A stretch of DNA of 63,113 nucleotides, the filler included, from Stramenopiles sp. TOSAG23-3 (taxonomy: Eukaryota): NCBI GenBank assembly GCA_900128585.1. It is 5 parts of 5 records of this genome, joined end to end, with 100 filler letters (N's around TTAATTAATTAA, not from the genome) between each part and the next. Parts side by side here need not be neighbours in the genome. Positions count along the whole stretch, not along the records: positions 15,378 to 30,592 come from LT642530.1; 4 more parts are not named here. One strand, 5' to 3'. Under the pieces are notes generated by a model. It was not told where the DNA came from, made no database searches, and saw only the letters and a program-made list of their open reading frames with translations. The position numbers and the translations under genes were made by a program. Positions 1 to 63,113 of the stretch are shown piece by piece; positions within the stretch are counted from its first letter, which is position 1, and every line of letters starts with the position of its first letter.

Positions 1-75
1 TTTTATTTGTCATTTTGTGTCCGAAAACTTCCATACTTTGAAATTCGAGTTGGATTTTTTTTCGCGCCAAGGACA
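1..75. repeat. Dispersed repeat, identical to 4246-4320 (cut by window/contig start)
   Basis: 75/75 nt identity with 4246-4320. A further shared block AAAACAACGACGGTCGT follows both copies (about 124-140 and 4324-4340). Confidence 0.9.
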
Positions 76-704
76 CTGAACACTTTATTAAACAGGTGTC
101 TACGATTGCATTTTACTTAAAATAAAACAACGACGGTCGTCTTATCTATTTTTTTTAGAAAATGGGAATTTTGTTTTTTTGTTGTTGGTTATTATTAATA
201 TTGTTCCTGTAGTTTGTGTTACGTTGTTGAACGAAATATATTTTATTCATTTTTTTTACAGCGAAGAAAAGAAAAATGCAAATATGTTAAAGATATGCTG
301 TGTGTATATAAAATATTAAATAATACTCATTATAAACAAAAACAAAAAAACAAAAAATTGCAAAAGAACAATTGTTGTTAGCCTATGAAAATATGGAGCA
401 TGTCATTTCGCGGCATCTTCTTCTTTCAGGGATAATTATGGTGTGTGCCTGCTATTATGTATTTTTTTTGTGCGACAAAAAAAAGAAGAAAGACGACAAC
501 AACACACAGGATCACACAAGTTAATAAAAGACGAACAACAAACAGCTAAACTCTGCAACAACAAACAACTTTCAAACGAAACTTGCTCACCCTATTGTAA
601 TATGTGAAAAATAATATTTTCAAACGATAAAAGAATGAAACAAAAGTTACGATTTAAAAACAAACAAACTAAAAACTATTTAAAACGAAACGATTGAAAC
701 TACT

Positions 705-1592
705 ATGCCCTCAAAAAGGAAAGCGAAAGAAAACACCGCTCCGGTAGCAAAGCGAGCAAAGCAGGTCAATGGCAAATCATCAAAGTCGTCGTCATCCGCA
801 TTGCCCTTTCCGAGCGTCATGCTGGCGAAGAAATACGAAGAACAAAAGCATGGGTCTAAGTTATCTGCTGAGAACTGGTGGATGTCAGAGAAATTGGACG
901 GACTTCGAGCGGTATGGAACGGGTCAACCTTTCTTTCGCGTTCAGGCAACGTGTTTTATGCACCCAAAGAATTTGTGAAAGATTTCCCAAGCGACTTTAC
1001 CCTGGATGGCGAGTTGTTTTGTGGGAGAAAAAAGTTCGACCTCGCTTCGAGCCTTGTCAGATCGCATAATGGTACCTATGAGCAGTGGAACGGAAAGGTT
1101 ACTTTTATGGTATTTGATGCACCGCTACTGAAGAAACCATTTGAGGAACGCATGAAAGATTTGAAAAACGTGGTCGGTAGAATAAAGCATGCTTCTTTGG
1201 TGGTTCAAGAGCCTGTTCGAGATGCCGCCCACTTAAAAACGAAACTTGCTAGCATTGAAACTGTCGACGGAGAAGGCGTTATGTTGCGCAAAGGCGGGTC
1301 AGCCTATGAATTCAAACGTTCCGCGACATTACTCAAGGTAAAAACGATGCATGACGCCGAAGCGGTGGTCGTCGGTCACGAGGAAGGAAAAGGGAAGCAC
1401 ACTGGCAGGCTCGGGGCAGTGGTCTGCCAACTGCCAAATGGAAAGCAATTCAAAGTAGGCACAGGCTTTACCGACGAAGAACGAGAAAATCCGCCGCCAG
1501 CCGGAACCACCATTACTTACCGGTATTTTGAGCTGACCAAGTCTGGCATCCCTCGATTCCCGACGTTCATGCGTGTCTTTTCCAGGGCCTGA
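705..1592 (+). CDS. Minimal ATP-dependent DNA ligase (adenylation + OB domains; LigE / kinetoplast / Chlorella-virus-like class)
   Basis: Motif I SEKLDGLR, III LDGELF, IIIa FMVFDAP, IV EGVMLR, V LLKVK and VI PRFP are present. N-terminal tail is basic and NLS-like. Confidence 0.93.
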   Translation: MPSKRKAKENTAPVAKRAKQVNGKSSKSSSSALPFPSVMLAKKYEEQKHGSKLSAENWWMSEKLDGLRAVWNGSTFLSRSGNVFYAPKEFVKDFPSDFTLDGELFCGRKKFDLASSLVRSHNGTYEQWNGKVTFMVFDAPLLKKPFEERMKDLKNVVGRIKHASLVVQEPVRDAAHLKTKLASIETVDGEGVMLRKGGSAYEFKRSATLLKVKTMHDAEAVVVGHEEGKGKHTGRLGAVVCQLPNGKQFKVGTGFTDEERENPPPAGTTITYRYFELTKSGIPRFPTFMRVFSRA

Positions 1593-1758
1593 ATCATAAA
1601 AAAGCGGCAAAGAGAGGCCCAAGATTTGAAGTGAAGGCCTGGTGAATGTGTGTGTATAGAATTTGCATAAGATTAGGAGCTCAAACTGAAAAATCTGGGG
1701 TTTGAAATAGGCTAAATTTAGTTCCTGGAACACGAAAACAAAATAATGTCACATGTTA

Positions 1759-1813
1759 TTAAAAACAAAAATTTGCTGTTTTATTTAATTTATCTTCTTC
1801 ATATGTACCACGA
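1759..1813. repeat. Copy of dispersed 3'-flank motif family
   Basis: TTAAAAACAAAAATTTGCTGTT resembles 31607-31630. AATTTATCTTCTTCATATGTACCACGA resembles 31560-31584. Confidence 0.65.
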
Positions 1814-1980
1814 AAGCGGGTGAATCTGCTGCTCCTTTTGTCCATGTCTATTAATCCAAAGTTAGGAACAAGAACAATTCCATTTTACTTTCTATGGCCG
1901 CGATTGCTTCTTGCAACTCGGCGCGGCGGCATTAAACGTGTCCCTGTTGATATAAATTAATCATGAAAAGGTTAGGTTAG

Positions 1981-3558
1981 TTATTGCTCCTCCATTGTGT
2001 TGCTCGCAGCTTCAGCGCCTGCAAGAAGGTGCTCGCGAACAATCTTGGAGATCCAGTCCGAAGCTTCCCCCTGCGTTTTTGGCAAGAGATCCCTCTCTGC
2101 CTCGAAATCAAAAGGCTCGTCGAGGTTCCCAGAGCGCTTCAGCATTTCGGAGCGCCGACGTAACAGGTGAAAGTGTGCCACGATATCTTCTTGCAAATGG
2201 TTCAAAGGCAGAATGGCCTCCTTTTCGGCGTGGGCCGCCCCCAGCGATGTTGGGGCCGGTGGAAGTGTCATGGGGCAATCTGTTCGGGCTTTGCTCAATT
2301 CATTAAAGCGAGTCTCGAAGGTTGCCGACCAAGCATCCCGCTTTGTCAAAAACTTCGGGGCATTAAACATTTTTTTAACGGTGGAGATGACGCTTGTCAG
2401 ATCGTACTCCGAATTCGGACTGGGCTTTTCCTCTGGCTTTGGGTGGGTAATGACAGACCCCTTCTTTACCCAGGGACTCACCAACAAAGTAGGAATTCGC
2501 ATGCCCAATCGTGTGAACTCAAAGCCTTTGTCAGGGAACGATGCTATGTCGTCCGGAGCAGGGACATTCATCGGCGGCTTCACGTGATCATAAAACCCGC
2601 CGTGCTCGTCGTACGTGATGATCAGAGCTGTTTTGTTCCAGCTCTTCCCAGACCTCAACGTTTCGTACACTTCTTTTATCAACGCTTCCCCCAGGCGAAC
2701 GTCGTGGTCGGGATGCTGGTCGGACGAGCCCTCGTTCGTTTTCTTGTCGACAAACCACCGTGGGTTAAGCCAAGAGAACGCGGGCAGTTTCCCCTCCGCC
2801 GCGTCCTTCTTGAACGACTCCCAGAACCGCAACTTGAACGGATCGAAGGTAAGCTTTGCAATCAGACCGGCCTCCAGCGGAGCGTCCTTGAAGTAGTATC
2901 TCCACGAATGCCCTGCTTCTTCCACGGTGTCAAATATGGTCTTCCCAAAATACAAGAAGGTTTTGGGGTCTCTGCTGCTGGTCGCAGTGCAGCCTTTGCT
3001 CGTCCCCATGATCTGAAAGAGCCGGTTAGGCCAAGTCGGCCCAGGGTGGGACGCAAAAAAGCGATCAAAAATTGCAAACTCGGAGGCCAGCGTCGACATG
3101 ATGGGCAACCTTTCGGGTGTGAACATGTCCATCAACTTTGACGCGTCTGCGACGGAATGGCCTCTCGCCTTCATTTCCCATTCGATAAAACCGTCCATTT
3201 TCGGTGTGTTACACGACCCAGGACTGCTCGAATTTTTCAGCAAACAGTCTTGGCCAAATATTTTCGACGTTGTAGCTGTCGTCGAATGGTCAGGGTCTAT
3301 TGGCGACACATAAGGAGAATTCTTCGTTACTTTCACTCCCCCTTGGGTGACATTGGATGTGTTGTACGGGTTAAACTCTGTTCCGTTCAGACCATCAACG
3401 TTTGGAAAGAACCCAGCCATATGGTCAAAGGCTCGGTTCTCCAACATCAACACAACCACGTGCTCAATAGGTGTCATGAACTCGGCCTGTGCGACGACCA
3501 CCATATACAAAAGGACGACGAGCATGTTGTACGTCGGCTGCGCACCGCTGGTGAACAT
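1981..3558 (-). CDS. Secreted phosphoesterase / non-specific phospholipase C (NPC/PlcN family)
   Basis: Signal-like N-terminus. Motifs IEHVVVLMLENRAFDH, GPTWPNR, TYDEHGGFYDHV, LGMRIPTLLVSPW. Confidence 0.92.
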   Translation of the reverse strand: MFTSGAQPTYNMLVVLLYMVVVAQAEFMTPIEHVVVLMLENRAFDHMAGFFPNVDGLNGTEFNPYNTSNVTQGGVKVTKNSPYVSPIDPDHSTTATTSKIFGQDCLLKNSSSPGSCNTPKMDGFIEWEMKARGHSVADASKLMDMFTPERLPIMSTLASEFAIFDRFFASHPGPTWPNRLFQIMGTSKGCTATSSRDPKTFLYFGKTIFDTVEEAGHSWRYYFKDAPLEAGLIAKLTFDPFKLRFWESFKKDAAEGKLPAFSWLNPRWFVDKKTNEGSSDQHPDHDVRLGEALIKEVYETLRSGKSWNKTALIITYDEHGGFYDHVKPPMNVPAPDDIASFPDKGFEFTRLGMRIPTLLVSPWVKKGSVITHPKPEEKPSPNSEYDLTSVISTVKKMFNAPKFLTKRDAWSATFETRFNELSKARTDCPMTLPPAPTSLGAAHAEKEAILPLNHLQEDIVAHFHLLRRRSEMLKRSGNLDEPFDFEAERDLLPKTQGEASDWISKIVREHLLAGAEAASNTMEEQ

Positions 3559-3899
3559 CGTTGCAATGACGCTTCTTTTGAAAGTCCAACACAGGGTAGA
3601 CGTGTGCTCAAAATTGCTTGCTTCTTTTAATTTATTCAGTTCGTGGGTATCGTTTTTAATTTCCTTTTCTTGTCTTTTGCCGTCATCAGTTGGAAATACC
3701 GTTACAATTATATAGTTGTAATAAATTTTTTTTAGTTGTTGTTTTTTTACGATGATGATGATCGTTTTCCTCGTACCCGCGCCTCCTCATACCACCGGTA
3801 TTAATAATATTAAAACCTGTACCGTACCATACAATACACAGCACTGGAAATCTAGGGATTATCCGATTTTCGGATTATTATTGATGACGGGAGGAGGAG

Positions 3900-4320
3900 T
3901 ATCTTTGGCGCGGAATTGAAAAATGGCAACGGACTTCGTGTTAACTATTTGAAACGAAGAGATCTTTATAAAAGAAGGCTAATTTTTTAAAATTTAAAGC
4001 GTCAAAAGTGGTTTGAGTTACATAAAATGATGCCCGCAAGGTTCGTTTTTCATTACAAACAAATGAACAAGTGTTTGTTCGGGTGGCGTTTGGTCAAAAG
4101 CGCCCATTTCACAAAAAATTGTCCCTAGGAACCTCAATTCCAAGTCATTTGAGGGCAAACAATTTATAAACGTTTGTTCAGGACCGGACACCGTGACTGG
4201 AATACTCGCCTGATCTAAACTTATGTAGTTAAACGTCCCACTTGCTTTTATTTGTCATTTTGTGTCCGAAAACTTCCATACTTTGAAATTCGAGTTGGAT
4301 TTTTTTTCGCGCCAAGGACA
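3900..4320. mobile_element. Candidate non-autonomous element (MITE-like), about 420 bp
   Basis: Left end TATCTTTGGCGCGGAA matches the reverse complement of the right end (TGTCCTTGGCGCGAAA) at 13/16. The right 75 nt are repeated at 1-75. No convincing ORF and no clear TSD. Confidence 0.4.
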
Positions 4321-4527
4321 AGAAAAACAACGACGGTCGTGTTTTTATTTTTTTCTTCAAGTAGGGTACAATTACATAAGAATAGCATTAGCATCTTTTT
4401 CATTAGTAAATTATAAAATCTTGATTAAATCTTGGATTGTTGACGTTAAAATATCTTGATAATTTTTTGGTTTGTGGGGCGATCAGTTGGCAGCCTTTGC
4501 TGAAAATTAATTCCCACCTTGCTACTT

Positions 4528-5850
4528 TTACTTAATATGCGCAAACCAGGGCGTCTGGCGTACACGGTTAAAGTCAACATCGTGCGCGATATCTGCCAAC
4601 AATGCTGCCGCTTCGGCCCCCATTTTCCCACCAGCCGCCCGCTTCTTCTGCAGCTCATTCAAAGCCTGCAGGCATGCAGATTCGTTGAGTGCCAGAGCAC
4701 TAGCGCAAGCAAAGTTGTATACGTACACACTACTGGACGGATCAGTCTGGGCGGCCATTTTAAATGCCTCTGCGCTGCGCCGGACTGTTTCCACAGCAGC
4801 TGCCGCATCAGCTCCTTCCGTCGCCGCAGCCAACAACCGTGCCCTTCCCTCGTCCAAAAGCAAGTCAGCAGCCGCGGCAAACCCATCTGCAATTGGCGCA
4901 ATCTCTACTGCGCGCTGGTAGAGCTGCAGCGCCTCTGCCAAGTTATTGTTCAGCTCACATATGTCACCACAGACCACCAGCAGTTCCCCGACACTCTTCC
5001 CACCCCCCGGTGGCACCAAGGCAACAACAGCCTTAGCCGTCTCGTACGCACATCCCAGTGCGGCACTGAATTGTGCGCGAAAATTCTCTCCTATATTATT
5101 CTCGAAGGCCCAGCAGCAGAGCCCGTGCAGTGCCTTCGCCTTTTGCTCAAGCAACTGCAAGTCATTCACGGGCGCGGGCGAGCGGAGTCCTTCGTCGTAG
5201 CGTTGGCAAGCGGCTTCGCAGTGACGAAATGCTTCGCTGGTGTTGGAAGCAAGAATGGACCAGCGCATTGACAGGGCGTGGGCATCGCCTGCTTGCAGAT
5301 GGGATGAAGCAACGGTTGCCAAGTCGCCTAGGTTACCATGAATGGATAACGCAGTGTTGATATGGTTTATCGCTTGCTGCAAATCCTGCAGTGCATCATC
5401 TGCTAAGCCTGAAGCACTATCGCCCGGCTCTTCAATCCTCCGAGGCGTGCCCTGTACAAGGAGGGAAGCAAGGGAGGTATGTGCCAACGCCAGCGTCTCG
5501 GAGCGCCCGCTGGTGTCCCCTGCAAGGACTCTATTAAAGTGCTCTCGTGCGAGTGCCCGGGCTGCTAAACTCTCAGCTTGCTTCCGTAGCCTTGTTGCGA
5601 TGTTTGATCGTATTGCTTGACAGACGCCTAGGTTATACATGGAATCGAGGTGCACCGATCCCGTGGCCACCGTTGCCTTCTGGTACGCATCTTCTGCTAG
5701 CGCCAGGGCGTCCAGAGTGGCAGCGAGGTTCTTCTCTAGTCGAGCAGCCAAAGCACGTTCAAGGTGCCCATTTCCGACACCAACAAGGTCGTCGGCCTGC
5801 TTTCGCGCCGCTTGCTTCTCCTTCGTAGAGACCTTCTTTTTCTTCGGCAT
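4528..5850 (-). CDS. TPR-like alpha-helical repeat protein
   Basis: About 440-aa Ala/Leu-rich ORF from MPKKKK. TPR-like segments MYNLGVC, ALQLYQRAVEIAP, VYVYNFACASAL. Confidence 0.7.
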   Translation of the reverse strand: MPKKKKVSTKEKQAARKQADDLVGVGNGHLERALAARLEKNLAATLDALALAEDAYQKATVATGSVHLDSMYNLGVCQAIRSNIATRLRKQAESLAARALAREHFNRVLAGDTSGRSETLALAHTSLASLLVQGTPRRIEEPGDSASGLADDALQDLQQAINHINTALSIHGNLGDLATVASSHLQAGDAHALSMRWSILASNTSEAFRHCEAACQRYDEGLRSPAPVNDLQLLEQKAKALHGLCCWAFENNIGENFRAQFSAALGCAYETAKAVVALVPPGGGKSVGELLVVCGDICELNNNLAEALQLYQRAVEIAPIADGFAAAADLLLDEGRARLLAAATEGADAAAAVETVRRSAEAFKMAAQTDPSSSVYVYNFACASALALNESACLQALNELQKKRAAGGKMGAEAAALLADIAHDVDFNRVRQTPWFAHIK

Positions 5851-6309
5851 CAGCAACAACACAGACGACCGTCTCCCGCAGTTGCTGGCTCCTCGTCACA
5901 AAGGCCGTCTTCTTCCTTCGCCCAACCTGACGCTCACTAAACAATCAGCTTTATCAATGACGGGAAACCGACAACGTTATTCTCTCGAACGGTACAGCTT
6001 TCCTTGAAAAGGGTCTCGAAATTACAAAGGCTGATTATTATCTGCAACGCAAGAAGATCTGGTGGTTTGAATGAGAATAAATACGGGAAATGGAATTCAA
6101 CCAACAGTCTCTCTCCCCAGCAACCAATTCTTATTATGATGAGGAGTTAGACAGAAGACGGACCGATTGTATACTTTCATAAAAAAAAAGTGCTGAAACA
6201 GGATGCTGTGTTAATGCTATACATAATACAATGGTCTTACTCTTCTAGAAGTGAAAAAAATAGGGTTATATTTATTTTTATTAACTTGTGTGTACACTGC
6301 GACACCTTT

Positions 6310-9300
6310 TCATATTTCTCCACGTTTCATCGTCATCGCACGGGGCAACATCTTCCTGTCATAGTGGGTCTTCTCGCTCGATCCGGACGCGGTCGGGTTC
6401 GGGGACGTTACCTCAACACTGACGTTAGTAGCGGAGAGTGATCTTTCCCCGGGAGATCCTGCGCCCAAGTTTACGTCTACCTTCACGCCCACTCCTTCAC
6501 CTGAACTGTTTACGGTTACAACTACATCATTGCTACTTTGCAATGGATTTAGGATCAATTCTGATTCGTTAGAACTTTTCTGGTTCGCAGTATTTGCCAC
6601 TTTGTTTTCCAGCGGTTTCAATTCCAGAGACTTTTCTATACCATTTGAAGGATTCGCACATTTTTGCTTCCATTTTCGACCATAAGCAATGTACAGGAAT
6701 AAAAGACAATGGACCAACAAAAGAGCAAACGCGATAAAGAAAGGGTTGCAGACTGCCGATTCGCATTTTTCGACGACTTCCTTTTTAAAATTTGAGTCTA
6801 ATTCTTCCTTTACTGTAAAGGGGGCCACCGTTGTCGAACCGTTGGGTCCCACCGTTGTCGTTGTGGTGGGTGGCGCCGTCGTGGGCTGGGAAAACGACAG
6901 CATCACGGACGACGCGTTCGTGTCGTTCGTGTTTGACATGCCGTTTCGTGCCGTTACAATTACAATAAGGAAGTAGGCGTACACTCCAAGCTGCCAACCT
7001 TTACGGACCGTGTCACTGCCCCCGTTTGATCAAAGTACCTGCCATGAATTATTACAACGGGTCCTTTGTTGGAGCACTTGTTCACGTGATAATCATCGCC
7101 GTTATCGTTCGTGCAATTGGGGGATTCGATGGACGATACCAACGGAACAATACTGAACTGAACGGAAGATTCGAATGTTTTGCCGCCAACTGTCAAATTC
7201 ACTCCTTCCCCTTCCCCAACCTGCAAGGGTGGAATTGCCCTAATTTCGGTATCCGATACCCAAGTCACTTGGGTGCACAGAACTCCGCCTACTCTGATCG
7301 TGATGGACGAGGAGGAGGTGCCGAACCCTGTGCCAGTAAACACGGTGTACCACAGCGAACTCCTCGGTTCGCATCGTTTGGGTCCATTTGGGTACACAAA
7401 CCGATGTATGGCTCGACGGTGCAAGGGGACGAGGAGCAATCTCCCGTTCCAATGTACTTGGTAATACCATAGCCCTCCGGTTTCTTCCCATAAAACAAGT
7501 TGTCAGCGTACCAGCCGGTGTTGTACCAATTGGTATTTACAATGGTAATGGTTGGCCCACCTGCTGAGTCAGACCTTGAGTATATCGAATATCCTTTGGC
7601 AGCCCCGCCGTTAGTAGTCTTGGCGAAATTGTTCGAAAAATTCGATTCCCGAATGATGACATCACTTACATAGTGAAGGTACATAGCCCCACCCCCATAT
7701 AAATTGTCGTTTGGATTCGTAACTCCGTTGTCTTCCAACGACACGCGGGTCATGCTCATAACAGTAGGGTATGCGTTTTTTCCAACTAGCATAACCCCCC
7801 CCCCCCTTCTTTTCTGCGTGGTTGCCTTTCATTGTAACGTCCGTCAAGTAAACTTTTGCGTAAAATCTGGCGGCAATTCCGCCGCCAGAAGCTCCGGCCA
7901 CGTTGTTTGAAATTGTGGTGCCTTGAACGTGCACGGTGGCCGTCACTTGCGTTGGCAAATTTACGTCTGTACCCTCCCAGCAGTAACCTACGTGCAGCCC
8001 TCCCCCCATGCTATTTTTGGCCTCGTTATTCAAAATTTGGGAGTTCGTGATGTTGGCATGGACGTCATCGCCGCAGAAATACCCCCCCCCCCCCCCCCCC
8101 CCCCCCTTAATACGACGTTATTCAAGTACAACTTGGCGTGATTGTGTAATTGTATTCCACCGCCGCCAAAACCAGCCGTGTTTCCTGAAATCGTAGTGCC
8201 ATCAATGTGTATTGTAGCCTGCAGGGCTGTCGCGGACCCACTCTCGCACTCACCTGCGTACAGCCCACCCCCCTTCGACCAGTCAGTGCCTTTTTGACTC
8301 TTGGCTTTGTTGCCTATAATTTTGGAGTTCGTAATGTTGCCACGGTTATCAGGACCGCAGAAAAAAAATCCTCCGCCGTAGCCTTTACTGCTCCCCGATG
8401 CAACGTTAGCTTCATTCGACTCAACTGTCCCGTCGTGAAAGTTCAAGGTAGAACCACCGGTTATGCCAATACACCCAGCGTTTGATGTTGCCTTATTGTT
8501 TCGGAATGTTGAACTGCGCAAGGTGACGGATGCGTTAAATTTTGCACCAATGCAGCCCCCATAACTGGCCCAATTGTTTTCGACGATGAGGTTGGTGCCA
8601 ATGAACACCCCGTAGTGAAGTCGGATTGCCCCAGAATGTTTAGCGGTTGCCTCGGCCACTCGAATATCAGACCCAATCAATCTTATCCACTTTAAAGTGA
8701 GCGTGTGTTCAGCGAGCAAGGTAAAGTGCCGACGGTTCTTTGTGGCGTCGTTCGCATGCGTAAATGCTGTCAGCGTAGTATGCGACGTAGGATTACCGGT
8801 GATACTCAAATCACCGTCCACCACAATGTCACCCCCCAAAGTGCAGTTCGACAGCCGAGAGAACTCCCCATTTGTCTTGGTGCAGTCCCACTCGATGCTG
8901 CAAACGACTCCATGCAGCGGATTATCAGCGCTTTTGCACGCGCCGACGTACGGAGAGACCGTGCAGGGGTTTTCTGAGCAGTCGTTCAGCAAGAACCCTT
9001 CAAGGCCGTTTGTCTTCCCCGCGTCATTGTGGCGAATCGCATAAAACGGATCCCCGCCGACAACGTCGGTGAACTTTGTATTGACCATAGTCAAGTTTAC
9101 GGATGCAATAGAAGAGTTGCTATAAGCGTTGTACCTCATGTGAATTTGATGTCCCCGTTCGTGGTTCGGAAATTCATTTTTTATGAAGGAGCATTCCCTC
9201 AAGACGGCCCTGACGCGATACAACAAGTACAGGCCGCCACCCCCCCAGTTTACATTTGCCCCCGCTTCCATCACAATGTTGCGTTCCAAAACGACGCCAG

Positions 9301-10183
9301 TCATGTCAAGAGTGGCGTAATCCGCGTTCGAGTTTTCAAAGTAGACCCCGCCGCCTTTTAGCTCGGCTCGGTTGTCAAAGAAAAACACGTCATTCAAGCG
9401 AACAGTGCTCCCTGTTTTGATCATCATCCCCCCACCATTACAGTTCGTAGCATTGTTTCCGATGAATTGCGTTCCCGTGATGTTAATCGTTACTCGGTTG
9501 TGAACGAGCATTCCCCCGCCACCGCCCTTCCCAGCAATTGCAACATTGTCCTTGATTACACCGCCGGTAATGGTCACCTTTAACTGGGTTTTTGTTATAT
9601 CTGAATGCGCACTTAGGCGCATCCCACCCCCAAAATGGGTCGCAGTATTGCCGGTCACGTTGGTGTGGTACAGCGTGACTTGTGACAACGCCAGGCCTGC
9701 ATTTGGGCGGGCCGAGATTCCGCCCCCACTAACTGCAATATTGTTGATAATAGAGCAGAACTCGGCCTTAAAGTGGCCGCCGCCCGAATGCATGAAGAAA
9801 GCTCCGCCCTCTTTGTCTTTAACGACAGTAGTATCTTTTGAGACGTTCCCCCCGGTAAGCCGTAGCCATTTAATGTGGAGCGTGAACTGCCCGTCAAGAG
9901 TGAAGTGGCGGCTGTAGCTGTCTGCGGCATAAAGTGTCGTTAGTGCGCCGCTAGACTCACCGTTTGCTCCAACTATGGTCAAGTCTCCAGATACCTCAAT
10001 CTCGGTGGACATGCAATCGTTAGTTCGCGTAAAATTCCCCTCCGTAGATGTACAATTCCACTCTTCCGCACTCGCGATCAGGTCAATGCGCCATGAGCAT
10101 GCCAAACATGCCACCAGAAGCGCTCGCAAACGAAAGCGTTTTGGGGGTAAGCGGGGGCGTGAAAAGAACGTAAAAGATACCAT
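6310..10183 (-). CDS. Large type-I membrane surface protein: signal peptide, Pmp-like GGA/FxxN beta-helix repeats, IPT/TIG domains, Thr-rich stalk, TM. Four frame breaks.
   Basis: ORF pieces 8030-10183, 7662-8033, 7289-7792, 6960-7439 and 6310-6984 are collinear parts of one architecture. Frame changes at C25 (8082-8106), C12 (7795-7806), about 7343 and about 6969. Confidence 0.8.
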
Positions 10184-11021
10184 TCTGGTCCAAGAAAGGG
10201 TTTGAATAATTTTGTGTTTCCGTAACGGGCTTTTATGAACATAAAACTAGAATTTTGAAGGCTTTTGAAAGCAGAAATTTGGGTAAAACCAAAGGCGAGC
10301 TCAGACACCCGGGGCACAAACGGGACAACTTTTTTTTGTACACCTGTCGATTAATATGGAAGTAGTACCGTTAATATATTTTTAATACTAGAATAATAAT
10401 CAAGGAGAAGGAGGTCTGAAAGTGTGCCCAGTACGACATAGTCGAAGTGAACACAGTGGCAATAGCTTTGAAAAATTAACCACAAAAGATGTATTCTAAT
10501 ATTTCATGTTCCTATATAAAAACATTTGTTTTTTTTTCGTTAATTTTTTAAAATTTATTTATGCCGTCCTCATTATAATATTGAAAAATTGTTGTCCTCT
10601 GTGTATTGTGTAGTATTTATTAGGCTGTATTTTAATATTAGTACCGGTACCGTCGGGAACACGGCTGGAATCCTCGTTAAGTAGATATTATACAGCAGCA
10701 GCGGGTAACAATTCACACACAGAATACAAAGAAAAAAACCAAGAAAACCCCCAAAGGAAGGAGGAGGAGTGAGCAAGAGAGTATCCTCCGCCGACCGCCG
10801 CGTTGGTTTATGGGGGTTATTGTCGAACAACAAATTAATTTTTTGGTATTATATTCTTCTTTTTTTAAGTAAATATAAGTTTTAATAATCAGAAAATAAT
10901 AATAGAAAAAAACTTCAATTTTCGCATTTAAAATATTTATATAAAATTGTATTTATACGATACACACGATATACACTGAGAAAATTATTTTTAGAGTTTG
11001 ACGCTCCCATGAAATGAGAGG

Positions 11022-12467
11022 TCACTCCACAGCACCCTGCAATTGCATATTTACCTGGCGCTCTATGTCCACAAGTTCCAAATCCAATTTATCCTTGTTC
11101 ATATGTTTCGAACATTCTTCAAACTTAAGCGCAAAAGCTCTTATGGTTTCTTCTTTCACAGATTGTAGCCAGACGCAGTAGTCATCGATAAACAGCTTGT
11201 TGAACAAATATTTCGTTTCGCTTCGCTCGAATATTTTTCGTATTTTCAGGAGAGCCTTCATCAGCACCCCTTTTCCCTTTTTGAACAGGGCGACCGTGTC
11301 ACTCAAAACAACGCTCGAAAGGTCCCAGGACCGCAAGTAAGGGTAAATCAAACTCCTACGCATGCACGCAGTGGTTACTTGGGCCAACTCTTCACAGCAT
11401 TCGCTGTCTAACCATGACATCAGAGGGCTCAGTATGGATATGGTCCAGTCCGACTCTACTGTCGAATCCCCATCCGTAATCCGGTAGTCGTAGGCATAAC
11501 CAAAGCACACACTTGCCAAACCAGACAAGAGCGCAAACCCCTCCGTCCCCGTCTCGTCTATCAGGTACTCTCTGCGTGGCAAGCGAATCAAAGCCTCTCT
11601 TTCGTCTTCTGTAAAAAAACTTGTACTTTCATCGTTTTTCTTGTCGTTGCCACGAGCGCCTATGGCCATCTTGGCCATTGACGCCTCAATGTCCGTCCCA
11701 GGATCACCTTTCGGTTTCCGCTTTGCGCTTGCGTCGCTCTCCCCGTCGACGTTGCGCCAGAACGGCCTGCATGCCATGGCGCTTTGGTAGACCATGTCTT
11801 CTTTCCCGTACGCATAGTCCCCTGCATACCGCTCCAGATCAAAGTCCCCCTCTTCTTGCTCCACACGTGCACCGGTCCTATCTTTGGCGGTTGTACTGTC
11901 AGGGGATGAAACCTGAACCAGGTCCGACAGGTCCTCCCGTAGTCCTGCGAAAAATCCAGAATACCGATCGTTGAACCCATAGCTGATTTCCCCGAGCAAC
12001 GCTTCGGCTGTGGGCGCAGACACTTTTTTGTCTTCGGCGATCTCCGGTTCGGGAACGTGCTCCGCAGCCTCCGCCTGGCCCCCTTCGGCAGGGGTGGAAC
12101 TGATGATTTCAATATTAGGGCGGGCGGAAGATTTCCCCCCTAGACTCTTGATATCGATGGGGTTTGGAGCCTGCGTGAGCAGTTTGGTGAGCATGTGCAG
12201 GTCCTTAAAGCTCTCCCCGGACTGCTTCTTGGGAAGGTGCACGTGGATGGTACCGTTGTTTTCGTTTATGTCATAAACGGCTCTAGTTTTTTCATTGTCG
12301 AGCACTTCTCCAGGAAGCGTAAGCTTTAAATAGTAAGGTTTGCAGTAGAAAGAGAACAGGCTGCCCTCAATAAAAAAGTCACTCGCCGCAACACGAATGT
12401 GGGGAACACGAATGTCAATGTACACAAACTCTTCGTCCTGGCGCAAAGTGAACAGAGGAGTCGTCAT
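11022..12467 (-). CDS. SHQ1: SHQ1 H/ACA snoRNP assembly chaperone
   Basis: N-terminal CS domain MTTPLFTLRQDEEF...KPYYLKLTLP. SHQ1 domain motifs YGFN, YAYDYRITDGDSTVESDWTI, RRSLIYPYLR, LFIDDYCVWLQ. Confidence 0.92.
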   Translation of the reverse strand: MTTPLFTLRQDEEFVYIDIRVPHIRVAASDFFIEGSLFSFYCKPYYLKLTLPGEVLDNEKTRAVYDINENNGTIHVHLPKKQSGESFKDLHMLTKLLTQAPNPIDIKSLGGKSSARPNIEIISSTPAEGGQAEAAEHVPEPEIAEDKKVSAPTAEALLGEISYGFNDRYSGFFAGLREDLSDLVQVSSPDSTTAKDRTGARVEQEEGDFDLERYAGDYAYGKEDMVYQSAMACRPFWRNVDGESDASAKRKPKGDPGTDIEASMAKMAIGARGNDKKNDESTSFFTEDEREALIRLPRREYLIDETGTEGFALLSGLASVCFGYAYDYRITDGDSTVESDWTISILSPLMSWLDSECCEELAQVTTACMRRSLIYPYLRSWDLSSVVLSDTVALFKKGKGVLMKALLKIRKIFERSETKYLFNKLFIDDYCVWLQSVKEETIRAFALKFEECSKHMNKDKLDLELVDIERQVNMQLQGAVE

Positions 12468-12960
12468 CCCTCTGCACGGCTCGGCGCGAACGAAGCACTC
12501 GCCTGGCGGGAACGGAGTGGGCAGCAATTCTTCCAATACCTTTGGATGCAATGGGTAGTCCAAAGTATATGATGCAATCAACAAAATCTAGGTTATTGTT
12601 TTAATCAAATGCATCTAGATCATTCAATAAAAATAAAGAGAGTCTGGAGTTCGTTTAATTCGGTTTTCTCTTTTGCATGTTTTGTCGCGTTCTGTATTCT
12701 GTAAATGTGATAATTAAAAATTGTTGGGACGGGGGCGACGGAGGTAAGATTAGGGAGGGTATTTACCACCGTGCATGGTACAGAGCAAAAAAAAATTATA
12801 TATAATAGCATGAACACAACATAAAACAGATCGACAAGAAGAGGAGGAGGATGATGATGCCTTTTTTTCGAATAATTGTCATAAATTTTATTTTTTTAGT
12901 AATAGATAAAAGGAAATGAATAAATAATTCTCTTCAGATGTAAGTTTAACCCGTGCACTC

Positions 12961-14874
12961 TTATACATTCTTTTTCCATTCCAAATATTTGTCTCGCCAT
13001 ACTTTCAAATCTTCTACCCATTTTGTGTAGTTGTCAACGTTTCCCGCATGGTCTTTCAAAGCCACTTTGGCTTCGTCGGTGTCCATCCAATTCGCCGCCG
13101 CCCGCCTGTAGGTCCCATACAAATTGTTCAGCGCGGAGAGTAAACCTGACCTTGCAATGCGCTTCACAGTTGCGACGTACAGTATAGCATTGTAAAAATC
13201 AGGTTGGGTCATTGGGTTTACATGTTCCAGCATACGCACATCCTCTGCAGCACCCGTTTTATGATCTGCTAATATTTGTTCAAGGCAAAATATGACCATC
13301 CAATCGACAGCAACTTCATTCGCCTCAGCAAGCACTTTGCCGGCTTTTGTGAGCTTATTTAGATTCTCCGTGCCGAGATGCACGGCTTGTTCCGTGCACA
13401 ACGTCCATACGCGCAGAGCAGTACGATCCGATGCCGACAATTTGCCATCCAGTGAAAGCGATATGTAATGTACATGCGACACGTCGTTCATGAGCAATGC
13501 CGTTTTCCTCCAATTTTCTATGTTTCCTGTTTGCGTGACGCCGCCACAACTAGACTGATCGAATCGCAACATGTACTCAAGGCTTATGCGAACCGTTTCT
13601 CCTGGGTTTTCAGGGCTGATAAACCCGAAATGATGGATACTATATGCATTCGAGCCGCTTCCACCATCCGTTATGTGCCCTGGCACAGGCGAAGATTCGG
13701 AGCCGTAAGATAAAAATACTTCATTCCCTTCCGCATAGTCTTGCCCAAGGTACACGTTTACTTTGGGGTATCCCACAGGTTTGCCTTTCGCGTCGTTGTG
13801 CTCCACGTAAATCTGGTTTATCGAATTGCCATGTTCATCTGACGAAACCGCTTCATGATGATGGTTCAAAAAATCAGCAAGGGGCACGACGACGACTTCC
13901 TCGGCCGCGGTTTCTTCCCTGGACAATTTCAGACTGAACGAGCGGCTGTTAACAATCGAATACGCATGCAGAAAGCGACCTATACTGTATTCGGATTTTG
14001 CGAACACTTCTGGGTGCGAATCCAACAGGTGAACACGGATTATTTTATAAGCAGAAAAAAGAAGTTCTACCTCATTGTTCGTCATATCGATAAGCAAAGA
14101 CGATGCTGGCGTCTGCCCGGACAGAAACTGTGAAACTGCACGTGTGTGCACGATATTCTTTACAAACATTGGCAACGTTGCAATCCAAGGATAAAACTTA
14201 CTTTTCACCCCAATGTTCATTTCGTTCAGCAGACTAACTGCCAGGAACGACATTTGATCCAAATGGGGTTTCAATATTGCAATCAACCGACCTTGCTCCG
14301 TCCCACTTTCTTCCGCAGCTTTCCCAGTAAATACCAAGTTCAGAGGGATTGATAAAATCTTATCCCCACGTAAACCGTTCTTCAAAATTCTTACACCGCC
14401 GTGGCTGGTTTTCGTTCCATTAGCCTTTCCACCAATACTGTTTATTGAAATCAGAGACCCTTCAACGCTGTCGACTTCTGCCCCGTTCTCCTTTAGCCAT
14501 TGTTTTAAACGGGCCAACTTGCCCTCAAGTTTCAAACAAGGCGTTGTAGTTTTACACGCGAGGGTCTTCTGTGGTTCATCGCTACCGTCGCAACAGTCGC
14601 AAATCCCGTCGTCGACACGACTAGCATGCAGCTGTTCCCCCGTTTCCGCACAAACGAACGCATTCTCACGCCGCTGAAGAGTACTATAATAATACTTTGA
14701 CATGACAGTGTCAGCCTCGTGCATTTGCTTTGCGACTTCCTCGTGCAATGGGTTGGAACCATCCCCCCCCTCAGGAGTAGGGTCTGCCAACGCAAACTCA
14801 CCTGTGTTTCCGAACAGGGAAGTAGAAATGAACACGCAAAAACATAGAAAAATGCTTTGGATGTAGGTCGTCAT
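12961..14874 (-). CDS. Signal peptide + glucosidase II beta (PRKCSH)-like Cys domain + SETD3/Rubisco-LSMT-type SET methyltransferase
   Basis: Hydrophobic N-terminus, then VDDGICDCCDGSDE. SET motifs LKQWLKENG, SKFYPWIATLP, VNSRSF, VPLADFLNH, EVFLSYG, HFGF. C-terminal substrate-binding-like helical region. Confidence 0.8.
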   Translation of the reverse strand: MTTYIQSIFLCFCVFISTSLFGNTGEFALADPTPEGGDGSNPLHEEVAKQMHEADTVMSKYYYSTLQRRENAFVCAETGEQLHASRVDDGICDCCDGSDEPQKTLACKTTTPCLKLEGKLARLKQWLKENGAEVDSVEGSLISINSIGGKANGTKTSHGGVRILKNGLRGDKILSIPLNLVFTGKAAEESGTEQGRLIAILKPHLDQMSFLAVSLLNEMNIGVKSKFYPWIATLPMFVKNIVHTRAVSQFLSGQTPASSLLIDMTNNEVELLFSAYKIIRVHLLDSHPEVFAKSEYSIGRFLHAYSIVNSRSFSLKLSREETAAEEVVVVPLADFLNHHHEAVSSDEHGNSINQIYVEHNDAKGKPVGYPKVNVYLGQDYAEGNEVFLSYGSESSPVPGHITDGGSGSNAYSIHHFGFISPENPGETVRISLEYMLRFDQSSCGGVTQTGNIENWRKTALLMNDVSHVHYISLSLDGKLSASDRTALRVWTLCTEQAVHLGTENLNKLTKAGKVLAEANEVAVDWMVIFCLEQILADHKTGAAEDVRMLEHVNPMTQPDFYNAILYVATVKRIARSGLLSALNNLYGTYRRAAANWMDTDEAKVALKDHAGNVDNYTKWVEDLKVWRDKYLEWKKNV

Positions 14875-15277
14875 AGTAATGCCGTATGATGAAGCCAATA
14901 CACAGCGGATAAGTAATTGTACATAGTTTTCTCATGCAGAATCAAATATTCATGGGAGAAAAACGAAACAAAATTATGTTAACTTAAATGAAGGAATAGT
15001 CCTACATATATATATAAAGGAAGAACTAAGTGCTTAATTTTACTCGGGACTAATAATGTACTAATTAGTCTAAAATATATCCCCCCGCCCCCCCCCCGCC
15101 GTATTCCTTTTTTCTTTCTTCTTTTTTCTCTTCCTTCTTCTTCTTCTTCTTCTTCTTCTTCTTCTTCTTTTATCTTCTTCTTCTTCTTCTTTTATCTTCT
15201 TCAACTTTCGTTTCTTCCACAACCAAACACAATAGCATCTCGCTCCTCCCAAAAAAAAATACTATTATTAATAACAA

Positions 15278-15377
15278 NNNNNNNNNNNNNNNNNNNNNNN
15301 NNNNNNNNNNNNNNNNNNNNNTTAATTAATTAANNNNNNNNNNNNNNNNNNNNNNNNNNNNNNNNNNNNNNNNNNNN
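15278..15377. other. Artificial contig spacer N44-TTAATTAATTAA-N44
   Basis: Same 100-nt structure occurs four times; the 12-mer puts stops in all six frames. Confidence 0.98.
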
Positions 15378-15466
15378 AAGGAAGAAAGGAAGAAAGGAAG
15401 AAAGGAAGAAAGGAAGAAAGGAAGAAAGGAAGAAAGGAAGAAAGGAAGAAAGGAAGGAAAGAAGGA
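15378..15466. repeat. (AAGGAAGA)n microsatellite at contig end
   Basis: About 10 tandem 8-mers. Confidence 0.95.
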
Positions 15467-16015
15467 AACATTTAAAATAATTCAAAGAATGATGATTGAC
15501 CACCGAAACCGAAAGTCTTGTAAAAGGCACACACACAGAGAAAGGCAACACGACGATTATGTATTTAAATTATAACAGAGAAGCAATGAGGAAAGAAAGA
15601 AATCAATGAGGAAGAATGGATGGATGATGATGGACAATATGGACAACTTTTCTCATTTTTTATTTATTTTTTGTTTAAAAATAAAAAAATACTGTACTGA
15701 TTCGAGATCTTCTTCTATTTTATTTAGTCTCTATAATTAATAATAGGGTTATGATTAGGTTTGATGTAATTTGAATATTAATATGAAGACGTCGGACGAA
15801 GGAGGAGTTTTTTAATTATTTATTATTATTTATTATTGGTTCGGTTGGCCAATTTCGAACGAATTTGTTCGTACGATGAGGATGGACTTTGTAGTGTCCT
15901 TTTTTCTTCTCCATTACGATCCTGTCTTCGATATTGAAGTCGTGTACCAATCCAAAGCCAGGAACGAAACGGTCTGTCTGTATCTCGTGTGAGACCGTCT
16001 GGTTGTTTGGTAACA

Positions 16016-17950
16016 ATGGCTGGTGCAGAGAAAACGTTTGATTTTACTTCCGTCCCTATAGTGTCGACGTTGGACGTATTCCCCGAGACAGCAAGCGTCA
16101 AGAACGATAGCAGATTACCTTGGGGCATCGTAGTCCAACCGTTTTTGCCCCTTCGGTCGTTTCTTTCAAAAAAAGATATTGCGACTGTTTCTAAAACGCT
16201 CGAAAGTGACGCGGAAGCTATTCGTTGCAAAAGTTGCGACTCGTATCTGAATGCAGCCTGTAGGGCACACTCGGACCGCTGGCAGTGCGTCATGTGTTTC
16301 GAGTGGAACGACAGGGACGGCAAACGGGACAGTAGCTGGGCTACAAATTCAATAGAGTTAGATCTGCCGTGCTATGAGTACACAATAGGACTGGAGGAGG
16401 AGATAGACCCAACGTCCAGCCCCCGCCTTCGCTACGTTGCCGTGGTGGATATGACTGCCGGCGCGCAAGCCGTCGGCCAGATGCAGACGGTTTTGTTGGG
16501 CGTCGTGAGGGGTCTGCCAGCTGGGCTATGGTTTTCTCTTGTCGTCGTGACGGACACGCAGGTGGGCATTTTTGACTTGCAATCGTCGATCCCGCACGTG
16601 GCGTACGTAGACATGGAGCAAAGGGCTCCCGAGAAGCCGTTACTGGGACGGTCAAGCCTTCCGCTTCTCGACGCGCTAAATGGCCTTGACAACTTCGGCG
16701 TGTGCGTGCAAGAGCAGACGCTGCCCCTAATTGCCCGTGCTGTCCAATCACTGACTGCAGCAGCGAAGTTAAGCAATGGGAGCGCCAACCCAGTCCTCAC
16801 TGGAGCAGTATTGTCCGTTGCCGAATCGTTGGACCAGATCAACGGGGAGACGAGCACGTTCGGGGGCGCGAGAGTAATTGTGTTTACCAGTGAACGGGCC
16901 ACGCTGGATGCCCCGGCCGCCGAGGCGTTCGCCACCTTTATTTCGGGGCGTGCAGAAAGCTGCGCAAAAATTGGAATTTCGTTCGATTTGCTGAACTTTA
17001 CGATCGGCAGTGCAGGTGGTGGCCTGAACACTGCCTTGGAGACGCTCTCCCCCTTGGCACAGACGACGGGGGGATTTTTTCTGAACGTCGACGTGGAAGG
17101 GTTAAAGCGCAACGATGCGAGGGAGAACACAGTAGTCATGGAAGTTATCGGCCGTGTGGCCGCCGCTTTTAAGTGCGAACTTTCCGTCCACACCTCTGCT
17201 GGCTTCATATTGTCGCAAACCAGCGACGATCTCACGCCGATGGGGCCAGCAATCCCGTTAGAAGACCGTTCGTGGAGCGTTGGAAGGTGTGACCCAGAGA
17301 CTGCGTTCGCGTTCGACTTTGAGTTCACATCTTCAGTAGGGTTCAGCGAATACCATCGGCGCTCTGCGTTTGTCCAGTTTTCCCTGAGGCATTTTTACTT
17401 TTGCCACACACGAGGCCGGCTTCTACAGCGTGTTCGCGTTTTTACCAGAAGGTTCGAATCGGGAAGGGATTTTGCAAACATGTATGCAAACGCAAACTTT
17501 GACGGAATTTTTGGCATCATGTCGCGGAAGTTGATACAAGCTGGTGAGCGTTACGGTTTGGAGGAGGGAAAAGAGCTCATCAGCGATTGGCTCGTCGGCC
17601 TCTTCTCTCGGTTCATCAAAGAGAAAAGCGTCGACGCTGCCGTCGACCGTTTAAGCGGCGAGGCGAAATTAAAGGCCTGTGCCGGCTTGGTTAAATCGGA
17701 CGAAAAGTTGAAGTATTTGGCCCGTTTCTTGTTCGGACTGTCCCACCTGCCGGTGTTTGAAGCGTCCGCCAGCCCGAGGGACCGGTTGGAAGCCAAAATT
17801 TATGCCCTCAGTTGTTGCCCGACGTCGCTTTTAGACGAAGTTTACCCGTCACCATCAGCATTCCAAAACCAGAAAGATGAAAAACTGTTCCTGCAATGGT
17901 TTGATACATTTTGGGTAAACATCCTTGCAGAGTCTGCGAGATTGTCATGA
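16016..17950 (+). CDS. Divergent Sec23/Sec24-family protein (Zn finger, vWA trunk, beta-sandwich, helical)
   Basis: LPWGIVVQPF, RCKSCDSYLN...WQCVMC, YVAVVD, LAQTTGG, SAFVQFSL...RVRVFT. Confidence 0.85.
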   Translation: MAGAEKTFDFTSVPIVSTLDVFPETASVKNDSRLPWGIVVQPFLPLRSFLSKKDIATVSKTLESDAEAIRCKSCDSYLNAACRAHSDRWQCVMCFEWNDRDGKRDSSWATNSIELDLPCYEYTIGLEEEIDPTSSPRLRYVAVVDMTAGAQAVGQMQTVLLGVVRGLPAGLWFSLVVVTDTQVGIFDLQSSIPHVAYVDMEQRAPEKPLLGRSSLPLLDALNGLDNFGVCVQEQTLPLIARAVQSLTAAAKLSNGSANPVLTGAVLSVAESLDQINGETSTFGGARVIVFTSERATLDAPAAEAFATFISGRAESCAKIGISFDLLNFTIGSAGGGLNTALETLSPLAQTTGGFFLNVDVEGLKRNDARENTVVMEVIGRVAAAFKCELSVHTSAGFILSQTSDDLTPMGPAIPLEDRSWSVGRCDPETAFAFDFEFTSSVGFSEYHRRSAFVQFSLRHFYFCHTRGRLLQRVRVFTRRFESGRDFANMYANANFDGIFGIMSRKLIQAGERYGLEEGKELISDWLVGLFSRFIKEKSVDAAVDRLSGEAKLKACAGLVKSDEKLKYLARFLFGLSHLPVFEASASPRDRLEAKIYALSCCPTSLLDEVYPSPSAFQNQKDEKLFLQWFDTFWVNILAESARLS

Positions 17951-18377
17951 TTTGAAGTTTTAAATTATTAATAGTAATAATAGCAATTTGCTCAAGGCGC
18001 GCAACAAAACAAAAAATGCTTCTTCTATCTTGTATTATTATTATTTTTTTAACAAAAAAGTGTTTATTATATTATACATCAACACACCACCACAGCAGCG
18101 CACTTTAATTCCTTCTTCTTCCTTCTTCTGTCCGTCGGTCGGTCCGACCAATCAATTCTTTCTTCGTTCACTCCTCGTCTTTCTTTCTTGAGCGAATTTT
18201 GATGATTGCCCTAAGTATGATCGTGAACAGCTTATTCTCATCTGTTTTTTTCATACATTACACGACCCATTTGCTTGGCCCTCTTTTTTGTACGAAAAAT
18301 AAATTTGGTGGACGACACTGCACCTTTACTCCTTCCATACTCCCAATAACCACAGAAGCTGTTGTTAGCCCACGACC

Positions 18378-19703
18378 ATGTCAACCTCCGCTTCCACAGA
18401 ACCCGAAGAAACGGCGGGGCAAAAACGACATCGCGAGATTGAGGAGTCAAAAGCCGCCTCTCGCCGGAGGCGAGCGGCCACTCCGACAAGCGGAAAACGT
18501 CGGCGCCGTGGGCGTGGAGAGAAGAAAAATGTGCGTCGATCCTCGTCGCCTACGACATTGAATGAGCGCCGTGTGCGCCAGAAGGTAGGCGAAGGAAAGT
18601 CGGGGGGGCAAGATTACTACGGCATAGAAATAAAGCGGCCTGGAGGGTACGAAGAGCTGACCGTCGTGAATAAACCAGGGAAAGGAACAAGGGGCGCGAA
18701 TATTAAGATGATGAACATTCCAGAGGACGACCTAGTTGTTGTGTCGACGGACTACGCCGGTGTCAATTATGCCGACGTGTGTGTCCGGTGGGGGCTCTAC
18801 ACCAGCGCGAAGAAGTTTGTTGGTTGGCCAATAACTCCCGGTTTTGAATTTTCCGGGACAGTGATGGAAGTCGGGGCAAACGTCGTCGACCTAAATGTGG
18901 GAGATAAAGTATTTGGTGTCACAATGTTTGGTGGATACAGCAACTCCATCGTCGTTCCAAGGCACCAATTGTTTCCCGTACCCGATGAATTGACGTTGGA
19001 AGAGGCCGCGGCTTTCCCTGCTGTCGCACTGACTGCCTGGTATGCTATGTTCAAACTGTACCTGCCAGTAAAGGGACAAACCGTGTTGGTTCACAGCGCA
19101 GCCGGGGGAGTTGGATCAATGCTGGTCCAACTTGGCAAAAGCGCAGGCCTTCGCGTGGTGGGCGTAGTCGGGGCGTCCCACAAGGTGAAATATTGTTTAG
19201 AGTCGTTGCACTGCGACCATGTCATCGATAAGAGCACCCAAGATCTGTGGAAAGAAGCGAAAGCGTATTCTCCTGACGGGTACGATGCGATTTTTGATGC
19301 GAATGGGTACACGACCCTCCGCGGCAGTTACGACCATTTGGCAGCCGCTGGCAGGCTAGTGGTGTACGGTTTTCACTCCATGCTTCCAAGAAAAGGCGGG
19401 GTCCTGGGCATTTGGGAGTGGGTTCGTATGATTTATGGATACCTGGTCACGCCTCGGTTCAACCCATTGGACATGACGGCGGTGAACAAGTCGTTGCTCG
19501 CATTTAACCTTTCATTTCTTTTCGACCGCAAAAACATTTTGCAAGAAGCCATGGGCCATCTTATGACACTTGTGAAAAGCAACCGGCTGAGAGTAGCGCA
19601 GGTAAAGTCGTTTCCGATGTGCAGGGTTGCAGATGCGCACCGGACTATCGAAAGTGGGCTAAGCATTGGAAAATTAGTGCTGAACACGAAGCAGATTGTT
19701 TGA
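18378..19703 (+). CDS. VAT-1-like quinone oxidoreductase (MDR superfamily) with basic N-terminal extension
   Basis: AGVNYAD, TPGFEFSG, FGGY, VLVHSAAGGVG, IFDANG, GKLVL. Confidence 0.9.
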   Translation: MSTSASTEPEETAGQKRHREIEESKAASRRRRAATPTSGKRRRRGRGEKKNVRRSSSPTTLNERRVRQKVGEGKSGGQDYYGIEIKRPGGYEELTVVNKPGKGTRGANIKMMNIPEDDLVVVSTDYAGVNYADVCVRWGLYTSAKKFVGWPITPGFEFSGTVMEVGANVVDLNVGDKVFGVTMFGGYSNSIVVPRHQLFPVPDELTLEEAAAFPAVALTAWYAMFKLYLPVKGQTVLVHSAAGGVGSMLVQLGKSAGLRVVGVVGASHKVKYCLESLHCDHVIDKSTQDLWKEAKAYSPDGYDAIFDANGYTTLRGSYDHLAAAGRLVVYGFHSMLPRKGGVLGIWEWVRMIYGYLVTPRFNPLDMTAVNKSLLAFNLSFLFDRKNILQEAMGHLMTLVKSNRLRVAQVKSFPMCRVADAHRTIESGLSIGKLVLNTKQIV

Positions 19704-19964
19704 GTTTTGTCCAGAGATTTTATATGATAAAAACAAAAATTAATATTTCACTGCCCAGACATTTAACAATTAAAAAAAGAACAAAAATATATATTGAAAA
19801 TATACACTTTTAAAGAATTCAGAAACTTTGAAAAACAAATTAATATATAAATTTAAATTTTAACACCGCGGGAGTATTTTGTGAGGAAACTTAATTTTAG
19901 TGGCATCGCATCATGTACTAACAACCACCCCACCAAAAACTCCAAGCTCGGTTTTTCGCATTCT

Positions 19965-20663
19965 TCAGGGAGAAAACACTTCACTCATATCTACATTCAT
20001 AATCTGGGCTTTCATTTCTGCCCGAATACGCCTGGTCACCTCCCCCTGTATGATTCTCTCGCGATCAACCTGCTGCTCAGGAGTTTTGCATCTAGGCGTC
20101 TCCCCGTCGCTCTCAGACTCTCTCGCGAGATCTTCGTAATTCAGTTTCTTTATAGGCTTCAATTTACTACCATTCTTCATCCCAGTATTTACCCCATCTC
20201 CGTACATTTCTTTTCTTAATTCTTCCTTCTGTTGTCGTTTCAATATCTTCACCGTTCTTTTATCAATCGGCTTTTGGAACTTTTTCTCAATGATGTCTGC
20301 TTCTCTGTGCAACCCTTCTTTGCGCAATATGTCAAGAACGGTTTGGTCATCTTTGTCTTTTGCCCACCATGTCCAGCCTTGTTTTAGGAGAAGTACCACA
20401 GTAGAGACGTGGCCTTCGAAAGCAGCGGCGTGCATTGCCGTGAATCGATTTGATCCATATCTAGTATCGCACCAATCTCTCGCGTAAGTTGGAGAGATGC
20501 GGTCCACCAGCATCACTTTGTTTGTATTTTTGTCCTTCTCCAGCGTTAACCCCCAGTCCAGAACTTTCTTTATCATCACGTATCCATTTCGCTGCTGAGC
20601 CACTTCGATCAAGCAGTTGTTATGGTTGTAAACGCTTGCTTCATGAGTGGGCCCTGCGGCCAT
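19965..20663 (-). CDS. Ankyrin-repeat protein
   Basis: FTAMHAAAFEGHVSTVVLLLKQG...KDKDDQTVLD. First ATG at 20663. Confidence 0.75.
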   Translation of the reverse strand: MAAGPTHEASVYNHNNCLIEVAQQRNGYVMIKKVLDWGLTLEKDKNTNKVMLVDRISPTYARDWCDTRYGSNRFTAMHAAAFEGHVSTVVLLLKQGWTWWAKDKDDQTVLDILRKEGLHREADIIEKKFQKPIDKRTVKILKRQQKEELRKEMYGDGVNTGMKNGSKLKPIKKLNYEDLARESESDGETPRCKTPEQQVDRERIIQGEVTRRIRAEMKAQIMNVDMSEVFSP

Positions 20664-20716
20664 TGAAGAAGTAAGCGGTTTAAACTCTCGTAGATTATTC
20701 ACTGATAGGGTTTCGC

Positions 20717-20830
20717 CCAAATTTCAAGTGTGCTATCAAAATTAAGAAGTGGACCCAAATTTCAACTGTGCTACCAAAAGTAAGAAGTGAATCCAATTTT
20801 TAATTGTGCTACCAAAAGTAAGAAGTGAAA
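20717..20830. repeat. 3 x 38-bp tandem minisatellite upstream of the ankyrin gene
   Basis: Units start at 20717, 20755 and 20793; core TGTGCTAYCAAAA.TAAGAAGTG. Confidence 0.92.
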
Positions 20831-21244
20831 ACTCAAACAGAAAGGCACTGGAAGAATATTATCTCTATGGGACATTCTTGGAACTTGTGTGAAAAAATAG
20901 AAGAAAGAAGTATAAGTTAAATAAAATCATCTGTCATCATATAACATATTTACAGAATTTGTTCAAAAACTTTGTAATTTATTTCACTCATATATATATG
21001 ATGTGCATTATTATATATATGCATTATTGTTGTAATATACATATAATATTATTTCTCCAACCTTTCTTCTTCTATAATATAAAAATATAATAATAATTAA
21101 TAATAAATAAATTAAAAAAGAAATAATCAAAAAAACGTTCTTCTTCCCTGCACCACTCTCCTTGTTTCGCGATGGCAAGTTTACCAATGAGCACTATATA
21201 TCGATTGCATAACATTCATTCGAAGATGAAATGCGTATTTAATT

Positions 21245-22273
21245 TTGAAACCCCACGAGAATTCTGTTTTGCATCTTTGCTTAGCAGGGATTCCATTGAA
21301 CCGTTTATTGAATGAAATCGAGGAAATGAAACATGTAGATTACTCGGGGTGTGCCACCCGCAGAAAACACATTATGCTTGCTATAAAGAATCATGACATG
21401 CATGCATTGCGGGCAATTGTAAAGGAGGGGGTGGTACTTAACAAACGCGATCGGCTGCGGCTTGAACCCAACCCTATCAAGTTGGAATACGGAGTAGCAA
21501 AAGAAGCATTGCAGTCGTATGTAGCAGGCGGCAAACTGGCAAAGCGCAATGGACTACTCGAAGCGGAAAATAAAACGCTGAAAGCAACGAATGAGGAATT
21601 ACAGAAGCAGTTATCAATGTTGTCTGCTCGCAATGCGGCCATGGCAAAGAAGGAAAAAAAGATAGAGAACGGTTATTTCCACCGTGTCGGCTTAGGAAAA
21701 CTACCCTTGGGTACCAAAGACGGGCGCAGAGAACAGCAGTTTGAGGTGAGTGTTCTGGAGCTAAAGACGGAAATTAGAAAGTTGGAGGGACAGTTGCAAG
21801 CACACAAACACCAGAACAGAGGGTTGATGTCTTTGCTTTCTGAAGAAAGGGAAAAATATTCGAAAATAGAGTTACAAAGCAAATTTGTGGAGAAGCAGTT
21901 GAAGTCAGAAGTCATCTCATTGAGAGAAGAGCAGGAATTAGACGCAAAGCGATTGCAGGATCATCGAGCACAACAGGCGAAATTGAAGACCTCGCATGAG
22001 GCAAGCCTTTTGGCAGAGGCGACTAGATTGCACGAGAAAAACAAGGGTCTGCTTGCGCTTGTTGCACTCCGCGAAGGCCGAGTCCAGCAGTTACAAGCCC
22101 AGAACGAACAATTAACGCATTTGCTTGCCGCAGCAAAAGTTGAATTGAAAGATACGAGGGAAGTTGAGCAGCTCAAAGCCCAAATTAACATCAGCAAAGC
22201 AATGGGTGCGATGCAGGCGGCAATGGAAGGCAGTGGGTTGGGGGATCGGCTGAACATTTTCCCTGATATTTAA
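21245..22273 (+). CDS. Coiled-coil protein, unknown function (start uncertain; first in-frame ATG 21326)
   Basis: 342-codon ORF rich in E/K/Q/L heptads. Confidence 0.7.
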   Translation: MKPHENSVLHLCLAGIPLNRLLNEIEEMKHVDYSGCATRRKHIMLAIKNHDMHALRAIVKEGVVLNKRDRLRLEPNPIKLEYGVAKEALQSYVAGGKLAKRNGLLEAENKTLKATNEELQKQLSMLSARNAAMAKKEKKIENGYFHRVGLGKLPLGTKDGRREQQFEVSVLELKTEIRKLEGQLQAHKHQNRGLMSLLSEEREKYSKIELQSKFVEKQLKSEVISLREEQELDAKRLQDHRAQQAKLKTSHEASLLAEATRLHEKNKGLLALVALREGRVQQLQAQNEQLTHLLAAAKVELKDTREVEQLKAQINISKAMGAMQAAMEGSGLGDRLNIFPDI

Positions 22274-22487
22274 GATGTGACAACAGCGTGTTGCCGGGTG
22301 CCAGCCAGAGTTGTACCGGTCTCGTAAAGCGCGAAAATGAAAAAAACATATAAAAAAAAACTAATGATAAAAAAATATACGTGTAATTTTTACGAAAAGT
22401 AGAATTTAGAGTGTACATACTTTTAATCGTAAAACTGCGGTACCGAAACCTTCCAAATGCCCAGTCCCCCCTTCGTTTTACCCCAAT

Positions 22488-23492
22488 TTACTCTGGGTCC
22501 CCCACGCCACCTTCCATGAGCATGAATTCCGCTTCACTTTCCGCAATCATGGGCGAATCAATAACTTTACAGATGCGATTGTCGCCACGCCCTTTGCGCA
22601 ATTTTAAACGGGTGGTGGATGCATGGGCAATGATGTTCCCCCCGATCGCTTTGTTGTTATCTTTGACGAACATTGCAGCGCCTCCCGGGTCGGCGGTGAC
22701 TTGGTTGGTGATGACTACTGCGACGCCATAAGTCGATGCAAGCATGGTCAGTTGCCTCAAAAACTGTGCCAGTTTCTGCTGCCTTTCGGCCAGTTCGCCC
22801 CTGCCTGTGAAATCAGTACGGAACAATGCCGTCGCACTATCTATGACCAACAGCGCGTACCTGCTTTCGGACATCATCGCCGCGGCATGCTTTAAAAGCT
22901 CCATTTGATGCTCCGAGTTGTACGCGCGCGCATAGGCAACGTTGTCCAAGACGTCGTCAGGGTTCATGCCGAACCGTTCGGCAATCTTTTTTAACTTTTC
23001 TGGACGAAAGCAGCCCTCGGTGTCGATGTAAAGGGCTTTTCCCTCACCTCCCCCTTGGTCTACTGGGAGCTGTGCGGTCACGCACAGGGTGTGGCAGATT
23101 TGTGATTTCCCGGTTCGAAACTCCCCGTAGAGCTCAGTTATCGACCCGGTCTCCATTCCTCCCTGGAGCAATTCGTCCAAGTTTTTGCTTCCAGTGCTAA
23201 GTGTAATTAACGACTCGCGCTGCACGGCCAGCTCCGTGGCCGTCGTGAACCCCATGGGAATGAGCTTTTTCGCTTCGTTCAGTATTTTCGTCGCCTTCCC
23301 TTCGCTGATACCTTTCAAGTCGCAAAGCTGCTTCATCGTTGCGTACGCCACGGCTTCAACGGTGTGAAAACCGCCCTCTTTTAGTTTGTTCACGTCGCTG
23401 TTGTTGATTCCACAGGACTCGAGCCGGGCAACTTCCAGTGGCCCAAACTCCTCCTCGCCCTCTTGCATCATTTGTTGTGCTTGAGCCGCCAT
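22488..23492 (-). CDS. RAD51: RAD51 recombinase with DMC1-type L1/L2 loops
   Basis: RAD51-type [65 protein letters not shown]. Walker A GEFRTGKS. Confidence 0.93.
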
Positions 23493-24505
23493 ATTGAACG
23501 ATGTGTACGCTTTCCTCTATATTATTCGTTTGGTAGAAAAACCAACAGTAGATATTTTCGTTGGCAATAGAGTGGAAGGCGCTAACCTTTCATCTTGATT
23601 ATCATTTTATCGTGGTGCAACACTGAGCATTGAGTACTAGACTTCTAGTAGATTAACCGACCTTCTTTCTTCTGAATTTGACGCACTTCTTCTTCATCAA
23701 TTTTTAAACGACGATGAATTCAATTTTTATTTACAACATTATATTAATATAGACATAGTATATAAAAAAGAAATCATGTACAACAACAATGATGGCAGAA
23801 TTCATATTTTTTTGGAAGGACGTTTCTTTCAGTATTTTTTTCCACTTCTTTCTAATCGAAGAGAGTTACGCGGGAAACGACAAGGTCCATTTTATAAAAC
23901 AGAATACATATGCATACCATTGGATTTGTATCATAGTAGCAACAGAGCACACTGTTTTATTTTATACTTAGTAGAAACTATAGAATACAAATAATTATCC
24001 TATAATATCGAATAAAGAATCAGAAGAAAAGAAAAGGAATGGATGTTATTTCGATGTTGTTTTATTAATATCTTTTCGTAAAAAAATAAGATGAACACAC
24101 GAAGAAGAAGAAAGAAAGTGAAAAAAAAAGACAACAAAAAAGAAGGATTTTTCCCCCCCAAAAAATATTTTATAAGCAGAACACAACATCATCATGGACG
24201 GAAGAAAGAAGAAGAAGAAGAAGAAGAAGGAAGAAAAAGAGAAAAAAAAGAAGAAGGAAGGAGATCTAGAAAGAAAGAAAGAATCTTCGTCAAAATCTTC
24301 TTTGTGTAATTTTAAATGTGGTTTTGATTCTTCTATTGGGTTCTTTGTTCAACCTTCTTTCACCAACAGTCTGAATCGATTCGTGGTCCAGGTTCACCAA
24401 AACGATCGAAAAAAAAAATAAGAACCCAACGAAATTACAACTATTATACGCCAAGAAACAGGTATAATATTTTGCACGCCACCGCCACCACCACCACACC
24501 ACACG

Positions 24506-25621
24506 ATGACAGACATAAACGGTTTACGGTGTCTTCCGGACATTGCAGAGGATACAAAAGTTGTTCGGTACATCAAATCGGGCACGGGAAACATACAGCA
24601 ATGGGGGCTTTTTACCGGCGAGACGTACAACATTGCGTTGCAAATAAAGCAGAAACCGAGCGGTTGGAGAAAGTTTTACACGTGGATTAAGTCTTTGCAA
24701 GACGTCGGAAAGACCAAAGGGGCGATTGCCCTTCTTCTCTTTTTCACGTCTTGCGCGCGGGTCTTTGGGTTTGGCTTCGACGGGTATGCAATCTCCGCCT
24801 TCCTGTCCGTCGCAATGTACCTGTTTGTCCACTACATCTCCATCATTAGCCCAGAGTACTTCCAGCCACTTATCACGGCGAAAAATACGTTCGTTGTGTA
24901 CCGAAACATGGACACGAACGAGTTCAAGCGAACGATACAGGCCGTATTCTGGCAGTTCGATACGAAGAAAAGCAAAACGTGGCCCAACTGGATAAAGAAT
25001 GCCGACGGAACCAAAGTGTTCTCGTTCTCGTCGTTGGTGGTGACGCCGGAGCTTTTTCATTCGGAAGAGGGCAATGAACAGATCTTTCAACTCCAAACGT
25101 GCACCATTGGCCACCTGAATTTGAACAAAGTGGCGATGAAGAGCTTACGAAAGGCATGGTCCGGCATTAAAAGCGACGTTTTCGGCAGCATGCACTCCGT
25201 GGCCATGTGGGCAACCAAGCACTGGCTTCGATTTCTTATTCTGCTCGCCATTGCGGCGGAGACTTTGAACGTCTCGTTCGCATTAGCTGGGGTCGAGACG
25301 TTTGCTGGCCACTTTATGGGGGTTATGATCAAGCGCTTGGCAAACAGCATGACCACACTGGCAAGTTCCCCAATCAAAACGTTGTATAGAACGGGCCCGG
25401 CTTTCAATGGCTACGGCTTTTGGGCCAACCGACCGTTGGCTGAAATTTGCACGGCGATGATGCCAAGGTTTGATCGAGACTTTTGGGAGACTAATATGGA
25501 CAAATGTCTGTACGAGTACGAGGCGAAAGAGGACGCGTTCGTGTTGATGTTCATTTTTGCAATGTCTTTCATTGCATTTCAATATCTTATGCTCGTTTCA
25601 AGAAATTCGAAGAGGAGGTGA
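24506..25621 (+). CDS. Uncharacterised multi-pass membrane protein
   Basis: 371-aa ATG ORF with about 4 hydrophobic segments and a C-terminal LY..GP...GFW....EIC...FW..N...C motif. Confidence 0.75.
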   Translation: MTDINGLRCLPDIAEDTKVVRYIKSGTGNIQQWGLFTGETYNIALQIKQKPSGWRKFYTWIKSLQDVGKTKGAIALLLFFTSCARVFGFGFDGYAISAFLSVAMYLFVHYISIISPEYFQPLITAKNTFVVYRNMDTNEFKRTIQAVFWQFDTKKSKTWPNWIKNADGTKVFSFSSLVVTPELFHSEEGNEQIFQLQTCTIGHLNLNKVAMKSLRKAWSGIKSDVFGSMHSVAMWATKHWLRFLILLAIAAETLNVSFALAGVETFAGHFMGVMIKRLANSMTTLASSPIKTLYRTGPAFNGYGFWANRPLAEICTAMMPRFDRDFWETNMDKCLYEYEAKEDAFVLMFIFAMSFIAFQYLMLVSRNSKRR

Positions 25622-25922
25622 GGCGAGAAGGCAGAGAGGGTAGAACGATAAATTTTTAAATAATGACTTCAAAATAATAAAAAAAGGAAATGCGACAGGA
25701 CACGATAAATACCGTGAAAGAGTTTTCAACAGCTGGCTGGTATTGTCTAAAAGATAATCGGATCATTATTTATTTTTTATCAAGATCTTACAATATTTTT
25801 AGTTAAATCGCGGTAAACACCATGTACAAAATTCTCTTAAATTTTTTTAAATCACAAATTATTTTTTAGTTTTAATTTTCCAAACGTTCACGGCCGGCAA
25901 CCACATATCTGTCCAAAAGTGT

Positions 25923-26858
25923 TTACCCCGTCTCACCGTCCTTTCTTGCAGCGGCAACTTCCACCGCTTCACTCTGCTCCTTCTCCTGGATTACTTCGTG
26001 AATTTCGTGATCTTCAACACAGTTTTCAGCATTGGTCGTGTAACTACTGTTGTCTAGGCCGGCGTCTTTGAACTTTCCAGTACTAGGGTCTATGTACAAT
26101 GGAATGTAATGCGGCACAAAGTATACGCACGTATTCTCATAGGGATACATTTGAGGCATCAGTTGCATCGATTGGTTTGGTACACCACCGTTCTGAACCA
26201 TCATCGGTTGCATAACAGGAACGTGGCCCATCCCATTGTAGTAGTACGGCACGTTCCCCGCAGGTGAGTACGAACCCATGCCCGTTGGATCCTTATCGTT
26301 GTCGTATTTTTTACTATTCCATATTTCAAGCTCTTCTCTAGAGTGCGCAAAGTGGCAGTCTGCTCCCATTTTACAGTTTCGTTTTGGCCCCCTAGCATGT
26401 CTGCACAACCGGTACTGACATCCTGGCTCCATTATTGGCGGCTTGTACCGTGGCACATGGCGGGCGAAAATTGCAGTAGGGATGACAGTGTTGTCTATTT
26501 CCTGCCCTAACTCCTTGTTCCACTTGTTTAACTCCTTGACACTGTGCGCAAATATGCAGCTGTTCCCAGCTTTACAAGTTCGCTTCCTCAGCATGTGCTT
26601 GCACAGTTGGTACGCCGTGCTGCACGTTTTTGGCAAATCCCTTCTTCTTCTTACCTTTATGTTTTCGTTCGATCGTTTGGAACCCTTGGCGCCTTTACCG
26701 ACCCCCTCAACACTAACTTTTCTCATTTCTTTAATTTTTGCCGCACGTTTTGGCTGCAACGCTTTGAATTTTGCGTCAACCTTTGAGATGTGGGCCTGGA
26801 GTAGAGCGGGATCAACGACGCCTGGATCATTACCGCCTTTTACGGGCTGTTTCTCCAT
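25923..26858 (-). CDS. Tandem CCCH zinc-finger RNA-binding protein
   Basis: YQLCKH...CKAGNSCIFAHS and YRLCRH...CKMGADCHFAHS. Confidence 0.88.
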   Translation of the reverse strand: MEKQPVKGGNDPGVVDPALLQAHISKVDAKFKALQPKRAAKIKEMRKVSVEGVGKGAKGSKRSNENIKVRRRRDLPKTCSTAYQLCKHMLRKRTCKAGNSCIFAHSVKELNKWNKELGQEIDNTVIPTAIFARHVPRYKPPIMEPGCQYRLCRHARGPKRNCKMGADCHFAHSREELEIWNSKKYDNDKDPTGMGSYSPAGNVPYYYNGMGHVPVMQPMMVQNGGVPNQSMQLMPQMYPYENTCVYFVPHYIPLYIDPSTGKFKDAGLDNSSYTTNAENCVEDHEIHEVIQEKEQSEAVEVAAARKDGETG

Positions 26859-27275
26859 ACCAGCCGTCTACCGCGTTTCCAATAATGATGTATATGTATT
26901 CCTTACTGGTATTGAATTGATATCAAAATTGTGGCAAGCAAAGGGAAACGAACTTTGAAAAACAAATCGTCTTGCATGCAGGACCTCTGTGATTCAGTAG
27001 TGTGTGCTACAAATTATACAGGTGTGAACCTTTTTCTTCTTCTTCTATCTTTGCCAACAAAAAATGCCACCACCATTTTGTATCCCCCATATATTTTACT
27101 ATCTACAAATATTTAAAAAGGGGGGCAGCACGCAGCACGCAGCAGGGTATTCTCTTTCTGAATTTAAATAAAAGAGAAGTTGTGATGCTGTGTTTATATA
27201 TATTAATATGATTGGATTATATTTCATCACACATATGGTTTTGTCTGATTCATCACAGAGGGCATAGAGCGAAGG

Positions 27276-27322
27276 TCATTCATTCATTCATTCATTCATT
27301 CATTCATTCATTCATTCATTCA
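27276..27322. repeat. (TTCA)n microsatellite
   Basis: About 11 perfect units. Confidence 0.95.
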
Positions 27323-27635
27323 GCATTCAGAAATAGAAAGAAGTGAAACCACTTTTTTTCTTCTTCTTCATTCATTCATATATTTTTAATTTTAATTTTT
27401 TTAGGTTGGTTGGTTGGAGGTAGTAAGTAAGGTAGGTATTATATTAATAAGTAGGTTATACACCGTTTATATCTTCAATGAATTTAAAATACCGTTGAAA
27501 TATTTATTCCATAATTCCTTAATTGTTTCTTATTCCGTTGTATTTGTATAGGAATAGCTCATGGATGCTTAGTATAGATGCCATGCAATGCTATATGTAT
27601 TCATTCATGAAATATCGTTAAAAAAATAAGAAAAT

Positions 27636-27641
27636 AAGAAA

Positions 27642-27697
<56 letters not shown>

Positions 27698-27826
27698 GAA
27701 ACAAAGAAAGAAAGAAAGAGGTCGCCAGAGAAAGAAAGAAAGAAGTCGCCAGAGAAAGAAAGAAGTCGCCAGAGAAAGAAAGAAAGAAGTCGCCAGAGAA
27801 AGAAAGAAAGAAGTCGCTAGAGAAAG
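27636..27826. repeat. (AAAG)n microsatellite with periodic GTCGCCAGAG inserts
   Basis: Five GTCGC(C/T)AGAG inserts separated by short AAAG runs. Confidence 0.9.
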
Positions 27827-28223
27827 AGGCAAAACAAACGTAATCGATTATCTGTGTTGTGTAATAATGTATTTAAATATAGTTTACGTTATAAAATTAA
27901 TATATAGAAATAACAGGGAAGAAAGAAGAAAAATATAATAATAATAATAATAATGTGGGTCGCAATGAGTCATACATATATACATACTTACGTTTAAAAC
28001 AAACCAAACTCATTTCCAAAACCAGCATCAACATCATCAACAATAACAAAAGAATGGCACAAAGTAAAAAGAGAGTGAATGGTGGGTAAGCTTTCTTTTC
28101 TCTGACACAATTGTTGAATCGCGATCCTCCGTGGAAAGATTGGATCTACCTTTCTTCTTCTTCCGTATTTAACATAATTTCACGCCCGCATAAGTAGTTC
28201 GCGACCACGCTCGCTGGCCAACG

Positions 28224-30452
28224 ATGAATTTTACCGCGGGTGGTATGACACGCAGCAAAACGACGGTGCGTTCGGCGTATGCGTCTTTCCTGGACCGTTT
28301 GGACAAAGACGACGATGGGGGAAATTTTACCGCAGCGGACGAACGAAACGAAGTTATACGAATATCTACGTCATTTTACGACAAGGAGGCGCCGCGCCCG
28401 GGAAAACACGGGACGTTGGAAAACACAGAAAGTGTAGAAAAGATGGCGCGGCAGGTGGACCCTGGGTCGTTGCTGCAAACGTTCGAATTTTATGCCGCCC
28501 TGTTTGCACCCCACCAGCAATTGATTAAAAAAGTTCCCACCTATAGCGAAATCAAATTTGCGAACAACACACTTAGCCAGGGAGAGCTAATGTGCTTCTG
28601 CAACGATTTTGCCTTGACCCCGAACATAGTATCTCGCCAAGACATACGACACGTGTGGCCATTCATTCAGGAGGAGCACAGTGGGTACGCCGGAGGGTCC
28701 AGCGAAAAACGGATAGGAAAAGAGTTGTCGTTGGAGGGGTTTAAACAGTTTTTGTGCCGCATCGCGCTCGTTAACATGGTCTCCCCAGAGGGGCGCCCCG
28801 TCCACTTGTCAAAAAAACGCCAGGCCCACGAAGCAGTCGGGAACCTAGTTAAGTACCTGAAGTTCGACAACAAAAAGTACATCAAGAAGAAGCTGCGGAC
28901 CACTGGCGCGGCCACGCAAACGAGGCTTTCGGGTGCCATGAAAGCACCTTGCAAGAACCCATACATAAAGCACGACGCGAAACGGTTTAAAATGGTTTAT
29001 CCGCCCCCAAAAGGAGACAACTCGATCAATGGGATCATTGAAGCCGCAAAGAAAAAGAGGGAGGCGCTGCGAGCTGGTGCAACTGGAAACGGGAACGCCC
29101 GGACGCTAGACTCTTCGGTGTATCGGAAGGCAATGGACAGCTACATCCCTTCATTGAAAAACATTTTCAAGCCCTTCGAGGCCGAACTGGTGCTAAACGA
29201 GTGGGCCCCGTTCGTTCGCGACCGTGCCTCTGGCCAAATATGCCGGTGCTACATTGACGCAGGCGAAGTGATCCGCGGCCACCTGTACAAATATAAAGTA
29301 ACCCTTGTCAACCAGAGCAGCAGAAAGGTAAAGTTCCAGCGCCCGTTTTTAGAGCCCGAGGACGCGGACAATAACATTAGAATAGATGCGACGTTCGACC
29401 CACAAGTCGTCAAGCCAGGGCGGGCGACCCATGCGATCGTATCGTTGGTTGCCCCTCACCATTACGAAGCAAACGCATCCATAGTGTTTGCCGCGCACGC
29501 AGTGGACGGACCGTCTAATTTGAGAGAAAACAAGACGATCAACAAGGCGATGGTCAGGTGCCCACTCTACGTCATTTCATTCGGGGCCCACCATGGGGAA
29601 CAGAACAAGCCAAGGCAGGCAATGACCCTCCGGGAGCGCATGACCACGTACCTGCCAGAGCCGGATGAAAACGGCGGCGTGGTTCCCCCAGCAACGGCGC
29701 CTCCCAGTGATAGCGAGGGTGAAGAAGTCGAGGAGGACGCGCAGGAAGAAACCGAGGAAGAGTACGCATTTCGGAAAAAGCAGGAGATGAAGGCAAAACT
29801 TCGGGGGCCGTACGTTCAAGATCTAGAGCGCAAAACAGCGGAGCTTTGGGGCGAGATCAACAAGTGGAAACATGCCAAATCTGCAAACAACGCGTTGGCT
29901 CATGAAGTTGGAAAAAAAAACGTCCGCGATCTCATGGCCTTGTCGTTGGTTGGGCGACCGCGAGGAACGATGCCCGTAGTTCCGGCCTTGGACCAAATAC
30001 TGAAAATGGAATTCCTGTCCCCCTCGCCAAGCTTTGCGGAGCCACGGAAAACGCCCAAATGGATGGTGAACGGGGAAATGTCTGCGCCACAAGAGTTCGA
30101 TGAGCATGGTAGCGTAATCCAAAAGCCGAGGGTTGTAGATGCGCTTATGAAAAACAAACGCAGGAAGGCGATGGCACACCGGCGCAGAAGAAAGAAATTG
30201 CCGTTCTTACCGGCCGTGACCGCATACAGTTCCGTCGATTTTCGAAAAGACGGCGACGTGTACCGTGCAATTCACGGCAAATCATTAATCGGGAGCACCA
30301 GTAGCCTCCACTCGCTCACTTTGCCGAACACCGAACACTACACAATAAGGCGCAGCGCAACGGCAGATGTCTTGCGCGATAGAAGAGAGCGGGTGGCAAT
30401 GGTTCGCTCGAAATCTGCTGCAGGGAAAATGCTCTTAAAGAAAATTGCGTAA
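28224..30452 (+). CDS. Hypothetical protein with EF-hand-like and ASH/Ig-like segments (possibly flagellar)
   Basis: 742-aa ORF. EF-like LSQGELMCFCNDF and LSLEGFKQFLCRIA. ASH-like IDAGEV...VTLVNQS...VKPG. Confidence 0.7.
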   Translation: MNFTAGGMTRSKTTVRSAYASFLDRLDKDDDGGNFTAADERNEVIRISTSFYDKEAPRPGKHGTLENTESVEKMARQVDPGSLLQTFEFYAALFAPHQQLIKKVPTYSEIKFANNTLSQGELMCFCNDFALTPNIVSRQDIRHVWPFIQEEHSGYAGGSSEKRIGKELSLEGFKQFLCRIALVNMVSPEGRPVHLSKKRQAHEAVGNLVKYLKFDNKKYIKKKLRTTGAATQTRLSGAMKAPCKNPYIKHDAKRFKMVYPPPKGDNSINGIIEAAKKKREALRAGATGNGNARTLDSSVYRKAMDSYIPSLKNIFKPFEAELVLNEWAPFVRDRASGQICRCYIDAGEVIRGHLYKYKVTLVNQSSRKVKFQRPFLEPEDADNNIRIDATFDPQVVKPGRATHAIVSLVAPHHYEANASIVFAAHAVDGPSNLRENKTINKAMVRCPLYVISFGAHHGEQNKPRQAMTLRERMTTYLPEPDENGGVVPPATAPPSDSEGEEVEEDAQEETEEEYAFRKKQEMKAKLRGPYVQDLERKTAELWGEINKWKHAKSANNALAHEVGKKNVRDLMALSLVGRPRGTMPVVPALDQILKMEFLSPSPSFAEPRKTPKWMVNGEMSAPQEFDEHGSVIQKPRVVDALMKNKRRKAMAHRRRRKKLPFLPAVTAYSSVDFRKDGDVYRAIHGKSLIGSTSSLHSLTLPNTEHYTIRRSATADVLRDRRERVAMVRSKSAAGKMLLKKIA

Positions 30453-30464
30453 ATGTAACTGCAT

Positions 30465-30592
30465 GTGGGACCACTGGCATCGCTCGTTAATCTCAAGACG
30501 CTCGGGCTCGATAATAATAAAATCCAGGACGTGGCACCACTGGCAACGCTCGTTAATCTCACGCGGCTCGACCTCTATAGTAATCAAATCGT
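30465..30592 (+). pseudogene. Startless internalin-type LRR fragment (2 x 66-bp units), cut by contig end
   Basis: Translates VGPLASLVNLKTLGLDNNKIQD VAPLATLVNLTRLDLYSNQI. In-frame TAA at 30456-30458 just upstream. Confidence 0.7.
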
Positions 30593-30692
30593 NNNNNNNN
30601 NNNNNNNNNNNNNNNNNNNNNNNNNNNNNNNNNNNNTTAATTAATTAANNNNNNNNNNNNNNNNNNNNNNNNNNNNNNNNNNNNNNNNNNNN
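30593..30692. other. Artificial contig spacer
   Basis: N44-TTAATTAATTAA-N44. Confidence 0.98.
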
Positions 30693-30694
30693 AA

Positions 30695-31549
30695 GCCCTT
30701 GATGAAGAGACTGAAATGGCACGGCAAAAGCTTATGAAGCAGCGCGCCGATGAAAAGGCCAGGCGACAAGAGGAGATCAATAAGAAAACCGCTCAGCTGA
30801 AACGAATGCAGAAACACGCAAAGGGTGGAGATAGTAAGGCATTAAATGAGAAAACGCAGGCGAGGAGACGGAAAATGATGGAGGATAGGAAGCGCCAAAA
30901 GGAAGCCCAGCAAGCTGAAATGAAGAAAAGAAATGCCGAAATGCGAGCAAGGCTGAGGGCTGCAAAGCAGAAAGGCGGTGACAGCAAAGGGTTAAGTAAA
31001 GAAGTGTTGGAGGCGAGAAGAAAAAAAGCCGAACAGTCAAAGCGAGATAAAGCAGGAAAAAAAGCAAGGGAAGAAAGAGAGTGGCGCGAGCAGCGAAAGC
31101 GGCTGAAAGAAATGCCAGCGGGGGACGCGAAAGGGCTTTCTGCCGAAGTCTTGAAAGCCAGAGCCGACATTGCAGCCCAATCCAAAAAAGATAAAGCGGA
31201 AGAGCAGGCTCGGTTGCAACGAGAATGGAAAGAGCAGCAAAGGCGCAACCGTGAAGCCCCTCCAGGCGATGCAAAAGGCCTGTCCCCCGCAATTCTGAAA
31301 GCTCGTGCAGACATAGCTGCACAGTCAAAGAAGGACAAAGCAGAACAACAGGCCCGCATAGACAGAGAATGGAAAGAACAACAACGAAGGAACCGAGAAG
31401 TTCCAGCAGGGGACGAAAAAGCTTTATCCACGGCTGTTTTAGAACAAAGGAAAAAGGTGGCTGAACAGTCAAAACTTGATAAACAAAGAGAAGCGGAAAA
31501 GATCAAAGCGGTGAACGAAGAAATGTTTTACATGCACGTGAAAGCGTAA
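30695..31549 (+). CDS. Charged helical repeat protein (about 49-aa GD(A/S)K(G/A)LS repeats), 5'-truncated
   Basis: Frame is open from the contig start (ALDEETEM matches the repeat). Five GD.K.L repeat starts. Confidence 0.8.
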   Translation, partial: ALDEETEMARQKLMKQRADEKARRQEEINKKTAQLKRMQKHAKGGDSKALNEKTQARRRKMMEDRKRQKEAQQAEMKKRNAEMRARLRAAKQKGGDSKGLSKEVLEARRKKAEQSKRDKAGKKAREEREWREQRKRLKEMPAGDAKGLSAEVLKARADIAAQSKKDKAEEQARLQREWKEQQRRNREAPPGDAKGLSPAILKARADIAAQSKKDKAEQQARIDREWKEQQRRNREVPAGDEKALSTAVLEQRKKVAEQSKLDKQREAEKIKAVNEEMFYMHVKA

Positions 31550-31606
31550 ACATAGCTGAAATTTATCTTCCTCATGTACCACGATTTGGTTAAATTACTA
31601 AAAAGC

Positions 31607-31765
31607 TTAAAAACAAGAAAATTGGCTGTTACTTAAAGTAAATTTAATGAATGCAAACCTAGAATGTCTAAATCTAGATTTCAGTTCGCAGTGCATTAAA
31701 TTTAATTACTTAAACAACAGCCAATTTTCTTGTTTTTAATTAAAATTAGTGTACTGCGAACTGAA
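31607..31765. repeat. Interleaved inverted repeats between convergent genes
   Basis: Perfect 24-bp IR at 31607-31630 / 31716-31739. 13-bp IR TTCAGTTCGCAGT at 31680-31692 / 31753-31765. Confidence 0.85.
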
Positions 31766-31839
31766 CTCTACTGGTGTGAATTTGGTAATCAATATATCCT
31801 CGTCACTTAGTCTTGACTATCATTTTCATATGGATATTT

Positions 31840-34800
31840 TCAGACTTGGGTGGCTTCTGATGCAATATTGCGCGCCGCAACTGCGTATTTAGGCATTTGT
31901 ATACTTCCAAACTCATTTTTAACATTTTTCCGCCATTTAATTTCTTCCGGGTCCAAACGCACCCATTTTGTTGGCGAGCGCGGGTATTTCTCTCTATCAT
32001 ACGCAATTTTGACTTGTTTGCCCGTGCAGTGTTTTCCGACAATGGTTGCGTTGCGCCACTGATACAGCTTTCTGTAATGCTCATGATCCGTAAATTTATG
32101 TCGCACCGAAACTCGCATTCCTATTTTCGCTTTTGTGGGAGATTCCCCAGACTCTTCCCACTCGACTTCGACGACCTTTTCTGTTTTTTCGAAACAACAT
32201 ATATACAATGCACGCGCCGTCTCTTTTATGTGCGCACTCAAGGCAATGCCCACCCCTACCAAAGATCCGAGAATGTACCACTTCGACAGTTTCAATCGAA
32301 GTCCGTGCCAAGCCCTACCGAGCCAGCGCCCGGTATCATGACAGCATGTGCGGCACGATAATGGGTGTTCTTTAGTCTCAATTTCAACGTTGCCTACCGA
32401 CAAATCTAAATGAACTTTGCACACATGTTCTATTATCTTATTGTTTTCTGCAAAGCGAATAGATCCATAAAGGCGTTTCAGCGCGCCTGTACTGTATGCA
32501 TCAACGCTGAAATTAAGCACGTGGTGCATCGCGGGAAAGCCAAGGCTTTGTTGGATGGATACGATACTGCTGTTGTAGACTTTCCCGCACGGGATATCTA
32601 AGATTTTCCCAACTACGTGGGCGGCGGGAGATATGCACGACACACGCACATCCATTGATGCACCGTCCCCGGTTCGAAACGATCGATGCAGCGTGTGTGT
32701 CTTGTTATCCGACAGTGCACGCAAGAGATCGTACTTCCCGTTTGTCGGCAATGGTAAGGCTGCTATGTTTTTCCGGCTCTCATAACAGTTTCGCAGTCCA
32801 TCTCCCGCTTGACTGAGGGAAAACCGAAACGAAGGGGAATTTTCTACACGACCACAATTAGGTTGAACACACCCGGCCGACCCAACAAACGATACATAGA
32901 CATATGCATTTTCGACATCATATATAGAAGAAAACCTGAACGTGGGCAAGAGATCACACCTGTTTGTCGAGACCCACGTAGGTCGCCGTGCAAAATGACG
33001 AGCATTCAAGATGCAGACGTCCGCACGCTTATAGAGTACCCGTTTGCCTTTCCAAAGTATATCTGTCCGCTTCGTATTGAGTGGTAACCATATTGCAATG
33101 CGCACAATTTGTTCTTGGCGAAACCTTAAGCGTTTCTGCACGATTTTCAAAATGTCGATTTGGACTGGGTTTGAATCCGTGGCTACCCCAAGTTCCGAGT
33201 AAGGGTGGCATGGTCGGTTCCAAGGCGCCAAAGGAGGAGCGCTAGGTAACGGGTGAGCGGAAGAACGCAGCCCATTTAAATTTATCTTTCCCAGCATTGT
33301 TCTCCTTTGCTTGCAACAATAGAACATAGTACGCCAGTTTCCGCCCGAACCGGGGGGTCGAACGTGAGACCCATGTTTTAACGCCCGCATAAGGTGGTAA
33401 AGCCAGTGCAAAACTATGATGCATAAAATTCCACCAGCAGCAATTCCCGCAGAAAGAGGGTGTTCGGCGGTTTTCCAACAACTGTCTGGCGGTACGAACG
33501 GAGGTTGCGGTGGAACAATCTCCGGGAGGCCTTGGCAGCGAACGACCAACGTGTCGATTGCCATGTCCGAGGTCGATCCGTGAATAATTCCCGTAATTCT
33601 CAGTTGCGTAGGCAACGGGGTTTTGTTTTTCAATAGCCTCAAAGAAGTTCTGTTCCACTCAAATCCTTTGTTTCCATGACTTTCAAAAATGCGAACCCAT
33701 GATTCTCCACCAAACCCATTCGTGGCGTTGCATGATATATTTCGTTGATCAACTAGCATACTCCCCATTCCTGTAACGGGGTTGCTCCCACCACGCATGT
33801 GAAACGATAAATCAAAATAGCAAGTGTCATCTTGGGCTGACGAAAGGGTGAACCATGGCGAGTAGACATATGCTTTGTCTCCCCAATTTAAGAAATATAG
33901 GTCTGATTTGATGTACAAGTATTTTACGCTTTCGATCAAACCCAATCCATAGTCCGCGAAAAGCGGACCCGTTCCCCGAGTTTCGGTTTCACCTTCATTT
34001 ATCGTCCAATTAGTTGCCCCGCCGTAGCTTTGCCATCTGCACATCGAATTTCCCTCAAAATCACAATTTACAGAGCTCAGAGGCGTCAATGATGTGTTTA
34101 CGTCACATGGTGAAGGCCGGCGGAGCAGATGCCTCCGCCGTCGAGAGCCGGTGGGCGATGCCATATCATCAGTTTCAATAGTTGTAACGTTCGCGGTTGT
34201 GTTTTGATATGCGGAATGTGAACGTATCTCGTTTGTACTACGGTGTTGGACAAATTCGTAAGATACAACGGCGACAGTGCAAAGCATTAAATATGCCACA
34301 AATCGCATTGTGACCCATAATCGTCGCCGTTGAACACAACAACATACATTTAAATCTTTGCACACGACAAAACACAAATGGAGCAGGAGGATGGCTAAAT
34401 TGATTCTTGTCGCGTGGCCAGGACTCGAAATGCCCAGTCCGACAGAAGAGATGCACAGCGCGTACCGTAATAAGAACTCCGAACTGTGACTCATTAAACT
34501 AAAATGGGACATTTCGGATTCATACATGGCCCTCCGAGAACCCAATTGACCTTTATTCCGCGCGATGGATATGCGGTTGTAAACGAATTCGTGAAGACGA
34601 AGGACAAAAAACCATAATGGTATTATAGTAGCCGCTGCGATGAATACTAGTGAAAGCACAAGTCGACTCAATACAGCCACCGTTGTATGCAGCGGTGCCC
34701 CACATGTGATCGTTAAACCCATCCAAAAATTGCAGCTATTGCAGCGCATGGATGTCTCAAGAGTTACCATAATCGGGACAAGGAACAAGTCGCAGAGGAG

Positions 34801-37524
34801 CAAAGTGTTCGAAAGCTGCTTTGTGTCATGGACGTCCTCCAGTATTGTATCTGTAGCTTGCTCTTTTTCGCTTGCTTTTTCAATTCCATAGCACATTTTA
34901 CCACTCCAGTGCTCCAATATTCGCAGCAATTTTAAATGCAGCCTATCGCGTTCTTGTTGGTATTTGATGACGGTGTTCGCTAAGTCCCGTCGCCACTGCG
35001 ATTGCTTCCGCAATCGACGCATAGTTGCTTTGTCGTGCATCTGATGCAGGCGCTTTTCAACTTTGATTCGCATGTTTAGATTGTGCAACGCTCTTTGTGC
35101 ATACGCTCTTAGAATGAACCCTGCAGTCGAAAGCCACTCGGGATGCTTGTCGTACAGCACTTTTTCCACGACTCGAACTAGTTGGAACAATAGCACAGCC
35201 GCAAGTACAATGGCAGCCCATAACTTTGCACCAGCGTAGGTAACCGTGCCAAGGTCCACAAAGAAGAAACATGAGCTGAGGAGTGACGGCACTGCAAACC
35301 CAGAGGAATAGTTTGGAAGAAGTGGCATTATCAGCAGCCCCACACATTGCCAATATATATGAACATGAAACACGGCGGTGTGCCACTTCGTTGCCGAGCT
35401 ATCTCCGGCACCATCGCAGCTGTACAACGTGCTGTTTCCATGTTGAAGCACTGGTATAGTATCATTTGGGGATGGAATGGAATCGCTGTTTTTCGTTGCG
35501 TAGTCCACAAAATATGCCAAAACGACGTTGTCACACGCCGCCGCTCCGTCCGACCCGTCAACAATTCTTTTTGCCGCAGGTTTCTGTGCGCCTACAGTAT
35601 CAAAAAATCTAGACAAGACTTCCATATCAACTTCACCACGGGTGCTTACCAAGTGCAGTCTGAATTGTTCCCTTAACGCCGAGAACTCTCCTGCAAACCA
35701 TTTCATTGCCGTCACAGAAACGCATTGGGCAACACAACTTTTTGATAAATCCCCTAAGGCGGCGGTAAAATCGGGACAGAATATAGTCTGCATCATTTCT
35801 TCTATGCGTTTGTTCTTGGCGTTCAGAATTGCCTCCACGAGAGAGTTAATGCACTCTTCGAATTCATCATTTTCTTCCCTTGCAGCCATGCTATGTTTGG
35901 CGGCAAGACGCAGGCGGGTAACGTATTTTGACACCGTGGTAATCGCTACATTCGGCAATTCTTGTTGAAACAGGGCGCGCATTTCGCCAAACAGTGTCTT
36001 TGGGATATTCAACAATGGGCACAGTTCCTCCCATAGTACTAGGTCCGACATATGTTTTACCACAGCAGGTTTGTCAAGCAGCACATGTACCTTCTTTGGC
36101 CGTTTATAAATTGTTGGCGGGTCCAAGTCTGTCCTTCCTCTAACGTATTTATTGGCATGGGACCAGCCCACAGCTACGTAAGCCAGCCTTGTCAACAAAT
36201 TGGTTGTATACTCTAAGATAGTATTTTCAATGTTTTTGTTTTGGATAGCATTTACCTGGGTAACAAAAAATGCCTTTGAAATCAGGTCAACGTGTCGTTT
36301 AAGACGAAACGGGTTGTTCAAGTTGTCACCTTTTTTATGAATTCCCAACCGCCATATCTCCAGGTGGTTTTCCAGCATTGACTCGGGTTCATGTAATGCT
36401 TTTACTCTTCCAAAGTACCCTCTTTGGAGGCAATGTATTCGACGAACCAACCGGTTCAGAGCCGCGTGAAACGACAAACGAAACGTTTCTAGTGCCACCG
36501 AGTCGCACTTTATGCCGTCTTTTGATTTCAGAAAAATGTATAGGAAGCGTTTCATATCGTTTCTGGGTTTGAATGGGGCAAAATCAGACGAAACAAATTT
36601 CATCCCGATTGAATCTCTGCCTTCGTAGTAAAATACTTCTTTCCACACCAAACAGTACAGTTCAACCCGATTTGGAAAAAGTTTTACGACCAGGAAATCA
36701 GGTATTGGAATCACGGGGGCGGAAAGAGTAACATCTATCGCATTTGCAACATACGCCATTCCGCGAAGCGTGCAGTAGGACGCCACCAGAGTAAACGTAT
36801 GGAAAATGTACCATTTCATTGAGGCCGCTCCCAGTCGAGATCCTATCCCAGTACTAAAGGCAAATAGGAAGCTGAGCAGCCCCATGTACATGTGAAGTTT
36901 TGTATCCGTAAAAATGTACTCTGTGTTTCCCACTATTAAATCTCGGCAAATTTTAGCCCTGCCCCTCCTTCCTCTCGGCCAATGTTGAATGTTTGGTAGT
37001 GGCAAAAGCCCCCACAGACCGTGCGTTGGCAAGCATGAAATGCGATTCAACCCGCCCACCGGCACCGTGAAAAAGTACTGCCCCATATTTTGGGCGCACC
37101 ATTGACGAACCATTGTTTTTGTGAACCAAATGGATTTTGACTTCGTATTGTCCACAAGGTTCTCTTCGAAACCCAGCGCAATCGTCGCTGGGTCGTACGC
37201 CGGGAGTTTCGACACAATATAAGCAAAGTTAATTCTATTTTCTTTTTCTGTATCTATGTACGCCTTCGGGGCCCAAGCAAACAGTGATTTGACTGTATTT
37301 TCTACCCGCCGTGAATAAACCTCTTCTCTGACTAATTGGTTGCTTTCCTCCGTCCGATGACCGTGCTTCCCTGTTTCAGGATCTGATTCCATCATTATTT
37401 GCCCCATAAGCGTTTCTTCTTGCTTAGAAGCCATAGTATCCACGTCGACGTGCGTTTCCGATGTCGCACATTCATTCAGAACCTTTTCCATTAGTGCTTC
37501 ATCGCTTTCCTCTACACCAGACAT
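31840..37524 (-). CDS. About 1890-aa multi-pass membrane protein with a MAM domain and a C-terminal Tudor/Agenet-like motif
   Basis: MAM: CDFEGNSMCRW...GTGP...FHMRG...MGSM...GNKGFEW...DMAIDTLVV. Many TM segments. C-terminal IGMRVSV...WRNATIV...VKIAYD. Confidence 0.8.
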   Translation of the reverse strand: MSGVEESDEALMEKVLNECATSETHVDVDTMASKQEETLMGQIMMESDPETGKHGHRTEESNQLVREEVYSRRVENTVKSLFAWAPKAYIDTEKENRINFAYIVSKLPAYDPATIALGFEENLVDNTKSKSIWFTKTMVRQWCAQNMGQYFFTVPVGGLNRISCLPTHGLWGLLPLPNIQHWPRGRRGRAKICRDLIVGNTEYIFTDTKLHMYMGLLSFLFAFSTGIGSRLGAASMKWYIFHTFTLVASYCTLRGMAYVANAIDVTLSAPVIPIPDFLVVKLFPNRVELYCLVWKEVFYYEGRDSIGMKFVSSDFAPFKPRNDMKRFLYIFLKSKDGIKCDSVALETFRLSFHAALNRLVRRIHCLQRGYFGRVKALHEPESMLENHLEIWRLGIHKKGDNLNNPFRLKRHVDLISKAFFVTQVNAIQNKNIENTILEYTTNLLTRLAYVAVGWSHANKYVRGRTDLDPPTIYKRPKKVHVLLDKPAVVKHMSDLVLWEELCPLLNIPKTLFGEMRALFQQELPNVAITTVSKYVTRLRLAAKHSMAAREENDEFEECINSLVEAILNAKNKRIEEMMQTIFCPDFTAALGDLSKSCVAQCVSVTAMKWFAGEFSALREQFRLHLVSTRGEVDMEVLSRFFDTVGAQKPAAKRIVDGSDGAAACDNVVLAYFVDYATKNSDSIPSPNDTIPVLQHGNSTLYSCDGAGDSSATKWHTAVFHVHIYWQCVGLLIMPLLPNYSSGFAVPSLLSSCFFFVDLGTVTYAGAKLWAAIVLAAVLLFQLVRVVEKVLYDKHPEWLSTAGFILRAYAQRALHNLNMRIKVEKRLHQMHDKATMRRLRKQSQWRRDLANTVIKYQQERDRLHLKLLRILEHWSGKMCYGIEKASEKEQATDTILEDVHDTKQLSNTLLLCDLFLVPIMVTLETSMRCNSCNFWMGLTITCGAPLHTTVAVLSRLVLSLVFIAAATIIPLWFFVLRLHEFVYNRISIARNKGQLGSRRAMYESEMSHFSLMSHSSEFLLRYALCISSVGLGISSPGHATRINLAILLLHLCFVVCKDLNVCCCVQRRRLWVTMRFVAYLMLCTVAVVSYEFVQHRSTNEIRSHSAYQNTTANVTTIETDDMASPTGSRRRRHLLRRPSPCDVNTSLTPLSSVNCDFEGNSMCRWQSYGGATNWTINEGETETRGTGPLFADYGLGLIESVKYLYIKSDLYFLNWGDKAYVYSPWFTLSSAQDDTCYFDLSFHMRGGSNPVTGMGSMLVDQRNISCNATNGFGGESWVRIFESHGNKGFEWNRTSLRLLKNKTPLPTQLRITGIIHGSTSDMAIDTLVVRCQGLPEIVPPQPPFVPPDSCWKTAEHPLSAGIAAGGILCIIVLHWLYHLMRALKHGSHVRPPGSGGNWRTMFYCCKQRRTMLGKINLNGLRSSAHPLPSAPPLAPWNRPCHPYSELGVATDSNPVQIDILKIVQKRLRFRQEQIVRIAIWLPLNTKRTDILWKGKRVLYKRADVCILNARHFARRPTWVSTNRCDLLPTFRFSSIYDVENAYVYVSFVGSAGCVQPNCGRVENSPSFRFSLSQAGDGLRNCYESRKNIAALPLPTNGKYDLLRALSDNKTHTLHRSFRTGDGASMDVRVSCISPAAHVVGKILDIPCGKVYNSSIVSIQQSLGFPAMHHVLNFSVDAYSTGALKRLYGSIRFAENNKIIEHVCKVHLDLSVGNVEIETKEHPLSCRTCCHDTGRWLGRAWHGLRLKLSKWYILGSLVGVGIALSAHIKETARALYICCFEKTEKVVEVEWEESGESPTKAKIGMRVSVRHKFTDHEHYRKLYQWRNATIVGKHCTGKQVKIAYDREKYPRSPTKWVRLDPEEIKWRKNVKNEFGSIQMPKYAVAARNIASEATQV

Positions 37525-38145
37525 TTCCAATCCTTTCTCTATAATTCCAATACGCCTCTTGACTCTTCACCAGCACCTGCTGCTGAACTTGCAAGCAAAT
37601 TCTCCAACAACAAAAAACCAATCAAATTCTTCGAGAACGCAATGTTTTATTTCAGCGCTTATAATTAATGCAATCGATCGATCGATCGAGGGCGGGATGC
37701 CATTGTTCGTAATCTATGACATGGTATAATATATAATGCATTCGCGCATATCTCTTGTATTCGTTGTGAGTGGGGGGGTGATGGGTTTTTCTTTTTTTTT
37801 TTGTGTTGGTTGCCGTTATTTATTTCACTACTTAATATAAGTACATTATACTCGTATATTCCGAATTTTATATAGGAGAGAGGATTAAAATGTTGTGGGA
37901 GCTGAAATCCCGTTGGGGAGATTCGAGAAGCGGAAGTCGTCAGTCGATCAGTCGTCATAGATCTATAGATATCTTGAAGGAGGAATCCGGAATAAAAAGA
38001 AGTCTTCTTGAAGTACTTCATCTTTAGAGAAAAAGAGGAAGTACTGGACGATAGCAGCGACAACGAAAAGAAGAATGGAAGAATAAAGTATACGGAGGTC
38101 GAGTTTTATATCGACGACAGCAGGGACACAACATACGAATCGGAG

Positions 38146-38256
38146 GTCGTGCTTCACGACTGACGATGAGGTAAGAGGTGCCACTGGGTGTGGGTGTCAT
38201 CGCGCCTCTCTGTACAGCCACACGGAGGTTTCGTACGTATACGAGACCGACGTCAG
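38146..38256 (+). ncRNA. Candidate structured RNA / multi-stem element, family unrecognised
   Basis: Stems: CTGACG/CGTCAG closing; AGAGGTGC/GCGCCTCT; CTGT/ACGG; GGTTTCGTA/TACGAGACC; 5' hairpin GTCGTG/CACGAC. G-U pairs favour the + strand. Confidence 0.3.
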
Positions 38257-38413
38257 AAACGAAAGAGAAGTTTTAAAGAGGAGTCAAGAGTAACGCGTAG
38301 ATTATAGTTATTTTCTAGTTTGCATTGTTTTAGTATAGAGTACGAGTTTACATATCATCTCACAAAAAAAAGAACACACGACAAACACACTATATACACT
38401 AATATACTTCCCC

Positions 38414-40396
38414 TCAATTTTCCAAAGCACTTAAACAAAAACAAAACTTGGGAAGTAGTTTATCATCTTTGACACATTTACTGTGGGGACCGTACCTGTC
38501 GTTGCGCATAATATCAGCTAGTTCTATGATATTTGGCGCCTGCACTACAACGGTCCATGACGCGCTACTTAGCCGTTTGTCCTTTCGCTTACCATGGGTA
38601 CTAGAAGCCTTTATAGTCAGCTTTGCAATGTACGGCGACCCGTGGCTATATCGTGGCAATTTGAAGACTACCACTCTCGCGACATTCAAATTTAGATTTT
38701 TAATGCAAGAAAACCCTTTCGCGACCGCACTCCTGCGAGAATCGATGTACTTATCGAACATTTTTGCTAACTTTTGGGTGGCACGGGCTGCGAGCGCCGT
38801 GCGGTGGGGCACGCCGAACTCATTTTTTATAATCTGCAACGTCTGCCCCGGGTTGTAATGACCGACCATGCCGCGAGTGCAGAACGTGAAAGGCACAGAG
38901 TGCTCCCGGCAGTCATCATAATCTTTGTACGATGCATCGAACATAGAAAAGGGTGTCCCTTCCGTGAACGAATTTGTAATGACCTTTCTTTCCCGGTTCG
39001 TGAGTTTCAGGCCGGGGGCCCGCCGTTGCTGGTCTGCATCGCTGATCATTTCCCGTTTCATCTTTCTAGCATTGTCCGCGTCGAATTCAGTGCCTCCACA
39101 ATGCCAATCAAACGATTTAAAGGTAGATTTGTGCACATAATAGCTGCATGAGTGAACGAGTAAATTCATAACTTTGTGCAGGTCCTTGTGGGACGTTAAA
39201 TACTGGTTTGCATTTTCCATAAACTTGGTAGTTGCCAAAGGGTACGTTTCTTGAAAGCCTTTTGGAAGACGCAAGAACGCGAACGGCTGAGAGCTTGGGC
39301 GATGCTTCCACCCGTGGTCAGACATCACCGCAACAAAATAGTTATCCAACGCCCCTGTCGCGTCCAAGAACTCGAGGGTATACATAGTTTCATCCATGAA
39401 AACCTGAAATGGTTTGTTTTCGTCGTGGGTGACACAAGACTTGAAATACAGAAACATATTCCCACCGCGATGATTCTGAACAAGTTCCCGGGCCCAAAAA
39501 AAAACATGGTTAGGGCTGGAGCCGTTGAACCGTTTGTTGCAGTATTTCCCCTTAACTTTGTACCCGATGCCATCCCTTTCCAGGATAGGGCTGAGGTGAT
39601 AATCAACAATTTGTTTCTTTCTGAAGTAGTATCCTCCGTATACAAACGTGTTGGCCCAGCTTCCGTCTTCGGCAAATGCCGTCACGAATGGCGCAAACCG
39701 AACTGCACAGCGCTGTTTGCCCATGCACGCACTTCGCCCTTGCTCGACAAACTTCTTTGATATGGTCTCGTCCTTGAAATGATCAAACACCCACGAAAGG
39801 CCTGCAATGTCGTCCCAAGATTTTCTCATCTCGGGCGAATATGTTTTCCCAGTCAGTAACGGAAGCATATTGTAGACGCTGTTCTCCCCCATGCGGTTAA
39901 AAACTTTGGCGCTTGTAAACCCCTTCGACGCCATCCATTTGGCTACGGGCACACCCTGGACAGCACTCTGCCTTAGCATGTAGTCTTCCGCGACGTTGTC
40001 AGGAAGGAGCAACACCACCCCTGGCCTGTGCAAGGTGCCCGTTTGCACGCGCTGCGTTCTATTTCTAAACTGACGATAGGGCATCGATCTTCCAAATGGG
40101 GAACTTCTCGAATGCCCCCAGGAAGCCTTCACATAGTTGATCGTCAGGTTTTCTTTCACTATTCCACAACGCCCGGGCGAGCTCCGTACAAAGTTTGGAG
40201 TGTTGTTACTGGGCGGCAGGAAAAAATCTTGCTGATACAGCAACACCGGTGCCGTCCACCAGCGTTGGATACTGGCGATTGGGTGACGAATCCAACGTTT
40301 CTCTATTTTGCCGTTACTGATGAACAGCGAGAGGAGTAAAAAGACTCCGAACGCTCCCATCATGTATGCAAAGGCAGCACGTTTCAAACTGCCCAT
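38414..40396 (-). CDS. DUF229-family protein (alkaline phosphatase/sulfatase superfamily), type II membrane anchor
   Basis: N-terminal TM. Motifs GENSVYNMLPLLTG, TAFAED, MSDHG, PFAFLRLP, LTSHKDLH, RNDRYG...FCFC. Confidence 0.8.
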   Translation of the reverse strand: MGSLKRAAFAYMMGAFGVFLLLSLFISNGKIEKRWIRHPIASIQRWWTAPVLLYQQDFFLPPSNNTPNFVRSSPGRCGIVKENLTINYVKASWGHSRSSPFGRSMPYRQFRNRTQRVQTGTLHRPGVVLLLPDNVAEDYMLRQSAVQGVPVAKWMASKGFTSAKVFNRMGENSVYNMLPLLTGKTYSPEMRKSWDDIAGLSWVFDHFKDETISKKFVEQGRSACMGKQRCAVRFAPFVTAFAEDGSWANTFVYGGYYFRKKQIVDYHLSPILERDGIGYKVKGKYCNKRFNGSSPNHVFFWARELVQNHRGGNMFLYFKSCVTHDENKPFQVFMDETMYTLEFLDATGALDNYFVAVMSDHGWKHRPSSQPFAFLRLPKGFQETYPLATTKFMENANQYLTSHKDLHKVMNLLVHSCSYYVHKSTFKSFDWHCGGTEFDADNARKMKREMISDADQQRRAPGLKLTNRERKVITNSFTEGTPFSMFDASYKDYDDCREHSVPFTFCTRGMVGHYNPGQTLQIIKNEFGVPHRTALAARATQKLAKMFDKYIDSRRSAVAKGFSCIKNLNLNVARVVVFKLPRYSHGSPYIAKLTIKASSTHGKRKDKRLSSASWTVVVQAPNIIELADIMRNDRYGPHSKCVKDDKLLPKFCFCLSALEN

Positions 40397-40904
40397 TTCT
40401 AAAATACCCACCGGCAGAAGAGTACTATATGGAACTCAACACAGGCGTCGGTTTTCTAATAGGCATGGACGACAAACTATATAAATTGGTAGTGGATATT
40501 CTATCTTGCCCACTTAAAATCCTTGCTCCGTTTCAACCTTCTTTGGCAGTTGTGGCATTCAATTAAACGTTAAACAATAAAAAAAACTAATAAATAAGAC
40601 AACGTCAAGTTTCTTTTCAACAATCAACACATACAATATCGATCGATCTGAGACATGAGATCGTTTCAAAAATTAGAACAGGATTCCTGGATGAGGAACC
40701 CCCTGCCCCTGGTTGTGTAAAGATCTCTTCCTTCTGAGATCTGAGATCTGATTTCTTTGTTTCTTTGTAGTATGTTGTTGTTGTTGTTTCTTTGTTTTTT
40801 TGTTCCCACTCTTTTTTTTCCAGCTATCTATTTCACTGTAGCGTCACTATAGGGAGATAGGCAGGAAGGAATAATGTAAAGTAATAAAATTGATTTTTTG
40901 AAAT

Positions 40905-40981
<77 letters not shown>

Positions 40982-41066
40982 TTTCTTTCTTTCTTATATT
41001 CTTTCTGTCTTATATTCTTTCTTTCTTATATTCTTTCTTATATTCTTTCTTATATTCTTTCTTATA
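40905..41066. repeat. (TTTC)n microsatellite grading into (TATATTCTTTCT)n
   Basis: Direct inspection. Confidence 0.92.
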
Positions 41067-41392
41067 TTTATTTTATTATATTAATGCTATTTTAACGGTA
41101 TTCACTCACTCTTCAATCATTTGTTTTCAAACCGATGTTGTGTGTTGTGTGTTAAAAGTTTTTGTTATAATAATAATGTAGTGGTGTACTATATATTATT
41201 ATTATAATATACTACAACAGCAAAAAATAAAAAGAAGAAAGAAAAATGTAAATGTGCGGAAGAAAGGTAATTCATGATAAATTAAGAAAAGAGATTTAAT
41301 AAGGGATATAAATGAATAGGACGAGAAATAGAGAGAGAGAAAGAGAGAGGAAGAGAGGGAATTGGAAGGTATTATTTTATATAGAAGGTCTA

Positions 41393-44300
41393 ATGTATAG
41401 AGGCGGAAAGAAGGGTTCGCTCCGAGTTGATGTTGGGGATGGGAATTCCTCAACAACGTCACGGCCATCAAGTGCAATGCCGCGGTCAGAGCGTAGACTG
41501 TTGGAGGCGGAGCGGGTGAGGACACTGATGAGGAAAACTAGGGAATTAAGGCCCAAGTCTGCGCTGCTGCATAATAATAGACAGGCAAGCATGATTAGTA
41601 AGTACAAGAAAGAGATGGACGAGGAGTACTCGGCCCTGTACAAAAAGATTGGGCAATTGCCGGAGCATGGGAAACGTAATGGAATACTGAAGAAGATCCG
41701 AGTGTCGACCACGTCCCCGTTCCACCACTCCCGCGACGATTTCGAGAAAGAGTCCATGTTTACCGTCGACCCGCTCACGTACTACGCACCAAAGTACACC
41801 ATACGGTACGGGGAAAAGTACGATGAAAAATATTTGTACCCGCCAATCGAAGACCCATCAAAGGACGAGAAGAAGAAAGAGCAGGCCGCAGCACGGTCGA
41901 GGCGCAGCAGGCCCGTGAAAATGTTCCGGTCGAGGTCTGCATTCTACGAACGGAGAAAAGCCATTCGTAGCCGGCCCAAAGATCTGCACCGTCGATCGTC
42001 CGTGTCCTTAACAGTAAAGGAGCCAGGGATGGAGGCCCCTGGCCCTAGCTCGGAAGGCGACGAAAAGGCGCACTTGGACCCGAAGCGGTTCAAAGGCACA
42101 AATGCAAGGCAACAGTTCTATCGAACGGCAAAGCAACAAACTATGGAAATCAACGACGCAGTCTTCCAAGGGCGCAAATGGATAAAAAAGAAACTTGCGG
42201 CGGTCGTAGACGAGAAGATGAAAGAGGATATGAAAGAGTACCTTCGGGAAACGCTCCCTGCCACGTTCAACTGGGTTTATATGTCCACCGAAAACCAGAT
42301 CGACTACTTGATGGAAACATTGACAGATGAGAAGGAAGCAGAGCGCCATTTCAAAGAGCGCCTTCGAAAATCGAAAGAGCGCCTTCAGAAAACGAAAGAG
42401 CGCCTTCGAAAAACGCTCCCTGCCCCGTTCAACTCGGTCGACATGCCCGCAGAAGACCAGATCGACTACTTGATGGCAACCTCGACAGAGGATTTCACGA
42501 AGGACACACACAACATGTACGTGAAAATTGACGGCCGGGGGGAGCACGGGAACTTAAAAGCCGAATGTGAGCAGCCGCTGCGCGATTTAAAGTGGCAGGA
42601 AGCGTGCCCCCAGGCCAATTATATCACAGAACTGATGGGCCAGAACATAAACCCAGAAGCAACTTTCATCAAGAAGCAGAAATCTCACGCGATCGGAAAG
42701 TTGAACATGACGCATTTTTCCCTGGGCGATGAGCGTACCAGTGCGGTCACAACCCTGGCGTCCAAGTTGGAGTTTGTAAAGCACATACAGCTCCGAAACA
42801 ATCGCATGACGACCGAAAGCTTGGGGTCGACGTTTGCGTCCCTGAAAGAGGCGAAGCACGTTAACAGTATCGAAAGCTTGGACCTGAGCATGAATAAGTT
42901 TACACGGCTATCCTCGTCGCAAGCGTTAGGGTCACTTCTCAAGCAAGGTATGGCATCCCTGGTGCGTTTGTCGATCGAGCACGCGGGCTTACGGGATGCA
43001 CACGCGAAGGCAATTCTGTCTGCAATGGAGGGGTCGTGCAAAGCGTTGCGGGTATTGAACATGTCGAGCAATTTCCTCTCCCATCACTCTGCCATCGCGC
43101 TTGCAAAGCTGTTACGCAAGCAACGATTCGTTGTGCTGGACGTTAGCGACAACATGATATCAGGGGCAGGCGGTATCGTGCTCTGCAACGCGCTGGCGAA
43201 GAACCGAACGCTGCAGAAACTGAACGTGGAGGGAAATGGGCTCGGACGACCAGTGGCCCTCAAGACAGTCAACCGGTCCCTTGTGGGTTGGGACGAAGGA
43301 AAAGTGGCGGAACGAATTTTTGACGAGCAAGGCTTGGAGCACCAGGCGTCCCCAGCCGACTTTCTGGCGCTTTCGCTGGTGGACAACGATTCCTTGATGG
43401 TGCTGGACATTTCCCGGAACCAGATTGGGCCGAGTACGGTATTCTGCTTCACTCAGGCCTTGGTTGTGAACAAGGCCTTGCATGTCTTCAAGGTGAACGG
43501 CAACTCCCTTTTGGAGGCAGGAACGCGTGCCTTGATTCGAGCCGTTGAGCACGGGGTTGCAGTGCAGCATATTCAAACTGAGAACTGCAAAATCATGGGA
43601 GACGATGGCGGGGCGGACGTGTTTGACCCCTTGCACCCTGTTCATAACTTTCCAAGCACTTCCAATCCAGTGTTGAACATGAAAGTGCCGTACCACTACT
43701 TTATTGCCTGTGCCCTCGTGCGCATGGCGGAAGATTACCCTGGGTTCCAGTTCACCAAACTGCAACATCTTGAACCGGGTGCCCCGGTCACTTCCCAGGG
43801 CACAGAGATCCAGCTGACCAGACGCCCGGTAGACAGCAACAAACAGAACCTGAAGGCGTACAAGAAAATGTTTCGGCACATATCGGCGAAGCGCAACCCA
43901 GGCCAATCGTCATTTAAAAACATCCACAAATCATGGATAACGTACGACGACACAAAGGCTATAATTCGAAAGGCCCACGAAATGCGGCACGAAGACGTGT
44001 GCGACAGGTACCTGAATGCGTTTCTAGACGAAGCGGACGCGGACAACGACGGTCAGATAACATGGGACGAGTTCCGGGCTGGGGTATGTGCGGGCAGAAA
44101 CATGTTTGGTATTGGCGCTCAGAAACGCGGCGAGCCCCTTCCAGGGGTGATGTGCGCGTCGGGACGCCGCGTGGCATGGACCGTTCCGCGGAAAGGAACC
44201 CTGAAACTCTCGGCCAAGTGTTTGCCTTCTGTCATACCATCCTGGCGATGCTGCACGGAGTACTCGTTTCGCCAGATACTAAAGCTCGCCAAGTCCACCA

Positions 44301-45889
44301 ACAACCTGGAGTTGACGTCGCAGATCATTCATTTGTCCACCCGCGACATATTTTACCGCACCGAGCAGGCGGCACTTTTGCTTGATCTGCTCATAGAGGC
44401 TCATGGAAAGGGTGGGGCCGAAAAGTACGGAGACGTCTTCCTTTCGGTAGTGGACAAAGAAAATAACCCCGCCATGTTGGAGCATGTCTTGCCCGTTCCT
44501 TTGCAACAAGCCGTTGTCAAAGACCTTGGACCACTCTTCCCGTTAGCAATGGGCATTTATAACGGGAAGTACGCCCTCAATTTGGCGGACTCACATCGCG
44601 ATCGCCGGGCCGCGTTGACGCTGCTGCAGCGCCAGGCGCACGAAAATGGTCTGATTCTAAACTTCACATACCCTTCCAAGGGGCAGTCGTTGATCGATAC
44701 GTCTCAATTAATGAACGGGTACTTGTGCATGCGGAACGTTACCTGGGCTGGCGTGGTGATAGTGAGAGATAAGCCAGGAGCCGGGGCCGGGAAAGAGACC
44801 GTCTCCGAAGAAATAGACATTGATGTTGCCAAGTACTATAGTTCGGTGCCATTGGAGACCAACGGGATCATGCGGTTCGACTTTGTCGAGGCGATAGGCC
44901 CAGACCCGAAACTGTCTTCCATGTCGAGATTGCAGTTTTACCGCTTTTGTAGGGACACCGTTTTGCCGATTATAAAACCGATCTCCGGTTACCGGTTCGT
45001 GCAGACGCACGACACCCGCCGACTTTGGGACAGCCGCGCAATGGACGGATCGCCGGACATAGCGCCCGCTGTGACTCACGCGGCCACAGAGAAACCAGTA
45101 CGTCTAGTGTCCCCAACGGAGCACCTGGCGGCCACAGCAATACAATCTATGTTTCGCTGCCGCCTGGCAAACAACGAGCGAGCGCGGCGTTTGTTACAGC
45201 GAAATGCAGGGACCTGCATGGTTGCGATTTTAGAACATCAAGTCATTCTCCTCCAAAAGAATATTAGAAGGTACTTGGCAAAGAAGTTTGTTCGCGATTT
45301 GCAGGAGGCGCGCCGGCTGGGCATTCTAGGTTCACTGCCGCCACCATTCCTGCGGGAAGACCACATCTACATGCTATGGTACTGCTGCCCTACCCTGCGT
45401 CGAGGTGCTGACGATCGGGCAGACTCATTCTTTGAAGAGGAAGATGACCAGGCCTCGGCAAGTGTAGACTCCGAAGCAAAGGTTCACTTTCAAAAAAACA
45501 CTCAGCACGCGAGTCTTACGGAAAAACTGTCCCCACACCAGATGGCGTCGTATTTTTATTTTTGTAGGCGAGTTGACTTACACCCCGGGGACGATCCCCA
45601 GCCTTTAAACGACTGGGTAGGTCGGTGTAGAGACATGCCCCAAAGGGTTGCTTTGAAAAACGAAACGGAGCTTATAGTGGTCCAGGAAGCACTGTTTTAC
45701 CTGTCTTCGAAGTTGGCCAACAAAGTGTTGACCGCACAGCAGTGCCGAACGATAGCGGCCTTGCTCCCCCATGGATGGATGTCAGGGACATCCTTACGGG
45801 TGTCCCTACTGACCCAGTTGTTTTCAAGGTGCATTGACCCAGGAAACTTTGAAACATCGGTCTTTCCCTTGCTCTTCGAGCGAGAACGG
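41393..45889 (+). CDS. RNI-like LRR protein with EF-hand and IQ motifs, 3'-truncated by contig end
   Basis: LRRs LDLSMN, LNMSSN, LDVSDN, LDISRN. EF-hand DADNDGQITWDEF. IQ-like AIQSMFRCRLA and LQKNIRRYLAKK. Confidence 0.85.
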
Positions 45890-45989
45890 NNNNNNNNNNN
45901 NNNNNNNNNNNNNNNNNNNNNNNNNNNNNNNNNTTAATTAATTAANNNNNNNNNNNNNNNNNNNNNNNNNNNNNNNNNNNNNNNNNNNN
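45890..45989. other. Artificial contig spacer
   Basis: N44-TTAATTAATTAA-N44. Confidence 0.98.
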
Positions 45990-46450
45990 TTACACTTAAA
46001 TAACAGCTAATTTTTTGATTTTAACAGTTCTTGGGTTTTCGATTAAAATTAAATCAGGAATCTTAGAATTTTAATTGGCAATTTTACGGGAAAGTTTCAC
46101 CGGATGATCTGCCAGGATTTTCGTTTTTTTCCAGGTACGGGGTTTGGTCTTTGTGTTACGAAGGAAAAAGTTTATACACTGTTCTCATTTTCACTTATAT
46201 TTTATAAAATCAAAACTTAATTTTTAAAATTACATTTTGCTTTACTATATAATTTGTTTTTTTAAAAAAAATGTATTTTTTGGTTTTTGGTTCTTCTGAT
46301 TGACGCTTCTGGACAACTTCGGGTATCAACGAAAAATATTAATATGCTTTAAAATTTAACTAATTTTTGCTGCATTTATTACACCACGATACGAAAGCAT
46401 GCACCTTGAAAAAGCGAGGAGTATAAATCGTTTTTATTTCCAAATGTTTT

Positions 46451-46963
46451 TTACATGTCCTCCTGCGACGCACGTACCACCCGCCTGACCGCCCGTTTAA
46501 ATTCTTTTGGCTCATCCCGCAGCTGTTTCGCCGCATCAATGTTCGCCGGGGAGTTTATGTTCGGGTCGCAGAGCATGGCTAGCACGGAAACAAGCACTGC
46601 TTCGACACCTAAGATTGGCCTCCAGCGCTCTTCTGCGGTCTCTTGAGAGTTAAATTTATCTTCCCCAGGAGGGTGCAAAATCGAGATGCATACTTTCCCA
46701 TCCGGGTAGACGTTCGGGTGCCACATTTTCGAAAGAAATCTTAGTGTCGGTGGACTATTGGGAAAATCTGAAGGGAAAACCATTTCCGCTTTGAAAAATC
46801 CCCCCTCAAAAAGGCTATCAGCAGGTCCCATCATCATAACTTCCCAGTTAAATAGGTTCCCATCGTCCCCAATACCAACAGAGAAACTATCGTTCGGGTT
46901 CTTCTTTAACTCCGTCAACTGCCTCATAAGGAGCTCTTGGGCATAATTGTTTTTCGAAGCCAT
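46451..46963 (-). CDS. UBC7: Ubiquitin-conjugating enzyme E2, Ubc7/UBE2G class (acidic loop)
   Basis: WHPNVYPDGKVCISILHPPGED...ERWRP and SPANIDAA. Confidence 0.9.
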   Translation of the reverse strand: MASKNNYAQELLMRQLTELKKNPNDSFSVGIGDDGNLFNWEVMMMGPADSLFEGGFFKAEMVFPSDFPNSPPTLRFLSKMWHPNVYPDGKVCISILHPPGEDKFNSQETAEERWRPILGVEAVLVSVLAMLCDPNINSPANIDAAKQLRDEPKEFKRAVRRVVRASQEDM

Positions 46964-48002
46964 ACCTGTGGGATCAGTGAAAGTCCGTTTCTGGGATGGG
47001 TTCACGTTTTATGTATATTGCTTCAGCAAAATAAAATTCTTTGCTTCAAAATCTTGCACTAAACTGATATGAAGTTTGAAGATTGAAATGATTTTTGCTG
47101 TCTTATCCTTCTTCAAAACAACGCTACTCTCTATCTTGTTAGTCTTTCGTTCGTCACTCCTTTCTTTCAAAATACTTAATAATACAAATATATTATTATT
47201 TAATAATAATAACACCGATGGAGGAGAAGAGGAGAGACTAAAATTTGTTTTTTGGCTTATCGCATCGTCTTATTAATATAGACACAGCATATAAAATAGA
47301 AGAAAAAAACAAAATCAATAATTCTGTTTTTTGGAACAAATCAACGAAGTAATTTCATCTTTTTATTACTTACAACACATTGTATAACATATAAATACAA
47401 TATACAAATAACAACGAACGACAACAACAACAACAAAATGAAGGAAGGAAAGAACCATAATAATAACTGATTTTTGTCTCTTTTCTTTACTTGTATGAAT
47501 ATTAAATAGGTATTTAGACTATAATTTTTTTAATTTTTTCAGTGATCGTTATAAATTCATTCAAGGTGTTTACATAGCCATAGCATTTAATATTTATCAT
47601 ACACTTGGTATCGAATTTTAAAACATACGGTTTTACATAAGAACAGTATCGAAATTAGTGATTGATAGATTGGTAGGCGCGGCTATATAAAAGAAAACAA
47701 TTAGAATTAGGGTATTTTACGCAGAAAATGAGAAGAGAGAAGGGAAGAAATTGGAAGAAAGGGATTACGTATGAATGTGTCAACTGTCAATTTGGTGTGG
47801 ATTGGTATCGATAGTCAAACACTGTAATTTGTGTTAAATGATGTTGACAGGCGATCTTCAATATTTGTCTTCGAGAGTGGCGCAGTATTAATTTAATTTT
47901 CGTTAAACTAGAATATCCCTGTATTCTTTTTTGTGGCATGAACTTCACGTCTGGTGGGCCAACCCTCGCGAAGCCAAACGCGATCGCTGGATGCTTGTGC
48001 AG

Positions 48003-48191
48003 CGTTCCATGCTGGGCCATAAATTGGTGTCACGTGTGCGCACACTTTTGTCGGCGAGCCACGGCCTTACATACGGTACCAAAAACCTGGATCGGGCCGA
48101 TCGGGCTGATCTTCGACGAAATTAATAACGCACTCGTTCCATGCTGGACTATAAATTGGTCTCACGTGTGCGCATGCTTTTGTCGGCGAGC
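48003..48191. repeat. Two about 57-bp direct repeats, 132-bp period, straddling a stop codon
   Basis: 48003-48059 versus 48135-48191. Confidence 0.85.
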
Positions 48192-48693
48192 GTAACCTTC
48201 GGCTCTTCAGAAATATCGTCTTCGACTGCCTCGTCACTGCACTAAAACCATCTGCCGTTAACACAGATATGGTGATCGATTTAGGGGGACGCGACGGAAC
48301 CCTCAATACCACCACATGTTGTCTAGGGACTCCTTTCCCGTGATCCATGGTAGCAAAGTTAGTTTTTCCACTTCCGCTGGGGCAGGTCCACTCATCAAAG
48401 CCTGCAGGTTTCATTACCTCACCCGCGGAAAAATGTATTACGCTCCCATACGCTTTCAAATTTGAAATCCTTACTTTGATAATGTCTTCGCCTTGGTATG
48501 TGCTTTTGCTGGTGCGAATAAGGCGGTTCGAATTAATTGCCGGGCTTCCCATAAGCATATTGGCTTCCATGACGTTCTCTCCGCTTCGGGTTCCAATCAG
48601 ATTACAATTGACGTAGAAAGCCTTTGCATCGGCATAGCTTACCGCTGCGACGAGGAAGGTGCAAAGAAAGGCGGTTGGAAACAAATGTGTCAT
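48067..48693 (-). CDS. Putative secreted protein, unknown function
   Basis: Signal peptide MTHLFPTAFLCTFLVAAVSYADA, then a beta-rich body. Confidence 0.65.
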   Translation of the reverse strand: MTHLFPTAFLCTFLVAAVSYADAKAFYVNCNLIGTRSGENVMEANMLMGSPAINSNRLIRTSKSTYQGEDIIKVRISNLKAYGSVIHFSAGEVMKPAGFDEWTCPSGSGKTNFATMDHGKGVPRQHVVVLRVPSRPPKSITISVLTADGFSAVTRQSKTIFLKSRRLRSPTKACAHVRPIYSPAWNECVINFVEDQPDRPDPGFWYRM

Positions 48694-49282
48694 GACGCTG
48701 GCAAGGAAAATGGTATATCTGTTTGTTAACAAATGAGTGTTCAATGAGTCTATACTTCATCAAAACGTGTCTTCTTCTTTGTTTTCGTTGAAAAAATATT
48801 CCTTTGCTTTGTTTAATTAAACCAATACCTCGAAATCGCGAAATGATAAAAAAATATTGAAGATATTTTTTTTTGGGATAATAATAATGAGAGAAGAAGA
48901 AGAAGATGATGTTCAAAAAAAAAATGCGCTGAAACTATATATTTCTTCTCTTCTCACTAATTTATTATGGAAGTTCTTATACTATTGAATTTAATACGAT
49001 ATTGTGTGGTGTAAACCCTCAATTCACCGTGTATGAAGAGTTGTGACATTATCGTATGATGATATTGTAAAATTATATATATGTGCTATATAAAGAATAT
49101 GAGATAGGTATACTTAAGTGGAGAGTTGTTTATATCGATCCTGTAATATTTTTTAATTTCTTCTCTCGTGCTTGCTTTCAATGGTAAAAGTTCTTAAGTT
49201 CTTACTCGTACACCTTTCTTAAAGAATCGCATAGAAAAAGCCAATACTTTTTACATGTACATTTTAACACACTATCGAGCTA

Positions 49283-50185
49283 TTACTTCCAATAGCGACT
49301 CTTCAAGATCTTAAAGGAGCAGACGAGTTCTTCGTTAACCATGAGCATTCCCGCGGCATTGTCGAACTCGCCGCAGTATTGGGGGGCGGAGAAAATGGTA
49401 ACGCATCTACGATTGGCACAAAACTCGTAACCGTCTTCAACGACTTGGTGGGCTCTTGCAAGCAAGTCGAGGTCATGGGTCTCTAGAAACTTTTTAATAA
49501 CGTCTGCGCCAAATATATATGAAACTCCTCGGTCGCTATCGGCCCATCCTTGAATGTCCATGTCAGGGTCTGCCCACAGCAAGTCACACAACAGCCCGCT
49601 GTCGGGGATGTGGCAGGGTCGTCTTATATTGTTAATCTGTTCTAGATCTTCCAAATAAGGGGAGAGCCCACCGTGGCAGCAGAAGATTCGGTCCGACACT
49701 ACTGCCGCCACAGGAAGCCAGTTAAATGCATCACATATTGTTCTCCATATCTTTACACTGTACCGACGCTTGCACTCATCATAGAATCCGTATATGCGGT
49801 TGATCGAGGAACACTCATGGTTTCCTCTCAAGATATGAAAATTATCTGGGTATAAACATTTGAACGTAAACATCAAACAAACCACTTCGACGCTTTGCTC
49901 TGCGCGATCGACGTAGTCCCCCAGGAACAGGTAGTTCGTTTTCGGCGGCATACCCCCTATTTCCAAAATTCGCAGCAAATCGCTGTACTGGCCATGGGTA
50001 TCCCCGCAAATAGTTATTGGTGCTTCGCATCGTACCAATGGTTTACACTTCTTAAATATCTCAATTGCCTCTTGCATTACAAAGGTTATGTCGTCCGTGC
50101 TCAATATCACCTCCGTTCTTGGCGGCTTGTCGGCGACGGCTAGAAGGGTGTCCTTGATCGCTTCTAATCGATTTTCGCGCGACAT
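49283..50185 (-). CDS. PP1: Ser/Thr protein phosphatase PP1 catalytic subunit (divergent)
   Basis: [54 protein letters not shown]. Confidence 0.95.
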
Positions 50186-51569
50186 GTTGGCTGCTGAATT
50201 TCTTTTACTGCTGTCACCGCCCTAATAAAAAACACTCGTCGTTTGAAACTTGCCGCTTCCCAACAAGAGCGTGCCTTATAATGCTACACACTAAATTGAA
50301 TTCTTCGGCACTGGGAACGAAAAAACGTAGCGTGCGTACGTTTCATTCCCGTTCTGCTCTTTTTCAATCCTAGAAAATGTTCGATTGCAAGTGCATTGTA
50401 CATTAGTAATACAATCCTATTGAAGTTTATAAAGTGGGAAATCCTACTTACTTGGTTAAAAAAGGCTAAAATGGGCTTATGAGTCCAACATATTACAGTG
50501 CTATTTACATAGATGACTATTCTCTTTATTACGAACAGCTAGACGACTATAAAATAATAATTAATAATTAATTATAGCAAATAAAATAAGAAACTATGTT
50601 ATCTTTATATTAGACTTCAATATTGGTTCACTCATAGATACAGTGAGTGTACAAGCTATCAGATAAATATGACTTTGCTTTGTAGTTTAAATGCGTAGGA
50701 GAGAGAGAGAGAGAAGAGAGATCAACTGTATCATATTTTCTTATAACCACACAACACACACAGTTATTTATAAAAAAAAAAGAAGAAGCTTTTTTTTTTT
50801 AAAGAAGATTATTATTTTAAGAATTAAGAATCTGAATCTGAAATTAAATATCATATGAATACTATCTGTGGATGTACCTATGCTATATCTATATAGATAG
50901 GTTACAGGGGCATCAATTTCTTCATCTTGGGGGTGTTTTTATTTCATTCACCCTAATTAGAAGGAAATCACCCAAATAATTACATTAGAACTAACACAGC
51001 AAAGAGAAAGCAAATTGTAAAACGTTAAATTGTAATATATCCTATTGAATAGTATTAGTCTAATTATGTACTTGTTATTTCTTCTTTTTTTTTTGTTAGT
51101 TTGTTGAGGAGTTGAGGAGTTGAGGTAGGTTATTGAATTTTTTTTTTTTTTGGTAATAAAAAAAAATCAACATTCTTCATAATCAGTCGTTGTTTTTTGT
51201 TGTTGTTATTCCTTATACTGTATCTATCTTGTAAAAATGTTGTAGTGAGAAGAAGAATTATTATTTTATATTTATTGTTGATGAGGTTTTTTTTTTTTTT
51301 TCAAACCTTCTTCTTCAAATCTTGAAATTTACATTAGAAGTAGTCCGGCGCATGTCTCATATCATGATCAGAATGGAATAAATATATTTTTGTTTGCACA
51401 GTCCACGACCCTCGAAATGCTGGAGTGTATTTGCAATTAAAAACAAACACAACTCCGTAAGTGCAGAGTTTGTGGTGGGCCTGTCGGTGTGCTGGTATAT
51501 GTCTCGGCGTCGAAATTCTGGCTTGCAAAGGGTGGACTGGCTTTTGTACATATCGGTTTTTAGTGCCCC

Positions 51570-53129
51570 ATGGCAACACTGGTGAATCCCTATACTGCAA
51601 TGTTACACAATGCCCCTATGCGCTGCGTCATTGCGTCGGCGGATTCAGGAAAATGTATTTTAAATTGTAAACTTGATTTTAGAAGCGAGAAAGGCGATGG
51701 GAACGACTTAAATGCGAACAATTTGTGCCGACTCGTGGCGTGTATTCAGCAAGCGTTCGACCCATCTCCTGACGTCCCAGACGAAGCTCCAGGGGAGTCC
51801 AATGGGCGGCGGCGGACTGCACCGTGCTACACGAAACCATCGTTGTTAAGACTGAGCGACAAATGGATATATACCTCCAGAAATGTTCAGAATTTTCTCG
51901 TGTCGTTGGTGTGCAAAACAGAATACCAAGACTCCCAGGCAGAGTTACTCTTGTCTGTTTTTGAAAATGTTTTAGGGGTAGCGGTAGAGCAGAATGGCAA
52001 GTTCGTCGAAGGTGTCGAAGGAGACGGGGAAAATTACACTGCGAAGGACACCATGTCTGTCAGTCTAACGGACGCCGCAACAGTCAGCAGTTTGTTAGCC
52101 TTTGAAAAATCGTTCGTCCACCCGCTCCTCCAACGGCACGATTCGTTGCAGAGCGTGATGCTCCAACCCGTCCTGGCGATGCCAAGCTGTACCTTTGTGT
52201 ATTTATTTAGATGCCCTGAAACAAGTGCTTTGGAAGAGAACGACGCCATGTTCCCGTGGGACCACGTAGTCTCTTGCCTAAAAGATAACACCAAACCACT
52301 CCCACCGACGGTGCACTCTCAGCTGACAGTCTTGTTACAGGAAAGATGTCGTCCAAGTTGCACCTCTGTTGTTTCTGAGAAAGTAGACGTTCGGCCCTCT
52401 GTTGGTGTAGATATTGACGAGGAAGGTCGGCCGACGTGTGGTTTTATTGCTGCCGAAATGTTATCGCCAAGTCCGTTTGGACTTGCGCTGGTCTATGAGT
52501 GTGGGGCGGGCGACACTGTCAGCAGACTTCCGACGCCCGTAACAACTGCGCTGTCGGCGTGCCATGAAAGGGTAAAGTGTTTGTTTCCGTCGGAAGCTAG
52601 TGCAAGTTACGAATCCATTGTTTTCAAATACGACGAGATGTTTCACCAAGATGAGAATAGCAAACTGGTGGTCAAAGAAGTGGTGTCGCCGGTGACATCA
52701 CCCCCAAAATCGTTGGCCGCGGGCCCTAAATCGCAAAGTAGCAGCAATCTAGAAGCGAATAAAACGTCCTCCGATAAAAATTCAGGTGCCGCGATGAGGC
52801 CGCGACCTCCTCCCCCTCGTGAAAAGAAACGGGAGGAGTTGGCTTCGTCAATACGGGCAACACGGACCATCCTCCGTGAAGCAGATACAGTTGAGAACAA
52901 GAAGATCGTAGAAAACCATCAATTGTCGATAGACCAAGGGGACAAGAAGAAAAGTATACTGAAAGTAGACTTATCGACCGCTGGGCCGGCCGCCGGAAGT
53001 GGAATCCGCGCGGTGGCCCAGATCCGAACTTCTACCCCAACGACCGTAGGAAATGACGCAGAAAACACTAAAGGGGACCAAGTGGAGAAGCGTGAGCCAA
53101 TGCGTGTAGAAGAAGTCGAGTCCCCGTGA
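51570..53129 (+). CDS. Hypothetical protein with disordered C-terminus
   Basis: 519-aa ATG ORF filling a mixed-GC block. No motif recognised. Confidence 0.7.
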   Translation: MATLVNPYTAMLHNAPMRCVIASADSGKCILNCKLDFRSEKGDGNDLNANNLCRLVACIQQAFDPSPDVPDEAPGESNGRRRTAPCYTKPSLLRLSDKWIYTSRNVQNFLVSLVCKTEYQDSQAELLLSVFENVLGVAVEQNGKFVEGVEGDGENYTAKDTMSVSLTDAATVSSLLAFEKSFVHPLLQRHDSLQSVMLQPVLAMPSCTFVYLFRCPETSALEENDAMFPWDHVVSCLKDNTKPLPPTVHSQLTVLLQERCRPSCTSVVSEKVDVRPSVGVDIDEEGRPTCGFIAAEMLSPSPFGLALVYECGAGDTVSRLPTPVTTALSACHERVKCLFPSEASASYESIVFKYDEMFHQDENSKLVVKEVVSPVTSPPKSLAAGPKSQSSSNLEANKTSSDKNSGAAMRPRPPPPREKKREELASSIRATRTILREADTVENKKIVENHQLSIDQGDKKKSILKVDLSTAGPAAGSGIRAVAQIRTSTPTTVGNDAENTKGDQVEKREPMRVEEVESP

Positions 53130-54047
53130 AAACTTAGAAATGTTGGTAATTGCAACTCTCACTGATGATTATTTGTTTTGTATTTAATAGTTTAATCATT
53201 TTTATAGGTATGAATAATTTTTCATTAGTATATATTACTATATATACAGTGTTGATAAAACCAATTTGTAAAAGTTTTATAGGAACAGTTTTGTTCCATC
53301 CCTTTACTAATGAATGTTTGTTATAAAATAAATATATAAAACAAGTACAAGTACAAAGAAATAAGAAAATTTACTTTTAAAATGGTGGGGAAAGTATTAT
53401 TACTAAATGGAAATACTATAGGAAACACACTTCCCTCCAAAAAACTAAAAAAACTAAAAAAATAACCGTTTTTTTAACTCGGCATACAATGGAAAAAAAT
53501 CTAATCGATAAGGGACCATAATCGAAAATATTTATTACATGTACACAGTATAGAATTAAAAACAAAGAAAAAAAATCTTTGTGTTTTTTCCAGTTTTCGA
53601 TTTCCCTTCTTTAATGCTATGTCCATGTTAATTTGCTTCTTTATTAATTTATTCAACGAAACAATTTTATCCCATTCAAGAATGGGTTCGATTATTACAT
53701 ATACACAGCGTTGAAATAAATAATTGATTTCCATCCTCTCAATTTTCCTTTGTAACGTTTGCCGTATCTATATAGCCATAGCATAGAGATAAATTAAAAA
53801 ATTATTATTATTTAAGCTTAATGAAAGAAGAAATTTTTTGTGTTGTAGTACTAAGGGTAGTAGCAATATCAATATGATGTTGCATTCTTTCGGACATTTT
53901 GGAGTATGAGTCGTATGGACAATTGAATGCAACGTTTATTAGTGGAACTAATAAAAACAGAAGCATCGTGTTAAGCACGAGGAATTCTTCTACCTAACAA
54001 AAAAAAAAAAAAAATACTGTAACAAAAATTACAAACAAAAAAAAAAG

Positions 54048-55167
<1,120 letters not shown>

Positions 55168-55525
55168 GTTCCTTGCATTTGCATTTTCTAATTTTTTCCC
55201 CTTTGTCCTAATGCCTGCAATCGTTACAAACGCAAACTCTGCAATGACGGCATTGATGTTCAATTTTCAATTCCCGAGATCTCGAAGGGAAGACAATGGA
55301 GGAGCGTATGTACTTTAATTGTGGTATTTCATATTGTAAATTTTTTTTTGACTTTTCAAAACGATTTAAACTTACGAAAAGTAAAACTAACTTTACGCCC
55401 ACCGCATTTTAACTATGGCTTATGCTTATCACATGATACGATAAGATATGATAACAATAATAGCCACTGTCTCAACTTTAATATTATCGAATAACCTATT
55501 AAATAACCTATTTGAATCCTTCATT

Positions 55526-55554
55526 TTACTTGAATAACAGCCAATTTTCTTGTT
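55526..55554. repeat. Copy of dispersed 3'-flank motif (another at 45994-46024)
   Basis: TTACTTGAATAACAGCCAATTTTCTTGTT matches 31706-31734 at 27/29. Confidence 0.75.
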
Positions 55555-55695
55555 AGCTCACAGTTTCTTAATGTCACTGCTGGTAACATGATATTGCTGA
55601 TGCCTGTTCTTTTCCCCTTCAAGTAAACATAACAAAAGGAGTTAAACTTATTACCAGTACTATGCCATGGGCTGCATCGAGTCTGTTCACCAGGC

Positions 55696-58302
55696 TCACT
55701 TCTCTTTCTTGACTTCCGTGGCCTCCGGCACCTCCTCGCCGCCACCGTCCTCCACCTTCAGGATGCTCATCTTCGAGGTAAACTGGTCTAAGTTCTCTCC
55801 ACCCTCGTACACCCCACCATCGACCAAAAGCTTGGTAAAGGTCTCAACCAACTCCTTTTCTCGAAAGCTGGTCTTTTTCGAATCAATCTGAAAGTAAACA
55901 GACAACATAAACTGGTACGTTTCGTCGAAAAATATTTCGATAGTTGGTGAAGCGCCTCCCCAAAGGGCAGTGTCCTCCTCCGTCCACGTCATCTTCTTCA
56001 AGCACGAACTTTCTTCAAGAATAGAATCGAAAATGTCGACTTTCCGTGTGGCCATCAGTTCCTTCAATTTTTCGACGTTTATTTTGCGATCAACTCGAAC
56101 CCGAAGCGTCAACGCTCCCAAGGCTTGCGCTGCGAGACTGGACATGAGCTTCATCAGCCCCACACTTATCAAACCCAGCCAGCACATGTTCAAAATCCAA
56201 AACAGAAACGGAACCGATATCACGGGCTTGACCAGGCCTTCCACCACCCAGTCAGGCACAACAATGTTCAGCGTGCCCCCGGAGAGTCTGTCGATGATGT
56301 CGAACGCAAAGGAACCTGCTAAAATGATCTGCATGACTTCTAATGACGCGCTGGACCGCTCGTTCGCAGCACTTGCGTCGACCAAATATTTCGTGTTTGA
56401 CTGGACGTTCTTGAACACATCCTCCAACTGTTTGGTGTTGATTACGTCGCTCATTCGCTGCAACGTCATGAGGGTGTTCTTTGCGCCGTGGATGAGCTTG
56501 ACAAGGTCACTGCAGCGCATCATGATATCCTTCTTCATTTGCGGCACGTCCAGCACTTTGTACAGCCGTTTACCGACCTGGTTCTTTATCATTGGGGGGA
56601 CCTTCAGTTCCTCCAGGGACTCTTTCAAATATTCTAAAACTTCCTGCAACAAGATAATGTCACGCGATGCGTCATTCAGGCGATCGCGAATCTTTTGGAT
56701 ATTGTTCGGATCCTTCTGATACGTCATGATAAGGGTGCGGATGATCTTCAGGCTATCGTCCAAAACGAAGGTCCGGACGAAGAAACTGCCGATGAAGAGC
56801 TCTCTCGTCAGGAGCGACACGAACGCGCATATCATGCTCGTGTTCTCTTTCACCTTCGGCCCCCCGAACAAAATGCCGGTTCGGCCCATTATTACTATAT
56901 CGTCGTTGCTCAAGTCGTGTGCTGCGTGAATGTCGCCTAGGACTTGCTTCAGTTCATTCTCGTGGTCCGACTTGTCGATGTAGTCGTCCGCAGGCATTTT
57001 CCCGTTCGCCGGGAGGATGTCCTTCGCGATGATGCAGTTGAACTTTGCGCGCATCATCGTGTCCCCCATGTAAATCATGTCCAGCAGCGAGCGCTGGTAC
57101 TGGGACAGCAAATCGTTCATGATTTGCGAACTATCCTGGTGAATGTCGACCAACAGGCGGGCCAAATGATCGACGCTAATGTCGTCCGCCTTGCGATCCA
57201 CCACGGCGTCGATGAACACGCCATAGATGATGGTCCCGTCCACATTCAAATGCATACCAAAGTTTTCTACCTGGACAATTCCCTCCTCCTCTGGAAAATT
57301 AATTTCTGCTTCAAAATTAATGAAATGGACGAAATCGTAGTCCAAAATCACCACCTGGGTCAAGCCTGGCGGCACGCTAAACTTGGTCGCGGTCGGATCC
57401 TTGTCGACTTGCGCCGTGAAGAGGCCGCCCTGGCACCTATCGAGCGCGCCCAAGCGCTCGTTCAGCGCTACTATCTGGTTGGAACCGAACGGGATCCACT
57501 CCCCTACTAACGAATGGACCCCGTTCAGGACCACGGCTTCCGAGAGCTCGTCCTGGATGTTACTGCCACCAGCCGCGGCTTCGTCGGCCCGGTGCGCATT
57601 GGAGCTCATCGGCTTCTCGTTCGCACGCAAACACGGCGGCAAGTACGGGCTACTTACGTAGGAAACGTCCTCTGCCTCGCAAATGCCACTTTCCCGTCGC
57701 ACGTACGAATTGCTCAGGAAGAACGTGTCCCCATCAAAACTAGCGACTAACAGCTCCCTTTCTTTCCCCGGAGGGGGGGGCGGGTCCGAGTCTTTAGGGT
57801 AGCAGAACGCCTCGACCTCCTGCTTCCACTCTTCCGTCACGCAGTCCTTGATGAACGCCAACCCTTTGAACGAAATCTGGTACGCGGTCACCGGCTGAAA
57901 GTCCTCCGTCGTCAGCTTGAGCCCGTTCAGCATGTGCTTCTCCCTCAAATCGTCGATCGCCGACTTTCCCTCCTGGGATATGTTCAGCCAGCGCCGCCGG
58001 CTGCGCCCTTCGTAGGAGACGAGCATGCTGCTCGGCGCGTAGTCAAAATCGATCGCCCCACCAATAACCCCTTCGTAGACTATGCAAAGCATTGGCAGCT
58101 CGCGCACCCAGCCCTCCTTCTCGTGGGGGTTCGCCGCACACTTGGCGTACAACGAAACCATGTAAGCTAATTTTGCATGGTCCGCCGTCCACTCTTCTTC
58201 TTCCTGGGGCTCGTGCGGGATATGAAACTCCTCCGGGGGCATCCATAGGATGGGTTCTTCCGATTCCGAACCCGAACCTGAGCCAGAGCCGTCGTCCGAC
58301 AT
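55696..58302 (-). CDS. Conserved-looking 868-aa protein: wHTH-like N-terminus, long helical stalk and two C-terminal TMs (CorA/DUF155-like topology)
   Basis: GC-rich codons. Motifs YEG...DFDYAP and WLNISQEGKSAIDDLRE. Coiled stalk followed by ILAGSFAFDIIDR and PFLFWILNMCWLG hydrophobic segments. Confidence 0.7.
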   Translation of the reverse strand: MSDDGSGSGSGSESEEPILWMPPEEFHIPHEPQEEEEWTADHAKLAYMVSLYAKCAANPHEKEGWVRELPMLCIVYEGVIGGAIDFDYAPSSMLVSYEGRSRRRWLNISQEGKSAIDDLREKHMLNGLKLTTEDFQPVTAYQISFKGLAFIKDCVTEEWKQEVEAFCYPKDSDPPPPPGKERELLVASFDGDTFFLSNSYVRRESGICEAEDVSYVSSPYLPPCLRANEKPMSSNAHRADEAAAGGSNIQDELSEAVVLNGVHSLVGEWIPFGSNQIVALNERLGALDRCQGGLFTAQVDKDPTATKFSVPPGLTQVVILDYDFVHFINFEAEINFPEEEGIVQVENFGMHLNVDGTIIYGVFIDAVVDRKADDISVDHLARLLVDIHQDSSQIMNDLLSQYQRSLLDMIYMGDTMMRAKFNCIIAKDILPANGKMPADDYIDKSDHENELKQVLGDIHAAHDLSNDDIVIMGRTGILFGGPKVKENTSMICAFVSLLTRELFIGSFFVRTFVLDDSLKIIRTLIMTYQKDPNNIQKIRDRLNDASRDIILLQEVLEYLKESLEELKVPPMIKNQVGKRLYKVLDVPQMKKDIMMRCSDLVKLIHGAKNTLMTLQRMSDVINTKQLEDVFKNVQSNTKYLVDASAANERSSASLEVMQIILAGSFAFDIIDRLSGGTLNIVVPDWVVEGLVKPVISVPFLFWILNMCWLGLISVGLMKLMSSLAAQALGALTLRVRVDRKINVEKLKELMATRKVDIFDSILEESSCLKKMTWTEEDTALWGGASPTIEIFFDETYQFMLSVYFQIDSKKTSFREKELVETFTKLLVDGGVYEGGENLDQFTSKMSILKVEDGGGEEVPEATEVKKEK

Positions 58303-59364
58303 GTCTTCTGCGAAAAAAAGAAAAGAAAAAAGGGAAGGGTGTCACAAGACCTAAATATACAAACAACAACAACAACAACAACAAATTCTCCTTCTTCTGT
58401 TTCGTTCGGGCAATAATAGTAACAAGTAAGTATTTTGCTCACGTCTTACAGTTTCTTTAATAACGTGAGTATATGAGGAAAAAATTGAACAAACTCATCT
58501 TCTTCTACGCTTTATTCATTCATCAACCAAGAGTTATATATATAGTACGTACTTTAGGAAAGGAACGAACAGTTAGAAAAAAGAAAAAGAAAAATAGTTC
58601 CAAAGGAGTCTCTCCTCTCTCTCATCAACAATTGTTTTTTAATATAAAAAAAAAAAATTCACTTCTTTTTTTTTTAAGGTTTAAAAATGGTACTTTACAA
58701 TTACTGTACAAACTATTGCATTTGGAAATAATTATAAAGGAAATGTACTATTCTATAGGATATCTTAAAAGTTCATCGTTATTCCGTACCAATTTATAAT
58801 AATTAATTAAGCATATTACATTAATAATATTGTATACTTAAAACATTGTATACAAGAAAGAATTCCCTATGATCGATTGAAGGAATTGTTATTATATGGA
58901 CACAGTATTAGGTGGTGGTGATAATGATCAATCAAACTGTTGGAAAAATCTAGCCGTTCTGATTTTGTTGATCTTCATTCTTTCTTGCTATTCCTATACT
59001 ACAAGCCAAAGTTCATGTAGTCTCTATATAATAGTCTACGAGTAGTTATATTTTATAAAATTAAAGCAAAGCTAAATATAATACGAAATCATTATTCTTA
59101 TTCTTATTAAAATATCTCCTCTCTTCTACAAACCACAACACAAAACACAACTAAAAAAAGAAAGAAAGAAATAAAATAAAATGATCACACCACCACCACC
59201 ACAACGGAAAATAAAAAAATTAAAAGAACCTATCTATATAACCCTACAGTATAACTATAATAGTAATTGTGTAGATGTAATTCGAATTTTTATTTTTTTT
59301 AAATTACAGTATTATACAATGTAATACAGTAAAACATTTAATATTTAATAGAAAATATCTGCTT

Positions 59365-59795
59365 TTGCTTTTCTTCCTTTTTCTTCTTCTTCTTCTTCTT
59401 CTTCTTTTTCTTTTTCTTTTTTTTCTTTTTCTTTTTCTTTTTCTTTTTCTTCTTTTTCTTTTTCTTTTTCTTTTTCTTCTTCTTTCTTCTTTCTTCTTCT
59501 TCTTCTTTCTTCTTCTTCTTTCTTCTTCTTCTTCTTCTTCTTCTTCGCTTTTTTTTCATATTCTCATTCTACTTCTTCTTCTATTTAGTCTATTTTGGCT
59601 TATCAGTCGTCCGTCCATCCTTCTCCTTGCTGTGAAGTATTATAGCGTTGTGATATTGTCATGATCGTGTACTCGTACTGCTGCTTCTTTTTCTCTTCTT
59701 TCTTCTTCTTTTTTCTTTTTCTTCTTCTTCTTTTCATTCTTCCTTCTTCTTCTTTTTTTTCTCTCTTTCTTCTTCTTCTTCTTCTATCTTTCTTC
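59365..59795. repeat. (TTC)/(TTTTTC) low-complexity tracts
   Basis: Direct inspection. Confidence 0.9.
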
Positions 59796-59958
59796 GTCGT
59801 TTAAAAATTAATAATACGCAGTGTGCATGAGGAAGTACATGTTCATAAAAAGCAGTTTCAAAAGCCTTCAATTGATTTTCGATAGAAACAGCAATATTTG
59901 TAGTACACGGCAGCAGATAGATCAATCATTCCCCCCTTTGCCAGACTTTTTCAAGTCC

Positions 59959-60741
59959 ATGTCTCGAACTTTAGTACATTACGTCATCCCAGAGGACGGC
60001 GACGACTTTGAGCACCCAAACGTGTTTGCAGTCCAAATAGGCTTGAAGCGGTTGGCAATAAAGGACGTTGTAGATAAGTTTCCATTGCCGGGGGAGTACC
60101 ATTTTCGCTTTAAATCTACTTTTAAGAAAACGTTCGTTTGGGAAGATGCAGTAGATTTCTCGGCACCTGTGCCAACGTACCAAGGCCAAGTGTCGCTCAA
60201 AGTGTCGCGGTTGAGGCCCGCCAAGGCTTCGAGTAATAGTAATGAGAGCTTCGGTGTAGAAGTCGCGTCCTCCCCGCCGTCGGGTTTTTCGGAGGTTACC
60301 GAAAAGGTTAAAGCTTCCCCGAAACGGAGAAAAAATTCCGACGAAGATCTTTTGAATATGCTAGGAAATGACAACGATACATTGATAGAAGAGCCCACCT
60401 TTGAGGCAGACTTCCAGTCTGCACCTGCCGTCGGACGAGGGGCCAGCACGAGTTCGTACGAAGATAGCGACCTGATGGGAGTTGATTTTGGGTCTTCCCC
60501 CGTCAATGCCCCCCCTCCTCCAATGATGAACAATGTCATGGGGAGAATGGGCGCAATGAATGGATCAATAGGCCAGCAGGCACAGTACAAACAATCGGCA
60601 CCTCCTCCAATGAATACGACTATGAAACACTCCCGGACGAGTAGTTTAGCGAGCGATCCAGGGAGCGTGACCAGTAAGAAAAGCAATTCTCCGAGATCTT
60701 CAGCGATTGCCGATATGATGCAGGGTGGTTTCAAGCTATGA
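59959..60741 (+). CDS. DIX-domain protein
   Basis: VHYVIPEDGDDFEHPNVF...FPLPGEYHFRFK...VWED (protist DIX), then a disordered tail. Confidence 0.85.
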   Translation: MSRTLVHYVIPEDGDDFEHPNVFAVQIGLKRLAIKDVVDKFPLPGEYHFRFKSTFKKTFVWEDAVDFSAPVPTYQGQVSLKVSRLRPAKASSNSNESFGVEVASSPPSGFSEVTEKVKASPKRRKNSDEDLLNMLGNDNDTLIEEPTFEADFQSAPAVGRGASTSSYEDSDLMGVDFGSSPVNAPPPPMMNNVMGRMGAMNGSIGQQAQYKQSAPPPMNTTMKHSRTSSLASDPGSVTSKKSNSPRSSAIADMMQGGFKL

Positions 60742-61164
60742 ACTCGTTCCACAAGACCACGCTAAAGGCAGTGTAGCAGTTTAGCAGCACTCGGTTTAAT
60801 TTATGTAGAAAGTATGTTAAATTTTTATTTGAACGCGCGGACCAGCGGCGCCGAGGTTGGCAGTGGACACATAGCACTCTACGAATAGATGCAATATTCT
60901 TTAAGACTGAGATTCATTTAACGTGCACATAGTCTAACATAATTAATTTTAATGGTGTGTAATATTATCTCTTCCTATCAAAATGTTAATAACTAAGCAA
61001 TTTGTCATAACCCTATTCTTAATACTACTCTGCACAATCAGTCAGTCAAGTAATTTTGGCAGAATTTTCTATATTTATTGCTAGCATATACACACCATTG
61101 AAAATAATATTATTTTTGTTGGGAGGATGAAGTTGTTGCGATTGAATAGATTGATATACATTGA

Positions 61165-61264
61165 NNNNNNNNNNNNNNNNNNNNNNNNNNNNNNNNNNNN
61201 NNNNNNNNTTAATTAATTAANNNNNNNNNNNNNNNNNNNNNNNNNNNNNNNNNNNNNNNNNNNN
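61165..61264. other. Artificial contig spacer
   Basis: N44-TTAATTAATTAA-N44. Confidence 0.98.
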
Positions 61265-62068
61265 TTTGGTAAACTTCTTCTCGTTTAGAAGCTCTTTTCT
61301 GTGCATGTCATGGTAAAACCTTCTGAGTTTACAAAAATGTACTCCTACAATATATAAATTATTATTCCTCCTCCTCTTTTTTTTATATATTATTGATGAT
61401 CTATTCTCCTTTGCTATTTATATATATACTATACTTTATGACAATAATAAATATGTGGAGGGGAAACATTCTTAACAAAGATCTTTCGTCGTTTACATAG
61501 GGAAAAGCGAATTGGCTGTGAAATAATTTATCTTTTTTTGATATATGCAGTATCATCACTATATAAGCTGTTCGTTAAAAAAACACACCCAAAAAAGACA
61601 CCCTTATACTTGTAAGTGCATTTACTATACCTAACTTGTACTCCTCAAGTGCCTCAATTATCCAAAATTTCATTTTCTCTTACATCCGAAATTTTCATTT
61701 TTGGATCTAGTATCCAGTGTTCCAATTAGTATTTGGGTACTTCTCTCCCATTCACCCATTTAATTTCTGCTAAAGTGCCATTAGATTATCATTAAATATC
61801 CTGCCCCTTGGCCCTTGGTTCACAAAAAAATAATAATATATAAAATTATTAAATAAAAATGATAATAAAAAAGTATATAATATTAATATTATAAACAAAG
61901 TCTATCATATCAATCAACCAGCAGAGATTTTTTTACTTATTTTTAAACTATATATATTATTTTTCTGATATATGGCCTATTCGCTCCCACAAGCGCTGTG
62001 TAAAAGTAAAAAAAATACTCCGTTTTCTTAGATCTTCGTTTTTTGCCAAAGATAAAGGCTATTTAAGA

Positions 62069-63113
62069 ATGTGGAAGATATGCAACGGTCCATGCGGTGA
62101 GAAGAAGCCATTGAAGGACTATTATAACGGTGCGAATAATTGCAAGCGGTGCCATGATGAGCAAATGAAAATCGTTAAACAATGGAGAAAAAATGGTGGA
62201 GATCAGCCAAATTACCACGATGTGCTTACTGAGGTTAAAACGGTCAGCAAGAGAAGGATTGGTGTGAAGTATTTTCACTGTAAGAATAAAGGTTGTGCAT
62301 TTAAGATAGCTGAACAAACGTCCGATCGCAATAAGAATCTCCACATAAAATTTTGTAAATTCGGACCAAATAAGGAAAAACACCTAGAACTTAAATGCGA
62401 TATGCCTAGGTGTTTATTCTACGGAAAAAGTCCTAGGGGATTGGCCCAACATAAAAGGGTTTCGCATAAGATTGTTCGCACGTGTCATTTCAAAGGCTGT
62501 AAATATTCAAACGGAGATAAAACTTCCTTTAGAAAACACCTCTTAGATGTTCACAATGTTGACGCAAATGTTTGGATCAAGTGTGACGTTCCCGGGTGTA
62601 ACTTTAAAACCAAAGTTCAATATACTTTGAAGATGCACAAATCATGCATACACAATATGGACGTAGAGTGGAAGGTGTGTCCGTATGAAGGATGTAAATT
62701 CAAAAGTAAAACCCGGCGTACTCTACGAAATCATTTGGCACAAAATCACGACATTTTTGTTGGTTGGCATTTCTGCGATATTGGCGACTGTCAGTACTCA
62801 AGTGAATCTTCCGGTGATATGAAACGCCATAAAGCTAATATCCATGACATTGATGTACGGTGGTTGCATTGTGGAGTGGATGGGTGCGAACATAAATCAA
62901 AAGTAAGTTGGTCGATGAAAATTCATAAGGCCGCCATACACGGAATCGACGTTGTATATCACTACTGTGATCTCTGTGATTTCAAGTGCAGGCAATCAGG
63001 CAATTTGAATGCACATAAAATTCGTATACACGGGGCTGGAAAAAAAAAACACCGGCATGTCAAGAAGCCGAAGAATCAAATTGTGAACATTATCCCTAAT
63101 CGAAATCAGGCAA
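62069..63113 (+). CDS. Multi-C2H2 zinc-finger protein; runs off the window and is absent from the ORF track
   Basis: My translation: MWKICNGPCGEKKPLKDYY...CKRC, then about 7 fingers, e.g. CDVPGCNFKTKVQYTLKMHKSCIH, CDIGDCQYSSESSGDMKRHKANIH, CDLCDFKCRQSGNLNAHKIRIH. No stop to the window end. Confidence 0.9.
   Translation, partial: MWKICNGPCGEKKPLKDYYNGANNCKRCHDEQMKIVKQWRKNGGDQPNYHDVLTEVKTVSKRRIGVKYFHCKNKGCAFKIAEQTSDRNKNLHIKFCKFGPNKEKHLELKCDMPRCLFYGKSPRGLAQHKRVSHKIVRTCHFKGCKYSNGDKTSFRKHLLDVHNVDANVWIKCDVPGCNFKTKVQYTLKMHKSCIHNMDVEWKVCPYEGCKFKSKTRRTLRNHLAQNHDIFVGWHFCDIGDCQYSSESSGDMKRHKANIHDIDVRWLHCGVDGCEHKSKVSWSMKIHKAAIHGIDVVYHYCDLCDFKCRQSGNLNAHKIRIHGAGKKKHRHVKKPKNQIVNIIPNRNQA

What the first reader, a model, noticed from the sequence alone, without database searches (positions are those of the whole stretch)
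22488..23492. RAD51 backbone carrying DMC1-identical DNA-binding loops: candidate hybrid mismatch-tolerant recombinase
Seen: most diagnostic positions are RAD51-type ([61 protein letters not shown]). The L1 region reads [11 protein letters not shown] (ELAERQQKL at 22770-22796) and L2 reads TADPG (22683-22697). Established: human DMC1 has [11 protein letters not shown] and TADPG, whereas RAD51 has ELSARQMHLAR and VAQVDG. The DMC1 residues E241/Q244/K245 and P274/G275 are those implicated in tolerating mismatches during inter-homolog strand exchange. C. elegans, which lacks DMC1, has DMC1-like L1 residues in RAD-51, and diatoms are reported to lack DMC1. [10 protein letters not shown] and SEHQMELL are also DMC1-like. 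Inference: this lineage may use one hybrid recombinase, arisen by convergence or RAD51/DMC1 gene conversion, possibly replacing DMC1. That would hint at cryptic meiosis.
Basis: partly seen in the sequence, partly recalled or inferred. Interest (0 to 1): 0.8.

Follow-up and report, generated by a model that had tools for sequence, protein, structure and literature searches.

The report
RAD51 with DMC1-type DNA-binding loops
This is the intact, expressed RAD51 DNA-repair recombinase of an uncultured marine stramenopile close to MAST-4, and its two DNA-contacting loops carry the residues that normally mark the meiotic recombinase DMC1, so it probably tolerates mismatches better than ordinary RAD51.

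Summary
Window 22488-23492 (-) is an intronless 334-aa RAD51-family gene. L1 reads [11 protein letters not shown] and L2 reads VTADPG, as in DMC1; the rest is RAD51-like (human RAD51 483 bits, human DMC1 356 bits).

- The organism is not shown to be a diatom. A 90%-identical cluster holds a protein named MAST-4.
- Trees place the protein inside RAD51, beside labyrinthulomycete RAD51. Joining it to DMC1 on a fixed backbone is rejected (p-AU 0.028 to 5e-6).
- No conversion tract is visible: RAD51-type residues lie between the loops, and RAD51 identity is at least DMC1 identity in all 15 sliding windows.
- Much of the DMC1 look is shared or ancestral. All named stramenopile RAD51s have Q and P at the key positions, including Blastocystis, which keeps DMC1. 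Archaeal RadA has RQQKL and PD.
- The full E/Q/K + P/G set occurs in 13 of 167 scorable RAD51 clusters, all 74-100% identical to this protein.

Independent DNA and RNA contigs rule out a chimeric assembly. Published mutants predict a mismatch-tolerant, crossover-prone RAD51. Whether it replaces DMC1 could not be tested, because no genome is held. A 2026 preprint already reports PD-to-PG changes in Rad51.

The parts
22488..23492 (-). RAD51 coding sequence, 334 codons plus stop, no intron
   Evidence: ORF list and translation. Pfam Rad51 PF08423 scores 415 bits over residues 91-333. DNA and RNA contigs lie on it with no joints and no differences.
23265..23411 (-). N-terminal helix-hairpin-helix domain (residues 28-76)
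   Evidence: Pfam HHH_5 PF14520, 35.6 bits. Coordinates checked by translation.
23238..23249 (-). FTTA polymerisation motif (F82-A85; aligns with human RAD51 F86-A89)
   Evidence: Translation. It is identical to human RAD51 in the alignment. The name and role of the motif are from general knowledge of RAD51.
23103..23126 (-). Walker A motif, GEFRTGKS (residues 123-130)
   Evidence: Translation; alignment to human RAD51.
22836..22853 (-). Walker B motif, LLVIDS (residues 214-219)
   Evidence: Translation; alignment to human RAD51.
22893..22916 (-). SEHQMELL (residues 193-200), identical to vertebrate DMC1; the SEHQM part is shared by most stramenopile RAD51s
   Evidence: E194 is one of the 5 DMC1-type diagnostic columns and is also the consensus of every stramenopile RAD51 group.
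22764..22796 (-). Loop L1, [11 protein letters not shown] (residues 233-243). E236, Q239 and K240 correspond to human DMC1 E241, Q244 and K245, and to human RAD51 A240, M243 and H244.
   Evidence: Translation; alignments. Residue roles come from PMC6719624 and PMC7809202 (passages). The numbers E241 and K245 are my inference from the alignment offset.
22683..22700 (-). Loop L2, VTADPG (residues 265-270). P269 and G270 correspond to human DMC1 P274 and G275, and to human RAD51 V273 and D274.
   Evidence: Translation; alignments. The best PDB match is 7C9A, which is RAD51-V273P/D274G.
22421..23551 (-). Stretch covered by contigs of RNA libraries; a likely transcript with short UTRs
   Evidence: Run X11: contigs 22421-22640 and 22614-23551, 0 differences. 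Run X18 (oligo-dT library): 22471-22908 and 22925-23304. Contigs show neither strand nor true ends, and DNA can be present in RNA libraries.

Best explanation
The gene is the RAD51 orthologue of a MAST-4-type marine heterotrophic stramenopile. It encodes a complete strand-exchange ATPase: HhH domain, FxxA polymerisation motif, Walker A and B motifs, and loops L1 and L2.

Its loops carry all five residues that experiments identify as setting DMC1-type behaviour: E236, Q239 and K240 in L1, and P269 and G270 in L2.

The state was most likely reached by ordinary substitutions within the RAD51 lineage. Stramenopile RAD51s as a group have Q in L1 and P-D in L2, which resembles archaeal RadA. Relatives show AERQQ[NTL]LAQ with SPD (a group that includes the labyrinthulomycete Hondaea), and AERQQKLAQ with VTASPD. 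The MAST-4 clade adds S/N268D and D270G. D270G removes the L1-L2 salt bridge, in parallel with DMC1.

Predicted, not shown: filaments of this protein have DMC1's open 'triplet gate', stabilise mismatched heteroduplex and favour crossover over break-induced replication, while still serving as the cell's general repair recombinase.
For: RAD51 identity:
- PDB search: human RAD51 483.5 bits, yeast Rad51 433, human DMC1 356.5, yeast Dmc1 348.
- Mean identity is 64.7% to 19 canonical RAD51 rows and 52.8% to 12 DMC1 rows. Phytophthora RAD51 gives the same figures, 64.7 and 53.0.
- Of 21 columns that separate RAD51 from DMC1, 14 are RAD51-type, 5 DMC1-type and 2 neither.
- 90-row tree: DMC1 clade 98*, RAD51 clade 96*, with the window's 9-row clade (100*) inside RAD51.
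- After 35 residue columns around the loops were masked, the RAD51 clade (96*) still holds it, sister to a labyrinthulomycete-type group (support 86).
- On a fixed backbone, uniting it with DMC1 in either of two ways is rejected. Unmasked LG+F+G4: delta-lnL 36.8 and 43.8, p-AU 0.0087 and 0.0022. Masked LG+F+G4: 41.9 and 56.9, p-AU 0.0029 and 5e-6. Unmasked LG+C20+F+G4: 23.7 and 22.3, p-AU 0.028 and 0.021. Masked C20, first arrangement only: 25.3, p-AU 0.023.

Stepwise origin: the graded loop states in relatives.

Real and expressed: the stretch is held by 20 runs of 15 studies, 6 of them RNA. An independent DNA contig spans 22352-23327 and an RNA contig spans 22614-23551, each with 0 differences and no joints.

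Constraint: the loops are invariant in 13 clusters that are 74-100% identical overall.

Function (from papers, not tested here): human RAD51 M243Q+V273P/D274G is reported as mismatch-tolerant as DMC1 (PMC7809202, passages). ScRad51 A298E, M301Q and H302K each contribute to mismatch stabilisation (PMC6719624, passages). Yeast rad51-PG raises crossovers to 11.7% from 3-5% (bioRxiv 10.1101/2025.02.19.639135, section 7).
Against: - No biochemistry exists for this protein. Loop effects depend on context: ScRad51-H302K and the full L1 swap were defective in vivo, and yeast rad51-PG halved survival.
- treekit's constrained search on the unmasked 66-row alignment found a tree with the window's clade plus DMC1 together that scored 8.25 lnL above the quick free tree (p-AU 0.70). 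In that tree all of DMC1 nests inside RAD51 and the root falls among stramenopile RAD51s. This tree is not rejected on unmasked data under LG+F+G4 (p-AU 0.26). It is rejected with the loops masked under LG+F+G4 (p-AU 0.021) but not under C20 (p-AU 0.21). The deep rooting is therefore soft.
- An excess of DMC1-ward changes on the clade's stem is not statistically supported: 14 clade-specific substitutions, 3 toward a DMC1-majority state, Fisher test of loops against the rest p = 0.40.
- Retention and reversal of the ancestral L1 cannot be told apart with these trees.
- The 90 and 66 tree rows were chosen by hand from about 470 proteins.
Confidence: 0.72

Rival explanations
1. Single-recombinase replacement. 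The MAST-4 clade has lost DMC1, and its RAD51 loops were selected toward the DMC1 state so that one enzyme serves both repair and meiotic inter-homologue exchange, as proposed for Caenorhabditis RAD-51.
For: The full E/Q/K + P/G set is confined to this clade, 13 of 167 scorable clusters, and is invariant within it. C. elegans is a published precedent in which loss of DMC1 goes with Dmc1-like L1 residues (PMC6719624, passages). DMC1 loss occurs within stramenopiles, in diatoms (PMC4647503, passages).
Against: Presence or absence of DMC1 in this lineage could not be examined, because no genome is held. The DMC1 profile search listed only its best 120 hits, none of them stramenopile, which says nothing either way. 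The partial DMC1-like state (Q and P) is also found in Blastocystis, which is reported to keep Dmc1, Hop2 and Mnd1, so loop state does not track DMC1 loss in general. The test for an excess of DMC1-ward substitutions was not significant.
Confidence: 0.2
2. Micro gene conversion. Two short tracts, L1 and L2, were copied from a resident DMC1 paralogue into RAD51.
For: L1 (11 of 11 residues) and TADPG are identical to vertebrate DMC1, and SEHQMELL matches as well. Including the loop columns lowers the cost of placing the clade next to DMC1.
Against: RAD51-type residues lie within and between the supposed tracts: T226, F244, R246, G256. No 40-aa window is closer to DMC1: 14 of 15 favour RAD51 and one is a tie at -0.01. 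Relatives show graded intermediate states. SEHQM and RQQ..LAQ are present across stramenopile RAD51s. No donor sequence is available for a nucleotide-level test.
Confidence: 0.05
3. The gene is the lineage's DMC1 orthologue, and it only looks like RAD51.
For: DMC1-type L1 and L2, plus A140, E194 and F228. One constrained topology that unites it with DMC1 is not rejected on unmasked data.
Against: 14 of 21 diagnostic columns are RAD51-type. It scores 483 bits against RAD51 and 356 against DMC1. Placing it as sister to DMC1 is rejected in all 7 fixed-backbone comparisons of that arrangement (p-AU 0.028 to 3e-5). The unrejected tree requires all eukaryotic DMC1 to nest inside RAD51.
Confidence: 0.02
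4. Assembly chimera of two paralogues.
For: None found.
Against: Contigs from independent runs bridge the loops together with their RAD51-type flanks, each with 0 differences: DNA run X4 22352-23327, RNA run X11 22614-23551, RNA run X18 22471-22908. The same architecture recurs in 13 clusters from several sources.
Confidence: 0.01

Closest known systems
Canonical eukaryotic RAD51 (human RAD51, e.g. PDB 5JZC; yeast Rad51)
   Same: Gapless alignment over residues 11-333 at 483.5 bits. Same domain order, Walker A and B motifs, FTTA motif and [13 protein letters not shown] stretch. Falls in the RAD51 clade.
   Different: L1 has E236, Q239, K240 and Q243 where human RAD51 has A, M, H and R. L2 has T266, D268, P269 and G270 where human RAD51 has V, Q, V and D. 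The V273-L238 contact and the D274-R235 salt bridge described for RAD51 cannot form.
DMC1 (human DMC1, PDB 7C98; mammalian P0418)
   Same: L1 [12 protein letters not shown]2 TADPG and SEHQMELL are identical. These include Q244, P274 and G275, the residues reported to govern fidelity.
   Different: 356.5 bits against 483.5 for RAD51. 14 of 21 diagnostic columns are RAD51-type. It lies outside the DMC1 clade. It lacks DMC1's M244/S246/K250/N256-type residues after L1 and V226 before it.
Engineered human RAD51-V273P/D274G (PDB 7C9A) and the RAD51-M243Q/V273P/D274G triple mutant (Luo et al. 2021, PMC7809202)
   Same: 7C9A is the single best PDB match, 490.8 bits. The window protein is a natural RAD51 with the same three changes. 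The triple mutant is reported as mismatch-tolerant as DMC1 (passages).
   Different: This protein is natural, conserved across a clade, and has the E and K of L1 in addition. No assay has been done on it.
Caenorhabditis elegans RAD-51 (Steinfeld et al. 2019, PMC6719624)
   Same: A RAD51 orthologue with Dmc1-like L1 residues that stabilises mismatches (passages).
   Different: For C. elegans the passages I read describe L1 only; no worm sequence was fetched, so its L2 was not compared. C. elegans is known to lack DMC1, whereas that is unknown for this lineage.
Other stramenopile RAD51s: Phytophthora and other oomycetes, Blastocystis, and a cluster that includes Hondaea fermentalgiana
   Same: They share Q239, P269, E194 (SEHQM) and ..LAQ/LAK. 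They group together when the loops are masked (32-row clade, support 89).
   Different: They keep D at position 270 (PD or PE), and position 236 or 240 differs: AARQQELAK, S[NT]RQQ[SN]LAQ, AERQQ[NTL]LAQ.
Archaeal RadA, and the reconstructed ancestral eukaryotic recombinase of Ferlez et al. (bioRxiv 10.1101/2025.02.19.639135)
   Same: The 8 RadA rows read [AEVDST]RQQ[KRT][LI] in L1 and mostly P-D in L2. The preprint infers PD for the Rad51 ancestor, with independent changes to VD, PE or PG (sections 5, 6, 12).
   Different: RadA lacks the RAD51-type core residues. The preprint's text names no stramenopile (0 occurrences). The species behind its PG tips appear only in figures and supplements that I could not see.

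Membership tests
RAD51 (eukaryotic RecA-family recombinase, RAD51 orthologue group) | Full-length Rad51 ATPase core plus the N-terminal HhH domain | tested here: met
   PF08423 covers profile positions 1-244 of 244 at 415 bits. PF14520 covers residues 28-76.
RAD51 (eukaryotic RecA-family recombinase, RAD51 orthologue group) | Walker A, Walker B and FxxA polymerisation motifs intact | tested here: met
   [14 protein letters not shown] and FTTA are read directly from the sequence and align with human RAD51.
RAD51 (eukaryotic RecA-family recombinase, RAD51 orthologue group) | Falls in the RAD51 clade and not the DMC1 clade | tested here: met
   (RAD51 clade 96* in both). Fixed-backbone AU tests reject union with DMC1. 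Caveat: one constrained tree, with DMC1 nested inside RAD51, is not rejected on unmasked data.
RAD51 (eukaryotic RecA-family recombinase, RAD51 orthologue group) | Canonical RAD51 lineage-specific loop residues (M243, V273, D274 in human numbering) | tested here: not met
   Q239, P269 and G270 stand there instead. These residues mark 'canonical' RAD51 rather than orthology: 62 of 167 scorable RAD51-type clusters have Q + P.
DMC1 (meiotic recombinase) | DMC1 lineage-specific L1 and L2 residues (E241, Q244, K245, P274, G275) | tested here: met
   E236, Q239, K240, P269 and G270.
DMC1 (meiotic recombinase) | Falls in the DMC1 clade | tested here: not met
   It lies outside the DMC1 clade (98*; 89). 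Placement as sister to DMC1 is rejected (p-AU 0.028 to 3e-5).
DMC1 (meiotic recombinase) | DMC1-type residues at diagnostic columns outside the loops | tested here: not met
   Of 21 diagnostic columns, 14 are RAD51-type. Only E194 and F228 are DMC1-type outside L1 and L2.
DMC1 (meiotic recombinase) | Meiosis-specific expression and dependence on HOP2-MND1 | not testable with these tools
   The organism is uncultured and no genome is held. Contigs in RNA libraries show presence only.

The most novel reading that the evidence does not exclude
The MAST-4 clade, among the most abundant uncultured heterotrophic flagellates of the surface ocean (recalled, not from a call), has no DMC1 and uses one RAD51 for both repair and meiotic inter-homologue recombination. 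The loops of that RAD51 have been driven all the way to the DMC1 state. It would be the first natural RAD51 known to carry both the L1 and the L2 fidelity determinants, and it would be indirect evidence for sex in a lineage where none has been seen.
Probability: 0.2. Interest if true: 0.75.

Novelty: new variant of a known kind. Interest (0 to 1): 0.45.

Why it matters
Why most eukaryotes keep two nearly identical recombinases is an open question. Current answers rest on engineered loop swaps in yeast and human proteins and on one natural case, C. elegans, which the passages I read describe for L1 only.

This clade offers a natural, conserved RAD51 that carries the complete DMC1 loop set on an otherwise RAD51 body. 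Its relatives show graded intermediate loop states. Together they form a ready-made series for in vitro tests of how L1 and L2 set fidelity and crossover bias.

If DMC1 proves absent from these genomes, this would be a second, independent case of RAD51 taking over the DMC1 role. It would also hint at sex in an ecologically important uncultured protist.

If DMC1 is present, the case shows that DMC1-type loops are compatible with the general repair role. That would weaken the idea that the loop residues by themselves define the division of labour between the two recombinases.

Tried and rejected
- Whole-genome search for DMC1, other RAD51 copies, HOP2, MND1 and SPO11: not possible, because no genome is held for this window.
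- DMC1 profile search, meant to reveal a MAST-4 or other stramenopile DMC1: the 120 hits listed were plants, animals and a few protists. Only the best 120 of 6778 are shown, so nothing can be concluded.
- The 150 proteins listed by the representative search were mostly fragments or fusions. I used them only for DMC1 and RadA anchor rows.
- ESM Atlas: only generic RAD51 and RadA clusters.
- Earlier findings of this scan: nothing on this genome or this question.
- Literature: 'MAST-4' plus 'meiosis' gave one paper, a classification review. 'MAST-4'/'meiosis'/'DMC1' and the stramenopile toolkit search gave nothing on MAST or on RAD51 loops. A search for DMC1 with labyrinthulomycete, oomycete or Blastocystis names listed no paper holding DMC1 among the 15 shown.
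- Table 2 of PMC2488364 came through without column headers, so I could not read off Phytophthora Dmc1. That oomycetes keep DMC1 therefore remains recalled and unverified.
- The free IQ-TREE search under LG+F+G4 did not finish in two calls. I replaced it with fixed-backbone comparisons.
- The test for an excess of DMC1-ward substitutions on the clade's stem was not significant (p = 0.40).
- Taxid 87120, read from a truncated MMETSP label, resolved to a fungus and was discarded as a truncation artefact.
- Parts of the stretch without RNA-contig cover (before 22421 and after 23551 in X11) are not taken as transcript ends.
- No structure was predicted, because the gapless alignment to solved RAD51 structures made it unnecessary.
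Full report
**What is there**

Window 22488-23492 on the minus strand is one uninterrupted ORF of 334 codons with an ATG start. Pfam gives a full-length Rad51 core (PF08423, 415 bits, residues 91-333, profile 1-244 of 244) and an N-terminal HhH domain (residues 28-76).

The search of solved structures gives these scores:
- human RAD51: 483.5 bits, gapless over residues 11-333
- yeast Rad51: 433 bits
- human DMC1: 356.5 bits
- yeast Dmc1: 348 bits
- archaeal RadA: 279 bits or less

The single best match, at 490.8 bits, is PDB 7C9A. Its paper identifies it as the engineered human RAD51-V273P/D274G (PMC7809202, data-availability passage).

It also confirms Walker A (GEFRTGKS), Walker B (LLVIDS) and the FTTA motif.

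**The gene is not an assembly artefact**

The stretch is held by 20 public runs from 15 studies, 6 of them RNA libraries. I laid four of these runs on it:
- An independent DNA run gives a 976-nt contig over 22352-23327 with 0 differences.
- A metatranscriptome gives a 938-nt contig over 22614-23551 with 0 differences.
- An oligo-dT library gives 22471-22908 and 22925-23304.

There are no joints, so the gene has no intron and is not a junction of two paralogues. Contigs cannot show strand or level, and DNA can be present in RNA libraries. I therefore call expression likely, not proven.

**Whose gene it is**

No whole genome is held. The nearest clusters are unnamed environmental sequences. The cluster that is 90% identical contains a protein named 'Stramenopile-MAST_4_protein_2922'. 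Named relatives further out are Blastocystis and oomycete RAD51s. A cluster that holds 'RAD51-like A' of Hondaea fermentalgiana, a thraustochytrid labyrinthulomycete, is also related.

Nothing points to a diatom. Neighbouring ORFs are ordinary eukaryotic genes and none is meiotic: SHQ1, a PP1-type phosphatase, tubulin, a zinc dehydrogenase. I scanned 20 of the 27 ORFs of 220 aa or more.

**RAD51 or DMC1?**

- 9 of the window's clade
- 4 with a DMC1-type L1 but PD in L2
- 25 other stramenopile-type rows
- 3 Blastocystis
- 4 oomycete
- 21 other RAD51
- 16 DMC1
- 8 RadA

The evidence for RAD51:
- The quick ML tree has a DMC1 clade (98*) and a RAD51 clade (96*). The RAD51 clade contains the window's clade (100*).
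- 21 columns cleanly separate canonical RAD51 from DMC1. The window protein is RAD51-type at 14, DMC1-type at 5 (E194, F228, Q239, P269, G270) and neither at 2.
- In 15 sliding windows of 40 residues, identity to RAD51 exceeds identity to DMC1 in 14. The window over L1 (221-260) is a tie at -0.01.
- Overall identity is 64.7% to RAD51 and 52.8% to DMC1. Phytophthora RAD51 gives 64.7 and 53.0.
- I masked 35 residue columns (190-198, 228, 232-244, 262-273) and dropped 24 rows for speed, leaving 66. The RAD51 clade (96*) still holds the window's clade. All stramenopile-type RAD51s now form one group (32 rows, support 89). The window's clade is sister to the labyrinthulomycete-type rows (support 86).

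**A result against my reading, and what came of it**

treekit's clade test on the unmasked 66 rows did not reject holding the window's clade and DMC1 together. The constrained tree was 8.25 lnL better than the quick free tree (p-AU 0.70).

Inspection showed that this tree nests the whole DMC1 clade inside RAD51, next to the window's clade, with near-zero internal branches and with the RadA root among stramenopile RAD51s.

I then compared trees that differ only in the one placement, on a fixed backbone:

| Alignment and model | Window's clade moved next to DMC1 | DMC1 moved next to window's clade |
|---|---|---|
| Unmasked, LG+F+G4 | delta-lnL 36.8, p-AU 0.0087 | delta-lnL 43.8, p-AU 0.0022 |
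| Masked, LG+F+G4 | delta-lnL 41.9, p-AU 0.0029 | delta-lnL 56.9, p-AU 5e-6 |
| Unmasked, LG+C20+F+G4 | delta-lnL 23.7, p-AU 0.028 | delta-lnL 22.3, p-AU 0.021 |
| Masked, LG+C20+F+G4 | delta-lnL 25.3, p-AU 0.023 | not run |

The treekit constrained tree itself gave mixed results:
- Unmasked, LG+F+G4: not rejected (p-AU 0.26).
- Masked, LG+F+G4: rejected (p-AU 0.021).
- Masked, C20: not rejected (p-AU 0.21). There it is as poor (delta-lnL 26.8) as the free tree taken from the unmasked data (delta-lnL 25.0).

My reading is that the protein is a RAD51. Whatever pull it has toward DMC1 sits in the loop columns. The deep rooting of RAD51 and DMC1 on this data set is soft.

**How unusual the loops are**

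I examined 170 RAD51-type clusters from the two searches. 167 could be scored; 3 lacked a motif under my pattern. Among the 167:
- 84 have M in L1 with VD in L2 (canonical RAD51).
- 62 have Q in L1 with P in L2.
- 13 have the full E/Q/K + P/G set. All 13 belong to the window's clade, at 74-100% identity.

The Q + P state covers all 16 named stramenopile RAD51s:
- 13 oomycete: AARQQELAK and MTANPDS
- 3 Blastocystis: S[NT]RQQ[SN]LAQ and VVANPD

These also have SEHQ/SDHQ. Blastocystis is reported to encode Dmc1, Hop2 and Mnd1 (PMC5608401, passage). The partial state is therefore not a consequence of DMC1 loss.

Intermediate states exist in relatives:
- AERQQ[NTL]LAQ with SPD (the labyrinthulomycete-type group)
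- AERQQKLAQ with VTASPD (4 clusters)
- one cluster (P0076) with an M-type L1 but ADPG in L2

The 8 archaeal RadA rows read ..RQQ[KRT][LI].. in L1 and mostly P-D in L2. DMC1's L1 is therefore close to the ancestral motif, and canonical RAD51 (RQMHL, VD) is the derived form.

This agrees with a 2026 preprint (bioRxiv 10.1101/2025.02.19.639135; sections 5, 6, 7, 12 and 26 read). It infers PD for the ancestors of both Rad51 and Dmc1. It also reports independent changes in Rad51 lineages to VD, PE or PG. Its text names no stramenopile. The species behind its PG tips appear only in figures and supplements that I could not see.

**Convergence or conversion?**

A conversion tract spanning L1 to L2 is excluded by the RAD51-type residues F244, R246 and G256 between the loops and T226 before them. 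Two micro-tracts cannot be excluded without the donor DNA.

Relative to a stramenopile consensus, the clade's stem carries only 14 fixed differences. Three go to a DMC1-majority state: C140A, Y228F and D270G. The excess in the loops is not significant (Fisher p = 0.40). Positions 240 and 268 were too variable in relatives to be scored.

The 'DMC1-identical' look is therefore a lineage-wide, ancestral-like background plus a few further steps. D270G, which removes the salt-bridge aspartate, is the clearest parallel with DMC1.

**Likely mechanism (inferred)**

The published evidence is:
- In human proteins, Q244 of DMC1 stabilises the DNA backbone, and P274/G275 open the 'triplet gate' that V273/D274 close in RAD51. 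RAD51-M243Q/V273P/D274G is reported as mismatch-tolerant as DMC1 (PMC7809202, passages).
- In yeast Rad51, A298E, M301Q and H302K each contribute to stabilising mismatched triplets (PMC6719624, passages).
- Yeast rad51-PG raises mitotic crossovers to 11.7% from 3-5%, and halves survival in an ectopic repair assay (preprint section 7).

The window protein has all five residues, on a body that keeps the RAD51-type residues elsewhere. I therefore predict a general repair recombinase with relaxed mismatch discrimination and a bias toward crossover outcomes.

Context effects are real. ScRad51-H302K and the whole-L1 swap were defective in vivo, so this needs an assay.

**What remains open**

The attractive idea that this RAD51 replaces DMC1, and so hints at cryptic sex in MAST-4, could not be tested: there is no genome, the DMC1 search was uninformative, and I found no paper on meiosis genes in MAST-4. 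I give it about 0.2.

**Verdict**

This is a natural variant of a known family with a clear, testable functional prediction. The surprise is tempered by the lineage-wide and ancestral nature of most of the 'DMC1-like' residues, and by a preprint that already frames PD-to-PG changes in Rad51.

Noticed in passing
P0076 (unnamed JGI cluster; not in the window): A RAD51-clade protein with an M-type L1 (SERQMQLAQ) but a DMC1-type L2 (VVADPGG). It looks like a second, independent PD-to-PG change, uncoupled from the L1 glutamine.
   Followed up: partly
P0060, P0066, P0099, P0103 (unnamed clusters; not in the window): RAD51s whose L1 is identical to DMC1 (AERQQKLAQ) but whose L2 keeps the salt-bridge aspartate (VTASPDG). 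They are one step short of the window's state. Their organisms are unknown.
   Followed up: partly
window 21326-22273 (+): The 315-aa ORF next to RAD51, convergent with it, has no Pfam hit at 1e-5. Its translation is rich in E, K, L and Q, which looks like a coiled coil by eye.
   Followed up: no
window 31840-37524 (-) and 41312-45937 (+): Two very long uninterrupted ORFs of 1894 aa and 1541 aa. The 1541-aa one has no Pfam family at 1e-5. The 1894-aa one was not scanned.
   Followed up: no
window 54048-54803 (+): A 251-aa ORF holds only the tubulin GTPase domain (PF00091, 211 bits), without the C-terminal domain in the same ORF. The gene is probably split by an intron or a frame change.
   Followed up: no
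P0162 (2174 aa) and P0487 (Hondaea fermentalgiana, 666 aa): RAD51-type domains sit inside much longer predicted proteins. P0162 matches at residues 1866-2094 with 68% identity. These may be fusions or gene-model merges.
   Followed up: no
66-row RAD51/DMC1/RadA alignment: With the loop columns included, trees in which all of DMC1 nests inside RAD51 and the root falls among stramenopile RAD51s are about as likely as RAD51 monophyly. The shared ancestral-type loop states pull the two long branches toward these RAD51s.
   Followed up: partly
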